DNA from: an uncultured delta proteobacterium
Lineage (GTDB): Bacteria > Desulfobacterota > Binatia > Binatales > Binataceae
Assembly (NCBI GenBank): GCA_963774705.1
Contig: CAVZFW010000001.1
Coordinates: 383,356 to 447,355, forward strand
Direction: 5' to 3'
Length of the DNA: 64,000 nucleotides
Shown here: in pieces, positions 1 to 64,000 of the stretch
Numbering within the stretch: the stretch's first letter is position 1
How the letters are laid out: every line of letters begins with the position of its first letter
Made by a program: the position numbers and the translations under genes
Notes under the pieces: model-generated
Seen by the model: the letters and a program-made list of their open reading frames with translations, nothing else
Told to the model about the DNA's origin: nothing
Database searches by the model: none

Positions 1-1
1 G

Positions 2-160
2 ATCGAGCTCTCGTGCATGGGGCGGGCGAGTCTCGATACGATCAAGACGTTCGAGGACGTCGGCATTTCGCGCGTGGTGGTGGCGCCGCCGGGGTTCGAT
101 AAAGAGAACCTGACGCGCGGGCTCGATCAGCTCGGCAACGACGTAATAGCGAAATTGTAA
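2..160 (+). CDS. LLM-class (luciferase-like) oxidoreductase, C-terminal fragment; 5' end lies outside the window
   Basis: Frame 2 reads ...IKTFEDVGISRVVVAPPGFDKENLTRGLDQLGNDVIAKL*. This is colinear with the C-terminus of the next ORF (...IKAVEDIGVARVVFGPPSSDPAKLRAGLERLANDILAKL*). Stop TAA at 158-160. Confidence 0.6.
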   Translation: MELSCMGRASLDTIKTFEDVGISRVVVAPPGFDKENLTRGLDQLGNDVIAKL

Positions 161-279
161 TGCGAGTGCTCGCACGCAACATTAGCCGCACAGAACAAAC
201 CGCGCGCGATGTTTCTCGCTCGTACAATATTCGCGAACGCACAAAATTAGCCGAGCTAATACACAGACATGGGTGAACA

Positions 280-1137
280 ATGAAGGCAGGCATCATCTTC
301 GCGAACTCGGGCGCTTTTGCGCGTCCGGAACTTTTCGGACAATTGGCACGGGATGCCGAAGCGCTCGGCTTCGAGTCGCTGTGGACGGTTGAACACGTCG
401 TGATTCCGCAACCGCACATGCCGTATCCCGGATCGAAGGATGGGCAGATGCCGGGTGGCGATGATGTGCCGATTCCCGATCCGCTCATCCCGCTCGCCTA
501 CGCCGCGGCGATCACGAGCAAGATCAAACTGGCGACGGGCATCGTGATTCTGCCGCAACGGCATCCGCTGTACCTGGCCAAGCAGCTTGCGACCATCGAC
601 CTGCTCTCGCAGGGGCGCATGCTGCTCGGCATCGGCAGCGGCTGGATGAAAGAGGAGTTCGAGTCGGTCGGCATCGATTATCATGCACGGGGCGCGCGCA
701 CCGACGAATCGATCCAGGCGATGCGGGCGCTATGGAGCGAAAATCCGACGACCTTTCACGGCAAGCATTTCCATTTTCATGACGTGAAAAGCTTGCCCAA
801 ACCGGCGCAGGCCGGCGGCATCCCGATTCATGTCGGAGGGCATTCGCCGGCGGCGGCGCGGCGGGCCGGACGTTTTGGCGACGGCTTCTTTCCGACGATC
901 ACCAATCCGGAGAAGTTGCAGGAAGCGTTCGGCATGATGCGTGACGCAGCGAAAAAGGCCGGGCGCAATGCCGCTGCGATCGAGTTGACGGCGATGGCGC
1001 CGGCCAAGGTTGACGCGATCAAAGCAGTGGAGGACATCGGCGTCGCGCGCGTGGTGTTCGGGCCGCCGTCAAGCGATCCGGCGAAACTGCGCGCGGGCCT
1101 CGAGCGCCTCGCCAACGACATCCTCGCGAAGCTGTAA
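280..1137 (+). CDS. LLM-class flavin/F420-dependent oxidoreductase (luciferase-like monooxygenase family)
   Basis: 285-aa ORF. The N-terminus GFESLWTVEHVVIPQ and overall TIM-barrel LLM pattern fit the family. Paralogous to the fragment at 2-160. Confidence 0.85.
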   Translation: MKAGIIFANSGAFARPELFGQLARDAEALGFESLWTVEHVVIPQPHMPYPGSKDGQMPGGDDVPIPDPLIPLAYAAAITSKIKLATGIVILPQRHPLYLAKQLATIDLLSQGRMLLGIGSGWMKEEFESVGIDYHARGARTDESIQAMRALWSENPTTFHGKHFHFHDVKSLPKPAQAGGIPIHVGGHSPAAARRAGRFGDGFFPTITNPEKLQEAFGMMRDAAKKAGRNAAAIELTAMAPAKVDAIKAVEDIGVARVVFGPPSSDPAKLRAGLERLANDILAKL

Positions 1138-1158
1138 GGCGAAGGTGCGAATCGCGCG

Positions 1159-1542
1159 ATGATGAGTCGTGAAGAGTTGGTCGAGACCACGCGGAGCTTC
1201 CTGCACGCCTTCAACCGCGAAGACCTCGACGCGGTGATGGAATTCTTCGCCGACGATGGCATTTACGACGAGTTTAACGGGCGGCGCAACGTCGGTAGGG
1301 CGGCGATTCGGGCTGCATTCGTTCCGCAATTCACTGGAGCGTTCGGCACGATGCGCTTCATCGATGAAGATTTGTTTGCCGACGCGGTGACCGGCAAAGT
1401 GATGGCGTCGTGGCGCTGTACACTCAGCATCAAGGGCCAGCCGACATCGTGGCGCGGCCTCGACCTGATGCATTTCGTCGACGGCAAGCTCGTACACAAA
1501 CTGACATACGCCAAAACCAAATCGCCCCTCTTTCAGGACTGA
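1159..1542 (+). CDS. SnoaL-like / NTF2-fold family protein
   Basis: 127-aa ORF. REELVETTRSFLHAFNREDLDAVMEFFADDGIYDEF is the typical SnoaL-like N-terminal signature. Confidence 0.75.
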   Translation: MMSREELVETTRSFLHAFNREDLDAVMEFFADDGIYDEFNGRRNVGRAAIRAAFVPQFTGAFGTMRFIDEDLFADAVTGKVMASWRCTLSIKGQPTSWRGLDLMHFVDGKLVHKLTYAKTKSPLFQD

Positions 1543-1563
1543 TAGAAACGCGAGGCATCCGTA

Positions 1564-2400
1564 ATGAGTAGCAGTGAAAAATCGATCGCGGGCGGCAACG
1601 ATAAAGTGAGTGATCGCGGGCAGTCGATCCTGACGCGGCATGAAGCGCCGCTCGGATGGCTGATCGTCAACCGCCCGCAGGTCAAGAACGCACTCAACTA
1701 CGAGGCCTGGCGCGGGATCGTCGCCGCGATGGAAGAACTCAACGCCGATCCAGAGGTGCGCGTGATCATTATGCGTGGCGTCACCGCTGACTCGTTTATC
1801 TCAGGTGCGGACATCTCGGAATTTCCGAGCCACCGCGCCAACGCCGAACAAGCTCGCGCGTATCGCGACGCGCCCGGCAATGCGACCAATGCGTTGAGCC
1901 ATTCGCCGAAGCCGGTGGTCGCAATGATCGCAGGCATCTGCATTGGCGGCGGTTTGCAGGTCGCGCTGTCATGCGACGTGCGCATCGCCGCGCGCGGCAC
2001 CCGCTTCGGTATTCCGGCGGCGCGTCTCGGACTCGCTTACCCATTGGAGGGCGTGCTCTCACTCAGCCAAATTGCCGGTCCGGCAAATGCCCGCGACATC
2101 CTGATGTCCGCGCGGATCTTCGACGCCGAGGAAGCGTTCGCGATGGGACTGATCAATCGCCTGGTCGATCCCGCGGACCTCGAAGCTAACGTGCGCGACT
2201 ATGCGACTCGAATGGCCGCCAACGCTCCGCTTACGATGGCCGCCGCGAAGGCGACGATTCGCGAGGGACTCAAGGACGGCGTCGAGCGTGACCTCAAGAA
2301 AATCGCCTCGATGGTCTCGCGGTGCTTCGACAGCGACGACTACCGCGAAGGCGTCAAAGCATTTCTTGAGAAGCGTCGGCCGAATTTTCAAGGCCGCTAG
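1564..2400 (+). CDS. enoyl-CoA hydratase/isomerase (crotonase) family protein
   Basis: 278-aa ORF with the crotonase core: VIIMRGV...FISGADISEF ... PVVAMIAGICIGGGLQVALSCDVRIA. Confidence 0.9.
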   Translation: MSSSEKSIAGGNDKVSDRGQSILTRHEAPLGWLIVNRPQVKNALNYEAWRGIVAAMEELNADPEVRVIIMRGVTADSFISGADISEFPSHRANAEQARAYRDAPGNATNALSHSPKPVVAMIAGICIGGGLQVALSCDVRIAARGTRFGIPAARLGLAYPLEGVLSLSQIAGPANARDILMSARIFDAEEAFAMGLINRLVDPADLEANVRDYATRMAANAPLTMAAAKATIREGLKDGVERDLKKIASMVSRCFDSDDYREGVKAFLEKRRPNFQGR

Positions 2401-2460
2401 ATTTCATAAGCCCTCAAAAACGCCGGATAATTTCTCCTATGTGGATGTCCACCAAAAAAA

Positions 2461-2490
2461 CAGTCGAGACTGATTGTAACAGTCGGACTT
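2461..2490. promoter_or_regulatory. two short palindromes upstream of the TetR gene; candidate operator sites
   Basis: CAGTCgaGACTG at 2461-2472 and CAGTCgGACTt at 2480-2490 lie 60-90 nt upstream of the TetR start at 2553. Confidence 0.3.
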
Positions 2491-2552
2491 GTTTGCTAAC
2501 CGTTCGGGCTGGGATTGGGGGCAACGATTTGCACAGCTCCGAGAATTAGAGA

Positions 2553-3212
2553 ATGACGCGGATACAGGAAGAGCGAAGTGCAGAGACGCGCGGGCGGCTC
2601 CTTAATGCGACTGTCGAATGTCTCCATGAGTTTGGCTATGCCGGCGCGACGACGACCGAGATCGCGCGGCGAGCGGGGCTTTCGCGCGGCGCCCAACTCC
2701 ACCATTTCCATCGCAAACAGGACCTTGTCGTCAGCGCCCTCGAGCACGTGTTTGCGTTGCGCCTGGAACAGTTCACGCAGACCGCGGTTGAGTTGCCGGT
2801 GGGAATGGAGGCGCGGGTCAGCGCGCTGATCGATCTGTTGTGGCCGGCCTTCAAGGGCCCGGCGTTTTACGCGTGGCTGGAACTGGTGGTCGCTTCGCGC
2901 ACCGATCCGGCATTGCGTCAGGCGGTGAGGATCGCCAGTGAGAATTTCGCCCACGGAGTGCATCGAGTGTTTCAGGCGCTCTTCGGTCTAAAGAGCGCGT
3001 CAGACCATGTTGACGACCCGATCGTATTTGCGATTTTCGGCTTGCTCGAGTCGCTCGCCTTGGAGTGGGCGCTGTGCGATTCGGAGGATGAAGAGCGACG
3101 GAAGTTCGAGCCGGCAATCGCCTACGTCAAAACTATCGCGAATTTCGTCGTGCGCGAGGCGCGGCGTGAGGCCAAGATCGAAGATTCTTCGAGCGAGGTG
3201 GTTCGCCGATGA
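2553..3212 (+). CDS. TetR/AcrR family transcriptional regulator
   Basis: 219-aa ORF. N-terminal HTH RGRLLNATVECLHEFGYAGATTTEIARRAGLSRGAQLHHF. Its stop overlaps the P450 start (ATGA at 3209-3212). Confidence 0.9.
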   Translation: MTRIQEERSAETRGRLLNATVECLHEFGYAGATTTEIARRAGLSRGAQLHHFHRKQDLVVSALEHVFALRLEQFTQTAVELPVGMEARVSALIDLLWPAFKGPAFYAWLELVVASRTDPALRQAVRIASENFAHGVHRVFQALFGLKSASDHVDDPIVFAIFGLLESLALEWALCDSEDEERRKFEPAIAYVKTIANFVVREARREAKIEDSSSEVVRR

Positions 3213-4405
3213 GCAGTGCAGTTTATTTCAATCCGTGGGACGAAGCGTTTCGCGCCAATCCCTACCCCCATTACAAGGCGCTCTACGGCCGACCGCCTCA
3301 TCTGCTGAACATGTTCTTCCCGATGGCGCTGGTGGCTTGCTACGACGACGCAGCGATGATTCTGAAAGATTACGAGCGCTTCAGCAGCTCGAAGAAAAAC
3401 CAGACCTTCGACGAACAGGAGCGAACGTTATTTGCGGGTGCCGCGACCGTGCTGTTCTCCGATCCGCCGACCCAGACGCGATTGCGCAGGCTGATGAGCC
3501 GCGCGTTCACGCCCAAGCGGATCCGGGACCTCGAACCGCGCATCGTTGAGCTGACCCATTCGCTGCTTGATCGGGCGGCACGCAAGGGCGAAATCGAAGT
3601 AATGAGCGACCTTGCGACACCGCTGCCGGTCATGGTGATCGCAGAGATGCTGGGCGTGCCGCCCCTTGAATATGAGCAATTCAAGCATTGGTCCGACCGT
3701 ATCGTGGAGAGCGACAATACGCCGCCCGGAATGCCGCTGCCGCCGGATATCACACAGGCGGCCAACGACCTGCGCGCCTATATCGGCGGTGAGATCGAAC
3801 GGCGGCGTCGCGAACCGGGTGAAGATCTGATTAGTGCGCTGGTTGCCGCGCATGACGAAGCCGAGGCCCTCAGCGCCAACGAACTGCTAGCCTTCGTGAT
3901 TCTGCTGCTGCTCGCCGGCAACGAGACGACCACCAATCTGATCGGCAACGGGATGCTCGCGCTGGGGCGCAATCCGGAGCAGCTTGAACTGCTCCGCAAG
4001 GAACCGTCGCTGATGCCGCAAGCGGTCGAAGAAATGTTGCGGTACGACGGTCCGGTGCAATCGACCGTGCGCCACAATGACGAGCCGATAGAAATCGGCG
4101 GCGTGTCGATCGCGGCGCAGACAATGGTGTTCGTGATCCTGGCGGCGGCAAATCGCGACCCGGCGCACTTCAACCGTCCGGACGTGTTCGATATCACGCG
4201 CGAGCCCGACGGGCACCTTGCGTTTGGCGACGGCATCCACTTTTGTCTCGGCGCGGCGCTCGCGCGGCTCGAGGGCGCGATCGCCTTCGCCAGCTTGATC
4301 GAGCGATTCCCGCATCTGCGGCTGGCGGAACCGGATACCGCAGCAAAGTACAAGGGCTCATATTTTCTTCGCGGGCTGAGCGCGCTGAAGATGGCGACCA
4401 ACTGA
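3209..4405 (+). CDS. cytochrome P450
   Basis: 398-aa ORF with I-helix LLLAGNETTTN, EXXR (EEMLR) and the heme-Cys loop FGDGIHFCLGAALAR. Confidence 0.95.
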   Translation: MSSAVYFNPWDEAFRANPYPHYKALYGRPPHLLNMFFPMALVACYDDAAMILKDYERFSSSKKNQTFDEQERTLFAGAATVLFSDPPTQTRLRRLMSRAFTPKRIRDLEPRIVELTHSLLDRAARKGEIEVMSDLATPLPVMVIAEMLGVPPLEYEQFKHWSDRIVESDNTPPGMPLPPDITQAANDLRAYIGGEIERRRREPGEDLISALVAAHDEAEALSANELLAFVILLLLAGNETTTNLIGNGMLALGRNPEQLELLRKEPSLMPQAVEEMLRYDGPVQSTVRHNDEPIEIGGVSIAAQTMVFVILAAANRDPAHFNRPDVFDITREPDGHLAFGDGIHFCLGAALARLEGAIAFASLIERFPHLRLAEPDTAAKYKGSYFLRGLSALKMATN

Positions 4406-4418
4406 AGCGAGGTATTCG

Positions 4419-5626
4419 ATGGCTGCGGCAACCGAAACTCCGGGCATTTACTTTAATCCGTGGGACGAGGCCTATCGCGCTAATCCATATCCATACTACG
4501 AACCGCTTATGGCCGTCCGCCGCATCTGATGAACCTCTTTATTCCGATGGCGTTGGTGGCGCGTTATGCCGACGCGGCTGCGATCTTACGCGACCATGAG
4601 CGCTTCTCGAGCGTGCCGCCCACCTCGCCGTTTATCGAGATGCGATTGGAGGTGTTCGGCCGTGCGCCGCGCGTGGTCTTTTCCGATCCGCCGGTTCATA
4701 CGCGGCTGCGCAAGCTGGTGAGCAAAGCCTTCACGCCGCGGCGTATCAGGGAATTGGAACCGCGCATTCGCGAGTTCACTACGACCTTGATCGAACGGGC
4801 TGCCCGCAACGGCGAGTTCGAGGTGATGGCCGACCTGGCGAATCCGTTGCCGGTGATGGTGATCGCCGAAATGCTGGGGGTATCGCAGGACGATTACGAA
4901 CAATTCAAACACTGGTCTGACCAGGTGATTGAAAACGACAACGTACCTCCAGGCGCCGAGATGCCGTCGTACATCGTCGACGCGTTTAACGGGCTCCGCA
5001 GCTACTTTATCAACGAGATCGAAAAGCGCCGCCGAAATCCGGGCAGCGACCTGATCAGTGCGCTGGTCGCCGCGCGCGATGAGTCTGAAGCCCTGAGTGA
5101 AGAGGAACTGATCGCGTTCGTGGTCTTGCTGCTGCTTGCGGGCAACGAAACCACGACGAACCTGATTGGCAACGGGATGCTGGCGCTCGGACGTAATCCG
5201 GATCAATTGTCGAAGTTGCGCAACGACTCGTCATTGATGCCGCGTGCGATCGAGGAGATGTTACGCTATGACTGCTCGGTGCAGGCAACCGCCCGTTACC
5301 CGAAAATCGACCTGGAGGTCGGCGGCGTAGAGATCAAAACGAACACCCCGATATTCGTGATCGTCGCGGCAGCGAATCGCGATCCCGCGCATTTCCCGAA
5401 TGCAGACAAGTTCGATGTAGCGCGCGACCCCAACGACCATCTAGCGTTCGGCGACGGCATCCATTACTGCCTCGGCGCGCCGCTGGCGCGGATGGAGGGT
5501 GCGATCGCGATCGCCGCTGCGCTTCAGCGCTTTCCGCAACTGCGGTTGGCCGATCCGAATGCGCCGCTAACCTACAAAGGATCGTACTTCCTGCGCGGGC
5601 TGAGTGCGCTCAAAATGGCACTTTAG
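4419..5626 (+). CDS. cytochrome P450, tandem paralog of 3209-4405, with one frame disruption near 4507
   Basis: ATG at 4419 gives MAAATETPGIYFNPWDEAYRANPYPYYEPL, parallel to the N-terminus of the first P450. The frame then slips by 1 nt at ccgcTTatgg. ORF 4529-5626 continues ...HLMNLFIPMALVARYAD... to FGDGIHYCLGAPLAR. Confidence 0.85.
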
Positions 5627-5692
5627 TCATCGCGCGATCTTCGGATTCGCAACCGCCGGAATTCGTTGCGAGACACGGCCGGGATTCGATAA

Positions 5693-7078
5693 ATGGGAAC
5701 TCCGGTGAATAGGGAAAGCGACCCCGGCGCGATCGAGCCGACAATTGACGCGCCCGTTTCTCCGTCTGGCGACGAGCAACACACTCCACTCCTGGCGCTG
5801 TATGGCCTGCGGCTGTTCGGCAAGCCGCCGCCGTTCACCCGGCGCCAATGGCGCGTATTCGGCATCGCGGCCACTGCAGGATTCTTCGATAACTACGATC
5901 GCGCGTTGTTGAGCCTAGCGCTGAAGCAAATCCAGCAAGGGCTCGGCATTGCGGAGGCGCGGCTGGGCGGGATGCTCTCGTCGATTCGGCTCGGCTACCT
6001 GTTCTCGCTGATGGTGACGCCGTTCGCCGATGTCTTCGGCCGGCGCCGCCTGCTGCTCTATACGATCGTCGGCTACACATTATTTACCGGGTTGAGCGCC
6101 CTCGCGCCCAGCCGAGCCTACTTCGTGACCTGCCAAGTCTTCGCGCGCGCGCTCGCGGGCGCAGAAGCAACCGTCGCGCTGGTCATTCTGACCGAGGAGG
6201 TTGCGGCGGGCGTGCGCGGATGGGCCGTTGGATATCTGGGCGCGTTGGTCCTCGTGGGTTACGGCCTGGCAGCGGGCGTCTTTGCCTTCGTCAACGTGAT
6301 CCCGTTCGGATGGCGCGGGCTGTTTGCGATCGCCTTGGTCCCGTTAGTGTTGATCGTCCCGTTGCGGCGCGCCTTGCCGGAGAGCCAGCGCTTCGAGCGC
6401 GAGAAGCTCGCCGGGGTGCGCCCGACCAACGTATTACAGCCGCTGGTGGCGCTGTTTCGATCGCATCCAGGGCGGCTCTCAATGCTTACCTCGGTGCAAT
6501 TCCTCGCCCAGATGGGCGGCAACTCGGCCGGCGCATTTCTGCCGAAGTACCTCCAGGAGGCGCATCACTGGCGGCCCGGCCAGGTGTCGTCGCTTTTCGT
6601 CTTCGCCGGTGCGCTCGGGATTCTCGGCAATATCGTGGCCGGTCGGATGAGCGATCGGGTCGGCCGCCGCAGGCTCGGCGGCGCATTCCTCTTTCTAGCC
6701 CCCGTGTTCGCGATGCTCGTTTACACGACCGGTGGCAACTGGGTCATTCTCTTTTGGATTTTGCAGCTCTTCTTCGATACCGCATCGAGCACAATCCTGT
6801 CCGCCTACGGCACAGAACTGTTTCCGACGGCTTATCGCTCGACGGCGGGCAGCGCCTTGACGGTGGCGGGAACGGCGGGTGGCGCGTTGGGACTGTTTTT
6901 CGAAGGCATCCTTTACGGCGTGACAGGCTCGCATTGGATTTCCATTCGCTACCTGACGATATCCTGGATGCTCTCGCCCATCATCGTTTTTACGTTCTTC
7001 CCTGAAACCGCCGGACGCGAGCTCGAAGAGATCTCGCCGGACGCGAAGCTGGCCGCGTCAACGCCGGCGATTCCATAG
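5693..7078 (+). CDS. MFS transporter
   Basis: 461-aa ORF with multiple hydrophobic spans and an MFS loop motif (PFADVFGRRRLLL). Confidence 0.85.
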   Translation: MGTPVNRESDPGAIEPTIDAPVSPSGDEQHTPLLALYGLRLFGKPPPFTRRQWRVFGIAATAGFFDNYDRALLSLALKQIQQGLGIAEARLGGMLSSIRLGYLFSLMVTPFADVFGRRRLLLYTIVGYTLFTGLSALAPSRAYFVTCQVFARALAGAEATVALVILTEEVAAGVRGWAVGYLGALVLVGYGLAAGVFAFVNVIPFGWRGLFAIALVPLVLIVPLRRALPESQRFEREKLAGVRPTNVLQPLVALFRSHPGRLSMLTSVQFLAQMGGNSAGAFLPKYLQEAHHWRPGQVSSLFVFAGALGILGNIVAGRMSDRVGRRRLGGAFLFLAPVFAMLVYTTGGNWVILFWILQLFFDTASSTILSAYGTELFPTAYRSTAGSALTVAGTAGGALGLFFEGILYGVTGSHWISIRYLTISWMLSPIIVFTFFPETAGRELEEISPDAKLAASTPAIP

Positions 7079-7109
7079 CCCCGTGCTTCTTTAATAATGA
7101 TTCGTTAGA

Positions 7110-7616
7110 TTGGCGGCCGTGACCCTGTGGCGAGGTAATTTGACGTGGAATCCGGCGGCGTTGGCGATCTCGGCGATCGGCGCGCTGTCAATTTTAGCGA
7201 TCGCAATGAGCGCGTGTGCGCAGGGACCGCGAATCGAGATTGTCGGACCGGACGGCGCCCGCCGCGTCGTGGTCAGCGTCGAGATTGCGGACAACGCCGC
7301 GACGCGCGAATACGGCCTGATGTATCGCAAACAACTCGACGAAGAAGCCGGCATGATCTTCGTCTTCAATGGTTCGCAACACCTCGAATTCTGGATGAAA
7401 AATACGGTCATACCACTCGATATGATCTTCGCGGATAGCGCCGGGAAGATTGTCGGGATCGTGCGCAAGGCGGTGCCATTTTCCGAAGGAATCGACAGCG
7501 TCGATGGGGATTCGCAGTACGTGCTGGAAGTCAATGGCGGCTTCTGCGATCGCCACGGCGTCAAGGCTGGCGATACCCTGCGCTTCGAGGGTTTCGTGCC
7601 TAAATCCGCCGATTAA
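7110..7616 (+). CDS. DUF192 domain protein (secreted or lipoprotein-like)
   Basis: 168-aa ORF with signal or lipobox-like ILAIAMSAC. The DUF192 core is REYGLMYRKQLDEEAGMIFVF...LEFWMKNTVIPLDMIFAD. Confidence 0.8.
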   Translation: MAAVTLWRGNLTWNPAALAISAIGALSILAIAMSACAQGPRIEIVGPDGARRVVVSVEIADNAATREYGLMYRKQLDEEAGMIFVFNGSQHLEFWMKNTVIPLDMIFADSAGKIVGIVRKAVPFSEGIDSVDGDSQYVLEVNGGFCDRHGVKAGDTLRFEGFVPKSAD

Positions 7617-7645
7617 CCGATTCGCAGCCGTCGTTAATGGTCCGG

Positions 7646-7911
7646 CTATTTTGGCGCCGCATGGATAACTCGGAGGATCTGAACCGTCAGCATGAATACG
7701 ATACGCGACGATCTAAGGAGTGCCGGACACGACTAACTCTCGAGTATTGCGAATCCTGCCTCGCCGGCCTGCGGCTGGATATTCGCACAAAATCGTAGCG
7801 GACTCGCGAATGCGTCGAGCTACCGCTTGTGCGGCTAAGGGATTGTTACGATGAATAAAGCTTCGCGACTCGAAGATCGGAAACTGCCTCTTCGAGCCAG
7901 CGAATTTTCAC
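7646..7911 (-). pseudogene. RelE/ParE-family toxin, decayed (at least 2 frame changes and an in-frame TAG)
   Basis: My translation is VKIRWLEEAVSDLRVAK.. / ..IHRNNPLAAQAVARRIRESATILCEYPAAGRRGRIRNTRELVVSGTP*IVAYRIHADG / VQILRVIHAAPK*. The TAG at 7713-7715 sits where a Tyr is expected. The GTG start overlaps the antitoxin stop (GTGA at 7908-7911). Confidence 0.55.
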
Positions 7912-8160
7912 GCAGGCAGATCGCCCTCATCCGCGGTACCCCAACTCGCCAGCCAGCGATCGACGTCCTCATGATCGATAAATCTCGCAGCGCCACCATC
8001 CGCTTTTTTGACAGCGCTTCGAACGGCGTTCGCTTACCATTCGATGAGGTCGAGATAACGCTCTACGGTCCTCCGCCATGAGGCCCGATTTCGTTCGATC
8101 GGTAGAAGCCGACAGCCGTTCGAGCCGCCTATACGTAGCCTCATCGAGACGCAACGTCAT
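7908..8160 (-). pseudogene. ribbon-helix-helix (CopG/ParD-like) antitoxin, frame-disrupted
   Basis: MTLRLDEATYRRLERLSASTDRTKSGLMAE / TVERYLDLIEW / ANAVRSAVKKADGGAARFIDHEDVDRWLASWGTADEGDLPA* is read across three frames. It shows the RHH N-terminus and the typical ...HEEV..WL.SWGT C-terminal tail. Confidence 0.55.
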
Positions 8161-8197
8161 GCGCCTATGCTCGCGACCCTTTTGCGACGCCACGGGT

Positions 8198-8638
8198 TTA
8201 AGGTAGCACACGCGCCGTTGATGCTTCATCTGCGCCGGCGGTTCCCCGCTTGCTTCCCTGACGCGCGTGCCAAGCGAAGGTCCCGATCACCGCGAGCAAA
8301 AAGGCCGTCATGAAGATTGCCGTCGAGACCCAGAAGGAAGTCATGAAGACGCTGCCGCCATGCGTCGGCGCGAGACTGGCGGCGAGCCCATAGAAGCGGA
8401 CGCGCATGAGGCCAAAGATAACCAGCATCGCGAGCGCGGCGACGCGGCTGCGACGGTAGATTCCATATGTAATTCCCGCGAAGGCGAGCGTCAGAATGAG
8501 GTTCGGGAAGTTGAGGCCGCCGGTGCGCGTTGCGACCAACAGGTTGCCGAGGCATGCGACGCCACCCGCGACCCATCCGCATACGATAAACGCCTTCGCC
8601 ATCCCGTCATTCATGATCTTCCCCAGTTCCGTATACAC
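8198..8638 (-). CDS. hypothetical integral membrane protein
   Basis: 146-aa ORF with about 4 hydrophobic helices. No recognisable family. Confidence 0.5.
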   Translation of the reverse strand: MYTELGKIMNDGMAKAFIVCGWVAGGVACLGNLLVATRTGGLNFPNLILTLAFAGITYGIYRRSRVAALAMLVIFGLMRVRFYGLAASLAPTHGGSVFMTSFWVSTAIFMTAFLLAVIGTFAWHARQGSKRGTAGADEASTARVLP

Positions 8639-8741
8639 GATGCCGCTTTAATGCGCGCCCACCCAATTGATATATTTTGCGGTTGCGTCGTATCCTGACA
8701 CGATTTTCACGCGCGCCTTAAGGATACATGGGTTTTAGCGG

Positions 8742-10294
8742 ATGGGATTAAAAGAGAATATCGAACGGATTCATGAACTTTCGCGCCAGGCCGAAGCCGC
8801 GGGTGGCGAGGACAAGCTCAAACGCCAGCGCGAATCGGGACGGCTGACCGCGCGCGAACGCGTCGAGTTCCTGCTCGATCGCGGCTCGTTCGTCGAACTC
8901 GACAAGTTCAAAACCCATCGCAACACCGATTTTGGCATGGCCGATCGCAAAATTCCCGGCGACGGCGTGGTGACCGGATACGGCACTATCGACGGCCGGC
9001 AGGTTTGCGTTTTTTCGCAGGATTTCACGGTATTTGGTGGCAGCCTTTCGGGTGCTTTCGCCGAGAAGGTCTGCAAGGTGATGGACCTCGCGGCCAAGGT
9101 CGGCTGTCCGGTCATCGGCATCAACGACTCGGGCGGCGCGCGCATCCAGGAGGGCGTCGTGTCGCTAGCCGGCTACGCTGACATCTTTTTGCGCAACGTG
9201 CTTTCGTCGGGCGTCGTGCCGCAGATTTCCGCCATCATGGGTCCGTGCGCTGGCGGGGCGGTTTACTCGCCGGCGATGACCGACTTTATCGTGATGGTGC
9301 GCGACACTTCGTACATGTTCATCACTGGTCCCGACGTCATCAAGGCGACCACGCACGAGGAGGTCACGATGCAGGACCTCGGCGGCGCCGACACGCATTC
9401 GACGCGTTCAGGCGTGTGTCATCTGGAAGCGAGCGACGACGAGAGCGCGCTACAGACGATCCGCGAGCTGTTCTCGTACATGCCGTCGAACAACGTCGAT
9501 GATCCGCCGTTTCGACCGGCGACCGACGATCCGAATCGGCGCGACGAGGCGCTCGACACGATCGTGCCGGAGAACCCGAACAAGCCGTATGACATGCGTG
9601 AGATCATCACGCGCGTGGTGGACGACGCGCATTGGCTCGAGATTCAGGGCGATTGGGCGCAGAACATGCTGATCGGGTTCGCGCGGATCGGCGGCTATTC
9701 GGTCGGGATCGTCGCGAATCAGCCGGCCTTTCTCGCCGGATGCCTCGATATCGACGCGTCGGTCAAGGCGGCGCGCTTCGTGCGCTTTTGCGATTGCTTC
9801 AATATTCCGCTGGTTACGTTCGTCGACGTGCCGGGATTTCTGCCGGGCACGGCGCAGGAATTCGGCGGGATTATCCGCCACGGCGCGAAACTGCTCTATG
9901 CGTTTTGCGAGGCGACGGTGCCGAAGATTACGGTGATCACGCGCAAGGCCTACGGCGGCGCGTACGACGTCATGTCGTCGAAGCATATTCGCGGCGATTT
10001 TAATTTCGCCTATCCGAGCGCGGAGATCGCCGTGATGGGTCCGGACGGCGCGGTCAATATCGTCTTTCGCAGCCAGATCGAAAAGGCGAAGGATCCGGTC
10101 GCCGAGAAGAGCCCGGCTGGTCGAGGAATACCGGCAAGACCTTCGCGAACCCGTTCAAGGCGGCGGAACTCGGCTATATCGATGAAGTGCTGATGCCGCG
10201 CGATACCCGTCCACGGCTGATTTCGTCGCTTAAGGCGCTCGAAAACAAGCGCGAGAAGAATCCGCCGCGCAAGCATGGCAATATCCCGCTGTGA
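8742..10294 (+). CDS. pccB: acyl-CoA (propionyl-CoA) carboxylase carboxyltransferase beta subunit; two frame disruptions near the 3' end
   Basis: The ORF carries carboxyltransferase motifs ([24 protein letters not shown]). After about 10112 (C-run) and 10140 (CC) the true frame continues ...[58 protein letters not shown] to the stop at 10292-10294. Confidence 0.9.
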
Positions 10295-10400
10295 CGTTCG
10301 CACTCGATGACCTTCGCGTCGGAGTCGGGAGACGTTGGAAGACGCCATCGCCGCGGTCGCGAATTCGGAGTATCTGTGTACTCGTTGGATGACTGAAAAG

Positions 10401-11929
10401 ATGTTCAAGAGGATTCTGATTGCCAATCGCGGCGAGATTGCCGTTCGCGTGATCCGCGCCTGCCGCGAGTTGGGTATCGAGATCGGTCGCGGTCTTTTCC
10501 GAGGCCGATCGCGCCGCGCTGCATGTGCGCGATGCCGATTATGCGGTAGCGGTTGGACCGGCGCCCGCGCGCGAGAGCTATCTCAACGTCGAACGCATTC
10601 TCGAAGCCGCCAAGGCGACCGGCGCCGAGGCGGTCCATCCGGGCTACGGCTTCTTTTCCGAGAACGCCGGCTTTGCGCGCGCAGTAGCCGACGCCGGAAT
10701 GGTCTTTATCGGCCCGCCACCCACGCGATCGAGAAGATGGGCGACAAGGTCGAAGCGCGCAAGCTGATGGCGGCGGCGGGCGTGCCGGTGGTGCCGGGTT
10801 CGCCCGGTACGCTCGAGACCGAGGACGAAGTACGCGCGGTCGCGAACAAGATCGGCTTCCCGATCATGCTGAAGGCGGCGGCCGGCGGCGGCGGCAAAGG
10901 GATGCGCCTGGTCGAGAACGAAAAGGACCTCGCGTCAGCGGTGCGCACGGTCGCGAGCGAGGCCAAGTCGTCGTTCGGCGACGGCCGTTTCTACGTCGAA
11001 AAATTCGTCAAGCGGCCGCGCCATATCGAGATTCAGGTCTTCGCCGATCAGAAGGGCGAGACGGTGCACGTGTTCGAGCGCGAATGTTCGATTCAGCGCC
11101 GCAATCAGAAGGTGGTCGAGGAATCGCCGTCGCCGTTTATCACGCCCGAGATGCGCCGCTGCGATGGGCGAAGTCGCGGTCAAAGCCGCGCGGGCGGTCA
11201 ATTACGTCGGCGCCGGCACGATCGAATTTCTCGCGGACGCGGATCGGAATTTCTACTTCCTCGAAATGAACACGCGCATCCAGGTCGAGCATCCGGTGAC
11301 CGAACTGGTCACCGGCGTCGATCTGGTGAAGGCGCAGATCCAGGTCGCTGCGGGGATGCCATTGCCGTTCAAGCAGAGCGACCTCGCGCAACGCGGATGG
11401 GCGATCGAGTGCCGCATCTATGCCGAGGATCCGGCGGCGGGTTTTGTCCCCGCGCCCGGCCGAGATCGATACGCTGCGCCTGCCCGATGGACCGGGCGTG
11501 CGGGTTGATGCCGGCGTGTACGAGGGCTCGGAGGTTTCGCTCTTTTACGATCCGATGATTGCGAAACTGGCGACGTGGGGGCGCGACCGCGGCGAGGCGA
11601 TCGATCGCATGCGCCGGGCGCTCGCCGAATTTGCGATTGCAGGCGAGCTGACGACCAACCTCGAATTTCATCGCTGGATCGTCGAGCAGCCCGGCTTTCT
11701 CGCCGGCGACTTCGACACCAATTTCATCAACCAAGAATATCATCCCGAGAAGCTGGCGCGTGGCGAAGACGCGACGCGGATGGCCGCAATACTTGCTGCG
11801 GCGGTGACAGCGCATCGCAGTCAAAACCATGCGGCCACGTCGCTGCCGGATTCTGGAAGCGCGGGCGTCAGTGCGAATGGCGTATCGGCGTGGAAGACCC
11901 TCGGCCGCATCGACATGCTGCGGCGTTAA
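10401..11929 (+). CDS. accC: biotin carboxylase subunit of acyl-CoA carboxylase; at least 4 frame disruptions
   Basis: Starts [27 protein letters not shown] at 10401. It continues through the frames of ORFs 10525-10767, 10335-11558, 11164-11508 and 11420-11929 (…[10 protein letters not shown]…, …[14 protein letters not shown]…, …[12 protein letters not shown]…). Confidence 0.9.
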
Positions 11930-11953
11930 CGTGCCCGAAGGAGAACGTCCGAG

Positions 11954-12460
11954 ATGCCGATGAGACTGGTGGCGACGCTCGACGGCGCCGAGCATCAACT
12001 AGAAGTGGAGGAACTTTCCGCTCATACCCTCCGCCTCAAGTTGGGCGAGCGCCAATTCGCCCTCGACGTCCATCGCGTAGGCTCCTCGTCGTACTCGATT
12101 CTAGTGGACAACCGTTCATTCGATTTCGAAGTCGTTCGCGAGGGCGAGGATTTAATGGTGACCTCGCGCGGCGGAGCGACTCGTGTAACGCTGGTTGATG
12201 CGGCACGGAAATCGCGCCATCCCGGCGCGCGTCCGCAGGCCGCCGGCAAGGCGTCGCTCAAGGCGATGATGCCGGGTCGCGTCGTCAACGTCCTGGTGAA
12301 CGTAGGCGACGAAGTAGCGGCGCAGCAGGGGTTGCTGGTGGTCGAGGCGATGAAGATGGAAAACGAACTGAAGGCGCCCAAGGCTGGTAAAGTCGTCGAG
12401 ATCAAGGTCAAGGCCGGGCAGACCGTCGAGAAGGGCGAACTGTTGCTGGTCGTCGAGTAA
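11954..12460 (+). CDS. biotin carboxyl carrier (biotinyl/lipoyl attachment domain) protein
   Basis: 168-aa ORF. C-terminal biotinylation motif [13 protein letters not shown]. Confidence 0.85.
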
Positions 12461-12471
12461 TCGATCGATTC

Positions 12472-12504
12472 TATTTGCGAGGCCGTGATTTTATTTGCGA
12501 GGCC

Positions 12505-12510
<6 letters not shown>
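12472..12510 (+). repeat. 20-bp tandem direct repeat spanning the mutase start codon
   Basis: TATTTGCGAGGCCgTGAtt (12472-12490) is followed by TATTTGCGAGGCCaTGAgc (12492-12510). The 13-nt core is identical. Confidence 0.8.
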
Positions 12511-14184
<1,674 letters not shown>

Positions 14185-14323
14185 CGCATCGTTAACTTCG
14201 TGCGCCCGATGATCGGTGGACGCGGTCTTTCATAGGGATCGGATGTCTGGGAGATTAATGCTCGTGTCGCGACCAATCGATCAAGTGGCGGCCAACATGT
14301 CAGCCATGGGAGATAGCAACTAA

Positions 14324-14887
14324 ATGGGTCCGTTGCCGAAGGGTGTGTTTCTGACCAAGGGAGTTGGGAAACACCGCGAAAAGCTCAACGCTTTCGAGCT
14401 TTCGCTGCGCTCCGCACAAATCGCCGAGTATAATCTCGTGCGGGTAAAATCGATTTTTCCGCCGCTGTGCAAGCTGATCACGCCACAGGAAGGGCTGCGA
14501 TATTTGAGGCCTGGACAGATCGTGTTTGCGGTGATGAGCGATAACGCGACCGACGAACCGCATCGGCTGTGCGCGGCCTCGGTGGGCGTCGCGATTCCGG
14601 CCGACTCGCGCCAATACGGTTACCTTTCGGAACATCACAGCTTCGGCGAGACCGAGCAGAAGTCGGGTGACTATGCCGAAGACCTGGCCGCGATGATGCT
14701 CGCGACGATTCTTGGCGTCGATTTCGATCCCAATGCAAGTTACGACGAGCGCAAGGACATCTGGCGCGTATCCGACAAGATCGTCTCCACGCGCAACGTC
14801 ACCCAGTCGGCGATTGGCGATCGCGACGGGTTGTGGACCTCGGTGGTCGCGGCGGCGGTGTTCGTCGATTTGCCCGACGGCAAGTAA
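14324..14887 (+). CDS. pdaD: pyruvoyl-dependent arginine decarboxylase
   Basis: 187-aa ORF. PKGVFLTKGVGKHREKLNAFELSLRSAQIAEYNLVRVKSIFPP matches the PvlArgDC N-terminal and self-processing region. Confidence 0.85.
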   Translation: MGPLPKGVFLTKGVGKHREKLNAFELSLRSAQIAEYNLVRVKSIFPPLCKLITPQEGLRYLRPGQIVFAVMSDNATDEPHRLCAASVGVAIPADSRQYGYLSEHHSFGETEQKSGDYAEDLAAMMLATILGVDFDPNASYDERKDIWRVSDKIVSTRNVTQSAIGDRDGLWTSVVAAAVFVDLPDGK

Positions 14888-14939
14888 GGCGCCGGGGCAC
14901 GCAATTGAGTGTACGTCACGGTCGATGTAGGCTGACCAT

Positions 14940-15170
14940 ATGCCAACCGAGATTTTCTACTGCTCGCATTGAGGGTACCGGCCACGCGCGGCCAGTCTGG
15001 CCGCCATACTCAAATCGCGCTTCGATGAGGACGCAACGTTGACGCCCGGCAAGACCGGCCAGTTCGACGTTTTTGCCGACGGCAAGCTGATTTTCTCAAA
15101 GGCGACGGCTGGACGCTTTCCGCTCGAGGGCGAAGTCGAAGAGGCGTTCGCCAAGCTGCAGAAGAAGTAG
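14940..15170 (+). CDS. SelW/Rdx-family selenoprotein; in-frame UGA (Sec) at 14970-14972
   Basis: Not in the ORF track. ATG at 14940, TGA at 14970, TAG at 15168 (231 nt, in frame). The translation is MPTEIFYCSH-U-GYRPRAASLAAILKSRFDEDATLTPGKTGQFDVFADGKLIFSKATAGRFPLEGEVEEAFAKLQKK. It has a CxxU redox motif and the Rdx-type C-terminal half (…DGKLIFSK…GRFP…). selA is present in the same window. Confidence 0.8.
14988..15004 (+). promoter_or_regulatory. candidate bacterial SECIS hairpin
   Basis: GCGGCCA-GUC-UGGCCGC is a 7-bp GC-rich stem with a G/U-containing apical loop. It starts 18 nt after the U of the UGA. Confidence 0.5.
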
Positions 15171-15181
15171 AGAACGGTGTC

Positions 15182-16045
15182 TCAACGATCGTCGGCAGTG
15201 CCTAATATACGGCCGAGGTCGGCGGGAGCGAGCCGAATGCCGAAATAGAACGGCCCGAACTCGGCATAGCGCGCGCTCGATTCGTCAAAGCGCATCTCGT
15301 AGACCAGTTTCTTGAAGACCAACGGATCGTCGGCGAAAAGATCGACGCCCCATTCCCAGTCGTCGAAGCCGATCGATCCGGAAATTACCTGCGTTACCTG
15401 TCCGGCGTAGCGGCGGCCAATCATGCCATGATCACGCATCAGAAGTTGCCGCTCTTCGATCGGTAGCGAGTACCAATTGTCGCTGCCAGAGCGCCGCTTG
15501 TTCATCGGATAGAAGCAGACGTAGCGACGGTCGGGCACCTGCGGCCACAGGCGCGCACCCAGCTTGTGACGTTGGTCCTCGAGATCGTCCTTGACCGCTT
15601 GAATCCACTCCGGCGAATGTGGCTTCAGCCCCTTTTCGACCAACTCCGCGTGGAGTTTAACGGTGGCTTCGTAGAGGCCGATTTCAACCACCGAAAGATA
15701 TGAAGTGGTTGGTTCGAGGAACTCACTGAGCCCGAGTCGGCCCACCTCGAGTTGCGCGACGCCAAGCTCATCGAAGCCGCGGCGAAAATGAATCGCGATA
15801 AGATCGCCCTTATGGCCCAGTTGCGAGAAGATTGCACTCTGGCCGTCTTCGCGCCGTTCCATCGCGGAAAAGGCGAGAGAGGCGTTTTCAATAATCTTCG
15901 CACGCCGGTCTGCCATCAACGCGTTCCATTGGGGGCGGCGCAGGCGAAAGAACTGATGCAACAAGGCATAGCCTTCGAGCGTGTGGGGTGCTGCCGCGAC
16001 ATCGCGGGCGGTAGTGGAAGATTCGTCTGAAGGCGTTCGCTTCAT
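15182..16045 (-). CDS. chlorite dismutase family protein (HemQ/ChdC-like coproheme decarboxylase)
   Basis: 287-aa ORF. …YVCFYPMNKRR…NWY…RDHGMIGRRYAG.V.QVISGSIGFDDWEWGVDLFADDP…KLVYEMRFDE is the family pattern. Confidence 0.8.
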   Translation of the reverse strand: MKRTPSDESSTTARDVAAAPHTLEGYALLHQFFRLRRPQWNALMADRRAKIIENASLAFSAMERREDGQSAIFSQLGHKGDLIAIHFRRGFDELGVAQLEVGRLGLSEFLEPTTSYLSVVEIGLYEATVKLHAELVEKGLKPHSPEWIQAVKDDLEDQRHKLGARLWPQVPDRRYVCFYPMNKRRSGSDNWYSLPIEERQLLMRDHGMIGRRYAGQVTQVISGSIGFDDWEWGVDLFADDPLVFKKLVYEMRFDESSARYAEFGPFYFGIRLAPADLGRILGTADDR

Positions 16046-16126
16046 GGTTGCAAATTGGGCGTCTAACTCTGTCGCGATTCGATTAATCCTTGCTCAATTT
16101 ATATTCGCAGGCGACGCTTCCGCCAA

Positions 16127-17515
16127 CTAGCAGTTGCGGTTGCGGAATTGAACGCATGACTCGACCAGGCCCGCAGCCGCTGACGGATTCGAGGCCCAAT
16201 GTGCGTGGACATAGGACGCGAGCAAATTGCCCGAACGATAGCCCTCGGTAAATTCCTCGCCCCATTTCGGACGTACCGCGTATACGTGTTCGATTCCGGC
16301 GGGAGCTGGTTCGAGGTTCGAGTAGCGAAATTGGTGGCCGCGAAAGCGAAGGCCGGCCGGTCCGAGCAACGACGCTGCAATCGTCTCGATTTCCACGTAG
16401 CCGATCGCTTGCAGACGATCATTCATGACCGCGTCGGCGGGAATCAGGCCAACCATGGGGAAAGTCACGCCATCGACCGTGCGAATGGCGCGAGTGAGGT
16501 ACATCAGACCGCCGCACTCGGCGTAAATCGGACCACCGCGCGCTGCAAATTCACGCACCGCCGAGATCATCGAATTATTCGAGGATAATTGCGGAGCGAC
16601 GGCCTCGGGATAGCCGCCGCCGAAATAGAGTCCGTCCACCGCAGGCAGTTCGCGATCGCGGGTCGGACTGAAATTCACGATCTCGGCGCCAAGCACTTCG
16701 AGTCGACGAAGGTTGTCCTCGTAGTAGAAGTGGAATGCGTCGTCTAGCGCGACCCCGATACGGCATCGCGATGAACGATTCGATGCCCGCTCGCGGTTGG
16801 CGGTTGGAAACTCTAAAGGCTGGACCGTGTGCGCGATAGAAATGATCTTGTCGAGGTCGAGCCATTCGCTGGCGAGCCGCCCCCATTGATCGAGCAGTCG
16901 CCGCGGAACGTGCTGTTCGTTCGCGCTGAAGAGGCCCAAGTGACGCTCGGGGAACTTGGCCGAGGCCGTCTCGGGCAGGCCGCCGACGACCAGCACCTCG
17001 CGCGACGCCATGCGCAGCAAGTCGAGATGGCCGCGACCTCCGACCCGATTGCAGATGAGACCGGCGAGTTTAAGCGCCGGATCGAAACGCGCAAAGCCAT
17101 GAGCGACCGCAGCGATCGTGCGGGCCATGCCGGATGCGTCGGTCACCAGGATCACCGGCGCAGCGAGCCATTTCGCGATTTCAGCGCTGGAGCCCTCGTC
17201 GGCGATCGGCGAAGCCCCGTCGAAAAGCCCCATCATGCCTTCGATGACCGCAATGTCGGCGTTACCAGCAGCGCGCACGAAGGTCGCGACGACCGCCTCG
17301 CGCCCCATCATCCAGCCGTCGAGATTATGCGAGACGCCGCCGCTCACGCGCGCGTGATAGGTCGGATCGAGATAGTCAGGTCCGCATTTGAAAGCGGCGA
17401 CGGAGAGACCGCGCGCCCGCAGTGCGGCGATTAATCCGATGGTCGCAGTGGTCTTGCCGGCGCCGCTTCCGGTGGCCGCGATCAACAGACGTGGAATTGG
17501 CTTGCCGCCGGTCAT
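16127..17515 (-). CDS. cbiA: cobyrinate (or related tetrapyrrole) a,c-diamide synthase
   Basis: 462-aa ORF with an N-terminal P-loop (IAATGSGAGKTTATIGLIAAL) and a C-terminal glutamine amidotransferase domain (IYAECGGLMYL). Confidence 0.85.
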   Translation of the reverse strand: MTGGKPIPRLLIAATGSGAGKTTATIGLIAALRARGLSVAAFKCGPDYLDPTYHARVSGGVSHNLDGWMMGREAVVATFVRAAGNADIAVIEGMMGLFDGASPIADEGSSAEIAKWLAAPVILVTDASGMARTIAAVAHGFARFDPALKLAGLICNRVGGRGHLDLLRMASREVLVVGGLPETASAKFPERHLGLFSANEQHVPRRLLDQWGRLASEWLDLDKIISIAHTVQPLEFPTANRERASNRSSRCRIGVALDDAFHFYYEDNLRRLEVLGAEIVNFSPTRDRELPAVDGLYFGGGYPEAVAPQLSSNNSMISAVREFAARGGPIYAECGGLMYLTRAIRTVDGVTFPMVGLIPADAVMNDRLQAIGYVEIETIAASLLGPAGLRFRGHQFRYSNLEPAPAGIEHVYAVRPKWGEEFTEGYRSGNLLASYVHAHWASNPSAAAGLVESCVQFRNRNC

Positions 17516-17684
17516 GGTCGATTGATTCTACCAAAACAAGTTGTTGAGGAACGCATCATGCCGAGGTTGACGCGTCCGAGACAGCCAATCCAGTTCCGAT
17601 AGCTGAAACCTTACGCGCATGAAGTTGTAGCGGGACAACACGCGAGAAGTTTCGCCCTTGCGAACCCGCGTTGGCGCTGAATAA

Positions 17685-18494
17685 ATGGAACTCCACGAAT
17701 TTCAACGATCAGGGGAGTATGCGATGGAAACGCCGGGCAAGCCGAGTCAGGACTGGAAAGCAGATCGCTATGCGCAGCACGCTCACTTTGTGCCTGCGCT
17801 GGGTGCGCCGGTGCTCGAGTTGCTCAAACCGCAACCGGGAGAACGAATCCTTGACTTGGCCTGCGGCGACGGCGTGCTCACGGAAAAAATCGCCGCATCG
17901 GGAGCGATCGTCGTTGGCGTAGATGCAGCGGCGGATATGATCGCGGCGGCGAGCAAGCGCGGCCTGGACGCTCGTGTTATGGAGGGCGGCAAGCTCCAAT
18001 TTTCCGCGGAGTTCGACGCGGTGTTTTCCAATGCAGCGCTCCATTGGATGAGGCACGATCGCGACGCCGTGATTGCCGGCGTCCATCGCGCGCTCAAGCC
18101 CAGCGGGCGTTTCGTCGCCGAGATGGGTGGGCATGGATGCGTCGCGGCGATCACGATCGCTCTACTTGCGGTGCTCGAACGGCACGGGATCAAGGACGGT
18201 GCGACAACGATCCCGTGGTACTTTCCGACGGTGGACGATTATCGCGCGCGGCTGGAACGCGCGGGCTTCAAAGTTGATTACATCGAGCTGATTCCGCGCC
18301 CAACACCGTTGCCGACCAACATGGCCGGATGGCTCGAGCTTTTCGCACAGCCGTTGCTGAATCGGCTGCCAGCCGACCAACGGGCGCAAGCGGTTGATGA
18401 AACGGTCGAGATGCTGCGCCCGGTGCTGTGCGACGAACAGGGCCGCTGGACCGGCGACTACATCCGCTTGCGGTTCGCCGCACACCGTCAGTAA
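17685..18494 (+). CDS. class I SAM-dependent methyltransferase (trans-aconitate methyltransferase-like)
   Basis: 269-aa ORF with the SAM motif ILDLACGDGVLT. The start could be the internal Met at 17724. Confidence 0.8.
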   Translation: MELHEFQRSGEYAMETPGKPSQDWKADRYAQHAHFVPALGAPVLELLKPQPGERILDLACGDGVLTEKIAASGAIVVGVDAAADMIAAASKRGLDARVMEGGKLQFSAEFDAVFSNAALHWMRHDRDAVIAGVHRALKPSGRFVAEMGGHGCVAAITIALLAVLERHGIKDGATTIPWYFPTVDDYRARLERAGFKVDYIELIPRPTPLPTNMAGWLELFAQPLLNRLPADQRAQAVDETVEMLRPVLCDEQGRWTGDYIRLRFAAHRQ

Positions 18495-19645
18495 CCGCGA
18501 GCGACGTTGCCGAGCAGCGCACGTGCGACCAGCAACTTCATCACCTGTGCGGTACCGTCGCCGATCTCGAGGCCGATGACGTCGCGCATTCGCTGCTGAT
18601 GGGGCAAATCGAGGCTGAAGCCCAGGTGGCCGTGGAGCAGGAGACATTGATGGAGCACCTGCGCCGCGAGTTCGGGCGCCCACCATTTGCATCCGGCAGC
18701 GAGCCATCCGTGCGGCTCGCCGCGATCCTTGAGCGATAGAGCTTCGTAGCAGAGCAGGCGGGCGGCGCGCAGTTGCACGGCCGCCTCGGCCAGCGGAAAC
18801 GAAACGCCCTCGAAGCGCGCAAGGCTGCCGCCGAAGGCCTGGCGCTCGACGACATACTTGCAGGTCTCGTCTACGCTTTGTTGCGCTGCGCCGATGCACA
18901 TCAGGCCGATGAGCGAGCGGGTGAAGTCGAAGCCTTGCATCACCTGCACGAAGCCGAGACCCTCGGCGCCGACGCGCGCATCGGCCGGAACGCGAACGGA
19001 ATCGAAGAACAACTGGCCGCGTCCGATGGAACGCGAACCGAGATCGCGAAAGCGAGTGCGGCTGACGCCAGGCGAGTGGAGATTGACATAGAAGGCGCTG
19101 ATGCCGTGCGCGCCTTGTTCGATCGTACCGGTTCGCGCCATCACGAGAATCGTGTCTGCCCACGAAGCGAATGAAATAGATGTTTTCTCGCCATCTAGTA
19201 TATAGCTGTCGCCCTCGCGGCGTGCGCTCAGCTTGACGTGTGCAGCGTCGGAGCCGCCCGCGGGTTCGGTGACGCCGAGCGCGGGCACGATCTCGCCGCT
19301 GCAGATTCCCGGGTAGCCAAGCGCCCTTCTGACGCTTCGTCGCCGCGCGCCGCGATTATCGCGCCGACCAGCGCGGACAGCAGTAGTATGTACGCAGCGT
19401 TGAAATCGCAGCGACCGAGTTCTTCAAACGCGATGCCGAGCGAGACGTAATCGAGTTCCTGTCCGCCATAACGCTGCTCGACCATTGGCGCGAGCATGCC
19501 CAATTCGCCGAGCTTGCGTACGACGTTCGCGCGGCAGGTCCTCGTCCTTGTCGCGACTCGCATACGCTGGCAGCAGTTCGCGGCGGGCAAAATCGGCGAG
19601 CGTGTCGCGCAGGAGTTGTTGGTCTTGATTGAACGAAAAATCCAT
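18488..19645 (-). CDS. acyl-CoA dehydrogenase; at least 2 frame disruptions
   Basis: Three fragments read in order reconstruct an ACAD. They are 19424-19645 (MDFSFNQDQQLLRDTLADFARRELLP), 19228-19590 (…KLGELGMLAPMVEQRYGGQELDYVSLGIAFEELGR) and 18488-19288 (…GVTEPAGGSDAA…QAFGG…IGDGTAQV). Confidence 0.85.
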
Positions 19646-19718
19646 GGTGCGGCTCTGCGACCTCAGGTTCGTTTACGACGTTGAAAAATTCCGGCAGCGC
19701 ATGAATTCGATTGATCCT

Positions 19719-20811
19719 TCACTTTGCCTTCACCGGATGAGCACCCTCGCAATGCAATGGATGACGGCGGAAGAAATCCAGAATCGCTGCGGTCCACGGC
19801 TTCGGCCATCGTAGATGATGCGCCATCCCGACCATCGCGGCGAACGGATTTCGCAGACCGCCGTTGGGATTATTGCCGCAGGTTGAATTGCATTCGTTGG
19901 TGGCCCGCTGATCGTAATCGATAATCGTGTCGGCGACGGTGCCGCCGAGAGCGCCAAGTTGTTTTTCGAGTAGGAGCGCGTTGGGGCAGATGCCACCAAT
20001 GTCGCAACTGTTATGCACCTGGTAGGTCGGCAATTTCGGATTGAATACCTGAATCTGACGATAATCCGCGGCCGCGCCTGCTACCGGTACCTGCGGGCAT
20101 GGATCGAGTGCCGAGCTGAAATGGGTCGGCAGCCGAATACACTCCGACAGCCGCAATTTCCCGGCGGTTCAGGCCGTACAAGTACGCCATCGCGCCGCCG
20201 TTCGACCATCCGGTCACATAGATGCGCTGGCGATCGACTTTGCCAGTCGCTTCGACCGCGTCGATGAAATGATCGATGGTCGCAGCATCGACGTTTTCAG
20301 GGTAACTCTTGCCCGCTGCGGTAACCGCGCCTGACGGATTGAACTGGCGATACCAGTTGTCCCAGCCGGTGCCGGTGCGATCCGGCGGTGAATAATAATG
20401 TGTGGTGTTGCGCCCCTGCGGTGCCAGCAGGATGAACCCTGGTCGCGCTGGATCGTCGCTTACGTTTGCGGTCTTGAGAAAATCGAGCAGGTTGGTAAAA
20501 CGCCTGACGCTGTCGGCATTGGCCAGCGACGGATGCAGATAAACGATTAGCGGCAGTGGCCTGCGCGGCGTCGGCGATGGTGGTTGATACAGACACGCGT
20601 ATCGCGGCGTCCCGTCGGAATCGTTCCACGGGCCGAGGACCTCGCCGTCCGTGCACCTGGGCACGACGTTGGCGATTAATTTCGCCGGCGGATCTCCGAA
20701 CGGTCCACAGCTTTGTTTCACGACGGCGCGCGCCGTATCCCGCGTTTCTGGCGCCATCGCAAGCAAAACGGCAACCGCAAGCATTGCCAAAGAGGCCCGC
20801 TTATACGTCAT
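19719..20811 (-). CDS. secreted esterase, PHB depolymerase/LpqC-like family; one frame disruption near 20155
   Basis: ORF 20011-20811 has a signal peptide, PLIVYLHP and the nucleophile elbow GWSNGG. The Cys-rich C-terminal part continues in ORF 19719-20156. Confidence 0.7.
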
Positions 20812-20845
20812 CGACTCGCAAACGCGGCTTAGAGATGGAATCGGC

Positions 20846-21325
20846 CTATTGCGGCCCTTGCGTCGTGATCGAGGCGGGCGATGCCTGTTGCAGGGTGTTC
20901 AGCAATGGAAGATTCGTAATCCCGTTGGCACTCGGGTCGCCCTCGATGCCGGGTATTTCCATTTGCTGCGAGTTAATGTCGCCCTCACCAATGGTCGAAT
21001 CGGGATCGTCGTCGCCGTTCTTTGCCGCTTCTTCTTTCTGATGCTTGATAAGCTCGCGCTGAACGTCGCCCTGATTTACTTCCCGCTTGAAGCCAATGTT
21101 GTGCGACAGGTTCGACCGATCCTTCGCGCTCATTGTAAGCCAGCGCTGAGAGGCCTCGGCACCGTTGCCGCGGTTGAGCGCATCCATGAATTTCTGTTGC
21201 GGCGAATCATGATGAAAAAAGGAACATCCCGACGCGCTCAACCAAACCATGCAGATCAGCGTCAGGCCAACGACCATTCGATGCGATGCGCGTTCCATTT
21301 CGCATTCAAGTCTATTGGCGCGCAC
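20846..21325 (-). CDS. hypothetical lipoprotein
   Basis: 159-aa ORF with the lipobox-like signal MVVGLTLICMVWLSASGC. The mature part is acidic and low-complexity. Confidence 0.5.
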   Translation of the reverse strand: MRANRLECEMERASHRMVVGLTLICMVWLSASGCSFFHHDSPQQKFMDALNRGNGAEASQRWLTMSAKDRSNLSHNIGFKREVNQGDVQRELIKHQKEEAAKNGDDDPDSTIGEGDINSQQMEIPGIEGDPSANGITNLPLLNTLQQASPASITTQGPQ

Positions 21326-21388
21326 GCGTCATGATCAATTCTATTTTTCGTCGAGCGATGCAGATCGCAGAACACAAGCAAGACCGCT

Positions 21389-22499
21389 TCAGAAGATCAC
21401 GACGCCGCGAATGGACTTGCCCTGATGCATCAGGTCGAAGCCTTCGTTGATGCGATCGAGCGGTAGGGTGTGTGTTATGAGGTCGTCGATATTGATGCGC
21501 CCGTCCATGTACCAATCGACGATTTTAGGCACGTCGCGCCGGCTTTTGGCGCCGCCGAATGCGGTTCCCTTCCAGGTGCGTCCGGTCACCAGCTGAAACG
21601 GCCGCGTCGAAATCTCCTGACCGGCGCCGGCCACGCCGATTATTACGCAGGTGCCCCATCCACGCTGACAGCACTCGAGTGCCTGGCGCATCAATTGTAC
21701 GTTGCCCACGCATTCGAAAGAGAAATCTGCGCCGCCCTTGGTCAAATCGATCAGATAGGGCACTAGCTCGCCGCGAACTTCCGCGGGGTTGACGAAATGC
21801 GTCATGCCGAATTTTGTCGCAATTGCCTGGCGTCCCGGATTCTGGTCAACGCCAACGATCATGGAGGCGCCCGCCAATCGCGCGCCTTGCACAACGTTAA
21901 GCCCGATCCCGCCGAGCCCGAACACGACGACCCGATCGCCGACCTGGACCTTCGCCGTATTGATCACCGCGCCGATTCCGGTGGTCACGCCGCAGCCGAT
22001 GTAGCAGACCTTGTCGAACGGCGCGTCGTCGCGAATCTTCGCCAGCGCGATCTCCGGCACGACCGTGTAATTCGCGAAGGTCGACGTGCCCATATAATGA
22101 TGCACTGGCTTGCCGCCAAGCGAAAAGCGACTGGTTCCGTCGGGCATCAGTCCGCGTCCCTGGGTCTCGCGAATCGCCGTGCACAGATTCGTCCGCCCCG
22201 ACAGACATGACGGACAGTTGCGGCATTCCGGGATGTAAAGCGGAATCACGTGATCGCCCGGCTTCAGTGTCGTCACTGCTGGCCCGATTTCGACCACCAC
22301 GCCCGCGCCCTCGTGGCCCATGATCGACGGGAACAGCCCCTCCGGGTCCTTGCCCGATAGCGTGTAGGCGTCCGTATGACAGATCGCCGGTCGCCTTGAT
22401 TTCGACCAGCGCCTCGCCCGCCTTCGGCCCGTCGAGATCGACCTCGGTCACTTCCAGCGGCACGCCCACCGCGCGCGCCAACGCCGCCCTGACTTTCAC
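21389..22499 (-). CDS. frmA: class III zinc alcohol dehydrogenase / S-(hydroxymethyl)glutathione dehydrogenase; one frame disruption near 22385
   Basis: The N-terminus [38 protein letters not shown] (ORF 21897-22499) joins ORF 21389-22321 ([12 protein letters not shown]…[15 protein letters not shown]…GLGGIGLNV). Confidence 0.9.
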
Positions 22500-22592
22500 G
22501 ATTATCTACCTGCCTTTCACAATTCCTGAGAATGGACCCTCGACGAGGGGGCTGTTTCCCGCGAATTCCTGCGCGTTTACATTGAGAGTGAA

Positions 22593-23472
22593 CTATGGGC
22601 GCAAGATCACAACGCCGTCGCGCACCGCACGCCCGCCCTCGCTGCTGAGAGTCTCGAAAAAGATCGCCTCGCGGCCATCGTCGATTTGCTCACGAGCGAT
22701 TATCCGCAACTTCAGTTCCGACGGCATGAAGACCATCGCACCGAAGCGTCCGGAAATCTCGGCGACGCGCTCGGGATCGTTGGCAGCTTCGATCGCGATT
22801 ATCCGCGAGACCGCAAGCGCGAGCGTCGCCGTTCCATGCAGCATGATCGCGGGCAGTCCCGCCGCCGCCGCGACCTTCGCATCGGTATGGATCGGATTCC
22901 AGATGCGGGCGCATTCGGTATAGACGTGTGCGGCCTCCGCCGCCACCGGAATCCGGGACTCGGCGCGCGGCCGTGACGGAGCCGCCTTGGGCGCGGGCGC
23001 GACAGGCATCGTCGCGGGCTGTTCGTCCCCGGCCACTTCGACTTGACGATAAATGTTGCCCGTATAGGTCGTGCAAACCGCCGCACCATTGTCGTCAACC
23101 GTTTCGAATCTGGTGACTTCGAGCGCACCCGGCTTGCGGCGCTCGATTCCAGCGATCACCGCGCGTGTCGTAACACGCTGCGGCGGTCGCAGTGCGCGAT
23201 GGATGATCGTGTGATGACTCGCGTGGACACCGCGTGCGGCTTCCGCCGCTGGCATCTTCTCGCGATGTTTCGCGCGCAGCATCAGCGCCGCCGGCCATTC
23301 GAAGCAGACTGGAAACAGCGGATGCGCGATAATTCCGCCGGCCGCCGCGTGTCGAGGTAACAGTCGAGTAAGTCGCCGAGTCCCGCTGCGTAAGCCATCG
23401 TCCAGCGTTCGTCAACTTCGCTTACCAGCGGCTCAGTGGCCGTTCCTACCAGCGATGCGTCGAGTCGCCATG
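22593..23472 (-). CDS. MaoC-like (double hotdog) dehydratase family protein; frame-disrupted 5' part
   Basis: ORF 22593-23282 contains …ECARIWNPIHTDAKVAAAAGLPAIMLHGTATLAL. An upstream segment …LVGTATEPLVSEVDERWTMAYAAGLGD… lies in another frame. The exact start is uncertain. Confidence 0.6.
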
Positions 23473-23565
23473 GCCTAATCTAATTAGCGCCGCCCCGCGA
23501 CGATCGTCCATCGCCGAAGCCGCCTACTCCTCATCGCTTCGCCGTAGCCATCCGCGCCGTTACCA

Positions 23566-26071
<2,506 letters not shown>

Positions 26072-26076
26072 TTATC

Positions 26077-28905
<2,829 letters not shown>

Positions 28906-29191
28906 AAAAAGAGAGTGACCGCCCGGTCTTCTCAACCGTCCACAACCAATCAATTATAGTACGCTGCACCAGATACCGAGTAAAGGGAGTGAACGAAGAT
29001 AATAGGAACACTTCAAACAGTATTTGAAAGAAGGATTAAATGTAGCAAAAAACGCTTTATCTATCTAGGCATTTATTGTTTCGAAAGCCGTCTCCAATCG
29101 ATCGACTTTATAGCGTGGCTGACAGCATCAAATAGAACAAAGTTTTTGATTGAAACGACGCAAATCCATCATCCGCAGCGCTTCGGCGAGG

Positions 29192-30988
29192 TCATTTGAA
29201 CTCTCGCAAGTACTGCAAAAACTCGCGGGGGCCGAGATACCCGACGCGTCGTTTGCGGATTGCTCCGCTTGGGTCGATAAATACCGTGGTCGGGACGCCT
29301 TCGACGCCGAATTGCTTGATAAGCGCCTGGTTGGCGGCGTTTTCAGCCGTCAGATTTGCACGCAAGCGGACGAATCCAGCCGCCTCGCGGACCACGGCCG
29401 GATCGATAAAAGTCGTGCGCTCCATCTCGCGGCACGGCACGCACCAATCCGCGGCGAAATCGATCACGACCGGCTTGCCTGCGGACTTGGCCGTCTCCAC
29501 GAGCGCCGGATTGAACGATTCGAACACAAGTTGCGGGACGCTGCGGCGGCTGTTCGCCAGGATCAGAATTAGCGCGACTATAGAAAGAGTGCCGATTGCG
29601 TAACGAATCACCAGGAACGGACGCCAATTGCGGCCCGCCGACGAAATGAACCCGAGAAAGACGCCAGCAGCGACGGCGTAATACGGCAACATCCGCGTGA
29701 CGATGCGGTTGGGAAGCAGCGGATCGAGGAAATAGAGCGCCAGCCCGACCAGCACGAAGCCGAAAAGCTGTTCGATCCATGCGAGCCATTCGCCGGAACG
29801 CGGCAGGCGCCGAATGTGCCCCGCCGCCATCGCTAAACCGATGTAGGGAAGACCAAGACCGATTGCGAGCGTGAAAAAGAGCACGAAGCCGAAGAGTGCG
29901 CTTTGGCTCCGCTGCACCATCAGGAGCAACCCGAGCACAATCGGACCGATACAGGGTGCGGCGACCACGCCCATCCCTAGACCCATCAGCAGCGCACCGA
30001 AGTAGCCGGGTCGCGCGATGCCCGCCCGCTGCATAACCCATTGCGGAGGTTGCAGCACAAAGAGACCGAAGCTCGAGGCCGCCAACGTCAACAACATCGT
30101 GGCGATAATCGCGAGCACGAAGGGATTCTGCAGCGCCGCGCCGAACAATCCTCCCGACAATGCCACCGCGACTCCGACTCCGGAAAACATCAGTGCGATG
30201 CCCAACACATAGAGGCATGCGAGCACGATGACCTTGCGCGGCGCGCCTGACTCGTTACCGAAGTACGCGACAGTCACGCCGATAAGCGGATAGACGCACG
30301 GCGTCAGGTTGAGCGCGAGACCGCCCAGCAGGACGACCAGAAGTCCAATCACGTAACCATGCGTGAGGAAGACGTCGGAAATCGCGTTCTCGGAAGAAGC
30401 GAGTCCAGTGTCCGTCAACCTGCGCGTACCTCCGTCGACCCCGTGGGCAGCGGAAGGCGCGTCGGTCGAAGCCACCGCCAGGTCGATTGTCGTGCTAATC
30501 GACTTGGGTCGGAGGCATTGAGAGTCGTTACATGCCTGGAAGCGAAGTTCGATTTTCGCAGGCGCTCCGATGTCATGACGGAAGTCCGCGTCCGCGATCA
30601 GAGGAATCTTGAATTGGACCGTACCGTTGAAGACCGAGAGCGTGTCGGCGCCGGCAAAGGCGAGCCTGATCGTCCGTGACGCCGGATATGCGATCGCGCC
30701 TACGCCAACGTGCGCCGGTGGCGTGACCTCGAGGCGCGTCGGGATGTAGTAGTTGCCGGTGGGACGATCTGAGTTGATATGCCACTCGGCGGCGATTCTC
30801 GCGCTTACGACGAGCGTGCCGCGCTGGCCGGCGGTGAGGGGCGCTACGAGCCTGGCCGATTGAATCGTAACAATGCTCGATGGATCGAGTGGCGCCGCCA
30901 GTCCAACGCTCGCAAGCACGAGCGTCAGCGCGATTGCGACTATCGCAAGCGCCCCAGCGGATTGCGCCGGATGGCGTCGCGCAATCAA
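29192..30988 (-). CDS. dsbD: thiol:disulfide interchange protein DsbD
   Basis: 598-aa ORF. It has an N-terminal periplasmic domain (FQACNDSQC), a CcdA-like membrane core (LTPCVYPLI, AAPCIGPIV) and a C-terminal thioredoxin fold (DFAADWCVPC). Confidence 0.9.
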   Translation of the reverse strand: MIARRHPAQSAGALAIVAIALTLVLASVGLAAPLDPSSIVTIQSARLVAPLTAGQRGTLVVSARIAAEWHINSDRPTGNYYIPTRLEVTPPAHVGVGAIAYPASRTIRLAFAGADTLSVFNGTVQFKIPLIADADFRHDIGAPAKIELRFQACNDSQCLRPKSISTTIDLAVASTDAPSAAHGVDGGTRRLTDTGLASSENAISDVFLTHGYVIGLLVVLLGGLALNLTPCVYPLIGVTVAYFGNESGAPRKVIVLACLYVLGIALMFSGVGVAVALSGGLFGAALQNPFVLAIIATMLLTLAASSFGLFVLQPPQWVMQRAGIARPGYFGALLMGLGMGVVAAPCIGPIVLGLLLMVQRSQSALFGFVLFFTLAIGLGLPYIGLAMAAGHIRRLPRSGEWLAWIEQLFGFVLVGLALYFLDPLLPNRIVTRMLPYYAVAAGVFLGFISSAGRNWRPFLVIRYAIGTLSIVALILILANSRRSVPQLVFESFNPALVETAKSAGKPVVIDFAADWCVPCREMERTTFIDPAVVREAAGFVRLRANLTAENAANQALIKQFGVEGVPTTVFIDPSGAIRKRRVGYLGPREFLQYLREFK

Positions 30989-30992
30989 AGGC

Positions 30993-32177
30993 TTAAGCGT
31001 CGAGTGGTTCGCTGCCGTCGCTCGACAGCGGCGCGCTATCGACGATCTCGAGGCCGTAGCCTGGCAGGTTGGCGAGCCGTGGTGGCCGGTCGGTCAGCAG
31101 AATCATCCGGCGCACGCCGACGTCGCGCAATATCTGCGCTCCGATCCCATAATCCCGGAAGTCGGCCTCGGGCGCGTTGTAACGCGTGCTCGCCTGACGA
31201 ATCACGCGGCGCGAACCGCCGTTGTTCTCGATATCGCCTGCGATCGTGTCGGATTCTCGTTTAAGATAGAGAATAACCCCCGAACCGGATCTCGCGATTT
31301 GTTCCATCGCGGCATGCAGCAGGCCGCGCGTATTGCGCTTGGTATAGCCGAAGACGTCGCCCGGCAGATACTCGCGATGCGCGCGAACGAGTACCGGCTG
31401 CTCGGGCGAAATCGTGCCCATCACGAGCACCAGGTGCTCGCTCTGATCCACCCGGTTTCGATAGACGCACGCGCGAAATTCGCCGAAATCGGTGGGTAGC
31501 CGCGCCTCGGCGATAAGCTGGACCATCGTCTCGTTGCGCAGGCGATATTCGATAATGTCGGCGACCGTAACGATCTTCAGGCCGTGGATGCGGGCGATTT
31601 CGACCAGATCGTCGCGCCGCGCCATGGTGCCGTCCTCTTTGAGGATTTCGCAGATGACGCCGGCAGGCTTGAGTCCCGCGAGGCGCGCGAGATCGACGGC
31701 ACCTTCAGTCTGACCAGTGCGCACGAGCACGCCGCCCTCGCGCGCGCGGAGCGGATAGACATAGCCAGGCGTGATAAACTCGGCGCCGGTCGCATCCTCG
31801 CGGACGGCTTGCAAAATGGTCGTTGCGCGATCCTGTGCGGAAATGCCGGAACCAGCCGCACGCCGGGCCGTGATCGGCGTGGTGAAGGCTGTCCCGAGCG
31901 GTGCCTGATTATCGCCGACCATCATGCTAAGGCCGAGTTGCTCGATTCGCTCCGCTGCCATCGGCAGGCAGATCAGCCCGCGACCGAACTTCGCCATGAA
32001 ATTGACCGCTTCCGGTGAGGTCTTTTCGGCGGCCATGCAAAAGTCGCCCTCGTTCTCACGGTTTTCATCATCCATCAGGATGATCATGCGGCCGCGGCGC
32101 GTCTCTTCGAGGGCTTCCTCGATTGAGACAAATGGTGCTCGTGGAGAATCAGTGCGGGGCGTGATTTCACCGAACAT
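30993..32177 (-). CDS. ribBA: bifunctional 3,4-dihydroxy-2-butanone-4-phosphate synthase / GTP cyclohydrolase II
   Basis: 394-aa ORF with a RibB part (…[12 protein letters not shown]…GLICLPM…) followed by a RibA part (…EHLVLVMG…[13 protein letters not shown]…). Confidence 0.95.
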
Positions 32178-32551
32178 AAATATATCCTCGCGGCAGACGC
32201 ATGATGGCAGCGCCTTACCCGGCCGCCAGCCAGTTGATTCTAGCTCAGTCGAGCCTACGCCGTGAACCCCAGAAAGTGGGGAGAGTGGGTGGGAAGGCGG
32301 TGGTTGAGAACGCAGAACTGTAACCTTTCTGAAACCTCATAAGATTTCAGACTTCCCCTTGGGTAACGTCATCGGCTGGCACTCGCGATGCTCGGATGGC
32401 AATGACGATAAATCGCTAGCGCTGGACCCAGCGACGCATCCGAGCATCGCTAGCAGTCCGAAAAATAAGGTCAAATCTAGTTGCGCTGCTCGCCAATCAG
32501 TGAACGATGCTCGCGATCGCGAGCATCGTCTGCAACACTGGAGGATTCGCG

Positions 32552-33871
32552 ATGTCTGAAGAGGTAATCGAATCTCCAAACGCGGCCGAAGCCGGGCCGC
32601 CGAGTCCGATCGAGACGTCCCGCGAGAGTCTCAGCAGATGGTTCGTGGCCTTTCGCGCTCTGCGCCACCGCAATTTTCGCCTCTTTTTCGCCGGCCAATT
32701 GACGTCGCTGACCGGCACCTGGATGCAGTCCGTCGCTCAGTCTTGGTTGGTATTGAAGCTGACCAACTCGCCGCTGATGCTCGGCCTGGTAACGTTCGCG
32801 AACTACCTGCCGATCCTGCTGGTCGCGCTGTTCGCTGGTGTAGTGGTCGATCATGTCGATCGTCGCCGGCTGATAGTGGTCGCGCAAGTGCTGCTGATGC
32901 TGAGCGCGTTTGTGCTCGCCGCATTGACGTGGACCGGCACTGTGCGCGTCTCGTACGTGATCACGCTCGCGGCGTTCAACGGCCTCGTGAGCGCCTTCGA
33001 GATGCCGGGGCGTCAGGCCTTCGTCGTTGACATGGTCGGCATGGAGGATCTGCCGAACGCGATCGCGCTTAACTCGATGATGTTCAACGGCGCGCGCACG
33101 GTCGGTCCCGCGATCGCCGGTGTGTTGATCTATCTGGTCGGCACCGCGACCTGTTTTTTTCTCAACGGCGTCAGCTACCTAGCCGTGATCTGGAGCCTGC
33201 TCGCGATGAACGTGCCGCGCAAGGTCGTAGAGACCGAGGGCATGGATATGTTGCGGCGGGTGCGCGAGGGCATGACGTACGTGTGGGGGCATGAGCCGAC
33301 CTTTTACCTGTTGCTGGTGGTCGCGATAAATAGCGGCCTCGGGATGCAATACGCGGTGCTGATGCCGGTTTTCGCGCAAAACATTTTGCACACCGGCTCA
33401 CGCGGCTACGGCATCCTGATGGGTGTGCAGGGTATCGGTGCGGTGGTCGGCGCGATCATGCTGGCGTGGCGGTCGGGCACGCCGCGCGGCTTGCGCCAGA
33501 CGCTCACCGTAGGACTCTTCCTCACCGCGCTCGCGATTATTGCTTTCGGACTTTCGTCATCGATGACCTTCTCACTGCTCGCGCAATTGTTCATCGGCGC
33601 GGGCCTAATAAATTACATGGCAACGACCAACACGATGCTGCAAATCTTCGTTTCGGACGAATTGCGCGGCCGTGTGATGAGTTTTTACACCCTGTCATTC
33701 ATAGGACTCGCGCCGGTTGGAGCGCTGATGGTGGGCTTTATTGGAGAGCATCTCGGTCCGCAGGCCACCGTGGCCATTTGCGGAGCGCTTTCGCTCGGTT
33801 GCGCGCTGCTCTTGCTGACGCGGTTGAATCTGATTCGGATCGCGCAGGAGTCCGCGGCCGATACGGTTTGA
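32552..33871 (+). CDS. MFS transporter (EntS/MFS_3-like)
   Basis: ORF 32507-33871, probable start MSEEV at 32552. …FRALRHRNFRLFFAGQLTSLTGTWMQSVAQSWLV… and 12 predicted TM spans. Confidence 0.85.
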   Translation: MSEEVIESPNAAEAGPPSPIETSRESLSRWFVAFRALRHRNFRLFFAGQLTSLTGTWMQSVAQSWLVLKLTNSPLMLGLVTFANYLPILLVALFAGVVVDHVDRRRLIVVAQVLLMLSAFVLAALTWTGTVRVSYVITLAAFNGLVSAFEMPGRQAFVVDMVGMEDLPNAIALNSMMFNGARTVGPAIAGVLIYLVGTATCFFLNGVSYLAVIWSLLAMNVPRKVVETEGMDMLRRVREGMTYVWGHEPTFYLLLVVAINSGLGMQYAVLMPVFAQNILHTGSRGYGILMGVQGIGAVVGAIMLAWRSGTPRGLRQTLTVGLFLTALAIIAFGLSSSMTFSLLAQLFIGAGLINYMATTNTMLQIFVSDELRGRVMSFYTLSFIGLAPVGALMVGFIGEHLGPQATVAICGALSLGCALLLLTRLNLIRIAQESAADTV

Positions 33872-33913
33872 GCGGTGCCCGATCGCCGCGCGCACCGGCT
33901 ATAATCGAGGGCG

Positions 33914-35371
33914 ATGGCGGCACGTAGGAAAACTCAATCTCACGGGAGTCCTGATCAAGGATCGCAGGTTTTGCGGATGATGCCGCCGGTTGACGAGTGT
34001 CTTCAGGCGGCCGCGCAAGATCCGGCGCTGAGCGGCTTCGCGCGTGGGTATGTGCGACTGCTCGTGCGGCAGGCGCAGGCAGCGCTGCGAGCGAGAATCG
34101 CATCAGCCGATAGCGATGCGACGACGACGCGAACATCGTTGGTCGAGGAAATCGTGCAGCTGACGCGCGCGGCGGCTGCCGCGGGCGAGCCCTCGCTAAT
34201 GGCCGTGGTCAACGCAACCGGCGTGGTGCTGCATACGAATCTCGGCCGCGCGCTGCTGGCGGAATCGGCGATCGAGGCGGTTGTGCGCGCGGCGCGATCG
34301 CCGATGAATCTCGAATACGATCTCGCGAGTGGCCGGCGTGGCGACCGCGACGCGCTGATCGAGGAGGAGTTGTGCGCGCTGACCGGCGCCGAGGCAGCGA
34401 CCGTTGTTAACAACAACGCGGCCGCAGTCCTGCTAGCGCTCAATTCGATCGCCGACGGGCGCGAAGTGATCGTTTCACGCGGCGAGTTGATCGAGATTGG
34501 CGGGTCCTTCCGGATTCCCGAAGTGATGAGCCGAAGCGGCGCGCATCTGCGCGAAGTCGGCACCACGAACCGCACGCATCCGCGCGATTACGTTGCTGCG
34601 ATTGGTCCCGCGACCGCGCTGCTCCTCAAGGTGCAACCGTCGAACTACCGCATCGTCGGCTTCACTGCCGAGGTAAGCCTGGCCGAAATGGTCGCGATCG
34701 GCAACGCTCATCAGGTTCCGGTGATGGAAGATCTCGGGGCCGGCGCGCTGGTCGAAATGAGTCTTTACGGCTTGCCAAGCGAACCGATGGTGAGTGCGAG
34801 GGTCGCGGCCGGTGCGGGGCTGGTGACGTTTTCGGGTGACAAGCTGCTCGGCGGTCCGCAAGCAGGCTTGATCGTCGGGCGGCGCGATCTGATCGACCGA
34901 CTGAAGGCCAACCCGCTCAGGCGGGCCTTGCGTTGCGACAAGCTGACGCTCGCCGCACTCGAAGCGACGCTCAGGCTGTACCTGCGCAGCACCAATCTTG
35001 AGACGGATTTACCTACATTGAGACTGCTACGGCGCACACCGGCGGAATTGGAAAACGCCGCGACCCGCGCGCGCGAAATTCTCGCGGAACGCCTTGGCGC
35101 CGACTATGCAATCGAAGTGGTGGTTTCAGCATCCGAAGATCGGGTCGGGCGCATTACCGACTGAGGAAATCGAGTCGCGCGCGTTGCGGATTACCATCGT
35201 GAACATTCGCCCGACACTATCGCCAAGCTGTTTCGCACTGCGCGGCCTCCGGTAATCGGGCGCATCACGGACGGTGCATTCCAGCTCGATATGCGCGCCG
35301 TGGAGGATCCAGGCGCGTTCGCTGTGGAGTTTCCAGACAGTCCGGGCGCGGCTGTTGCACTTGCCAAATGA
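33914..35371 (+). CDS. selA: L-seryl-tRNA(Sec) selenium transferase; two frame disruptions in the last ~200 nt
   Basis: ORF 33914-35164 has [27 protein letters not shown] and the PLP-Lys motif [13 protein letters not shown]. The C-terminus continues in other frames …[21 protein letters not shown]… / …[36 protein letters not shown]…LAK* to TGA at 35369-35371. Confidence 0.9.
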
Positions 35372-35429
35372 CCGCGGCCATTAGATAGATCGGCGATGAT
35401 CTACATCCCTTCGCCGCGTGGAGGATCAC

Positions 35430-35648
35430 ATGCCCGACAAGACATACAAAATCATCGAAGTCGTTGGCGTTTCGGACGACAGCATTCATCAGGCTGTCCG
35501 CAACGCGATGAGCAAAGCGAGCCAGACCCTGCGCAATATCGATTGGTTTGAAGTGCAGAATATCCGCGGCGCCGTCCACGCTGGCAAATTGGAGTTTCAG
35601 GTCGAAGTGCGCATTGGCTTCCGCCTGGAGGGCGAGCCGGTGGCATGA
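35430..35648 (+). CDS. dodecin family flavin-binding protein
   Basis: MPDKTYKIIEVVGVSDDSIHQAVRNAMSKASQTLRNIDWFEVQNIRG…KLEFQVEVRIGFRL is the dodecin pattern. Confidence 0.8.
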   Translation: MPDKTYKIIEVVGVSDDSIHQAVRNAMSKASQTLRNIDWFEVQNIRGAVHAGKLEFQVEVRIGFRLEGEPVA

Positions 35649-35923
35649 CGATCGGCTTTCGCCGGTTATCGGGTTATCGATCGAGTCAGCCGGCTTCAAC
35701 GGTCCGGACAGACGAACGCGAGCGGGTCTGAAGTGTTGAATTGTGCGCGCAATTTGGCTGATGCGGGCAACGGCGTTCTGGTGCCTGGTGTTTTCTGGCG
35801 ATGGCAAGTCGCCGAGAAGTCGATTGATGCGAAGGTTGGTTTCACCCGATCGTCCCGCCTATGATTTTACTGGAAGATCCGTAATGCGGATCGCAGACCG
35901 ACTTTCTGGAGGCGGGTAAGACC

Positions 35924-37531
35924 ATGAAGAGCTGTCCGCGATGCGGGAGCACCTATCCCGACGACGAGAGATTCTGTGAAGCCGACGGGACCGCACTGGT
36001 CGATGCCGGTGGCGGTCGAGGTCGCGCGACGACAGTGATGCCCGAAGACGGTCAGGAGCCTGCGACGTCGGAACCCATCGTATGTCCGGAGTGTCATGGC
36101 AAAGCCGAGCCGGGCGAGACGATCTGCAACTTTTGCGGCTACGCAGTTAGCAGCCCGCTGGCGACCGCACCCGCAAGCGCCAATCCGCCCGCCGCCGAAC
36201 CGAGGCGTTCGTCCCCGTCGCAATCGCCCGCGACATCACGCACGGCAGCCTCGCCGGAAAATTTCGTTCCGTCGCGCAATCGGATTACCACCAGCGAACC
36301 GGCAAGACGAGCTGTCCTACGACGATGCGCAGATCGAGGAACAGTCCCTAGGTGAGCGCGTCATCCGCGTTGTTGGTTATTCACTCGCGGCGATTATCGC
36401 GATTGCGGCCGGCGCATGGTTTGCGTTGCATCTCAGCAGCGGGCCGTCGATTCCGCCGGTTGCGGTGAACGTCGCCGGCGGTCACGGCTCCGATCGTTGC
36501 CCTCGCGCGCAACATGCAGATTCAGGTCAAAGGGATCGATCCTGCGACCGCAACGCATCGCGATCGCCGACAGTGCGCGCGCCGTCTTCGAGGCGAATCG
36601 CGACGCAGTGCTCGATACCTACAAGCAAGCGCTCGAGCGGGACAGCACGCTGCGCGACGGCATGGTCGTGCGTCTGCATGTTCTGCCAGACGGCAGTGTC
36701 GGCGGCGGGTCCGTATTGGTTTCTACTTCGCCCAACCCGAGTCTCGATGCCGAAGTCGTCAAAACGATGAGTGAGTGGAAGTTTGCCGCCTCAAGCGGCG
36801 CACCGGCGGACGTTGATTATCCGTTAATCTTCGCAACGGCGAGCGGTGATATCGGCAGTCTCGAAGCGGACCTGAGTACGAGGTTCGCGAGCCTCGGTCC
36901 CAACGAGACGCCCGAGTACGCCTCCGCACCGTCGGTTGTGCCGACGCCGCCAGTCGCTATCGCGACTCCCCTTGAAGCGCGCCGACGCCGCCCGCTGTGG
37001 CCGCACTCCCCCCGCCGGAAGCGCCACCAATAAGCCCGCTGGCACCGCCATCCATGTCGGCGACCAGCCCTCCTCGACATCGTCATATGCCGCGACCGGC
37101 ACGGGTTCCGCCGCCGCCGTCGGTCACCGATCGCGTGGTGCAGGCGCTCTCTGCCGACAAACGATTGCGACGGGTGCAGGCCTACGCGACGGGCGGGATG
37201 GTGACTCTGACCGGTAAGGTCTTCGACGATAACGCCAAGGCAATCGCGGAGCGTACCGTTCGCAACGTCAGCGGCGTAACAGGCGTGATCGATAATCTTG
37301 CGCACCGACACCTCGGTGTGGACGCAAAATGAAACCATGATCAACCAGCGCTTTCAGGCGGAGGGCCTCAGCGGAGTGACCGCCAAGGTAATTGGTGACG
37401 GCGTTTACCTCGATGGCACCGTGAAGACCAATCAGGATCGTGATCGTGCTGCAACACTTGCGGTGATGGCGGCACCGGTGAAAGTGCGAACAAACTTGAT
37501 TCGCGTTGATCCCGGATTCTTCGGCTTTTGA
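35924..37531 (+). CDS. multidomain protein with double zinc ribbon, TM helix, AgmX/PglI (TonB-C-like) domain, Pro-rich linker and two BON domains; at least 4 frame disruptions
   Basis: Colinear fragments are 35924-36355 (CPRCGSTY…CPECHG…CNFCG), 36096-36770 (TM VVGYSLAAIIAIAAGAWFAL), 36416-37033 (…VFEANRDAVLDTYKQALERDSTLRDGMVVRLHVLPDGSV…WKF…YPLIF), 36997-37332 (BON: …VQAYATGGMVTLTGKV…VSGVTGVIDNL) and 37298-37531 (BON: …VTAKVIGDGVYLDGTV…). Confidence 0.6.
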
Positions 37532-37572
37532 TTCGGCTCGCGCTGCGATATACTCGTGAGGCGAATGCGGTA

Positions 37573-37601
37573 TTGACATTATTTTGCCCCGGCGCTTATA
37601 T
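37573..37601 (+). promoter_or_regulatory. near-consensus sigma-70-type promoter upstream of the SCP2 gene
   Basis: TTGACA (37573-37578), a 17-nt spacer, then TTATAT (37596-37601). AGGAGG at about 37638 and the ATG at 37656 follow. Confidence 0.45.
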
Positions 37602-37655
37602 GGCGTGCAGAGAGTGTCCCGGTTTTTGCCCCCACCAGGAGGAACTCTATTCGAA

Positions 37656-37989
37656 ATGGCTGACGCCGCCGCCTAGCAGTTGTAAGCAAGCGTTCGAATT
37701 GATGCCGAGCCGCTTTAACAAAGAAGCTGCGAAGGGGCTCAACGCGATTTATCAATTCGATCTCTCCGGGGATGGTGGCGGCAAATGGCAAGTGCAGATT
37801 GCCAACGATCAATGTGAGGTGAAAGAAGGGGCTCATCCGTCTCCCAACATCACCATCTCGATGACCGCGCAGGACTACCTCGATATGCTGGCCGGCAAAC
37901 TCAACGGTCAGATGGCCTTTATGACCGGAAAGCTCCGCATTGCGGGAGATATGGGCTTGGCCTTGCGCATGCAGAGTATTTTTGCGTAG
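37656..37989 (+). CDS. SCP2 sterol-carrier-like domain protein; probable frame slip in codons 5-7
   Basis: A good RBS (caccAGGAGGaac) precedes ATG 37656 (MADAAA*). The SCP2 body lies in the adjacent frame of ORF 37528-37989 (…SSCKQAFELMPSRFNKEAAKGLNAIYQFDLSGDGGGKWQV…MTGKLRIAGDMGLALRM). Alternatively the start is the internal Met at about 37701. Confidence 0.75.
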
Positions 37990-38292
37990 GGTGAATATAC
38001 TACTCCGATGATCGACATTGGGCCCAGATAGACGGGCCATCATGGATTGACCGCTAGCCGAATACCTTCCAGCAAAAAATCATTTCAAGCGAACGGCTCC
38101 GCACTAGTACGGAACTCGGTACGAGGTGCCTAGCGAATCGATATTCCAACAGCACAAATGGCTGCCGCATAAGCGCAACTGCGCTACAAGTTCAAGCGAA
38201 AACGCGTCACGCCCTGATCGCGATAATTCGATCGCCGCAGTAACGTGAACGATAATCGAAAACCCAACAACGAGAGGACCCATAGGAATCAG

Positions 38293-38637
38293 ATGAGTGC
38301 GCAGGATTTGACGGACGAAACCGTCAGCGAGGAAGCAACTGAACAGGAAGATGAGCGGAACCGCGATTTGCTGGCTTCCAAGCTCTCGAAGGAACTCAAC
38401 AATTGGCGACGCAAGCGAACTACCGGCGGGCGGCCCCGGCACGACGACGGTGGCCTCAATTCGGCCTTCAAGACCGAATCGGCTCGCACCATCAAGGTGC
38501 GTGGTCACGAGACGCTCGTCGTGCGCAAGCCAAAGCTTACTGCGAAGCCCTCGCCGACGCCCGATCGTAACGACCCAGTAGGATTCTCCTCAGCCCATCA
38601 GTTGAATCTCGGGCATAGCCGAGATCACGCTAACTGA
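38293..38637 (+). CDS. hypothetical protein with an acidic N-terminus and a basic middle region
   Basis: ORF 38245-38637 with coding-like GC3 from MSAQDLTDETVSEEATEQEDE…. No recognisable family. It lies in a locally lower-GC patch, and the competing antisense ORF 38104-38508 cannot be excluded. Confidence 0.3.
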   Translation: MSAQDLTDETVSEEATEQEDERNRDLLASKLSKELNNWRRKRTTGGRPRHDDGGLNSAFKTESARTIKVRGHETLVVRKPKLTAKPSPTPDRNDPVGFSSAHQLNLGHSRDHAN

Positions 38638-38647
38638 CGCGGGTCGA

Positions 38648-39959
38648 TTAACTGCGAAAGACTTCGACCGGTAATTCGCGCGACGCTTGTCGCGCCGGAT
38701 AAAACGTCGCTACTAGGCACAACAGCATCGACGCCACCGCCACCAGCGCGAGGTTGAGCGGCTGCATCTCCACCGGCAGCGTGGACATCCCGTAGATTTC
38801 TTTCTGAATGTGGATGAAGTGATAATGCGCTAGAACGAAGCATCCGATCGCGCCGAGCAGCAGTCCCGCCGTGGTGCCAAACGCTCCAACGATCATTCCT
38901 TTCAGCACGAAGATTAGTCGCACCTCGCGCGGCGTCGCTCCCATCGACATCAGCACCGCGATGTCCTTGCGCTTCTCCATCACGACCATGATCAGAGTCG
39001 CGACCAGGTTGAAGGCCGCCACGCCGATCAGCATCAGGAGCACCAGCGCATAGACCCGCTTGAGCATTTCGAAACCGGCCGCCGCCGCTTCGTTGAACTC
39101 CATCCAGTTGCTCACGCGATACGACGGACCGAATTCAGCTCGCAATTGCGCGGTCACCGCGTCGGTGTTGTCGAGATTGATCAGCTGAATCTCGAGGCCA
39201 TCGACTTTGCCCTCGCGCCCGAAAAACCATTGCGCATTTTGCCAGTCCCATGAAGACCAGGTCGCGATCGAGAAACGCGACGCCAGATTCGAAGATCGCG
39301 CCAACCGTGAAATGGCCGGTCTTGGTCGCGATATCGTTGTCGGGTCCGGCCGTCACCGGAACCACCGCCGTGACCGGATCGCCGATCGCGACCTTGAGCT
39401 TTTCCGCCAGGGTCGAACCGATCGCGATCGCGCCGTCCGACGGCGTCGACGCGATCGCGGGTAATCCCAACAGCGGCGCGCGCGCTCGGCGCCGCGATGG
39501 ATGCTTGCCCGGCGCCGCGGCCGGCGGTGTGCTCGGCGCCGCAAGCTGGTCGAGCGAGCCGTGCTGAATGTAGCCCTTCAGCTGCGCCACAATGGTCGCG
39601 TTTTGCGGATCGATTCCGCGAACGATCACGCCACTGATACCACGCGGCGAGCTCATCATCGCCTGCCCGACGATAAACGGATCCGAGCCCGCTACGCCCC
39701 GCGTCGCATCGGCGCGCGCCAACAGCGCAGCGTAATTCGCGATTGAGCCGTCAAAGCTCAGAATCTGCACTTGCGGCGTCAGCGTCAGTATTCGCTGTCG
39801 CAGGCTCTGCTCGAAACCGCCCATCACCGCGAGCACAACGACCAGCGCAGCCACGCCGATCATCACCCCGATTGCGGTGAAAATTGTCGTAATCGAAATG
39901 AAGGCGTCGCGCCGGCGCGCCCGCAAATAACGCGCAGCTATCTGTAGTTCATATCGCAA
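38648..39959 (-). CDS. lipoprotein-releasing system permease LolC/LolE (FtsX-like); one frame disruption near 39250
   Basis: The N-terminal ORF 39135-39959 (MRYELQIAARYLRARRRDAFISITTIFTAIGVMIGVAALVVVLAVMGGF) joins ORF 38648-39304 (…MEKRKDIAVLMSMGATPREVRLIFVLKG…TFYPARQASRL.PVE). Confidence 0.85.
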
Positions 39960-40027
39960 GTGAATTCTGAATCAGTGCGAGCGCAGTGTGCGGTTCAGGC
40001 GCGGTGCACTCCGAAAATCGCGCGCCT

Positions 40028-41245
40028 TCAATATATCACTTTGTCACGCTTCAGCTCTTCGATCTCGCTCGCCGTCAGCCCGAGGATTTCCTTCAGCACC
40101 TCGTCGCTATGCTGTCCGAGCACCGGCGCCGGCCGCTGCGGACCGCCCGTCGTGCGGCTCATCCGATGTTCGAGGCCCTCGTAGGGCGACGGGCCCATCT
40201 CTTTATGATCGAGCCATTGCCAGAAGCCGAACGCCTCGAGGTTCTCGTCGCGATGGATGTCCATGCAGTTCTGCACGGGATACGCGGAGACCCCGGCGGC
40301 CTGCAGCGCGGCGGTTAACTCCTCGGCGTTGCGCCCGCGCACTAGCGCGCCGATGAATTCGTCGAGCGCCGCGAGGTCGCGAAAGCGTCCGCGCATCGTC
40401 GCGAAGCGCGCATCGACCACGGGATTGCCTAGCACCGCGAGCAACGCCTGCCACTCCGTATCGTCTGCGACCGCGATCGCGATCCAGCGCTCGTGTCCGT
40501 CATCATCGGCGCATCGATACGCGCCATGCGGCGCGTAGCGCTCGGATCGATTTCCGACCGGGCCAAGCACGCGTCCCGTCGCGAAGTAATCGACCAGCAT
40601 CGGCGCCAGGTTGTGCAGCGAGGCTTCATACTGCGCCATGTCGATATATTGACCCTTGCCGGTTCGGCGGCGGTAATCGAGCGCCGCGATCAGTGCGCAC
40701 GCCGCAAAGCGCGGTGCGATAAAATCCGTATACGCGCCGTACGGCGGACATGGCTCCGCTTCCGAATAGCCGGAGACGTGGTAGAAACCCGACAGCGCCG
40801 CCATCAGGTTGCCGAAACCGGGGTAGTCGCGATGCGGTCCGGTCTGGCCCTGCATGCAGGTCGACAGCATGATCAGGTCGGGTTTGATCGCGCACATCCG
40901 CTCGTAGTCGAGATTCCAGTTGCGCAAAGTCTTGGGCGTAAAGCTCTCGGTCACAACGTCCGCCCACGGCAGCATCCGCAGAAAAAGCTCGCGTGCGCGC
41001 GGCTTGCTCATGTCGAGCGCGAGGCCGCGCTTGGAAGTGTTGAAGCTGGCGAAGAACTGACTGTTGTTGACGCCGGGCTGAGCGTCTTTCCACGGCGGTG
41101 CGAGGCGCAAGCCGTCGAGCCGCGCCGCCGATTCGATCCGCACGACGTCGGCGCCGTAATCGGCAAGGTACTTCGTCGTGACCGGGCCGACCGCATACCA
41201 GGTGAAGTCGAGGATGTGAATTCCCGCAAACGGCAGAGCGCTCAT
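40028..41245 (-). CDS. CaiB/BaiF family III CoA-transferase
   Basis: 405-aa ORF. …GIHILDFTWYAVGPVTTKYLADYGADVVRIE… is the family III signature. Confidence 0.9.
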   Translation of the reverse strand: MSALPFAGIHILDFTWYAVGPVTTKYLADYGADVVRIESAARLDGLRLAPPWKDAQPGVNNSQFFASFNTSKRGLALDMSKPRARELFLRMLPWADVVTESFTPKTLRNWNLDYERMCAIKPDLIMLSTCMQGQTGPHRDYPGFGNLMAALSGFYHVSGYSEAEPCPPYGAYTDFIAPRFAACALIAALDYRRRTGKGQYIDMAQYEASLHNLAPMLVDYFATGRVLGPVGNRSERYAPHGAYRCADDDGHERWIAIAVADDTEWQALLAVLGNPVVDARFATMRGRFRDLAALDEFIGALVRGRNAEELTAALQAAGVSAYPVQNCMDIHRDENLEAFGFWQWLDHKEMGPSPYEGLEHRMSRTTGGPQRPAPVLGQHSDEVLKEILGLTASEIEELKRDKVIY

Positions 41246-41276
41246 CGGATCATTTCTCCCGCGAAATCAGCCGAAC

Positions 41277-42536
41277 TCAGATCGTCCCGGCCGCACGCAG
41301 CGCGACGATCTCCCGCGTGCTCAGTCCGAGCAGGCCGCCATAGATCTCGCGATTATGCTCGCCGAGTCGCGGCGCGGCGCCCTGCGGTCCGACCGGCGTC
41401 TCGCTCATTTTCGCAAACGCGCCCGGCAGGGTGAATTTACGCCCGAGTCCCGCGTGCTCGACGGTGACGAAGTAGTCACGCGACTTCAGCTGCGGATCGT
41501 CGGCGATATCGGCGGCATTCGCCACTGGCGCGCCAAACAGGCGCCGCTTCAGGATATTTTGCCACAACTCTTTCTTGGTCTTGGTTAGGAAGAAGCGCTG
41601 AATCACTTCTTCGGTTTCATCGAGTTCCTTCAAATCTGCTGGCGTCGCCGACATGAATCCTGACGGCGTCAGCGATTTGAGACCGCCGTCGCGCGTCAGC
41701 CATTCGGGCGCTGCGCCTTCTTCCTTCATCCAGGCGATTATTGCCTTGGTCGAATTGAAATACGCGCCGCCCGCGATCAGAAACGAGATGTGCCCATCCT
41801 TGCATTCATAGACAGTTTTGCGCCGACCGCCGATCGCGCCGGTGAACACGCCGCTACGCCGCAGGTAATCGCCGTGCAGCAGCGGCATTGCCTGCTCATT
41901 CATCAGAGTCCACACGCCGCAGGCCTGCGCGTTCACCACGATATGCTGACCCATGCCGTCAGCCTGGCGCGCGTAATACGCAATCATCAAAGCGACCGCG
42001 GCCTCGGCGCCTGCGTGCAACCACCCTTGCGGCACGCTCATCTGCACCGGCGGCTTACCCGGCTCGCCCATCATGAACATCGCGCCGCCCGATGCCCACG
42101 AAACGATATCCGCCGCCTTGTAGTCTTTGCCCGGGCCCTTGTCGCCGAACGGCGTGAGCGTCGCATGGATCAAGCGCGGGTTGAGTTTCGCGAGCGTCTC
42201 GTGACCGAGGCCGATCGATTCCAGATGACCGAGCGGAAACGCTTCGACTATGAAATCGGCGCGCTGCACCAATTCTTTCAGCAGTTCACGCCCGTCGGCG
42301 GTTTCCAGGTTGAGTGTGATCGATCGCTTACCAGCCTGGTAAGCAAGAAAATGCAGGCTGTGATCGAGCTCCGGTTCGTCGTCGAGAAATGGCGGCATCT
42401 TGCGCGTCGCGCAACCTTGCGGCGGCTCGACCTTGATCACTTCCGCGCCCATGTCCGCGAACATTTTTCCGCAAAGCGCGCCCTTCTCGTCGGTGAGGTC
42501 GAGCATGCGCACGCCCTTGAGCAATTCCGAACGCAT
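41277..42536 (-). CDS. CaiB/BaiF family III CoA-transferase (paralog)
   Basis: 419-aa ORF. …VRMLDLTDEKGALCGKMFADMGAEVIKVEPP…. Confidence 0.9.
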   Translation of the reverse strand: MRSELLKGVRMLDLTDEKGALCGKMFADMGAEVIKVEPPQGCATRKMPPFLDDEPELDHSLHFLAYQAGKRSITLNLETADGRELLKELVQRADFIVEAFPLGHLESIGLGHETLAKLNPRLIHATLTPFGDKGPGKDYKAADIVSWASGGAMFMMGEPGKPPVQMSVPQGWLHAGAEAAVALMIAYYARQADGMGQHIVVNAQACGVWTLMNEQAMPLLHGDYLRRSGVFTGAIGGRRKTVYECKDGHISFLIAGGAYFNSTKAIIAWMKEEGAAPEWLTRDGGLKSLTPSGFMSATPADLKELDETEEVIQRFFLTKTKKELWQNILKRRLFGAPVANAADIADDPQLKSRDYFVTVEHAGLGRKFTLPGAFAKMSETPVGPQGAAPRLGEHNREIYGGLLGLSTREIVALRAAGTI

Positions 42537-42733
42537 CGTTGCGACTCCGTCTCCAAGCGTTAGGCCGACGCGCGCAATCAGATGACGATCGCCGCGCGTT
42601 TCGATCGCGTCGCGATTCTAGGGCAATTGGTCGATGGGGGGAAACTCTCGAGAGAACACCCGCCGGCGATCTTGTTCCGATCTTCATGTCCAGGTCGCGT
42701 GAAGATCGCGAATGCGGTGAGGCCAGCGCGCAG

Positions 42734-43546
42734 CTACTTCTCCATTGTCGCGCGCGCGGCGCCGATCGCCGTCGCATAGTCGGCGTGTTCCGGGATCAGG
42801 AAGCCACTGCCGAATACAAAGTTGAGCCGCTTCATCTTCTGCATGAAACGAAAAATCCGCGTCAGTTTGCCAGTCAGCACGATGTCCTCCTGGCCGCAAC
42901 CCCGCGCCGCCGCGATCGCTAGCACCGAAATCACCTCCACGATCATATTCATGATCGCGAGCGCCTTGTCTTCGGCGGTCGCATCGGCGCTGATTTTGCC
43001 GAAATTCGACGCCGTGGTGCCGGGCGGCAGTCCGCCGATCGCGCCGCCTGCAATATCGCGCACCGTCAGATCCACGCGCGACAAATCTCCGCGCTCGGCG
43101 AGCTTTTCGAGCGTCTCGAAGGTCGAGACTCCAAGCATATGTTTGGACAGTCCTCGCAGCGTGCCGCCGCCGAGACCGGTGCCGCTGACATGATCGATCT
43201 TGGCGCCGTTGACCGACACGATCGCCGTGCCCGTGCCGAGCGAAACTACCAGCGCGCGATCCTTTTTCGCCAAGGAAGTTCCGCCGATTCCGATCGCCGA
43301 GAACTCGTTGACCTTCGTCACTGGACGGCCGAGCAGCGTTGCCGCCAGCGCGCGCGATCCGGCGCCGGTAGCGGCTACGTGATCGATCTTTTCCAGCGGG
43401 ATGTCGTACGTTTCGACCAGCTTGCCGAGCGCGCCCGCCGCCGCCGCAATCGGATCGTTTGCCTCAATCGTGACGACATGGACATCGCCGTTGTCCAGGA
43501 TGACCGCGTCCGTGGTGGAACCGCCGATATCTATTCCGACGATCAT
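42734..43546 (-). CDS. coaW: type II pantothenate kinase-like (CoaW/Fumble family) ASKHA ATPase
   Basis: 270-aa ORF. MIVGIDIGGSTTD…, VSLGTGTAIVSV…VSGTGLGGGTLRGLS…, …RGDLSRVDLTVRDI…TTASNFGKI… and …YATAIGAA… are colinear with staphylococcal-type PanK-II blocks as I remember them. Confidence 0.7.
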   Translation of the reverse strand: MIVGIDIGGSTTDAVILDNGDVHVVTIEANDPIAAAAGALGKLVETYDIPLEKIDHVAATGAGSRALAATLLGRPVTKVNEFSAIGIGGTSLAKKDRALVVSLGTGTAIVSVNGAKIDHVSGTGLGGGTLRGLSKHMLGVSTFETLEKLAERGDLSRVDLTVRDIAGGAIGGLPPGTTASNFGKISADATAEDKALAIMNMIVEVISVLAIAAARGCGQEDIVLTGKLTRIFRFMQKMKRLNFVFGSGFLIPEHADYATAIGAARATMEK

Positions 43547-43870
43547 AGGGTGGTGCCGACTCCTGTTCGGCCCGTGCAGAGGCTAGAACATCGGCAATCG
43601 GTTGTGCAAACGGCCATTTTCCGCGCCTTGCATCAGTACTTCTGTTGGCTTGTGTAAGCAGATGGCGCAACAGCCCTACTATTCATAAATCTCGGTTGCA
43701 TTGCAGCAGTGGCGCTGCCGATTTCGATCGCCTCCAACCCAATGGGAAGTCTGAAACCTTGCTGATGTTTCACAAAAAAAGCCATAGAGTTTTGCGTTCC
43801 TGATCCTTTGGTTTATGCGCGCTTGATACCGCGCGTTCTGCGCATTTCGTGATGTGATACCGTAGTTCCA

Positions 43871-44749
43871 ATGGCACGCCGCAAGGCTGACGACGATCAA
43901 GGACTCTTTCGCCCGCGGCAGCCGGTGGCTCAGCCGCTCGCTGATCGGATGCGTCCACGTGCGCTCGACGAGGTCGTCGGCCAGGAGCATCTGCTCGGCC
44001 CCGGCAAGTTGCTCAGCCAGATGGTTGCGGCTGGCACTCTGCATTCGATGGTCTTGTGGGGGCCGCCGGGCGCCGGCAAAACCACCATCGCACTGCTGCT
44101 CACGCAGCAATCGGACGCCATCTTCAAATCGATCGCCGCGGTTGCCGCCGGCGTCGCCGTCATCTCCGCGTTCATCAAAAGCATGCGCGGCAGCGATCCC
44201 GACGCGGCGCTCTACTGGATGACCCGGATGGTGGAGGCTGGTGAGGACGCTCTGTTCATCGCGCGCCGCATGGTCATCTTCGCCGCCGAGGATATCGGGA
44301 ATGCCGACCCGCGCGCGCTCCAGGTAGCAATCGCGGTTAAGGAAGCCGTCGAATTCGTCGGCTTGCCGGAGGGCGTCATTCCACTTGCGCAGGGTGTCAC
44401 CTACCTCGCCGGCGCGTCGAAATCGAACGCTTCTTACCGCGCGATGAATGCAGCGCGTGAGGACGCGCGCAAGCTCGGCGCCTTGCCCGTGCCGCTCCAT
44501 CTGCGCAACGCTCCGACCAAGCTGATGAGCAATCTTGGCTACGGTAAGGAATATCTCTACCCGCACGATTTCGCCGACGCGATCGTCGGACAGGGTTATC
44601 TGCCGGATCACCTCGACGGCCGAATCTACTATTCGCCTTCAGATAGGGGCTACGAGGCACGCATCCGCGAGTATCTCGATCGGGTGCGGCGTATGCGAGC
44701 GGCCGCACGCACCGCCACGGCCGAACTCACCGGCAAAAAGCGCCCTTGA
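43871..44749 (+). CDS. rarA: replication-associated recombination protein A (RarA/MgsA) with an in-frame internal deletion of the AAA+ core
   Basis: 292-aa ORF. The N-terminus and Walker A are present (LADRMRPRALDEVVGQEHLLG…HSMVLWGPPGAGKTT). After …IAAVAAGV the sequence jumps straight to the MgsA_C region (ISAFIKSMRGSDPDAALYW…HLRNAPTKLM…). Confidence 0.85.
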   Translation: MARRKADDDQGLFRPRQPVAQPLADRMRPRALDEVVGQEHLLGPGKLLSQMVAAGTLHSMVLWGPPGAGKTTIALLLTQQSDAIFKSIAAVAAGVAVISAFIKSMRGSDPDAALYWMTRMVEAGEDALFIARRMVIFAAEDIGNADPRALQVAIAVKEAVEFVGLPEGVIPLAQGVTYLAGASKSNASYRAMNAAREDARKLGALPVPLHLRNAPTKLMSNLGYGKEYLYPHDFADAIVGQGYLPDHLDGRIYYSPSDRGYEARIREYLDRVRRMRAAARTATAELTGKKRP

Positions 44750-44773
44750 AATCCGCTGTCCAGGAAAGTGGAA

Positions 44774-44819
44774 GCGGTGTGTAAAACACCGCCGCGAGGC
44801 CGCTTCGCGCGCCTCGCGG
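44774..44819. terminator. tandem GC-rich hairpins between convergent rarA and the HU gene; probable bidirectional terminator
   Basis: GCGGTGT-gtaaa-ACACCGC (44774-44792) and CCGCGAGGC-N10-GCCTCGCGG (44792-44819). U-rich tracts follow on both strands (…cggtgTTTTac on the minus strand, …gaacTTTTg on the plus strand). Confidence 0.5.
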
Positions 44820-44851
44820 TGGTGAGAACTTTTGCGGTGTTGAAGAGAAGA

Positions 44852-45136
44852 TTAGCGCGCGCCGAGCACTGAATCCTTCAGCGCCTTGGCCGGCGTGAAA
44901 CGCAGCCGCGTGCGCGCGGGAATCTTGATGGCGGCTCCGGTCATCGGATTGCGCCCCATCCGCGCCTTGGTCTTGCGCTTGCGGAAGATGCCGAGCCCGG
45001 CCAGCCGCAGCGATCCTTCCTTCTTCAGCTCCCGAACCACGAGAGCGGTAAGTTCCTCGATCGCCGACTTCGCCTGCTTCTTGTTGATGCCGACCTTGTC
45101 GGCGAGATGGGTTGCTACCTGCGACTGCGTCATCAT
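44852..45136 (-). CDS. HU/IHF family DNA-binding protein
   Basis: 94-aa ORF. …INKKQAKSAIEELTALVVRELKKEGSLRLAGLGIFRKRKTKARMGRNPMTGAAIKIPA… A strong RBS (AGGAGG) precedes it. Confidence 0.9.
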   Translation of the reverse strand: MMTQSQVATHLADKVGINKKQAKSAIEELTALVVRELKKEGSLRLAGLGIFRKRKTKARMGRNPMTGAAIKIPARTRLRFTPAKALKDSVLGAR

Positions 45137-45364
45137 CCTCCTCCTGGTGGCCCCAAAGTGGCCTCACATCTCAGCGTGAACTACTGAATTGGCATTTTCA
45201 AGTATCGACGGAGCAAAAATGCCCATTTTTTCCCGAAAGAATGCGAATTTTTGCACAAATCGACCAATTTCTGCCGCCAGATGTGGGTTTTTGAAACTCG
45301 ACGGCGTCTGGCGCCGGTCTGACAGGCGATTTTGTACCCATCGGATTGAATCACGCGGATGCTT

Positions 45365-46096
45365 TCAGTAGCGCACTTCGACCAAGAACAAACCTTGTGG
45401 TGGTGCGGACGCCGGCGCCAATGATCGGTCCCGCGCGTCGATTAGCGCCGTCACTTGCGGCGGGGCGAGCCTCCCTCGTCCGACTTCCACCATCGTCGCA
45501 ACCATCGTCCGCACCATGTGCCGCATGAAGCTGCTCGCCTCGACGCGATAAATGAAACGTTCCCCTTCGCGACTCCACTCGCTCATATATACGCAACGCA
45601 GCGTAGTCGTCTCATCGGAGCCAAGGGATCGAAATGATGCGAAATCATGTTCGCCGATGAAACGTCGTGCCGCTTCATTCATCGCGTCGAGGTCCAGGTG
45701 CGACGGCATCAGCCACGCATAGCGATAGTCGAAAGGCGAACGACGATCGCGATTGAGCACGCGATATTCATACACGCGCAGCTGCGCGTCGCGACGCGGA
45801 TCGAAATCGTCGCTCACTCCGGAGGCTTCGACGATCGCGATGTCGGACGGCAGCAATGCATTCATCGCGCGCTTGAGTTCGTCTGGCGCGAATTCTCGTG
45901 GAAGGTCGAATGCAGCAACCTGGCCGAGTGCATGCACGCCTGCGTCGGTGCGGCCCGAACCGTGTACGCGTACGTGGCGCGAGAAGATTTGAGCGAGCGC
46001 GGCCTCGAGGCGCGCCTGAATCGAATCCTGTCCGACCTGCAGTTGCCAACCGGAATAGTTGGAGCCGTCGTACTCGAGCTTTATGCGGATTTTCAT
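45365..46096 (-). CDS. truA: tRNA pseudouridine(38-40) synthase
   Basis: 243-aa ORF. MKIRIKLEYDGSNYSGWQLQ…VHGSGRTDAGVHALGQVA… with the catalytic Asp in GRTDAGVHA. Confidence 0.95.
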   Translation of the reverse strand: MKIRIKLEYDGSNYSGWQLQVGQDSIQARLEAALAQIFSRHVRVHGSGRTDAGVHALGQVAAFDLPREFAPDELKRAMNALLPSDIAIVEASGVSDDFDPRRDAQLRVYEYRVLNRDRRSPFDYRYAWLMPSHLDLDAMNEAARRFIGEHDFASFRSLGSDETTTLRCVYMSEWSREGERFIYRVEASSFMRHMVRTMVATMVEVGRGRLAPPQVTALIDARDRSLAPASAPPQGLFLVEVRY

Positions 46097-46213
46097 CGCA
46101 GAAAGGAGCTTCGCGTGTAGCCTGCGCTACAAATCATCAATCCCGCTTTCGGATTCAGCAATAGCTCGATGAATACGTCGACGACGCCCGAGTGAAGCGC
46201 CACTTTAAACGAA

Positions 46214-47182
46214 TTAGGAGAAAGGAAACCAGAGGCTTTCCGCGATCCACAGCGCGGTCGTTGCCGCCACGCGCGCACTGTCGAAGACGCACCACATAAC
46301 GGCGCCGTTGCCGCTTGCTCGCATACGAATAATGATGGCTTCCTGGCCGACCGCATCGACGAAGCCTGCTGGATCATCGCCCTCGATAAACAGAATTCCC
46401 GGCGCGGCGCGCATCATCGGAATCCATTGGTGCGCATCGCCCGTCGATGACATCGCGCTGATCGCGACGGCTTCGCCATGAAAGGCGGGTGTCTGGACTA
46501 ATTGCACGGCGATGGCGGGACCGCCACCGACCAGTTCCGTTACCTGCGCTGCAATCGAATCTCCCAGCGCACCCCCGTTTTCCGGGATGTAAAGGTTGAA
46601 CGCGAGTTGCGTTTCTTCCTCCCCGATATCGAGACGCGCATTAAGCAGTTCAGCGGTCTGGTTGAAAAGATCGGAGACCCGTTCACGTCCGCTGGCACTC
46701 GCACCAGCGAGCACTGTGGCGCCGACGAATCCGCCGGTCACGCCGATTGCGTTGATCACCGTCGCGATCACTTGTGCTGCCGGATGGGGGACGGCGATCA
46801 ATTTGTGCGCTTTGAAATCCTGTACCCGATCGCGCGGAACGATGCCGGGCGCGATCATCGGCACCTTCGATGGTAGGCGGCCGGACGCGCTCAAATCGAT
46901 CAGTATCGGACCCGGGCGTTCCTCGATGATTTCGAGTGCGCGGATTTCCGGTACGGCAAGAAACGCGATATCGAAGGTCGCCAAATCGGCCGGGGAGTTG
47001 AGTTTCGAAACTGTCAGACTGCGGCCCGCGGATTCGACCGAGTCCGACGATCCCGCCTCGGCCGCAAAGAGCACGAGTTCGGAGCAGGGAAACTCACGCT
47101 CGCCGACTAAATCGGCGATCTGGCTGCCGACCGTGCCGGTGGCGCCTACCACCGCCACTCGCGGTTCACGGCCGCTTGGCAT
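46214..47182 (-). CDS. usg: USG-1 / aspartate-semialdehyde dehydrogenase-like protein lacking the canonical active-site Cys
   Basis: 322-aa ORF with the Rossmann N-terminus VAVVGATGTVGSQI. The segment KLIAVPHPAAQVIATV aligns to the Asd motif I(A)NPNCSTI with Pro in place of Cys. It lies directly upstream of truA, as usg does in E. coli. Confidence 0.75.
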   Translation of the reverse strand: MPSGREPRVAVVGATGTVGSQIADLVGEREFPCSELVLFAAEAGSSDSVESAGRSLTVSKLNSPADLATFDIAFLAVPEIRALEIIEERPGPILIDLSASGRLPSKVPMIAPGIVPRDRVQDFKAHKLIAVPHPAAQVIATVINAIGVTGGFVGATVLAGASASGRERVSDLFNQTAELLNARLDIGEEETQLAFNLYIPENGGALGDSIAAQVTELVGGGPAIAVQLVQTPAFHGEAVAISAMSSTGDAHQWIPMMRAAPGILFIEGDDPAGFVDAVGQEAIIIRMRASGNGAVMWCVFDSARVAATTALWIAESLWFPFS

Positions 47183-47188
47183 TGGCGT

Positions 47189-48298
<1,110 letters not shown>

Positions 48299-48557
48299 TG
48301 CGAGCTGACCGAGACGGGTCGGAAATCACGCCGACCGCTTGCGCTTCTCCGTGCTAATAAGATTTGGCCATTGCGATTGTTTGGCCCGGGCGTTTGAGAT
48401 CATAGACGGTGATGAGCCCACAGCTCGGGATCATATTGCCATCACGCCGGCGCGCAAACAAAAGAGCGTCGAGCCTCCAAATGCAACGCCCTAGCACTTA
48501 GCCCAAGCGCATCCCTCCGGCAAGCCCCGCCCCGACACGTTGTGCCAGAATGCCGGC

Positions 48558-50128
48558 CTACGGTCCTTCGGTCGGACGTTGCGCAATTCGTTCGCTGCGC
48601 GCCTTCAGCCGATTTAGCGCGTTGACCAAGGCGAGGGCGCTCGCCATCACGATGTCGCTGTGCGCGCCCTGGCCTGCCACTGTCATGCCATCTTCGCGCA
48701 CGAGGCACGAGACTTCGCCGAGCGCGTCGGTACCGCCGGTAATCGCTTTGACCGAGTAACGCTCGAGCGTCGGCGTGATTCCCGCGATTTTGTAGATCGC
48801 CTTGTAGCACGCGTCGACCATGCCGTCGCCGGTCGAATCCGAGCAGCGCTCCTCGCCCGCCACCCGCATCGTGACTTCGGCACGCGGCGTCGTCCGGCTC
48901 GACGAGGTGACGATCAGATCAACCAGTTCGAACTGGTCGCGCGGTGCGGCGACTTTCCTCGTTCGCCAGCGCGAGAATGTCGTCGTCATAAACAATCTTC
49001 TTCTTGTCGCACAGTTCTTTGAACGCGGCGAAGGCCTTTTGTACGTCGATCGTAAGTGGATCGACTCCCAGTTCCTCCAGCCGATTCACGAAGGCGTGCC
49101 GTCCCGAATGCTTGCCGAGGACCAGCTTATTCGAAGGTATCCCGATGTCCTCGGGCTTCATGATCTCGTAGGTCAGTTTGTTCTTCAGCACGCCGTCCTG
49201 ATGGATTCCGGCCTCGTGCGCGAACGCATTGTCGCCGACGATCGGCTTGTTCGGCGGCACCGGCTGTCCGATGATTTGCGAGAGCAACCGCGAAGCTGGA
49301 TAGATTTGGCGCGTATCGATTCCGGTGCTCACCTCCATCAGGTCTTTGCGTGTTTTGAGCGCCATCACCACCTCTTCCATCGAGGTGTTGCCCGCACGCT
49401 CGCCGATTCCGTTGATGGTGCATTCGACCTGGCGCGCCCCATTGCGAATGGCCGCGAGCGAATTGGCCACCGCGAGACCGAGGTCGTTGTGGCAATGGGC
49501 GCTCCAGATGACTTTATCGGCGCCCGGTACCTGCTCGCGCATAAACGCGAACATCCGTCCGAACTCCTCCGGGAATCGCGTGACCTGTGGTGTCCGGCAG
49601 GTTGATGATGCGTGCGCCCGCGCGAATTACCTCGGTGCAGATCTTCGCCATGAATTCCCAATCGCTGCGCGAAGCGTCCTCGCATGAAAACTCGACGTGG
49701 TCGAGATGCTGCTTGGCGCGCGTCACCGCCCAGGTCGCCGCGTCGAGCACGTCCTCGCGCGTCATGTTGAGCTTGTACTTCATGTGAATTTCGGAGGTCG
49801 CGATGAAGATATGCACGCCCGGCCGCTTGGCCTTCTCGACCGCGCGCAGCGCCTGATCGACGTCCTCCTCGCGCGTGCGCGAAAGGCTCAGGACGATAGG
49901 ATTGCTCATCGCTTCGGCGACGCGCCGCACCGACTCGAAATCGCCCGGAGACGAAGCAGCAAAGCCCGCCTCGATGATATCGACGTTGAGGCGCTCGAGT
50001 TGGCGCGCGATGGCGACCTTCTCCTCGACGTTCATGGTGCAGCCGGGGGCTTGCTCACCGTCGCGGAGAGTGGTGTCGAAGACGCGGACGTAATCGTCGG
50101 CGATCTGATCGGAATGGGTCGTGGCCAT
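48558..50128 (-). CDS. leuA: 2-isopropylmalate synthase; two frame disruptions (about 49540 and 48950)
   Basis: Fragments 49514-50128 (…[14 protein letters not shown]…), 48919-49554 (…[17 protein letters not shown]…GIGERAGN…) and 48558-48995 (LeuA regulatory domain) are colinear. Confidence 0.9.
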
Positions 50129-50183
50129 TACATTCTCCCTCGTTTGACGCCCTCTGAGGGCCGGGCCGGCGAAACCCGAGCGC

Positions 50184-50233
50184 TACAAAAAGAAAACGCC
50201 CCGGGTTGGCTTGCTCGGCCCAACCGGGGCGTT
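50184..50233 (-). terminator. intrinsic terminator (possible attenuator) 55 nt upstream of the leuA start
   Basis: The minus strand reads AACGCCCCGGTTGG-gccgagcaag-CCAACCCGGGGCGTT followed by TTTTCTTTTTG. The stem is 14 bp with one bulged G. Confidence 0.75.
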
Positions 50234-50257
50234 GATCTCAAAGTTTCAAGCCTTTTG

Positions 50258-50341
50258 TCAGGCTCGCACCTCAACGCCGTCGGCGTGGGCCCAGCTAAGG
50301 GCCAGAATAAGTAGAATTTCGAGGTGCAAACGCTTACGCAT
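50258..50341 (-). promoter_or_regulatory. 27-codon Leu/Ile-rich leader ORF upstream of the terminator; candidate leu attenuation leader
   Basis: ATG at 50341 and TGA at 50258-50260 give MRKRLHLEILLILALSWAHADGVEVRA. The six Leu use TTG, CTC, CTA, CTT, CTG and CTT. TTGACG (50374-50379), an 18-nt spacer and TAATAT (50350-50355) lie upstream. Confidence 0.35.
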
Positions 50342-50443
50342 ATCTCGACATATTAGGCGCGAGTCCGAACTTTCGTCAAGCCCGGAACGCGAGCGCTTCG
50401 TCAACCGCGGTCCGGCGAATGCAGCGGCGTGGCGTCGCGAGGC

Positions 50444-51220
50444 TCATCGCTGTCGGACTCCTCGGCCGTCGGTGATGCGTCTCGGGGCTTCAGCTTCCAG
50501 CGAATGCAGGAACGGCAGCTTGGCAATTCGTTCGCCGCGAGCCAGCAGGATCGGTCCCGAAACCACGTAAGCAAGCGCGAGGATAAACAGCGTGAACTGA
50601 GGCATCGCGAGAAACATCGCGGCCACGACCAGCACGCCGGCCATGATTTCGACCTGCGCGCGCTTGCGCGGATGAATCGATTTGAAGCTTGGATACGGCA
50701 CGCTCGAGATCATCAGGACGGCGAGGGCGAGCGTCATCGGCGCCATCAATGAGCACAGCGCTCGCGGCGAGTTCAATTCGAAGTAGCTATAGGCGAGCGC
50801 ACACCCCGCAATCAGCGCGGCGGCGCCCGGCACCGGTAACCCGGTGAAGCGGCGCTTGTCGGTTTTGCCGGTCTGAACGTTGAAGCGCGCCAGCCGCAGC
50901 GCGGCGCATACCACGTAAAGTCCGCAGATCACGATCGCGATCGTGCCCAGCGGTTTCAGCGCCCAGGTGTACATGAGCGTCGCTGGAGCGACGCCGAAGG
51001 CGACTACGTCCGAGAGGCTGTCGAGCTCGACACCGAACTGGCTCGAGGATCGCGAGAGGCGCGCGACGCGGCCATCGAGACCGTCGCAGATGAACGCCAC
51101 CGTGATCATCACGGCGGCCAACTCGAAATGGGAGTTGATCGACGAAATCAGCGAGTAGAAGCCCGCGAGCAGGCCCAGCGAGGTTATCGTCGCAGGAACG
51201 ACGAAGACGCCGCGTCGCAT
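50444..51220 (-). CDS. pssA: CDP-diacylglycerol--serine O-phosphatidyltransferase
   Basis: 258-aa ORF with the CDP-alcohol phosphatidyltransferase motif DGLDGRVARLSRSSSQFGVELDSLSD. Confidence 0.9.
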   Translation of the reverse strand: MRRGVFVVPATITSLGLLAGFYSLISSINSHFELAAVMITVAFICDGLDGRVARLSRSSSQFGVELDSLSDVVAFGVAPATLMYTWALKPLGTIAIVICGLYVVCAALRLARFNVQTGKTDKRRFTGLPVPGAAALIAGCALAYSYFELNSPRALCSLMAPMTLALAVLMISSVPYPSFKSIHPRKRAQVEIMAGVLVVAAMFLAMPQFTLFILALAYVVSGPILLARGERIAKLPFLHSLEAEAPRRITDGRGVRQR

Positions 51221-51316
51221 CGGATCGCCAGTTTTTTACGTTGCACTTTGAGCCGCCCCGAGATCAGCCGCATGCGCGCGCGGCTCTCGAAATCACGGCG
51301 TGATTCACCTGGGATC

Positions 51317-52039
51317 TCATTGCAATAGATCTCCGATTACGCTGATGCCGGCGCTGACCCGATCGCCGGTTCTGCACGGTGACGCGATAGTCGAGCGGGC
51401 ATAAAATGATCGACGCGGCTGCCGAACATGATCAGGCCGAGGCGTTGACCGCGGACGACCGCGTCGTGCGGGCGCACGCGGCATACGATACGCCGCGCGA
51501 GGTAACCGGCGATTTGCATGATCGCGTAACGACGTCCCGTCGCGTCGGTGAAGGTTATCAGGTTGCGTTCGTTATGCTCGTTGGCGTCGTCGCGAAACGC
51601 GGCGCGAAACTCGCCTGGCGTATGCGTGACGCGCGACCACTTCGCCGGTGACCGGCGCGCGATTCACGTGGACGTTGAGCGGCGACATGAAGACCGATAC
51701 CCGATGAAACTGCTCGCCCGATTGGTCGCCCGGCAGCGTGACCTTCGCTGACCTCGGTGACCTTGCCGTCCGCGGCGGAAAGAATCGCATCGGGCGGAGT
51801 CACAAAGTTCCGATCCGGGATCGCGGAAGAATGCGCCAATCGCGAAGGCCAGAATAATCAGCAAGATGCCGACCCGCGACCAGCCGAAAGCGAAGCAGAG
51901 ATCAATCCGACGATCGCAAGGCCGCGCCGCGTAACGGCACCCCTTCGGACGCAATCCTGATCGCCGTCGCCAGCCGGTCCACCAGGCCCCGGAACGAGCG
52001 GCGTGCGACTCGAATGTCGCCGGCGTCAGCCAACGGCAC
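51317..52039 (-). CDS. psd: phosphatidylserine decarboxylase (short, archaetidylserine decarboxylase-like type); several frame disruptions
   Basis: A GTG lies immediately after the ilvC stop. The fragments are …IASEGVPL…, …GILLIILAFAIGAFFRDP…, …FHRVSVFMSPLNVHVNRAPVTGEVV…, …MQIAGYLARRIVCRV…LGLIMFGSRVD… and …TGDRVSAGISVIGDLLQ* (TGA at 51317-51319). Confidence 0.75.
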
Positions 52040-53062
<1,023 letters not shown>

Positions 53063-53083
53063 GGCGATTGTTCTCCCCGAAAT

Positions 53084-53602
53084 TTATTCTCTGGCGTGGC
53101 GATGATTGTTGGTGTCGCGCTGGACTGAACGGGCAAGCGCGGTCTTGCCCGAGCGCACTATTTCCTTGATTCCCAGCGGCCGCACCAGTGCGATGAAGGC
53201 CTTGATCTTGCTGTCATCGCCGGTCACTTCGACCGTCACCGAGCGCGGTCCGATATCCACCACGTGGGCGCGAAACGCATTGACGATGGAGTCGAGCTCC
53301 ATCCGGGTGCGCTCGTCCACTGCGAGCTTGACCATCACGAGCTCGCGATCGACGGTCTCGACCTCCTTGAAGTCGGTGACCTTGATCACTGAAACCAGCT
53401 TGTTGAGCTGCTTATTGATCTGCTCGAGGATCTGGTCGTCGCCGCTGGCGACGACCACCATCCGCGAGACCGTCGGATCGAGCGGATCCTCGTTGACGGT
53501 TAGCGATTCTATATTGAAGCCGCGGCTCGAGAAGAGGCCGGCAACGCGCGACAGCACGCCGAATTCGTTTTCGACCAGCACCGATATCGTATGACTTGGC
53601 AT
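53084..53602 (-). CDS. ilvN: acetolactate synthase small (regulatory) subunit
   Basis: 172-aa ORF. HTISVLVENEFGVLSRVAGLFSSRGFNIESLTV (ACT domain) plus the AHAS small-subunit C-terminal domain. Confidence 0.9.
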   Translation of the reverse strand: MPSHTISVLVENEFGVLSRVAGLFSSRGFNIESLTVNEDPLDPTVSRMVVVASGDDQILEQINKQLNKLVSVIKVTDFKEVETVDRELVMVKLAVDERTRMELDSIVNAFRAHVVDIGPRSVTVEVTGDDSKIKAFIALVRPLGIKEIVRSGKTALARSVQRDTNNHRHARE

Positions 53603-53641
53603 CGCGTATGGAAAACCACTGCCGGCCTCGCCGCTTCGCGC

Positions 53642-53875
53642 TTAATGCGCGCTGTCGTGCTGATGGCGATTAACGAGTTCCATCAGGCGATCCTTTGAAG
53701 CCAGCTTTAGTTTCTGGATTCGTTTCTTTTCCAATTCCTCTTCCGGAGTAAGGTACAGTTTGTTGCGAAAGGCTTCCAGTTGATGTTTGAGTTCCAGGTG
53801 CTCCTCGTACAGTCTCCTCAAGTCCCCGTCATGAGCCGCAAGCTGATGGATCAACTCTTCCTCTCGATGTTCCAT
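53642..53875 (-). CDS. DUF465 (YdcH-like) small coiled-coil protein
   Basis: 77-aa ORF. …RRLYEEHLELKHQLEAF…LTPEEELEKKRIQKLKLASKDRL…. Confidence 0.7.
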   Translation of the reverse strand: MEHREEELIHQLAAHDGDLRRLYEEHLELKHQLEAFRNKLYLTPEEELEKKRIQKLKLASKDRLMELVNRHQHDSAH

Positions 53876-54590
53876 TAGTCCCTTCTCCCGGATTTACGGC
53901 GGTTGATTTGACCGAAGCTTCTGGCGCGCGAACGTAAAGCGGCTCCAGAGTGGCGATCTCATCCACCTCATCCCGCGCAACCCGCGCCGCGCCCAACGCA
54001 GCAACGAAGCTTCCTCTAAGGCTGAACCCAGCCATTCCGACGACAATCGCCCGTCCACCGTTTTTCCCGGCGTATGCCATAGCATCAGCGGCATTTGATT
54101 CTCCGACGAAGAGTACCTCGCCGGCGATACGAGACGCGAATTCATCGAGCGGAACTACCAAGTCACCCACCATCTTCTCTAGCGCATCCGCAACAACCTC
54201 GTAAAGAGAAGTGTAAACTTCTCCCTTGCGGGCGTCGAGGACAGGGCAAATCTTGACGCCGATAGTGCCAGCTGGTGACGTCGATCCGCAGAGCGCTATC
54301 GCGTCTAGAGAGGGAATTCCCACAATAGGGGTCTTAGCGCCGACCGCCAGTCCTTTAGCGTAGCTAAGACCTACGCGAAGGCCTGTAAAGGAGCCTGGGC
54401 CAATTCCGACCGCAATGGCCGACAAATCGGGGATTTCAATCCTCGCTTCGCGCAACAATTCCTCCACCAACACAGGCAGATCAGCGCCGTGAGATCGGAC
54501 CTGGCGCGACAGCGACGCGATTACGTGGCCGCCACTTACCAATCCGATACTGGCTGACCCGCTGCCCGTTTCGAGGCCCAGAACCGGACC
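53829..54590 (-). CDS. tsaB: tRNA t6A biosynthesis protein TsaB (YeaZ); start and 3' end uncertain
   Basis: …VLGLETGSGSASIGLVSGG…PDLSAIAVGIGPGSFTGLRVGLSYAKGLA…. There is no clean ATG in frame upstream. The 3' end overlaps the DUF465 ORF by 47 nt, so a frame slip is likely. Confidence 0.7.
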   Translation of the reverse strand, partial: GPVLGLETGSGSASIGLVSGGHVIASLSRQVRSHGADLPVLVEELLREARIEIPDLSAIAVGIGPGSFTGLRVGLSYAKGLAVGAKTPIVGIPSLDAIALCGSTSPAGTIGVKICPVLDARKGEVYTSLYEVVADALEKMVGDLVVPLDEFASRIAGEVLFVGESNAADAMAYAGKNGGRAIVVGMAGFSLRGSFVAALGAARVARDEVDEIATLEPLYVRAPEASVKSTAVNPGEGTNGTSRGRVDPSACGS

Positions 54591-54619
54591 CCGCCGCAGC
54601 GCCGGCGGCGAACAGTTGC

Positions 54620-55990
54620 TCAGCCGATAATACGCGATATGTCATTCAAGATGACGAACGCCATCAGGATAAAGAGCAGGAACAGCCCTACCTCCATCGC
54701 GACTTCGCGATGGCGTAGTTTGAGCGGCTTGCCGCGAATAGCTTCGATGATGAAGAAGGCCAGATGGCCGCCGTCCAGCAAAGGCACCGGCAGCAGATTG
54801 ATGATGCCGAGCTCGAGGCTGAGCATTACGGTGAAGATCGCGACGTCGGCGAAACCTTGGTGAGCTTCTTTGCCGGCCATCTGCGCGATCATAATCGGCC
54901 CGCCGAGCGCTTTGCGGGCTGGCGTCGAACCGTCGATGATCTTCGCGATGCCCGACGACGATGTCCCGCGAAATGGTCCAGCTACCCTCGACACCGCGTT
55001 GCATTGCAACGATCGGCGATTCGTGGCGTTTCGTTTCATCGCCACGAGGCAGCACGCCGATTATCCAGGCCTTGGACTTGCCACCGAAAATCGGTGTTTC
55101 TTCCTCCACCTGCGCAGGCTGGAGCGTGAGCTTCACGATATTGGCCGAACCGGCCGGGCGGCGCACGAACGAATTGCAGCGGTTTGCCGTCGCTCTTCCG
55201 GATGGTGCGCGCCAGCGCCTCCCACGTCTCGATACGCTCTCCGTCGACCGAAATTACCCCGTCGCCCGTGCGAAGGCCTGCGACCGCTCCGGGCTTGTTG
55301 GGCAGAATTTGTCCGATGACCGGCAGGGTCACGGGAACTCCGATCATGAAAACAAAGGAGAGCAGAATCGGAGCGAAAAGGATGTTGGCGAGCCGGTCCG
55401 GCGAGCACAATCGCGATCCGATGAGAGAGCGGCTGACTCGGAAACGCCCGTAGATTGAAACGCTCGATCAGCGCGGACGGCCTTCCTTCGCACAATATTT
55501 CGCGCGCGCGTTTGACGGTGCCGGCCTTCGCGACCTCGCGCAGCACCAGGTCTTCCTCGACGTTCGGTTGGTGGCCGAGGATCGTGCGCGCCCGATCGGA
55601 TGGAATCGCGCCACCCGGCGGCGGTGCGAGCTCACTAGCTATCGCCGCCAATGCCTCGTCGCCGCTCTTGCCGGAGGCCGCGAGCCATCCGGTCTGGCGC
55701 GCCGCCTCGAGCAGATCAAGCTCGATCTCCTTGATATAGCCCTCGAGCGTCGCCGCGCTGGGCTCTTCCGCGACTTCGTCGCCTAGCATTCGGACGTAAC
55801 CGCCGAGCGGCGTCGCGCCTATCGAATAGTCGGTCTCGCCACGCCGAAAGCCCCACACGCGCGGCGGATAACCGATCGAAAAGCGGATCACCCGAACGCC
55901 CAGCCGCTTCGCCATCGCGAAGTGTCCGGCTTCGTGCACCAAGACCAGAACGCCAAAAATGACTACGGCAGCGACGATAGATGTGATCAT
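54620..55990 (-). CDS. rseP: RIP (site-2) zinc metalloprotease RseP; about 3 frame disruptions
   Basis: The N-terminus carries HExxH ([19 protein letters not shown] 55133-55990). The PDZ part is …[29 protein letters not shown]… (55036-55410). The C-terminus is …[15 protein letters not shown]… (54620-55045). Confidence 0.85.
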
Positions 55991-56818
55991 AGGTAGTGCA
56001 GAAACCTGAATCTGTCCCTCATCGATTCGCTAGATAATAGTAAGTGAACATTGCCGCAAAAGACTAGGCTGCATGTTCGATCGAGCAATCCGCCGTGGCC
56101 GGGGAAAAGCCATCCCGAATCTTTCACGCCGGCGACTCGTTTGTAGGCTGACCCGGCCAGATCGCCGAGCTGTGCGAGTACGACCGACCGAGGTCGCCAA
56201 AATGACGATCGCACCGCACGGTCCATTGCTGGGCGAGCAGCGGCCGCAAAACGAGCGCGACGACGATGCATGCGGCAAGTCCGCCAATCGCACCCTCGAC
56301 GGTCTTGTTCGGGCTCACCCGCGGGAGCAGTTTGGTGCGGCCCAAGCGAGCGGCCGACGAAGTACGCGCCGCTGTCGCTCGCGACCACCAGGAGCAGCAT
56401 CAGAATGATGATCGGAATGCCGCCGTGACGATTGCGCAGCAGGGCGAAGTACGGGAAATAACGCGCCGACCCACAGCGCGCCAAGCGCGACGAACCATCG
56501 TCCATGCGGCACGGCCTCGGCACCCTGACGCGCGACGTACGCAACCAGCATCAGCATCGCGAGCGTCGTGGCAAGGACGAGCGGTGCCAAGATCGCACGG
56601 TGGCCGGTCAGGAGCAGCATAATCGCTGGAACGCCACCGGCGATCGCGACGATTGCAATCCCGAACGCATTCGCCCCGGTCGTCGCGACGATTTCATAAA
56701 GTCCCCACACCGTCAGGATCGCGATAAAGCCAGCGAATACGGAGGCCGGGGCGAACAGCACGATAGCGATTGTCGCTGGCAGGACGACGATCGCGGTCCA
56801 CAGCCTAGTTCGCAGCAC
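55987..56818 (-). CDS. cdsA: phosphatidate cytidylyltransferase; about 3 frame disruptions
   Basis: The fragments are 56315-56818 (TM-rich N-terminus), 56124-56345 (…[12 protein letters not shown]…) and 55987-56544 (…[16 protein letters not shown]…). The stop overlaps the rseP start (ATGA). Confidence 0.8.
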
Positions 56819-56842
56819 GCAGGCGATCGGGCGGGTCGGCTT

Positions 56843-57593
56843 CTACCGTGCCGAAGCGGCGCGCTGTCGCGTCTGGTACGCGGCAATCGCGCTCAGGAAA
56901 TCGCGTTCGCGGAAGTCGGGCCATAACGTGTCGGTGAAATAGAGTTCGGTGTAGGCGAGTTGATAGAGGAAAAAGTTGGAGATGCGCAACTCGCCCGAGG
57001 TGCGAATCAGCAGATCCGGATCGGGCATGGCAGCCGGTGGTTAATTCGCTCGCGACGGTCTGCTCGTCGATCTGCGCAGGATCGAGCTTACCCTCGGCCA
57101 CGGCCTGCGCGATACGCCGCGTCGCCATCACGACGTCCTGCCGGCCGCCATAGGAGAGCGCGAGCGCCGTGGTCATCGAGCGATTATGCGCCGTCATCTC
57201 GACGGTCTGTTCCAGCGCGCGCCGCACCTGCGCCGGCAGCCGGTCGAGGTCGCCCAACGCGATCACGCGGATGTCGCGCTTCATCAGTCGCTTTACCTCG
57301 GTCACCAGGTAGCGATGCAGCAGTGACATCAGGAAGCGCACTTCGGTCCCGGGGCGCGCCCAGTTTTCACTCGAAAAGGCGAACAGCGTCAGGTACGGAA
57401 TGCCGAGTTCGCGCGCGGCTTCGACCACCGCGCGGACCGAGTCCTTGCCGCGCCGATGGCCCTCGGAGCGCGCCAATCCGCGGCCGTGCGCCCAGCGGCC
57501 GTTGCCGTCCATGACGATCGCGACGTGGCGCGGCAGTCGTGCGGGATCGAGCGATAGTTTGGGAAATTCGTCGAGCGGTAGTGATGAGGCCAC
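56843..57593 (-). CDS. uppS: isoprenyl transferase (undecaprenyl-diphosphate synthase); one frame disruption near 57030
   Basis: …[15 protein letters not shown]…[11 protein letters not shown]… (ORF 56805-57593) joins …[35 protein letters not shown]… (ORF 56843-57028). Confidence 0.9.
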
Positions 57594-57628
57594 TTGCTGA
57601 TGCGAATCGGCGCCGACTGGCGAACCGA

Positions 57629-58183
57629 TCAGACCTCCATTATCTCGGCTTCCTTGGCGGCCAATATCTTGTCGAGCTTTTCGATGTATTCGGTGGTGTG
57701 CTGCTGCACCTTGGCTTCGGCGGCGCGCAGCTCGTCGTCGGTCAGCTTCTTGTCCTTGTGCAATTGCTTGAACTTGTCGTTAGCGTCGCGCCGATGATTC
57801 CGAATCGAGACGCGAAATTCCTCGGCGGTCTTGCGGATATGGCGCACCAGATCCTTGCGGCGTTCCTCGTTCAGCTCGGGAATCGGAATCCGGATGACCT
57901 TGCCGTCGTTCATCGGATTCAGTCCCAGGTCGGAAGTCTGAATCGCCTTCTCGATCTCGCCCATCGCGCCCTTATCGTAGGGCGTGACTACCAGCAGCCG
58001 CGCTTCCGGCGCGGCCAATCCGGCGAGTTGGCGCAGCGGCGTCCGCGTGCCGTAATAGTTGACGTGAAGATTTTCCAGCAGCGCGGTTGACGCGCGTCCG
58101 GTGCGCACGCGAGACAGTTCATGGCGAAAGGCGTTGACCGCCTCTTCCATCTCCATCTGCGCAAGTTCAATTTCCTCGTTCAT
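57629..58183 (-). CDS. frr: ribosome recycling factor
   Basis: The internal Met of ORF 57629-58393 starts [45 protein letters not shown]…[12 protein letters not shown]…. Confidence 0.95.
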
Positions 58184-58955
<772 letters not shown>

Positions 58956-59028
58956 GACGCGTCAAAATCCTCGAAAAATGAACACATTTTGGCAGGGTGA
59001 AAATCGAAAACCCGAGGAAAACATTGCA

Positions 59029-59645
59029 CTAATTGGCTTTGTTGTCGTATATTTTCACCGAGCTGAAAACGCATGAAGCGGCGGACTTCAATTTTTTCGC
59101 CCAGCTTGCCGACATACTCGCCAATGACGTCCTTCATCAGGCGATTCGGATCGCGGACCCAAGCTTGCTCATAGAGGCACGGCATCGGCGAAGAACTTCT
59201 CGAGTTTGCCATCGACGATTTTGTTGATGACGTTCTCAGGCTTGCCGGAGCCGGCGGCCTGCGAAGCATAAATCTGACGTTCCTGCGCAATCACGTCTTC
59301 GGCCAATTCCTCGCGACGGACGGCGCGCGGATTAGCGGCAGCGATCTGCATCGCGATTTCCTTCACCAGGTTCTGGAACTCGGGCGTTTTGGCAACGAAA
59401 TCACTCTCGCAATTGACCTCGACCAGCACCCCAAGCTTACCGCCTGCATGTATATAGGAACCCACCGAGCCTTCCGAAGCAACCCGTCCCGAGCGCTTGG
59501 CGGCTTGCGCGATGCCTTTCTCACGCAGCCAGACCACGGCCTGATCGAGGTCGCCTTTGGTCTCGGCCAGCGCGGTCTTGCAGTCCATCACACCAGCGCC
59601 GGTTTTGTCGCGCAGTTCCCTGACCAGATTAGCGTTTACGTCCAT
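59029..59645 (-). CDS. tsf: translation elongation factor Ts (short form); one frame disruption near 59185, 3' end uncertain
   Basis: MDVNANLVRELRDKTGAGVMDCKTALAETKGDLDQAVVWLREKG… (ORF 59169-59645) joins …CLYEQAWVRDPNRLMKDVIGEYVGKLGEKIEVRRFMRFQLGE… (ORF 58898-59290). As sequenced, the ORF runs on to 58898, which I think is an artefact. Confidence 0.85.
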
Positions 59646-59756
59646 TCGTAATTCCGAGCGTAATCACCGGTTCGAGTCCGGCGTGGTTTGACGGGGCGGA
59701 TTAGACCGACGCCCACACGATTCGTTCCGGCCGCATTGGCGCGGGGGCGATAAACC

Positions 59757-60534
59757 TCAGACCTGCTGCGACGGGGGTTCGGGTTCCGGCGCGGCGACGT
59801 GCTCTTCCTCGGGCGCGAGATCCTCGATGCCCTTGGCGCGTTCTTCGGCCGAGCGCTTGCCGTCGATGATGGCGTCGGCGACCGCCGCGGTAAACAGCTT
59901 GATCGCCCGAATCGCGTCGTCATTGCCGGGGATCCGATACGAAATCAGATCTGGATCGCAATTGGTATCGACCACGGCGACGACCGGTATTCCGAGGCGA
60001 TTGGCCTCGGCAACCGCGATTTCTTCCTTCTTGGTATCGATGACCCACAAGCGCGTCGGGCAGCTTGCGCATGTTCTTGATCCCGCCAAGCGTCGTCATC
60101 AGCTTGTCGTGATGCTTGGCGTTGTCGCTCATCTCCTTCTTGGAGAGCGCCTGGATCATTTCGGGATCGGCCATCACCTCTTCGAGCTTCTTGAGCTTGT
60201 CGATGGAGGCGCGGATGGTCTGGAAATTGGTCAACATGCCGCCGAGCCAGCGGTTGTTAACGTAAAACATGCCGCAGCGGTCGGCTTCTTCGCGCACGAT
60301 ATCCTGCGCCTGCTTCTTGGTGCCGACGAACAGGATGGTGCCGCCCTGCGCGGAGAGGTCGCGGACGAAGTCGAAGGTGGCGCGGAACATCTTGACCGTC
60401 TGCTGGAGGTCGATGATGTAGATGCCGTTACGGGCGCCGAAGATGTAGGGTTTCATCTTCGGATTCCAGCGGCTGGTCTGATGGCCGAAGTGAACGCCGG
60501 CCTCGAGCAGCTGCTTCATACTGATTTCGGTCAT
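59757..60534 (-). CDS. rpsB: 30S ribosomal protein S2; one frame disruption near 60055
   Basis: [43 protein letters not shown]… (in ORF 59920-60624) joins …[34 protein letters not shown]… (ORF 59757-60089). Confidence 0.9.
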
Positions 60535-60810
60535 AGAGGATTTCTCTCTTATCGGTGGGCCGTCTCGGGACGGCGCCAACCCTTTATTGTACCCGTGCGG
60601 GCGCGAAATTCCTAGTGCCCTCACCCACGTTCGCGATGCTCACGCGACCTCTCCCTGGACAAGGAGAGGTGTCCCGGAACGCGGCAGTCGCGCAGGGCCT
60701 AGCATTGCCATCGTCAGAAAGTTCAGGGTTCGGACTCGTCAGGTTCAGCGATTGGGAGCTACCTCCGTCCTGGTTAAACGTCCATTGATGCGATTTTAAA
60801 GCCCGCACGG

Positions 60811-62088
60811 TCAGACGTTCATGGATTCGAGGAATTCCTCGTTGGTCTTGGTGCCCTGCATCTTGTCGAGCAGGAATTCCATCGACTCGACCGCGTTGAG
60901 CTGCGACAGCAGCTTGCGCAGAATCCAGACGCGGTTAAGGGTGCTGCGCGGCAGCAACAACTCTTCTTTGCGGGTGGACGAGCGCTGGATATCGATAGTC
61001 GGGAAGATGCGCTTTTCGAGCAAGCGGCGATCGAGCGCAATTTGCTGATTGCCGGTGCCCTTGAACTCCTCGAAGATGACTTCGTCCATCCGGCTGCCGG
61101 TATCGACCAGCGCGGTCGCGATAATCGTGAGGCTGCCGCCGTCCTCGGTATTGCGCGCGGCGCCGAAGAACTTCTTGGGCTTGTGCAGGGCGTTGGAATC
61201 GACACCGCCGGAAAGAATCTTGCCCGACGGCGGCACCACGGTGTTGTAGGCGCGCGCGAGCCGGGTGATCGAATCCAGCAGGATGACGACGTCGCGGCCG
61301 TGCTCGACCAGGCGGCGCGCCTTCTCGATGACCATCTCGGCGACCTGCACGTGACGCGTGGCAGGCTCGTCGAAGGTCGAACTGACCACCTCACCCTGGA
61401 CCGAGCGCAGCATGTCGGTGACTTCCTCGGGACGCTCGTCGACGAGCAGGACGATGAGGATGACTTCGGGATGATTGCGCGCGATCGCTTTGGCGATGGC
61501 CTGCATCATCATCGTTTTGCCGGTAAACGGCGCCGCGACGATCAGTCCGCGCTGGCCTTTGCCGATGGGCGCGATCAAATCGATGATGCGGGTGGTGTAG
61601 TCTTCGTGATCGTATTCGAGCTTGATGCGCTCTTCGGGATAGAGCGGCGTCAGGTTGTCGAAGAGAATCTTGTCGCGGGCCTTTTCGGGCTCCTCGTAAT
61701 TGATCGATTCGACCTTGAGCAGCGCGAAATAACGCTCGCCTTCCTTGGGCGGGCGAATCAGGCCCGAGACGATATCGCCGGTGCGCAGATTGAACTTACG
61801 AATCTGGCTCGGCGAGATATAGATGTCGTCGGGGCCGGGCAGATAGTTGTAGTCGGGAGCGCGCAGGAAGCCGAAGCCGTCGGGCAGGATTTCGAGGACG
61901 CCCTCGCCGAGGATCGAACCGTTGCGCGCGGCCTGCGCCTGCAGGACGGCAAAGATCATCTCCTGCTTGCGCATGTTGGTGGCGCCTTCGATATTGTAAT
62001 CGCGCGCGACCTGGGCGAGCTCGGTGATCTTGGCGCCCTTCAGGGCCTTGAGGTTCAGGCCGCCGGTATCGCTGATGACCGGGACCAC
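60811..62088 (-). CDS. rho: transcription termination factor Rho (a longer N-terminus is possible, see findings)
   Basis: 425-aa ORF. …[40 protein letters not shown]…, the OB/RNP motifs GFGFLR, Walker A APFTGKT and …[21 protein letters not shown]…. GTG start at 62088. Confidence 0.95.
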
Positions 62089-62677
62089 GGCATGGCGATT
62101 CGGGCACGTAGAGCGACGGCTGCTGGATCACGCGATCGTCGGCGCCGTTGCTGCCGTTATCGGTGATTGGGGCCGCGGATTCTGGCTCGCGCGCCGGCTG
62201 ATGCGAAGTATGGCGCGACCGGACAATCGCGGCCGGGGCCGGCGCGCCGTCGTCGCCGCGTTCCTGGCCGCCACGTTCCTGAGCGTCGTGTCTGGATGCT
62301 CCTCGACCCTTCATATTACTTCCCCGCAACCTGTTCTCCCCCTTTGCAATCTTTCATGTGAATTTATTTTGAACCTAGGAAATATTTGAATATGGGAACG
62401 GCAGCGGGACAACGTTTGCACCGCCTGCAAAGCGTTATCAACGGCCAGTCGTTATGCGGTACCCGCCTCCAGGTTACCCTGCGTTAATGGCCGATCGGGG
62501 TACGAAAGAGGACGCCTGGGCGATTTCAACGGCGACGGCGTCTCAAGACAGGTCCGAAACTCATTGTGCTTCGGCGCACTGGGTGCGGGAGCTACGATCC
62601 AAAGTAACCAAGCCTCTCTCGTGTGTCAATCATCCGTGTATGGATGTCGATTCGCAGTGGTTGGACGTACGCTTCTG

Positions 62678-63687
62678 TCAATCGTCGTGAGCCCATCGGT
62701 CGATCGCAGAAGTGGAAGTGTCGAAGGCGCGGGCGGCGAGGTAGGCCATGATGTCGAGCGGCAACGGCGCGATGAATTCGAGGCGCTCACCGCTGCGGGG
62801 ATGAGTCAGCGTCAGCGCCAGCGCGTGCAGGGCCTGGCGATCGAATTGGGGGCCAATCGGGCGATCGGCGCCGCTAGTTGCGTTGGCGGTGCCGCCGTAG
62901 AGCGGATCGCCAAGGCAGGGGTGTCCGATCGAGGCGAGATGCACGCGGATCTGATGAGTGCGGCCGGTCTCGGGACGCACCCGCACCAGCGTCGCCGGGG
63001 CCTCGCGATCGGCGAAGCGATGAATCACGGTGACGTGGCTGACGGCGTCGCGCGGATTTCGCGAGCGCACCGACATCCGCTTGCGTTCGGTCGGATGGCG
63101 GCCGAGCGGGCGCGCAATCGTGACGCGGTCGCGGCGCGACGATGCCGCGTACGATCGCCAGATAGATCTTGCGCACCGTGCGATCCTTAAACTGGCGCGA
63201 AAGCGCAGTGCGGGCGAACGGCGTGCGCGCGACGACCATCACACCGGAGGTCTCCTTGTCGAGCCGATGGACGATGCCGGGACGCATCACGCCGTCCGGC
63301 TCGGCCATCGCAGCGAGCTCCGGGAAGCGCGCGAGCAGCGCGTCGACCAGCGTCGAATGGGGATTGCCGGGGGCGGGATGCACGGTCATCCCGGCGGGCT
63401 TGTTGACGACGATCAGCTCGGCGTCGGCGAACATGACGTCGATGGCGGGCGCGGATTCCGGGGGCGGACAATGCGGGCGGCGCGGGCGCGGGAGTGATCG
63501 TGACGCGATCGCCCCGGCGCAGCGCGGCGGCGGCTCGTGCTGGCGCGCCGTTGAGAGTCACGCAGCCCGCCTTGATCATGCGGGCGGCTTGCGAGCGCGA
63601 GTATTCGGGGGTGAGCGCGGCGGCGACGAACTGATCGAGCCGCATCCGCTCATGCTCGGCCCGGCGATCAGGACTTGAGCGATCCAT
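62678..63687 (-). CDS. rluD: RluA/RluD-family pseudouridine synthase; two frame disruptions
   Basis: The S4 domain is in …[10 protein letters not shown]…[18 protein letters not shown]… (63187-63687). The catalytic part is …[15 protein letters not shown]…[17 protein letters not shown]… (62874-63434). The C-terminus is …[29 protein letters not shown] (62678-63076). Confidence 0.85.
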
Positions 63688-63777
63688 CCGTCAGAATCAC
63701 GCGCAAATCCGCGCGGTCGGCCAGATCATCATGCGACTCGGCGGGATTCACCGCGAGCAAGTGATTTCGCAGAGGCC

Positions 63778-64000
63778 GCTAAAATTTATAGGGCACCGGA
63801 TGCGCCGCTTCGTGCGCTTTGATCTTCTCGTCCTGCATCAGCGTCAGCGCGATATCGTCGAGCCCTTCGATCAGGCATCGCTTCGGAAACGGATCGATAT
63901 CGAAATGCGCCGACCAGCCGAACTCGTCGGAGACCTTCTGCGCGGGCAGATCGATCGTCAGATGATAGTCCTGGTGTTCCTTGATCGCGTCGAAGATCGC
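63778..64000 (-). CDS. leuD: 3-isopropylmalate dehydratase small subunit, C-terminal fragment; 5' end lies outside the window
   Basis: My translation is …AIFDAIKEHQDYHLTIDLPAQKVSDEFGWSAHFDIDPFRKRCLIEGLDDIALTLMQDEKIKAHEAAHPVPYKF*. Stop TAG at 63778-63780. Confidence 0.8.

Follow-up and report, generated by a model that had tools for sequence, protein, structure and literature searches.

Nucleotides 14940-15170 (+ strand) of a 64-kb stretch of Binataceae DNA (hereafter the window, meaning the whole stretch that was analysed) very probably form a genuine selenocysteine (Sec)-encoding gene of the SelW-like type, in which an in-frame UGA is followed by a functional-type bacterial SECIS element; we put the probability of this reading at about 0.93. 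Within the bacterial SelW-like selenoproteins, a family known for many years, the gene is an ordinary representative.

An in-frame UGA splits a SelW-like reading frame

Direct reading of the sequence gave an ATG at 14940, a Cys codon (TGC) at 14961-14963, a TGA at 14970-14972 and a TAG stop at 15168-15170, all on the + strand, so that the gene (14940-15170) comprises 76 codons, including one Sec codon, followed by the stop. The translation runs MPTEIFYCSH, then the TGA, then GYRPRAASLAAILKSRFDEDATLTPGKTGQFDVFADGKLIFSKATAGRFPLEGEVEEAFAKLQKK, with ...KLQKK at the C-terminal end. The TGA at 14970-14972 is the sole in-frame TGA of the 76-codon frame, and the frame contains no frame changes, as compared with the indels in other genes of the window. 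Coordinates, sequence and the TGA-split frame were all the same on re-reading as in the first-pass annotation of this DNA. The Cys codon and the TGA lie at the two ends of a CxxU redox motif, Cys8-Ser9-His10-Sec11 (14961-14972, +).

The same annotation had reported that the gene is missing from the list of open reading frames, and this was indeed the case: the only in-frame entry there is a 43-aa fragment that starts at a TTG (15039-15170, +), which ordinary ORF callers put in place of the gene. Public gene callers behave likewise, since the public gene call P0004 has 43 aa and is 100% identical to this fragment.

The product belongs to the Rdx family

Profile searches were run with Cys replacing Sec at the UGA position. 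Residues 4-68 of the resulting protein matched Pfam Rdx (PF10262) at 64.3 bits (cutoff 22.6), and the protein scored 53.8 bits against TIGR02174 (CXXU_selWTH; cutoff 34.2). By these curated profile cutoffs it belongs to the Rdx (SelT-SelW-SelH) family, as had been proposed at first sight. The best-scoring NCBIfam model was NF041051, 'SelT/SelW/SelH family (seleno)protein' (SelTWH_Campy), at 80.7 bits; this is below the equivalog cutoff of 88, and the protein is therefore not filed as a Campylobacter-type equivalog.

A sequence search of the PDB returned MIEN1 (2LJK) as the best match (E = 5e-7) and also matched mouse SelW (2NPB). In these alignments, the UGA column coincides with the second Cys of the CxxC motif in MIEN1 (2LJK), 2P0G and 2OKA, and the natural Cys forms of the subfamily likewise carry a Cys there, within a CxxC. 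Two expectations were thus borne out, namely that the CxxU motif occupies the position of the Rdx redox motif and that Cys-containing homologs align a Cys to the UGA. The C-terminal DG.L.FSK...GRFP block, already singled out from the sequence, is common to the bacterial SelW-like family.

The fold was modelled on a proxy, P0030, which is the closest natural Cys form and aligns with the window protein without gaps at 50% identity. The P0030 model (pLDDT 93.9) has a beta-alpha-beta-beta-beta-alpha topology, with the CxxC located between strand beta1 (E2-8) and helix alpha1 (H14-28). It superimposes on the bacterial SelW-related structures 2FA8, 2OBK, 2OJL and 2P0G with TM scores of 0.85-0.94 and an rmsd of about 1 Å, and it also matches MIEN1 and SelW structures. 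As judged from this proxy, the window protein is predicted to adopt the thioredoxin-like Rdx fold, and it may have thiol/selenol oxidoreductase activity.

Selenocysteine machinery and quality of the assembly

A selA gene, encoding L-seryl-tRNA(Sec) selenium transferase, lies at 33914-35371 (+). It scored 511 bits against TIGR00474 (cutoff 268; profile positions 1-385 of 455) and 468 bits against Pfam SelA, and it is 18.9 kb away from the selW-like gene, in line with the earlier estimate of about 19 kb. The assembled selA ORF ends at 35164, and its C-terminal domain is reached via two frame changes in the 3' end (35140-35371, +), one near 35145 and the other near 35200; the true end of the gene is probably 35371, not 35164. 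An unassigned minus-strand ORF (35265-35807) overlaps the selA 3' end. It had also been stated that no selB, selC or selD adjoins selA, and none was found in the 64-kb window: no tRNA genes were detected there, so selC is absent from it, no ORF is long enough for selB, and no selD-like ORF occurs among the larger ORFs scanned. The presence of the selW-like gene together with selA indicates that Binataceae decode selenocysteine.

Several other genes in the window are interrupted in a similar manner. The gyrB gene (26487-28953, -) is represented by two overlapping ORFs in different frames, with a junction near 27700 between ...KAKDL and RRKGALDSG...; since gyrB is essential and yet frameshifted, an assembly or sequencing indel is suggested rather than a pseudogene. 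An accC-like biotin carboxylase gene (10335-12200, +) needs at least four frame changes across its conserved domains. The profile match of a class III alcohol dehydrogenase/S-(hydroxymethyl)glutathione dehydrogenase (21389-22500, -) begins only at position 59; the shift is near 22385, and the N-terminal ~58 residues are in another frame, with ...VEIKATG before the junction. Because gyrB and accC show frame changes too, assembly indels are the likelier cause of those at the selA 3' end.

Database entries and the residue inserted at the UGA

In the protein collections searched, this subfamily is found almost only as 42-57 aa fragments or as 'CxxW' proteins. A sensitive search with the post-UGA peptide recovered full-length relatives of two kinds, one with a true CxxC and the other with 'CxxW', the latter including P0022, P0034, P0037, P0040, P0042, P0045, P0046 and others. 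The DNA behind two of them, P0046 (locus L048) and P0022 (loci L049 and L050), contains a TGA and a fully paired stem, and under genetic code 11 it does not yield the stored protein, which identifies these entries as Sec forms and gene-caller artefacts. The UGA-as-Trp entries presumably stem from gene callers working with genetic code 4. Between the fragments and the 'CxxW' entries, the redox-active residue becomes invisible to data miners.

Two further sets of database matches were observed. P0007 (123 aa, from a 614-nt ENA contig) consists of the N-terminus of a sigma-54 activator ATPase (PF00158) fused to the C-terminal two-thirds of a SelW-like protein, the two parts meeting at ...CASLAGSLKSRF...; either the contig seems to be chimeric or the call seems to run through the hairpin region. 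P0020 (6643 aa), P0025, P0031, P0032 and P0058 are very large proteins, each matched in 6-12 stretches by 'GKTGQFDV.ADGKL', and a likeness in a beta-hairpin motif of otherwise unrelated repeat proteins is the probable explanation.

A question raised by these entries is whether the UGA is recoded to something other than Sec, that is, to Trp or Gly by an alternative code, or to Cys via SelB and a SECIS element without selenophosphate synthesis. The many 'CxxW' versions in public databases, as well as the failure to find selD in the 64-kb window, speak for such recoding, but the two 'W' proteins that were checked, at three loci, have a TGA in their DNA as described above. Moreover, TGA ends 31 of the 56 long non-overlapping ORFs of the window and is thus the commonest ordinary stop, which excludes genome-wide reassignment of UGA and with it codes 4 and 25. 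The window encodes SelA, which has no known role other than the synthesis of Sec-tRNA(Sec), and the homologs without UGA carry Cys at this column; an exchange of Sec and Cys at a homologous column is the usual pairing. Overall, insertion of a residue other than Sec is very improbable, and Sec remains the preferred reading of the codon.

The UGA and the surrounding frame are conserved

A genome scan with one genome per species, in which YRPRAASL was among the search patterns, yielded 39 loci. At 38 of these, which span at least six phyla, a TGA occupies the UGA column; the remaining locus, from a gammaproteobacterial MAG, has CTQC in place of the TGA motif. The loci come from Binataceae, Acidobacteriota, Myxococcota, Desulfuromonadales, Syntrophaceae, Desulfomonile, Gemmatimonadota, an Obscuribacterales MAG and a Limisphaerales MAG, and the closest ones are from Binataceae (69-84% identity). 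Because YRPRAASL served as a search pattern, the conservation of this peptide among the 39 loci is inflated; the degenerate pattern imposes neither codon choice nor covariation. A TGA was also present at nine metagenome loci (L040-L045 and L048-L050), which were reached via C-terminal words alone and thus independently of YRPRAASL. Two of these, L040 and L041, have 59% identity and the sequence U-DGYDV-RAASLAA, again with the TGA. In the alignment of Sec forms, the TGA is found at this column in 39 of 39 sequences, and counted over all loci it recurs in more than 45 independent assemblies.

The window gene was also aligned, without gaps, to those of seven Binataceae relatives. The variable sites were distributed over the three codon positions as 27/24/62 along the gene and as 4/2/7 within the ten codons upstream of the TGA, where the protein is kept as MATEI[FL]YC and the changes are mainly at third positions. 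The start is fixed (ATG, with MATEI or MPTEI), and in some relatives stops occur a few codons upstream of it. The predominance of third-position variation on both sides of the TGA demonstrates that one frame is under purifying selection through the UGA, which agrees with the earlier description of a frame intact on either side. Homologs that end at the TGA, or that are unconserved beyond it, had been named as grounds for abandoning the reading; the homologs instead continue, and their downstream part is conserved.

A base-call error had been named as another such ground. If the TGA were a base-call or assembly error for TGC or TGT, the gene would be a plain Cys-containing Rdx homolog, and natural Cys forms of the subfamily do exist. 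The assembly is also error-prone, as gyrB, accC, the class III alcohol dehydrogenase gene and selA all need frame changes; however, the errors seen are indels, not substitutions. The 38 Sec-form genome loci and the nine metagenome loci, which come from independent assemblies, all share the TGA at this column; this speaks against an error in the present assembly, and on this ground we reject it as extremely improbable. In addition, each of the 18 close database relatives is stored as a truncated call (42-57 aa) or, in one case, as a chimeric call, which implies that they share the in-frame stop. In the window, the hairpin described below is still fully paired and its Ser codon is AGT, whereas both Cys forms compared are mismatched and one of them, L046, has AGC.

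A further alternative takes the UGA as a true stop, with the gene either decaying as a pseudogene or yielding no more than a short peptide from its downstream part. This is scarcely credible even though gene callers report only the 43-aa downstream ORF, as the ten upstream codons are conserved with mainly third-position changes and a fixed ATG, the upstream piece bears strand beta1 and the redox Cys, both of which the fold needs, and neither a pseudogene nor a downstream-only peptide would keep the TGA, the frame and the hairpin covariation across phyla.

A SECIS-type hairpin follows the UGA

The sequence behind the Sec codon can fold into a bacterial SECIS hairpin at 14988-15004 (+), with a 7-bp stem (14988-14994/14998-15004; strands GCGGCCA and UGGCCGC) and a GUC loop (14995-14997), all inside the codons R-A-A-S-L-A-A. 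The stem and the loop are exactly where the first-pass annotation had placed them. Its spacing of 18 nt holds if counted from the U of the UGA, but only 15 nt separate the last base of the UGA from the stem. This spacer (14973-14987, +; codons G-Y-R-P-R) is conserved as amino acids only, with variable third positions, and L040 and L049 have one additional codon in it.

Published descriptions of bacterial SECIS elements give an apical loop of 3-9 nt and an upper stem of 4-16 bp (PMC13188914 Fig. 2), a G at either of the first two positions of the loop, mostly with G or U after it, in the pattern N1-G-[G/U]-N-N2 (PMC13188914), as well as a UGA-to-loop distance of 16-37 nt and a minimum free energy (MFE) of -7.5 kcal/mol or lower (PMC13188914). 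The window hairpin agrees with these descriptions in all four respects, as the claim of a bacterial SECIS geometry had implied. Its loop is 3 nt and its stem 7 bp. The apex A-G-U-C-U (14994-14998) fits the pattern, and none of its A, G, first U and last U varies among the 39 sequences. The UGA-to-loop spacing is 22 nt (14973-14994), or 25 nt in L040 and L049, and the MFE of the 17-nt hairpin is -12.0 kcal/mol, compared with a mean of -10.6 kcal/mol (range -12.0 to -7.3) for the 39 Sec forms. When both strands of the 64-kb window were searched for a UGA with an [AG]GU[CU]U loop 18-39 nt further on and a stem of at least 6 bp, the pattern occurred once, at this site only. A naive scan of the window for redox motifs with an in-frame TGA was useless, as it returned some 170 candidates, the GC content being 61%.

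In context, the folding energy was no better than that of shuffled sequences (z = -0.74 for 64 nt and +0.94 for 121 nt). GC-rich coding sequence makes thermodynamic z-scores uninformative, and covariation was therefore used instead; the significance of the hairpin comes from covariation and from frozen synonymous sites, not from its folding energy. A direct repeat, CGGCCA-CGCG-CGGCCA (14979-14994, +), permits a competing fold in which the upstream CGGCCA pairs with 14998-15003 around a larger loop (-17.2 kcal/mol in a 48-nt context). The repeat is present in the window and L001, and the other loci do not conserve it. A search against Rfam gave no match at the gathering threshold in the window and no SECIS family at E values up to 10 on 14900-15100; the matches within that limit were non-SECIS only and at chance level, and no Rfam model therefore detects the element.

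The hairpin covaries in Sec forms

Covariation was measured in the 39-sequence alignment (38 distinct sequences) against 500 shuffles. Five of the seven stem pairs join two bases that are each at the first or second position of a codon. Of these five, three are invariant, 14992-15000 is once a G-U wobble, and the outermost one is lost in 7 of the 38 distinct sequences. Both of the other pairs, which include synonymous third positions, covary. Pair 14990-15002 occurs in six types (CG, GC, UA, UG, GU and AU) and pair 14993-14999 in four (CG, GC, UG and UA), and neither is unpaired in any of the 38 sequences. Overall, 97.4% of the cells were paired, compared with 85.2% in the shuffles, and 27 double-change cells were counted where 6.5 were expected. 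The covariation score was 0.318 against 0.072 in the shuffles, none of the 500 reaching 0.318. When the 3' arm was slid by 1 to 3 columns, only 19-55% of the cells were paired and the score did not exceed 0.09, and RNAalifold independently gave the same helix. All 39 sequences use AGT for the loop Ser, a codon that makes up just 5.9% of the Ser codons in 20 window genes. These results demonstrate that the hairpin structure is maintained by selection.

Two Cys-form loci, L046 and L047, served as the control for the hairpin (n = 2), a third Cys form, P0060, being left out. L046 (TGC) has AGC as its Ser codon and G·G at both covarying positions, and its MFE of -4.6 kcal/mol belongs to a different structure. 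In L047 (TGC), a single G·G mismatch leaves a hairpin that is weaker (-7.5 kcal/mol) and has a larger loop. Both loci retain the RAASLA peptide despite the mismatches at the variable stem pairs. This pattern is as expected and, with n = 2, is suggestive of a hairpin that is maintained for UGA decoding rather than for the protein.

Taken across the Sec forms, the element lacks a bulge, has an A-GU[C/U]-U apex, tolerates an extra codon and doubles as the start of helix alpha1. We consider it likely that these features define a discrete, cross-phyla class of SECIS element specific to SelW-like genes.

Gene neighbourhood

In the window (12475-17515), the selW-like gene follows a methylmalonyl-CoA mutase gene and a pyruvoyl-dependent arginine decarboxylase (PvlArgDC) gene, and this order was found at all six Binataceae genome loci (L001-L006). 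At five of the six, a chlorite-dismutase-like gene comes next on the opposite strand, followed by a cobyrinate a,c-diamide synthase gene where the locus extends far enough. The metagenome contigs L042-L045 have the same gene order, which was observed at 0 of the 33 loci of other lineages. We rejected this synteny as a functional link: it is confined to Binataceae and probably reflects shared ancestry, so no function is read into the neighbourhood. Elsewhere in the window, two adjacent cytochrome P450 genes (3209-5626, +; 398 and 365 aa) and a luciferase-like monooxygenase gene (280-1137) were observed, which fits the hydrocarbon/methylotrophic metabolism associated with Binatota in the literature.

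Discussion

Bacterial SelW-like selenoproteins have been described since about 2005 by Zhang, Gladyshev and co-workers. In the Sargasso Sea survey, SelW-like CXXU proteins ranked first in abundance among the selenoprotein families (48 genes); the same study showed the bacterial SECIS element of one SelW-like gene and called the function of these proteins unclear, inferring a redox role from the CXXU motif (PMC1088965). SelW-like proteins were later listed in many bacterial genomes, and the family may be ancestrally Sec-containing (PMC1794560). A 2026 review places 'SELENOW-like protein, PF10262, CxxU' under 'predicted with high confidence', not under the experimentally supported families. These sources are in keeping with the initial remark that the family was already known in bacteria. 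The window gene shares with the known bacterial SelW-like selenoproteins the profile family (PF10262 and TIGR02174), the position of the CxxU, the small single-domain size, the DG.L.FSK...GRFP block and a SECIS element directly downstream of the UGA, and there is no essential difference between them. What distinguishes it is the host lineage, Binataceae (Candidatus Binatota), for which a limited literature search found no account of selenoproteins.

The Cys-containing Rdx proteins (2FA8, 2OBK, 2OKA, 2OJL, 2P0G and 3DEX) have the same fold, as judged from the P0030 proxy, and the redox motif in the same place. They carry a CxxC (typically C-T/R-Q-C) followed by [NRQ]-[WF]-x-L-R-A-x-W, with neither a UGA nor a SECIS element. 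Unlike them, the window protein reads CxxU-G-Y-R-P-R-A-A-S-L-A. Mammalian SelW (2NPB) and MIEN1/C17orf37 (2LJK) also have the Rdx fold, with CxxU or CxxC at the homologous position. The SECIS element of eukaryotic SelW, however, is located in the 3'-UTR and has a different architecture (PMC1088965 Fig. 7 legend), whereas that of the window gene is inside the coding region.

A closer parallel to the hairpin is the experimentally characterised SECIS element of E. coli fdhF, which likewise lies just downstream of the UGA and exposes a G-U in its loop. The numbering of the fdhF element and its SelB contacts are established. Read directly, the two apices are nearly identical (GCA-GGU-CUG-C in fdhF and GCC-AGU-CUG-GC in the window), and the fdhF sequence GCA-GGU-CUG-C is present at 100% identity inside fdhF in 5,419 of 5,426 genomes. 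In contrast, the window stem has no counterpart of the bulged U of fdhF, and its loop is 3 nt long (5 if the A-U pair opens) instead of a GGUC tetraloop. Counted from the U of the UGA, the G-U occupies +26/27 here and +29/30 in L040 and L049, compared with +23/24 in fdhF. The window hairpin thus lacks the bulged U, the GGUC tetraloop and the G-U at +23/24 that mark an fdhF-type SECIS; by analogy, it would work like the fdhF element, yet it is another element.

In the mechanism that we propose, the mRNA hairpin at 14988-15004 would sit 15 nt behind the UGA during translation, presenting the invariant G-U in its apical loop. SelB would bind this hairpin, Sec-tRNA(Sec) would be supplied by the SelA encoded 19 kb away, and the UGA at 14970-14972 would be read as selenocysteine, not as a stop. 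The product would be a small thioredoxin-like protein with a presumed function as a thiol/selenol oxidoreductase.

The biological significance of this single copy is small, as it behaves as expected and SelW-like proteins rank among the most abundant selenoproteins known from bacteria, and its value lies mostly in annotation. The nearly invariant hairpin signature GCN-GCN-AGU-YUN-GCN-GC, with paired wobble positions, offers a simple and specific means of recovering such genes, and the hairpin region is a clean natural example of a sequence constrained both as protein and as RNA. If the hairpin does represent a discrete SECIS class, a covariance model could rescue the entries that are now truncated or that read the UGA as Trp. 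If the Sec reading is true, Candidatus Binatota would be added to the documented Sec-using lineages.
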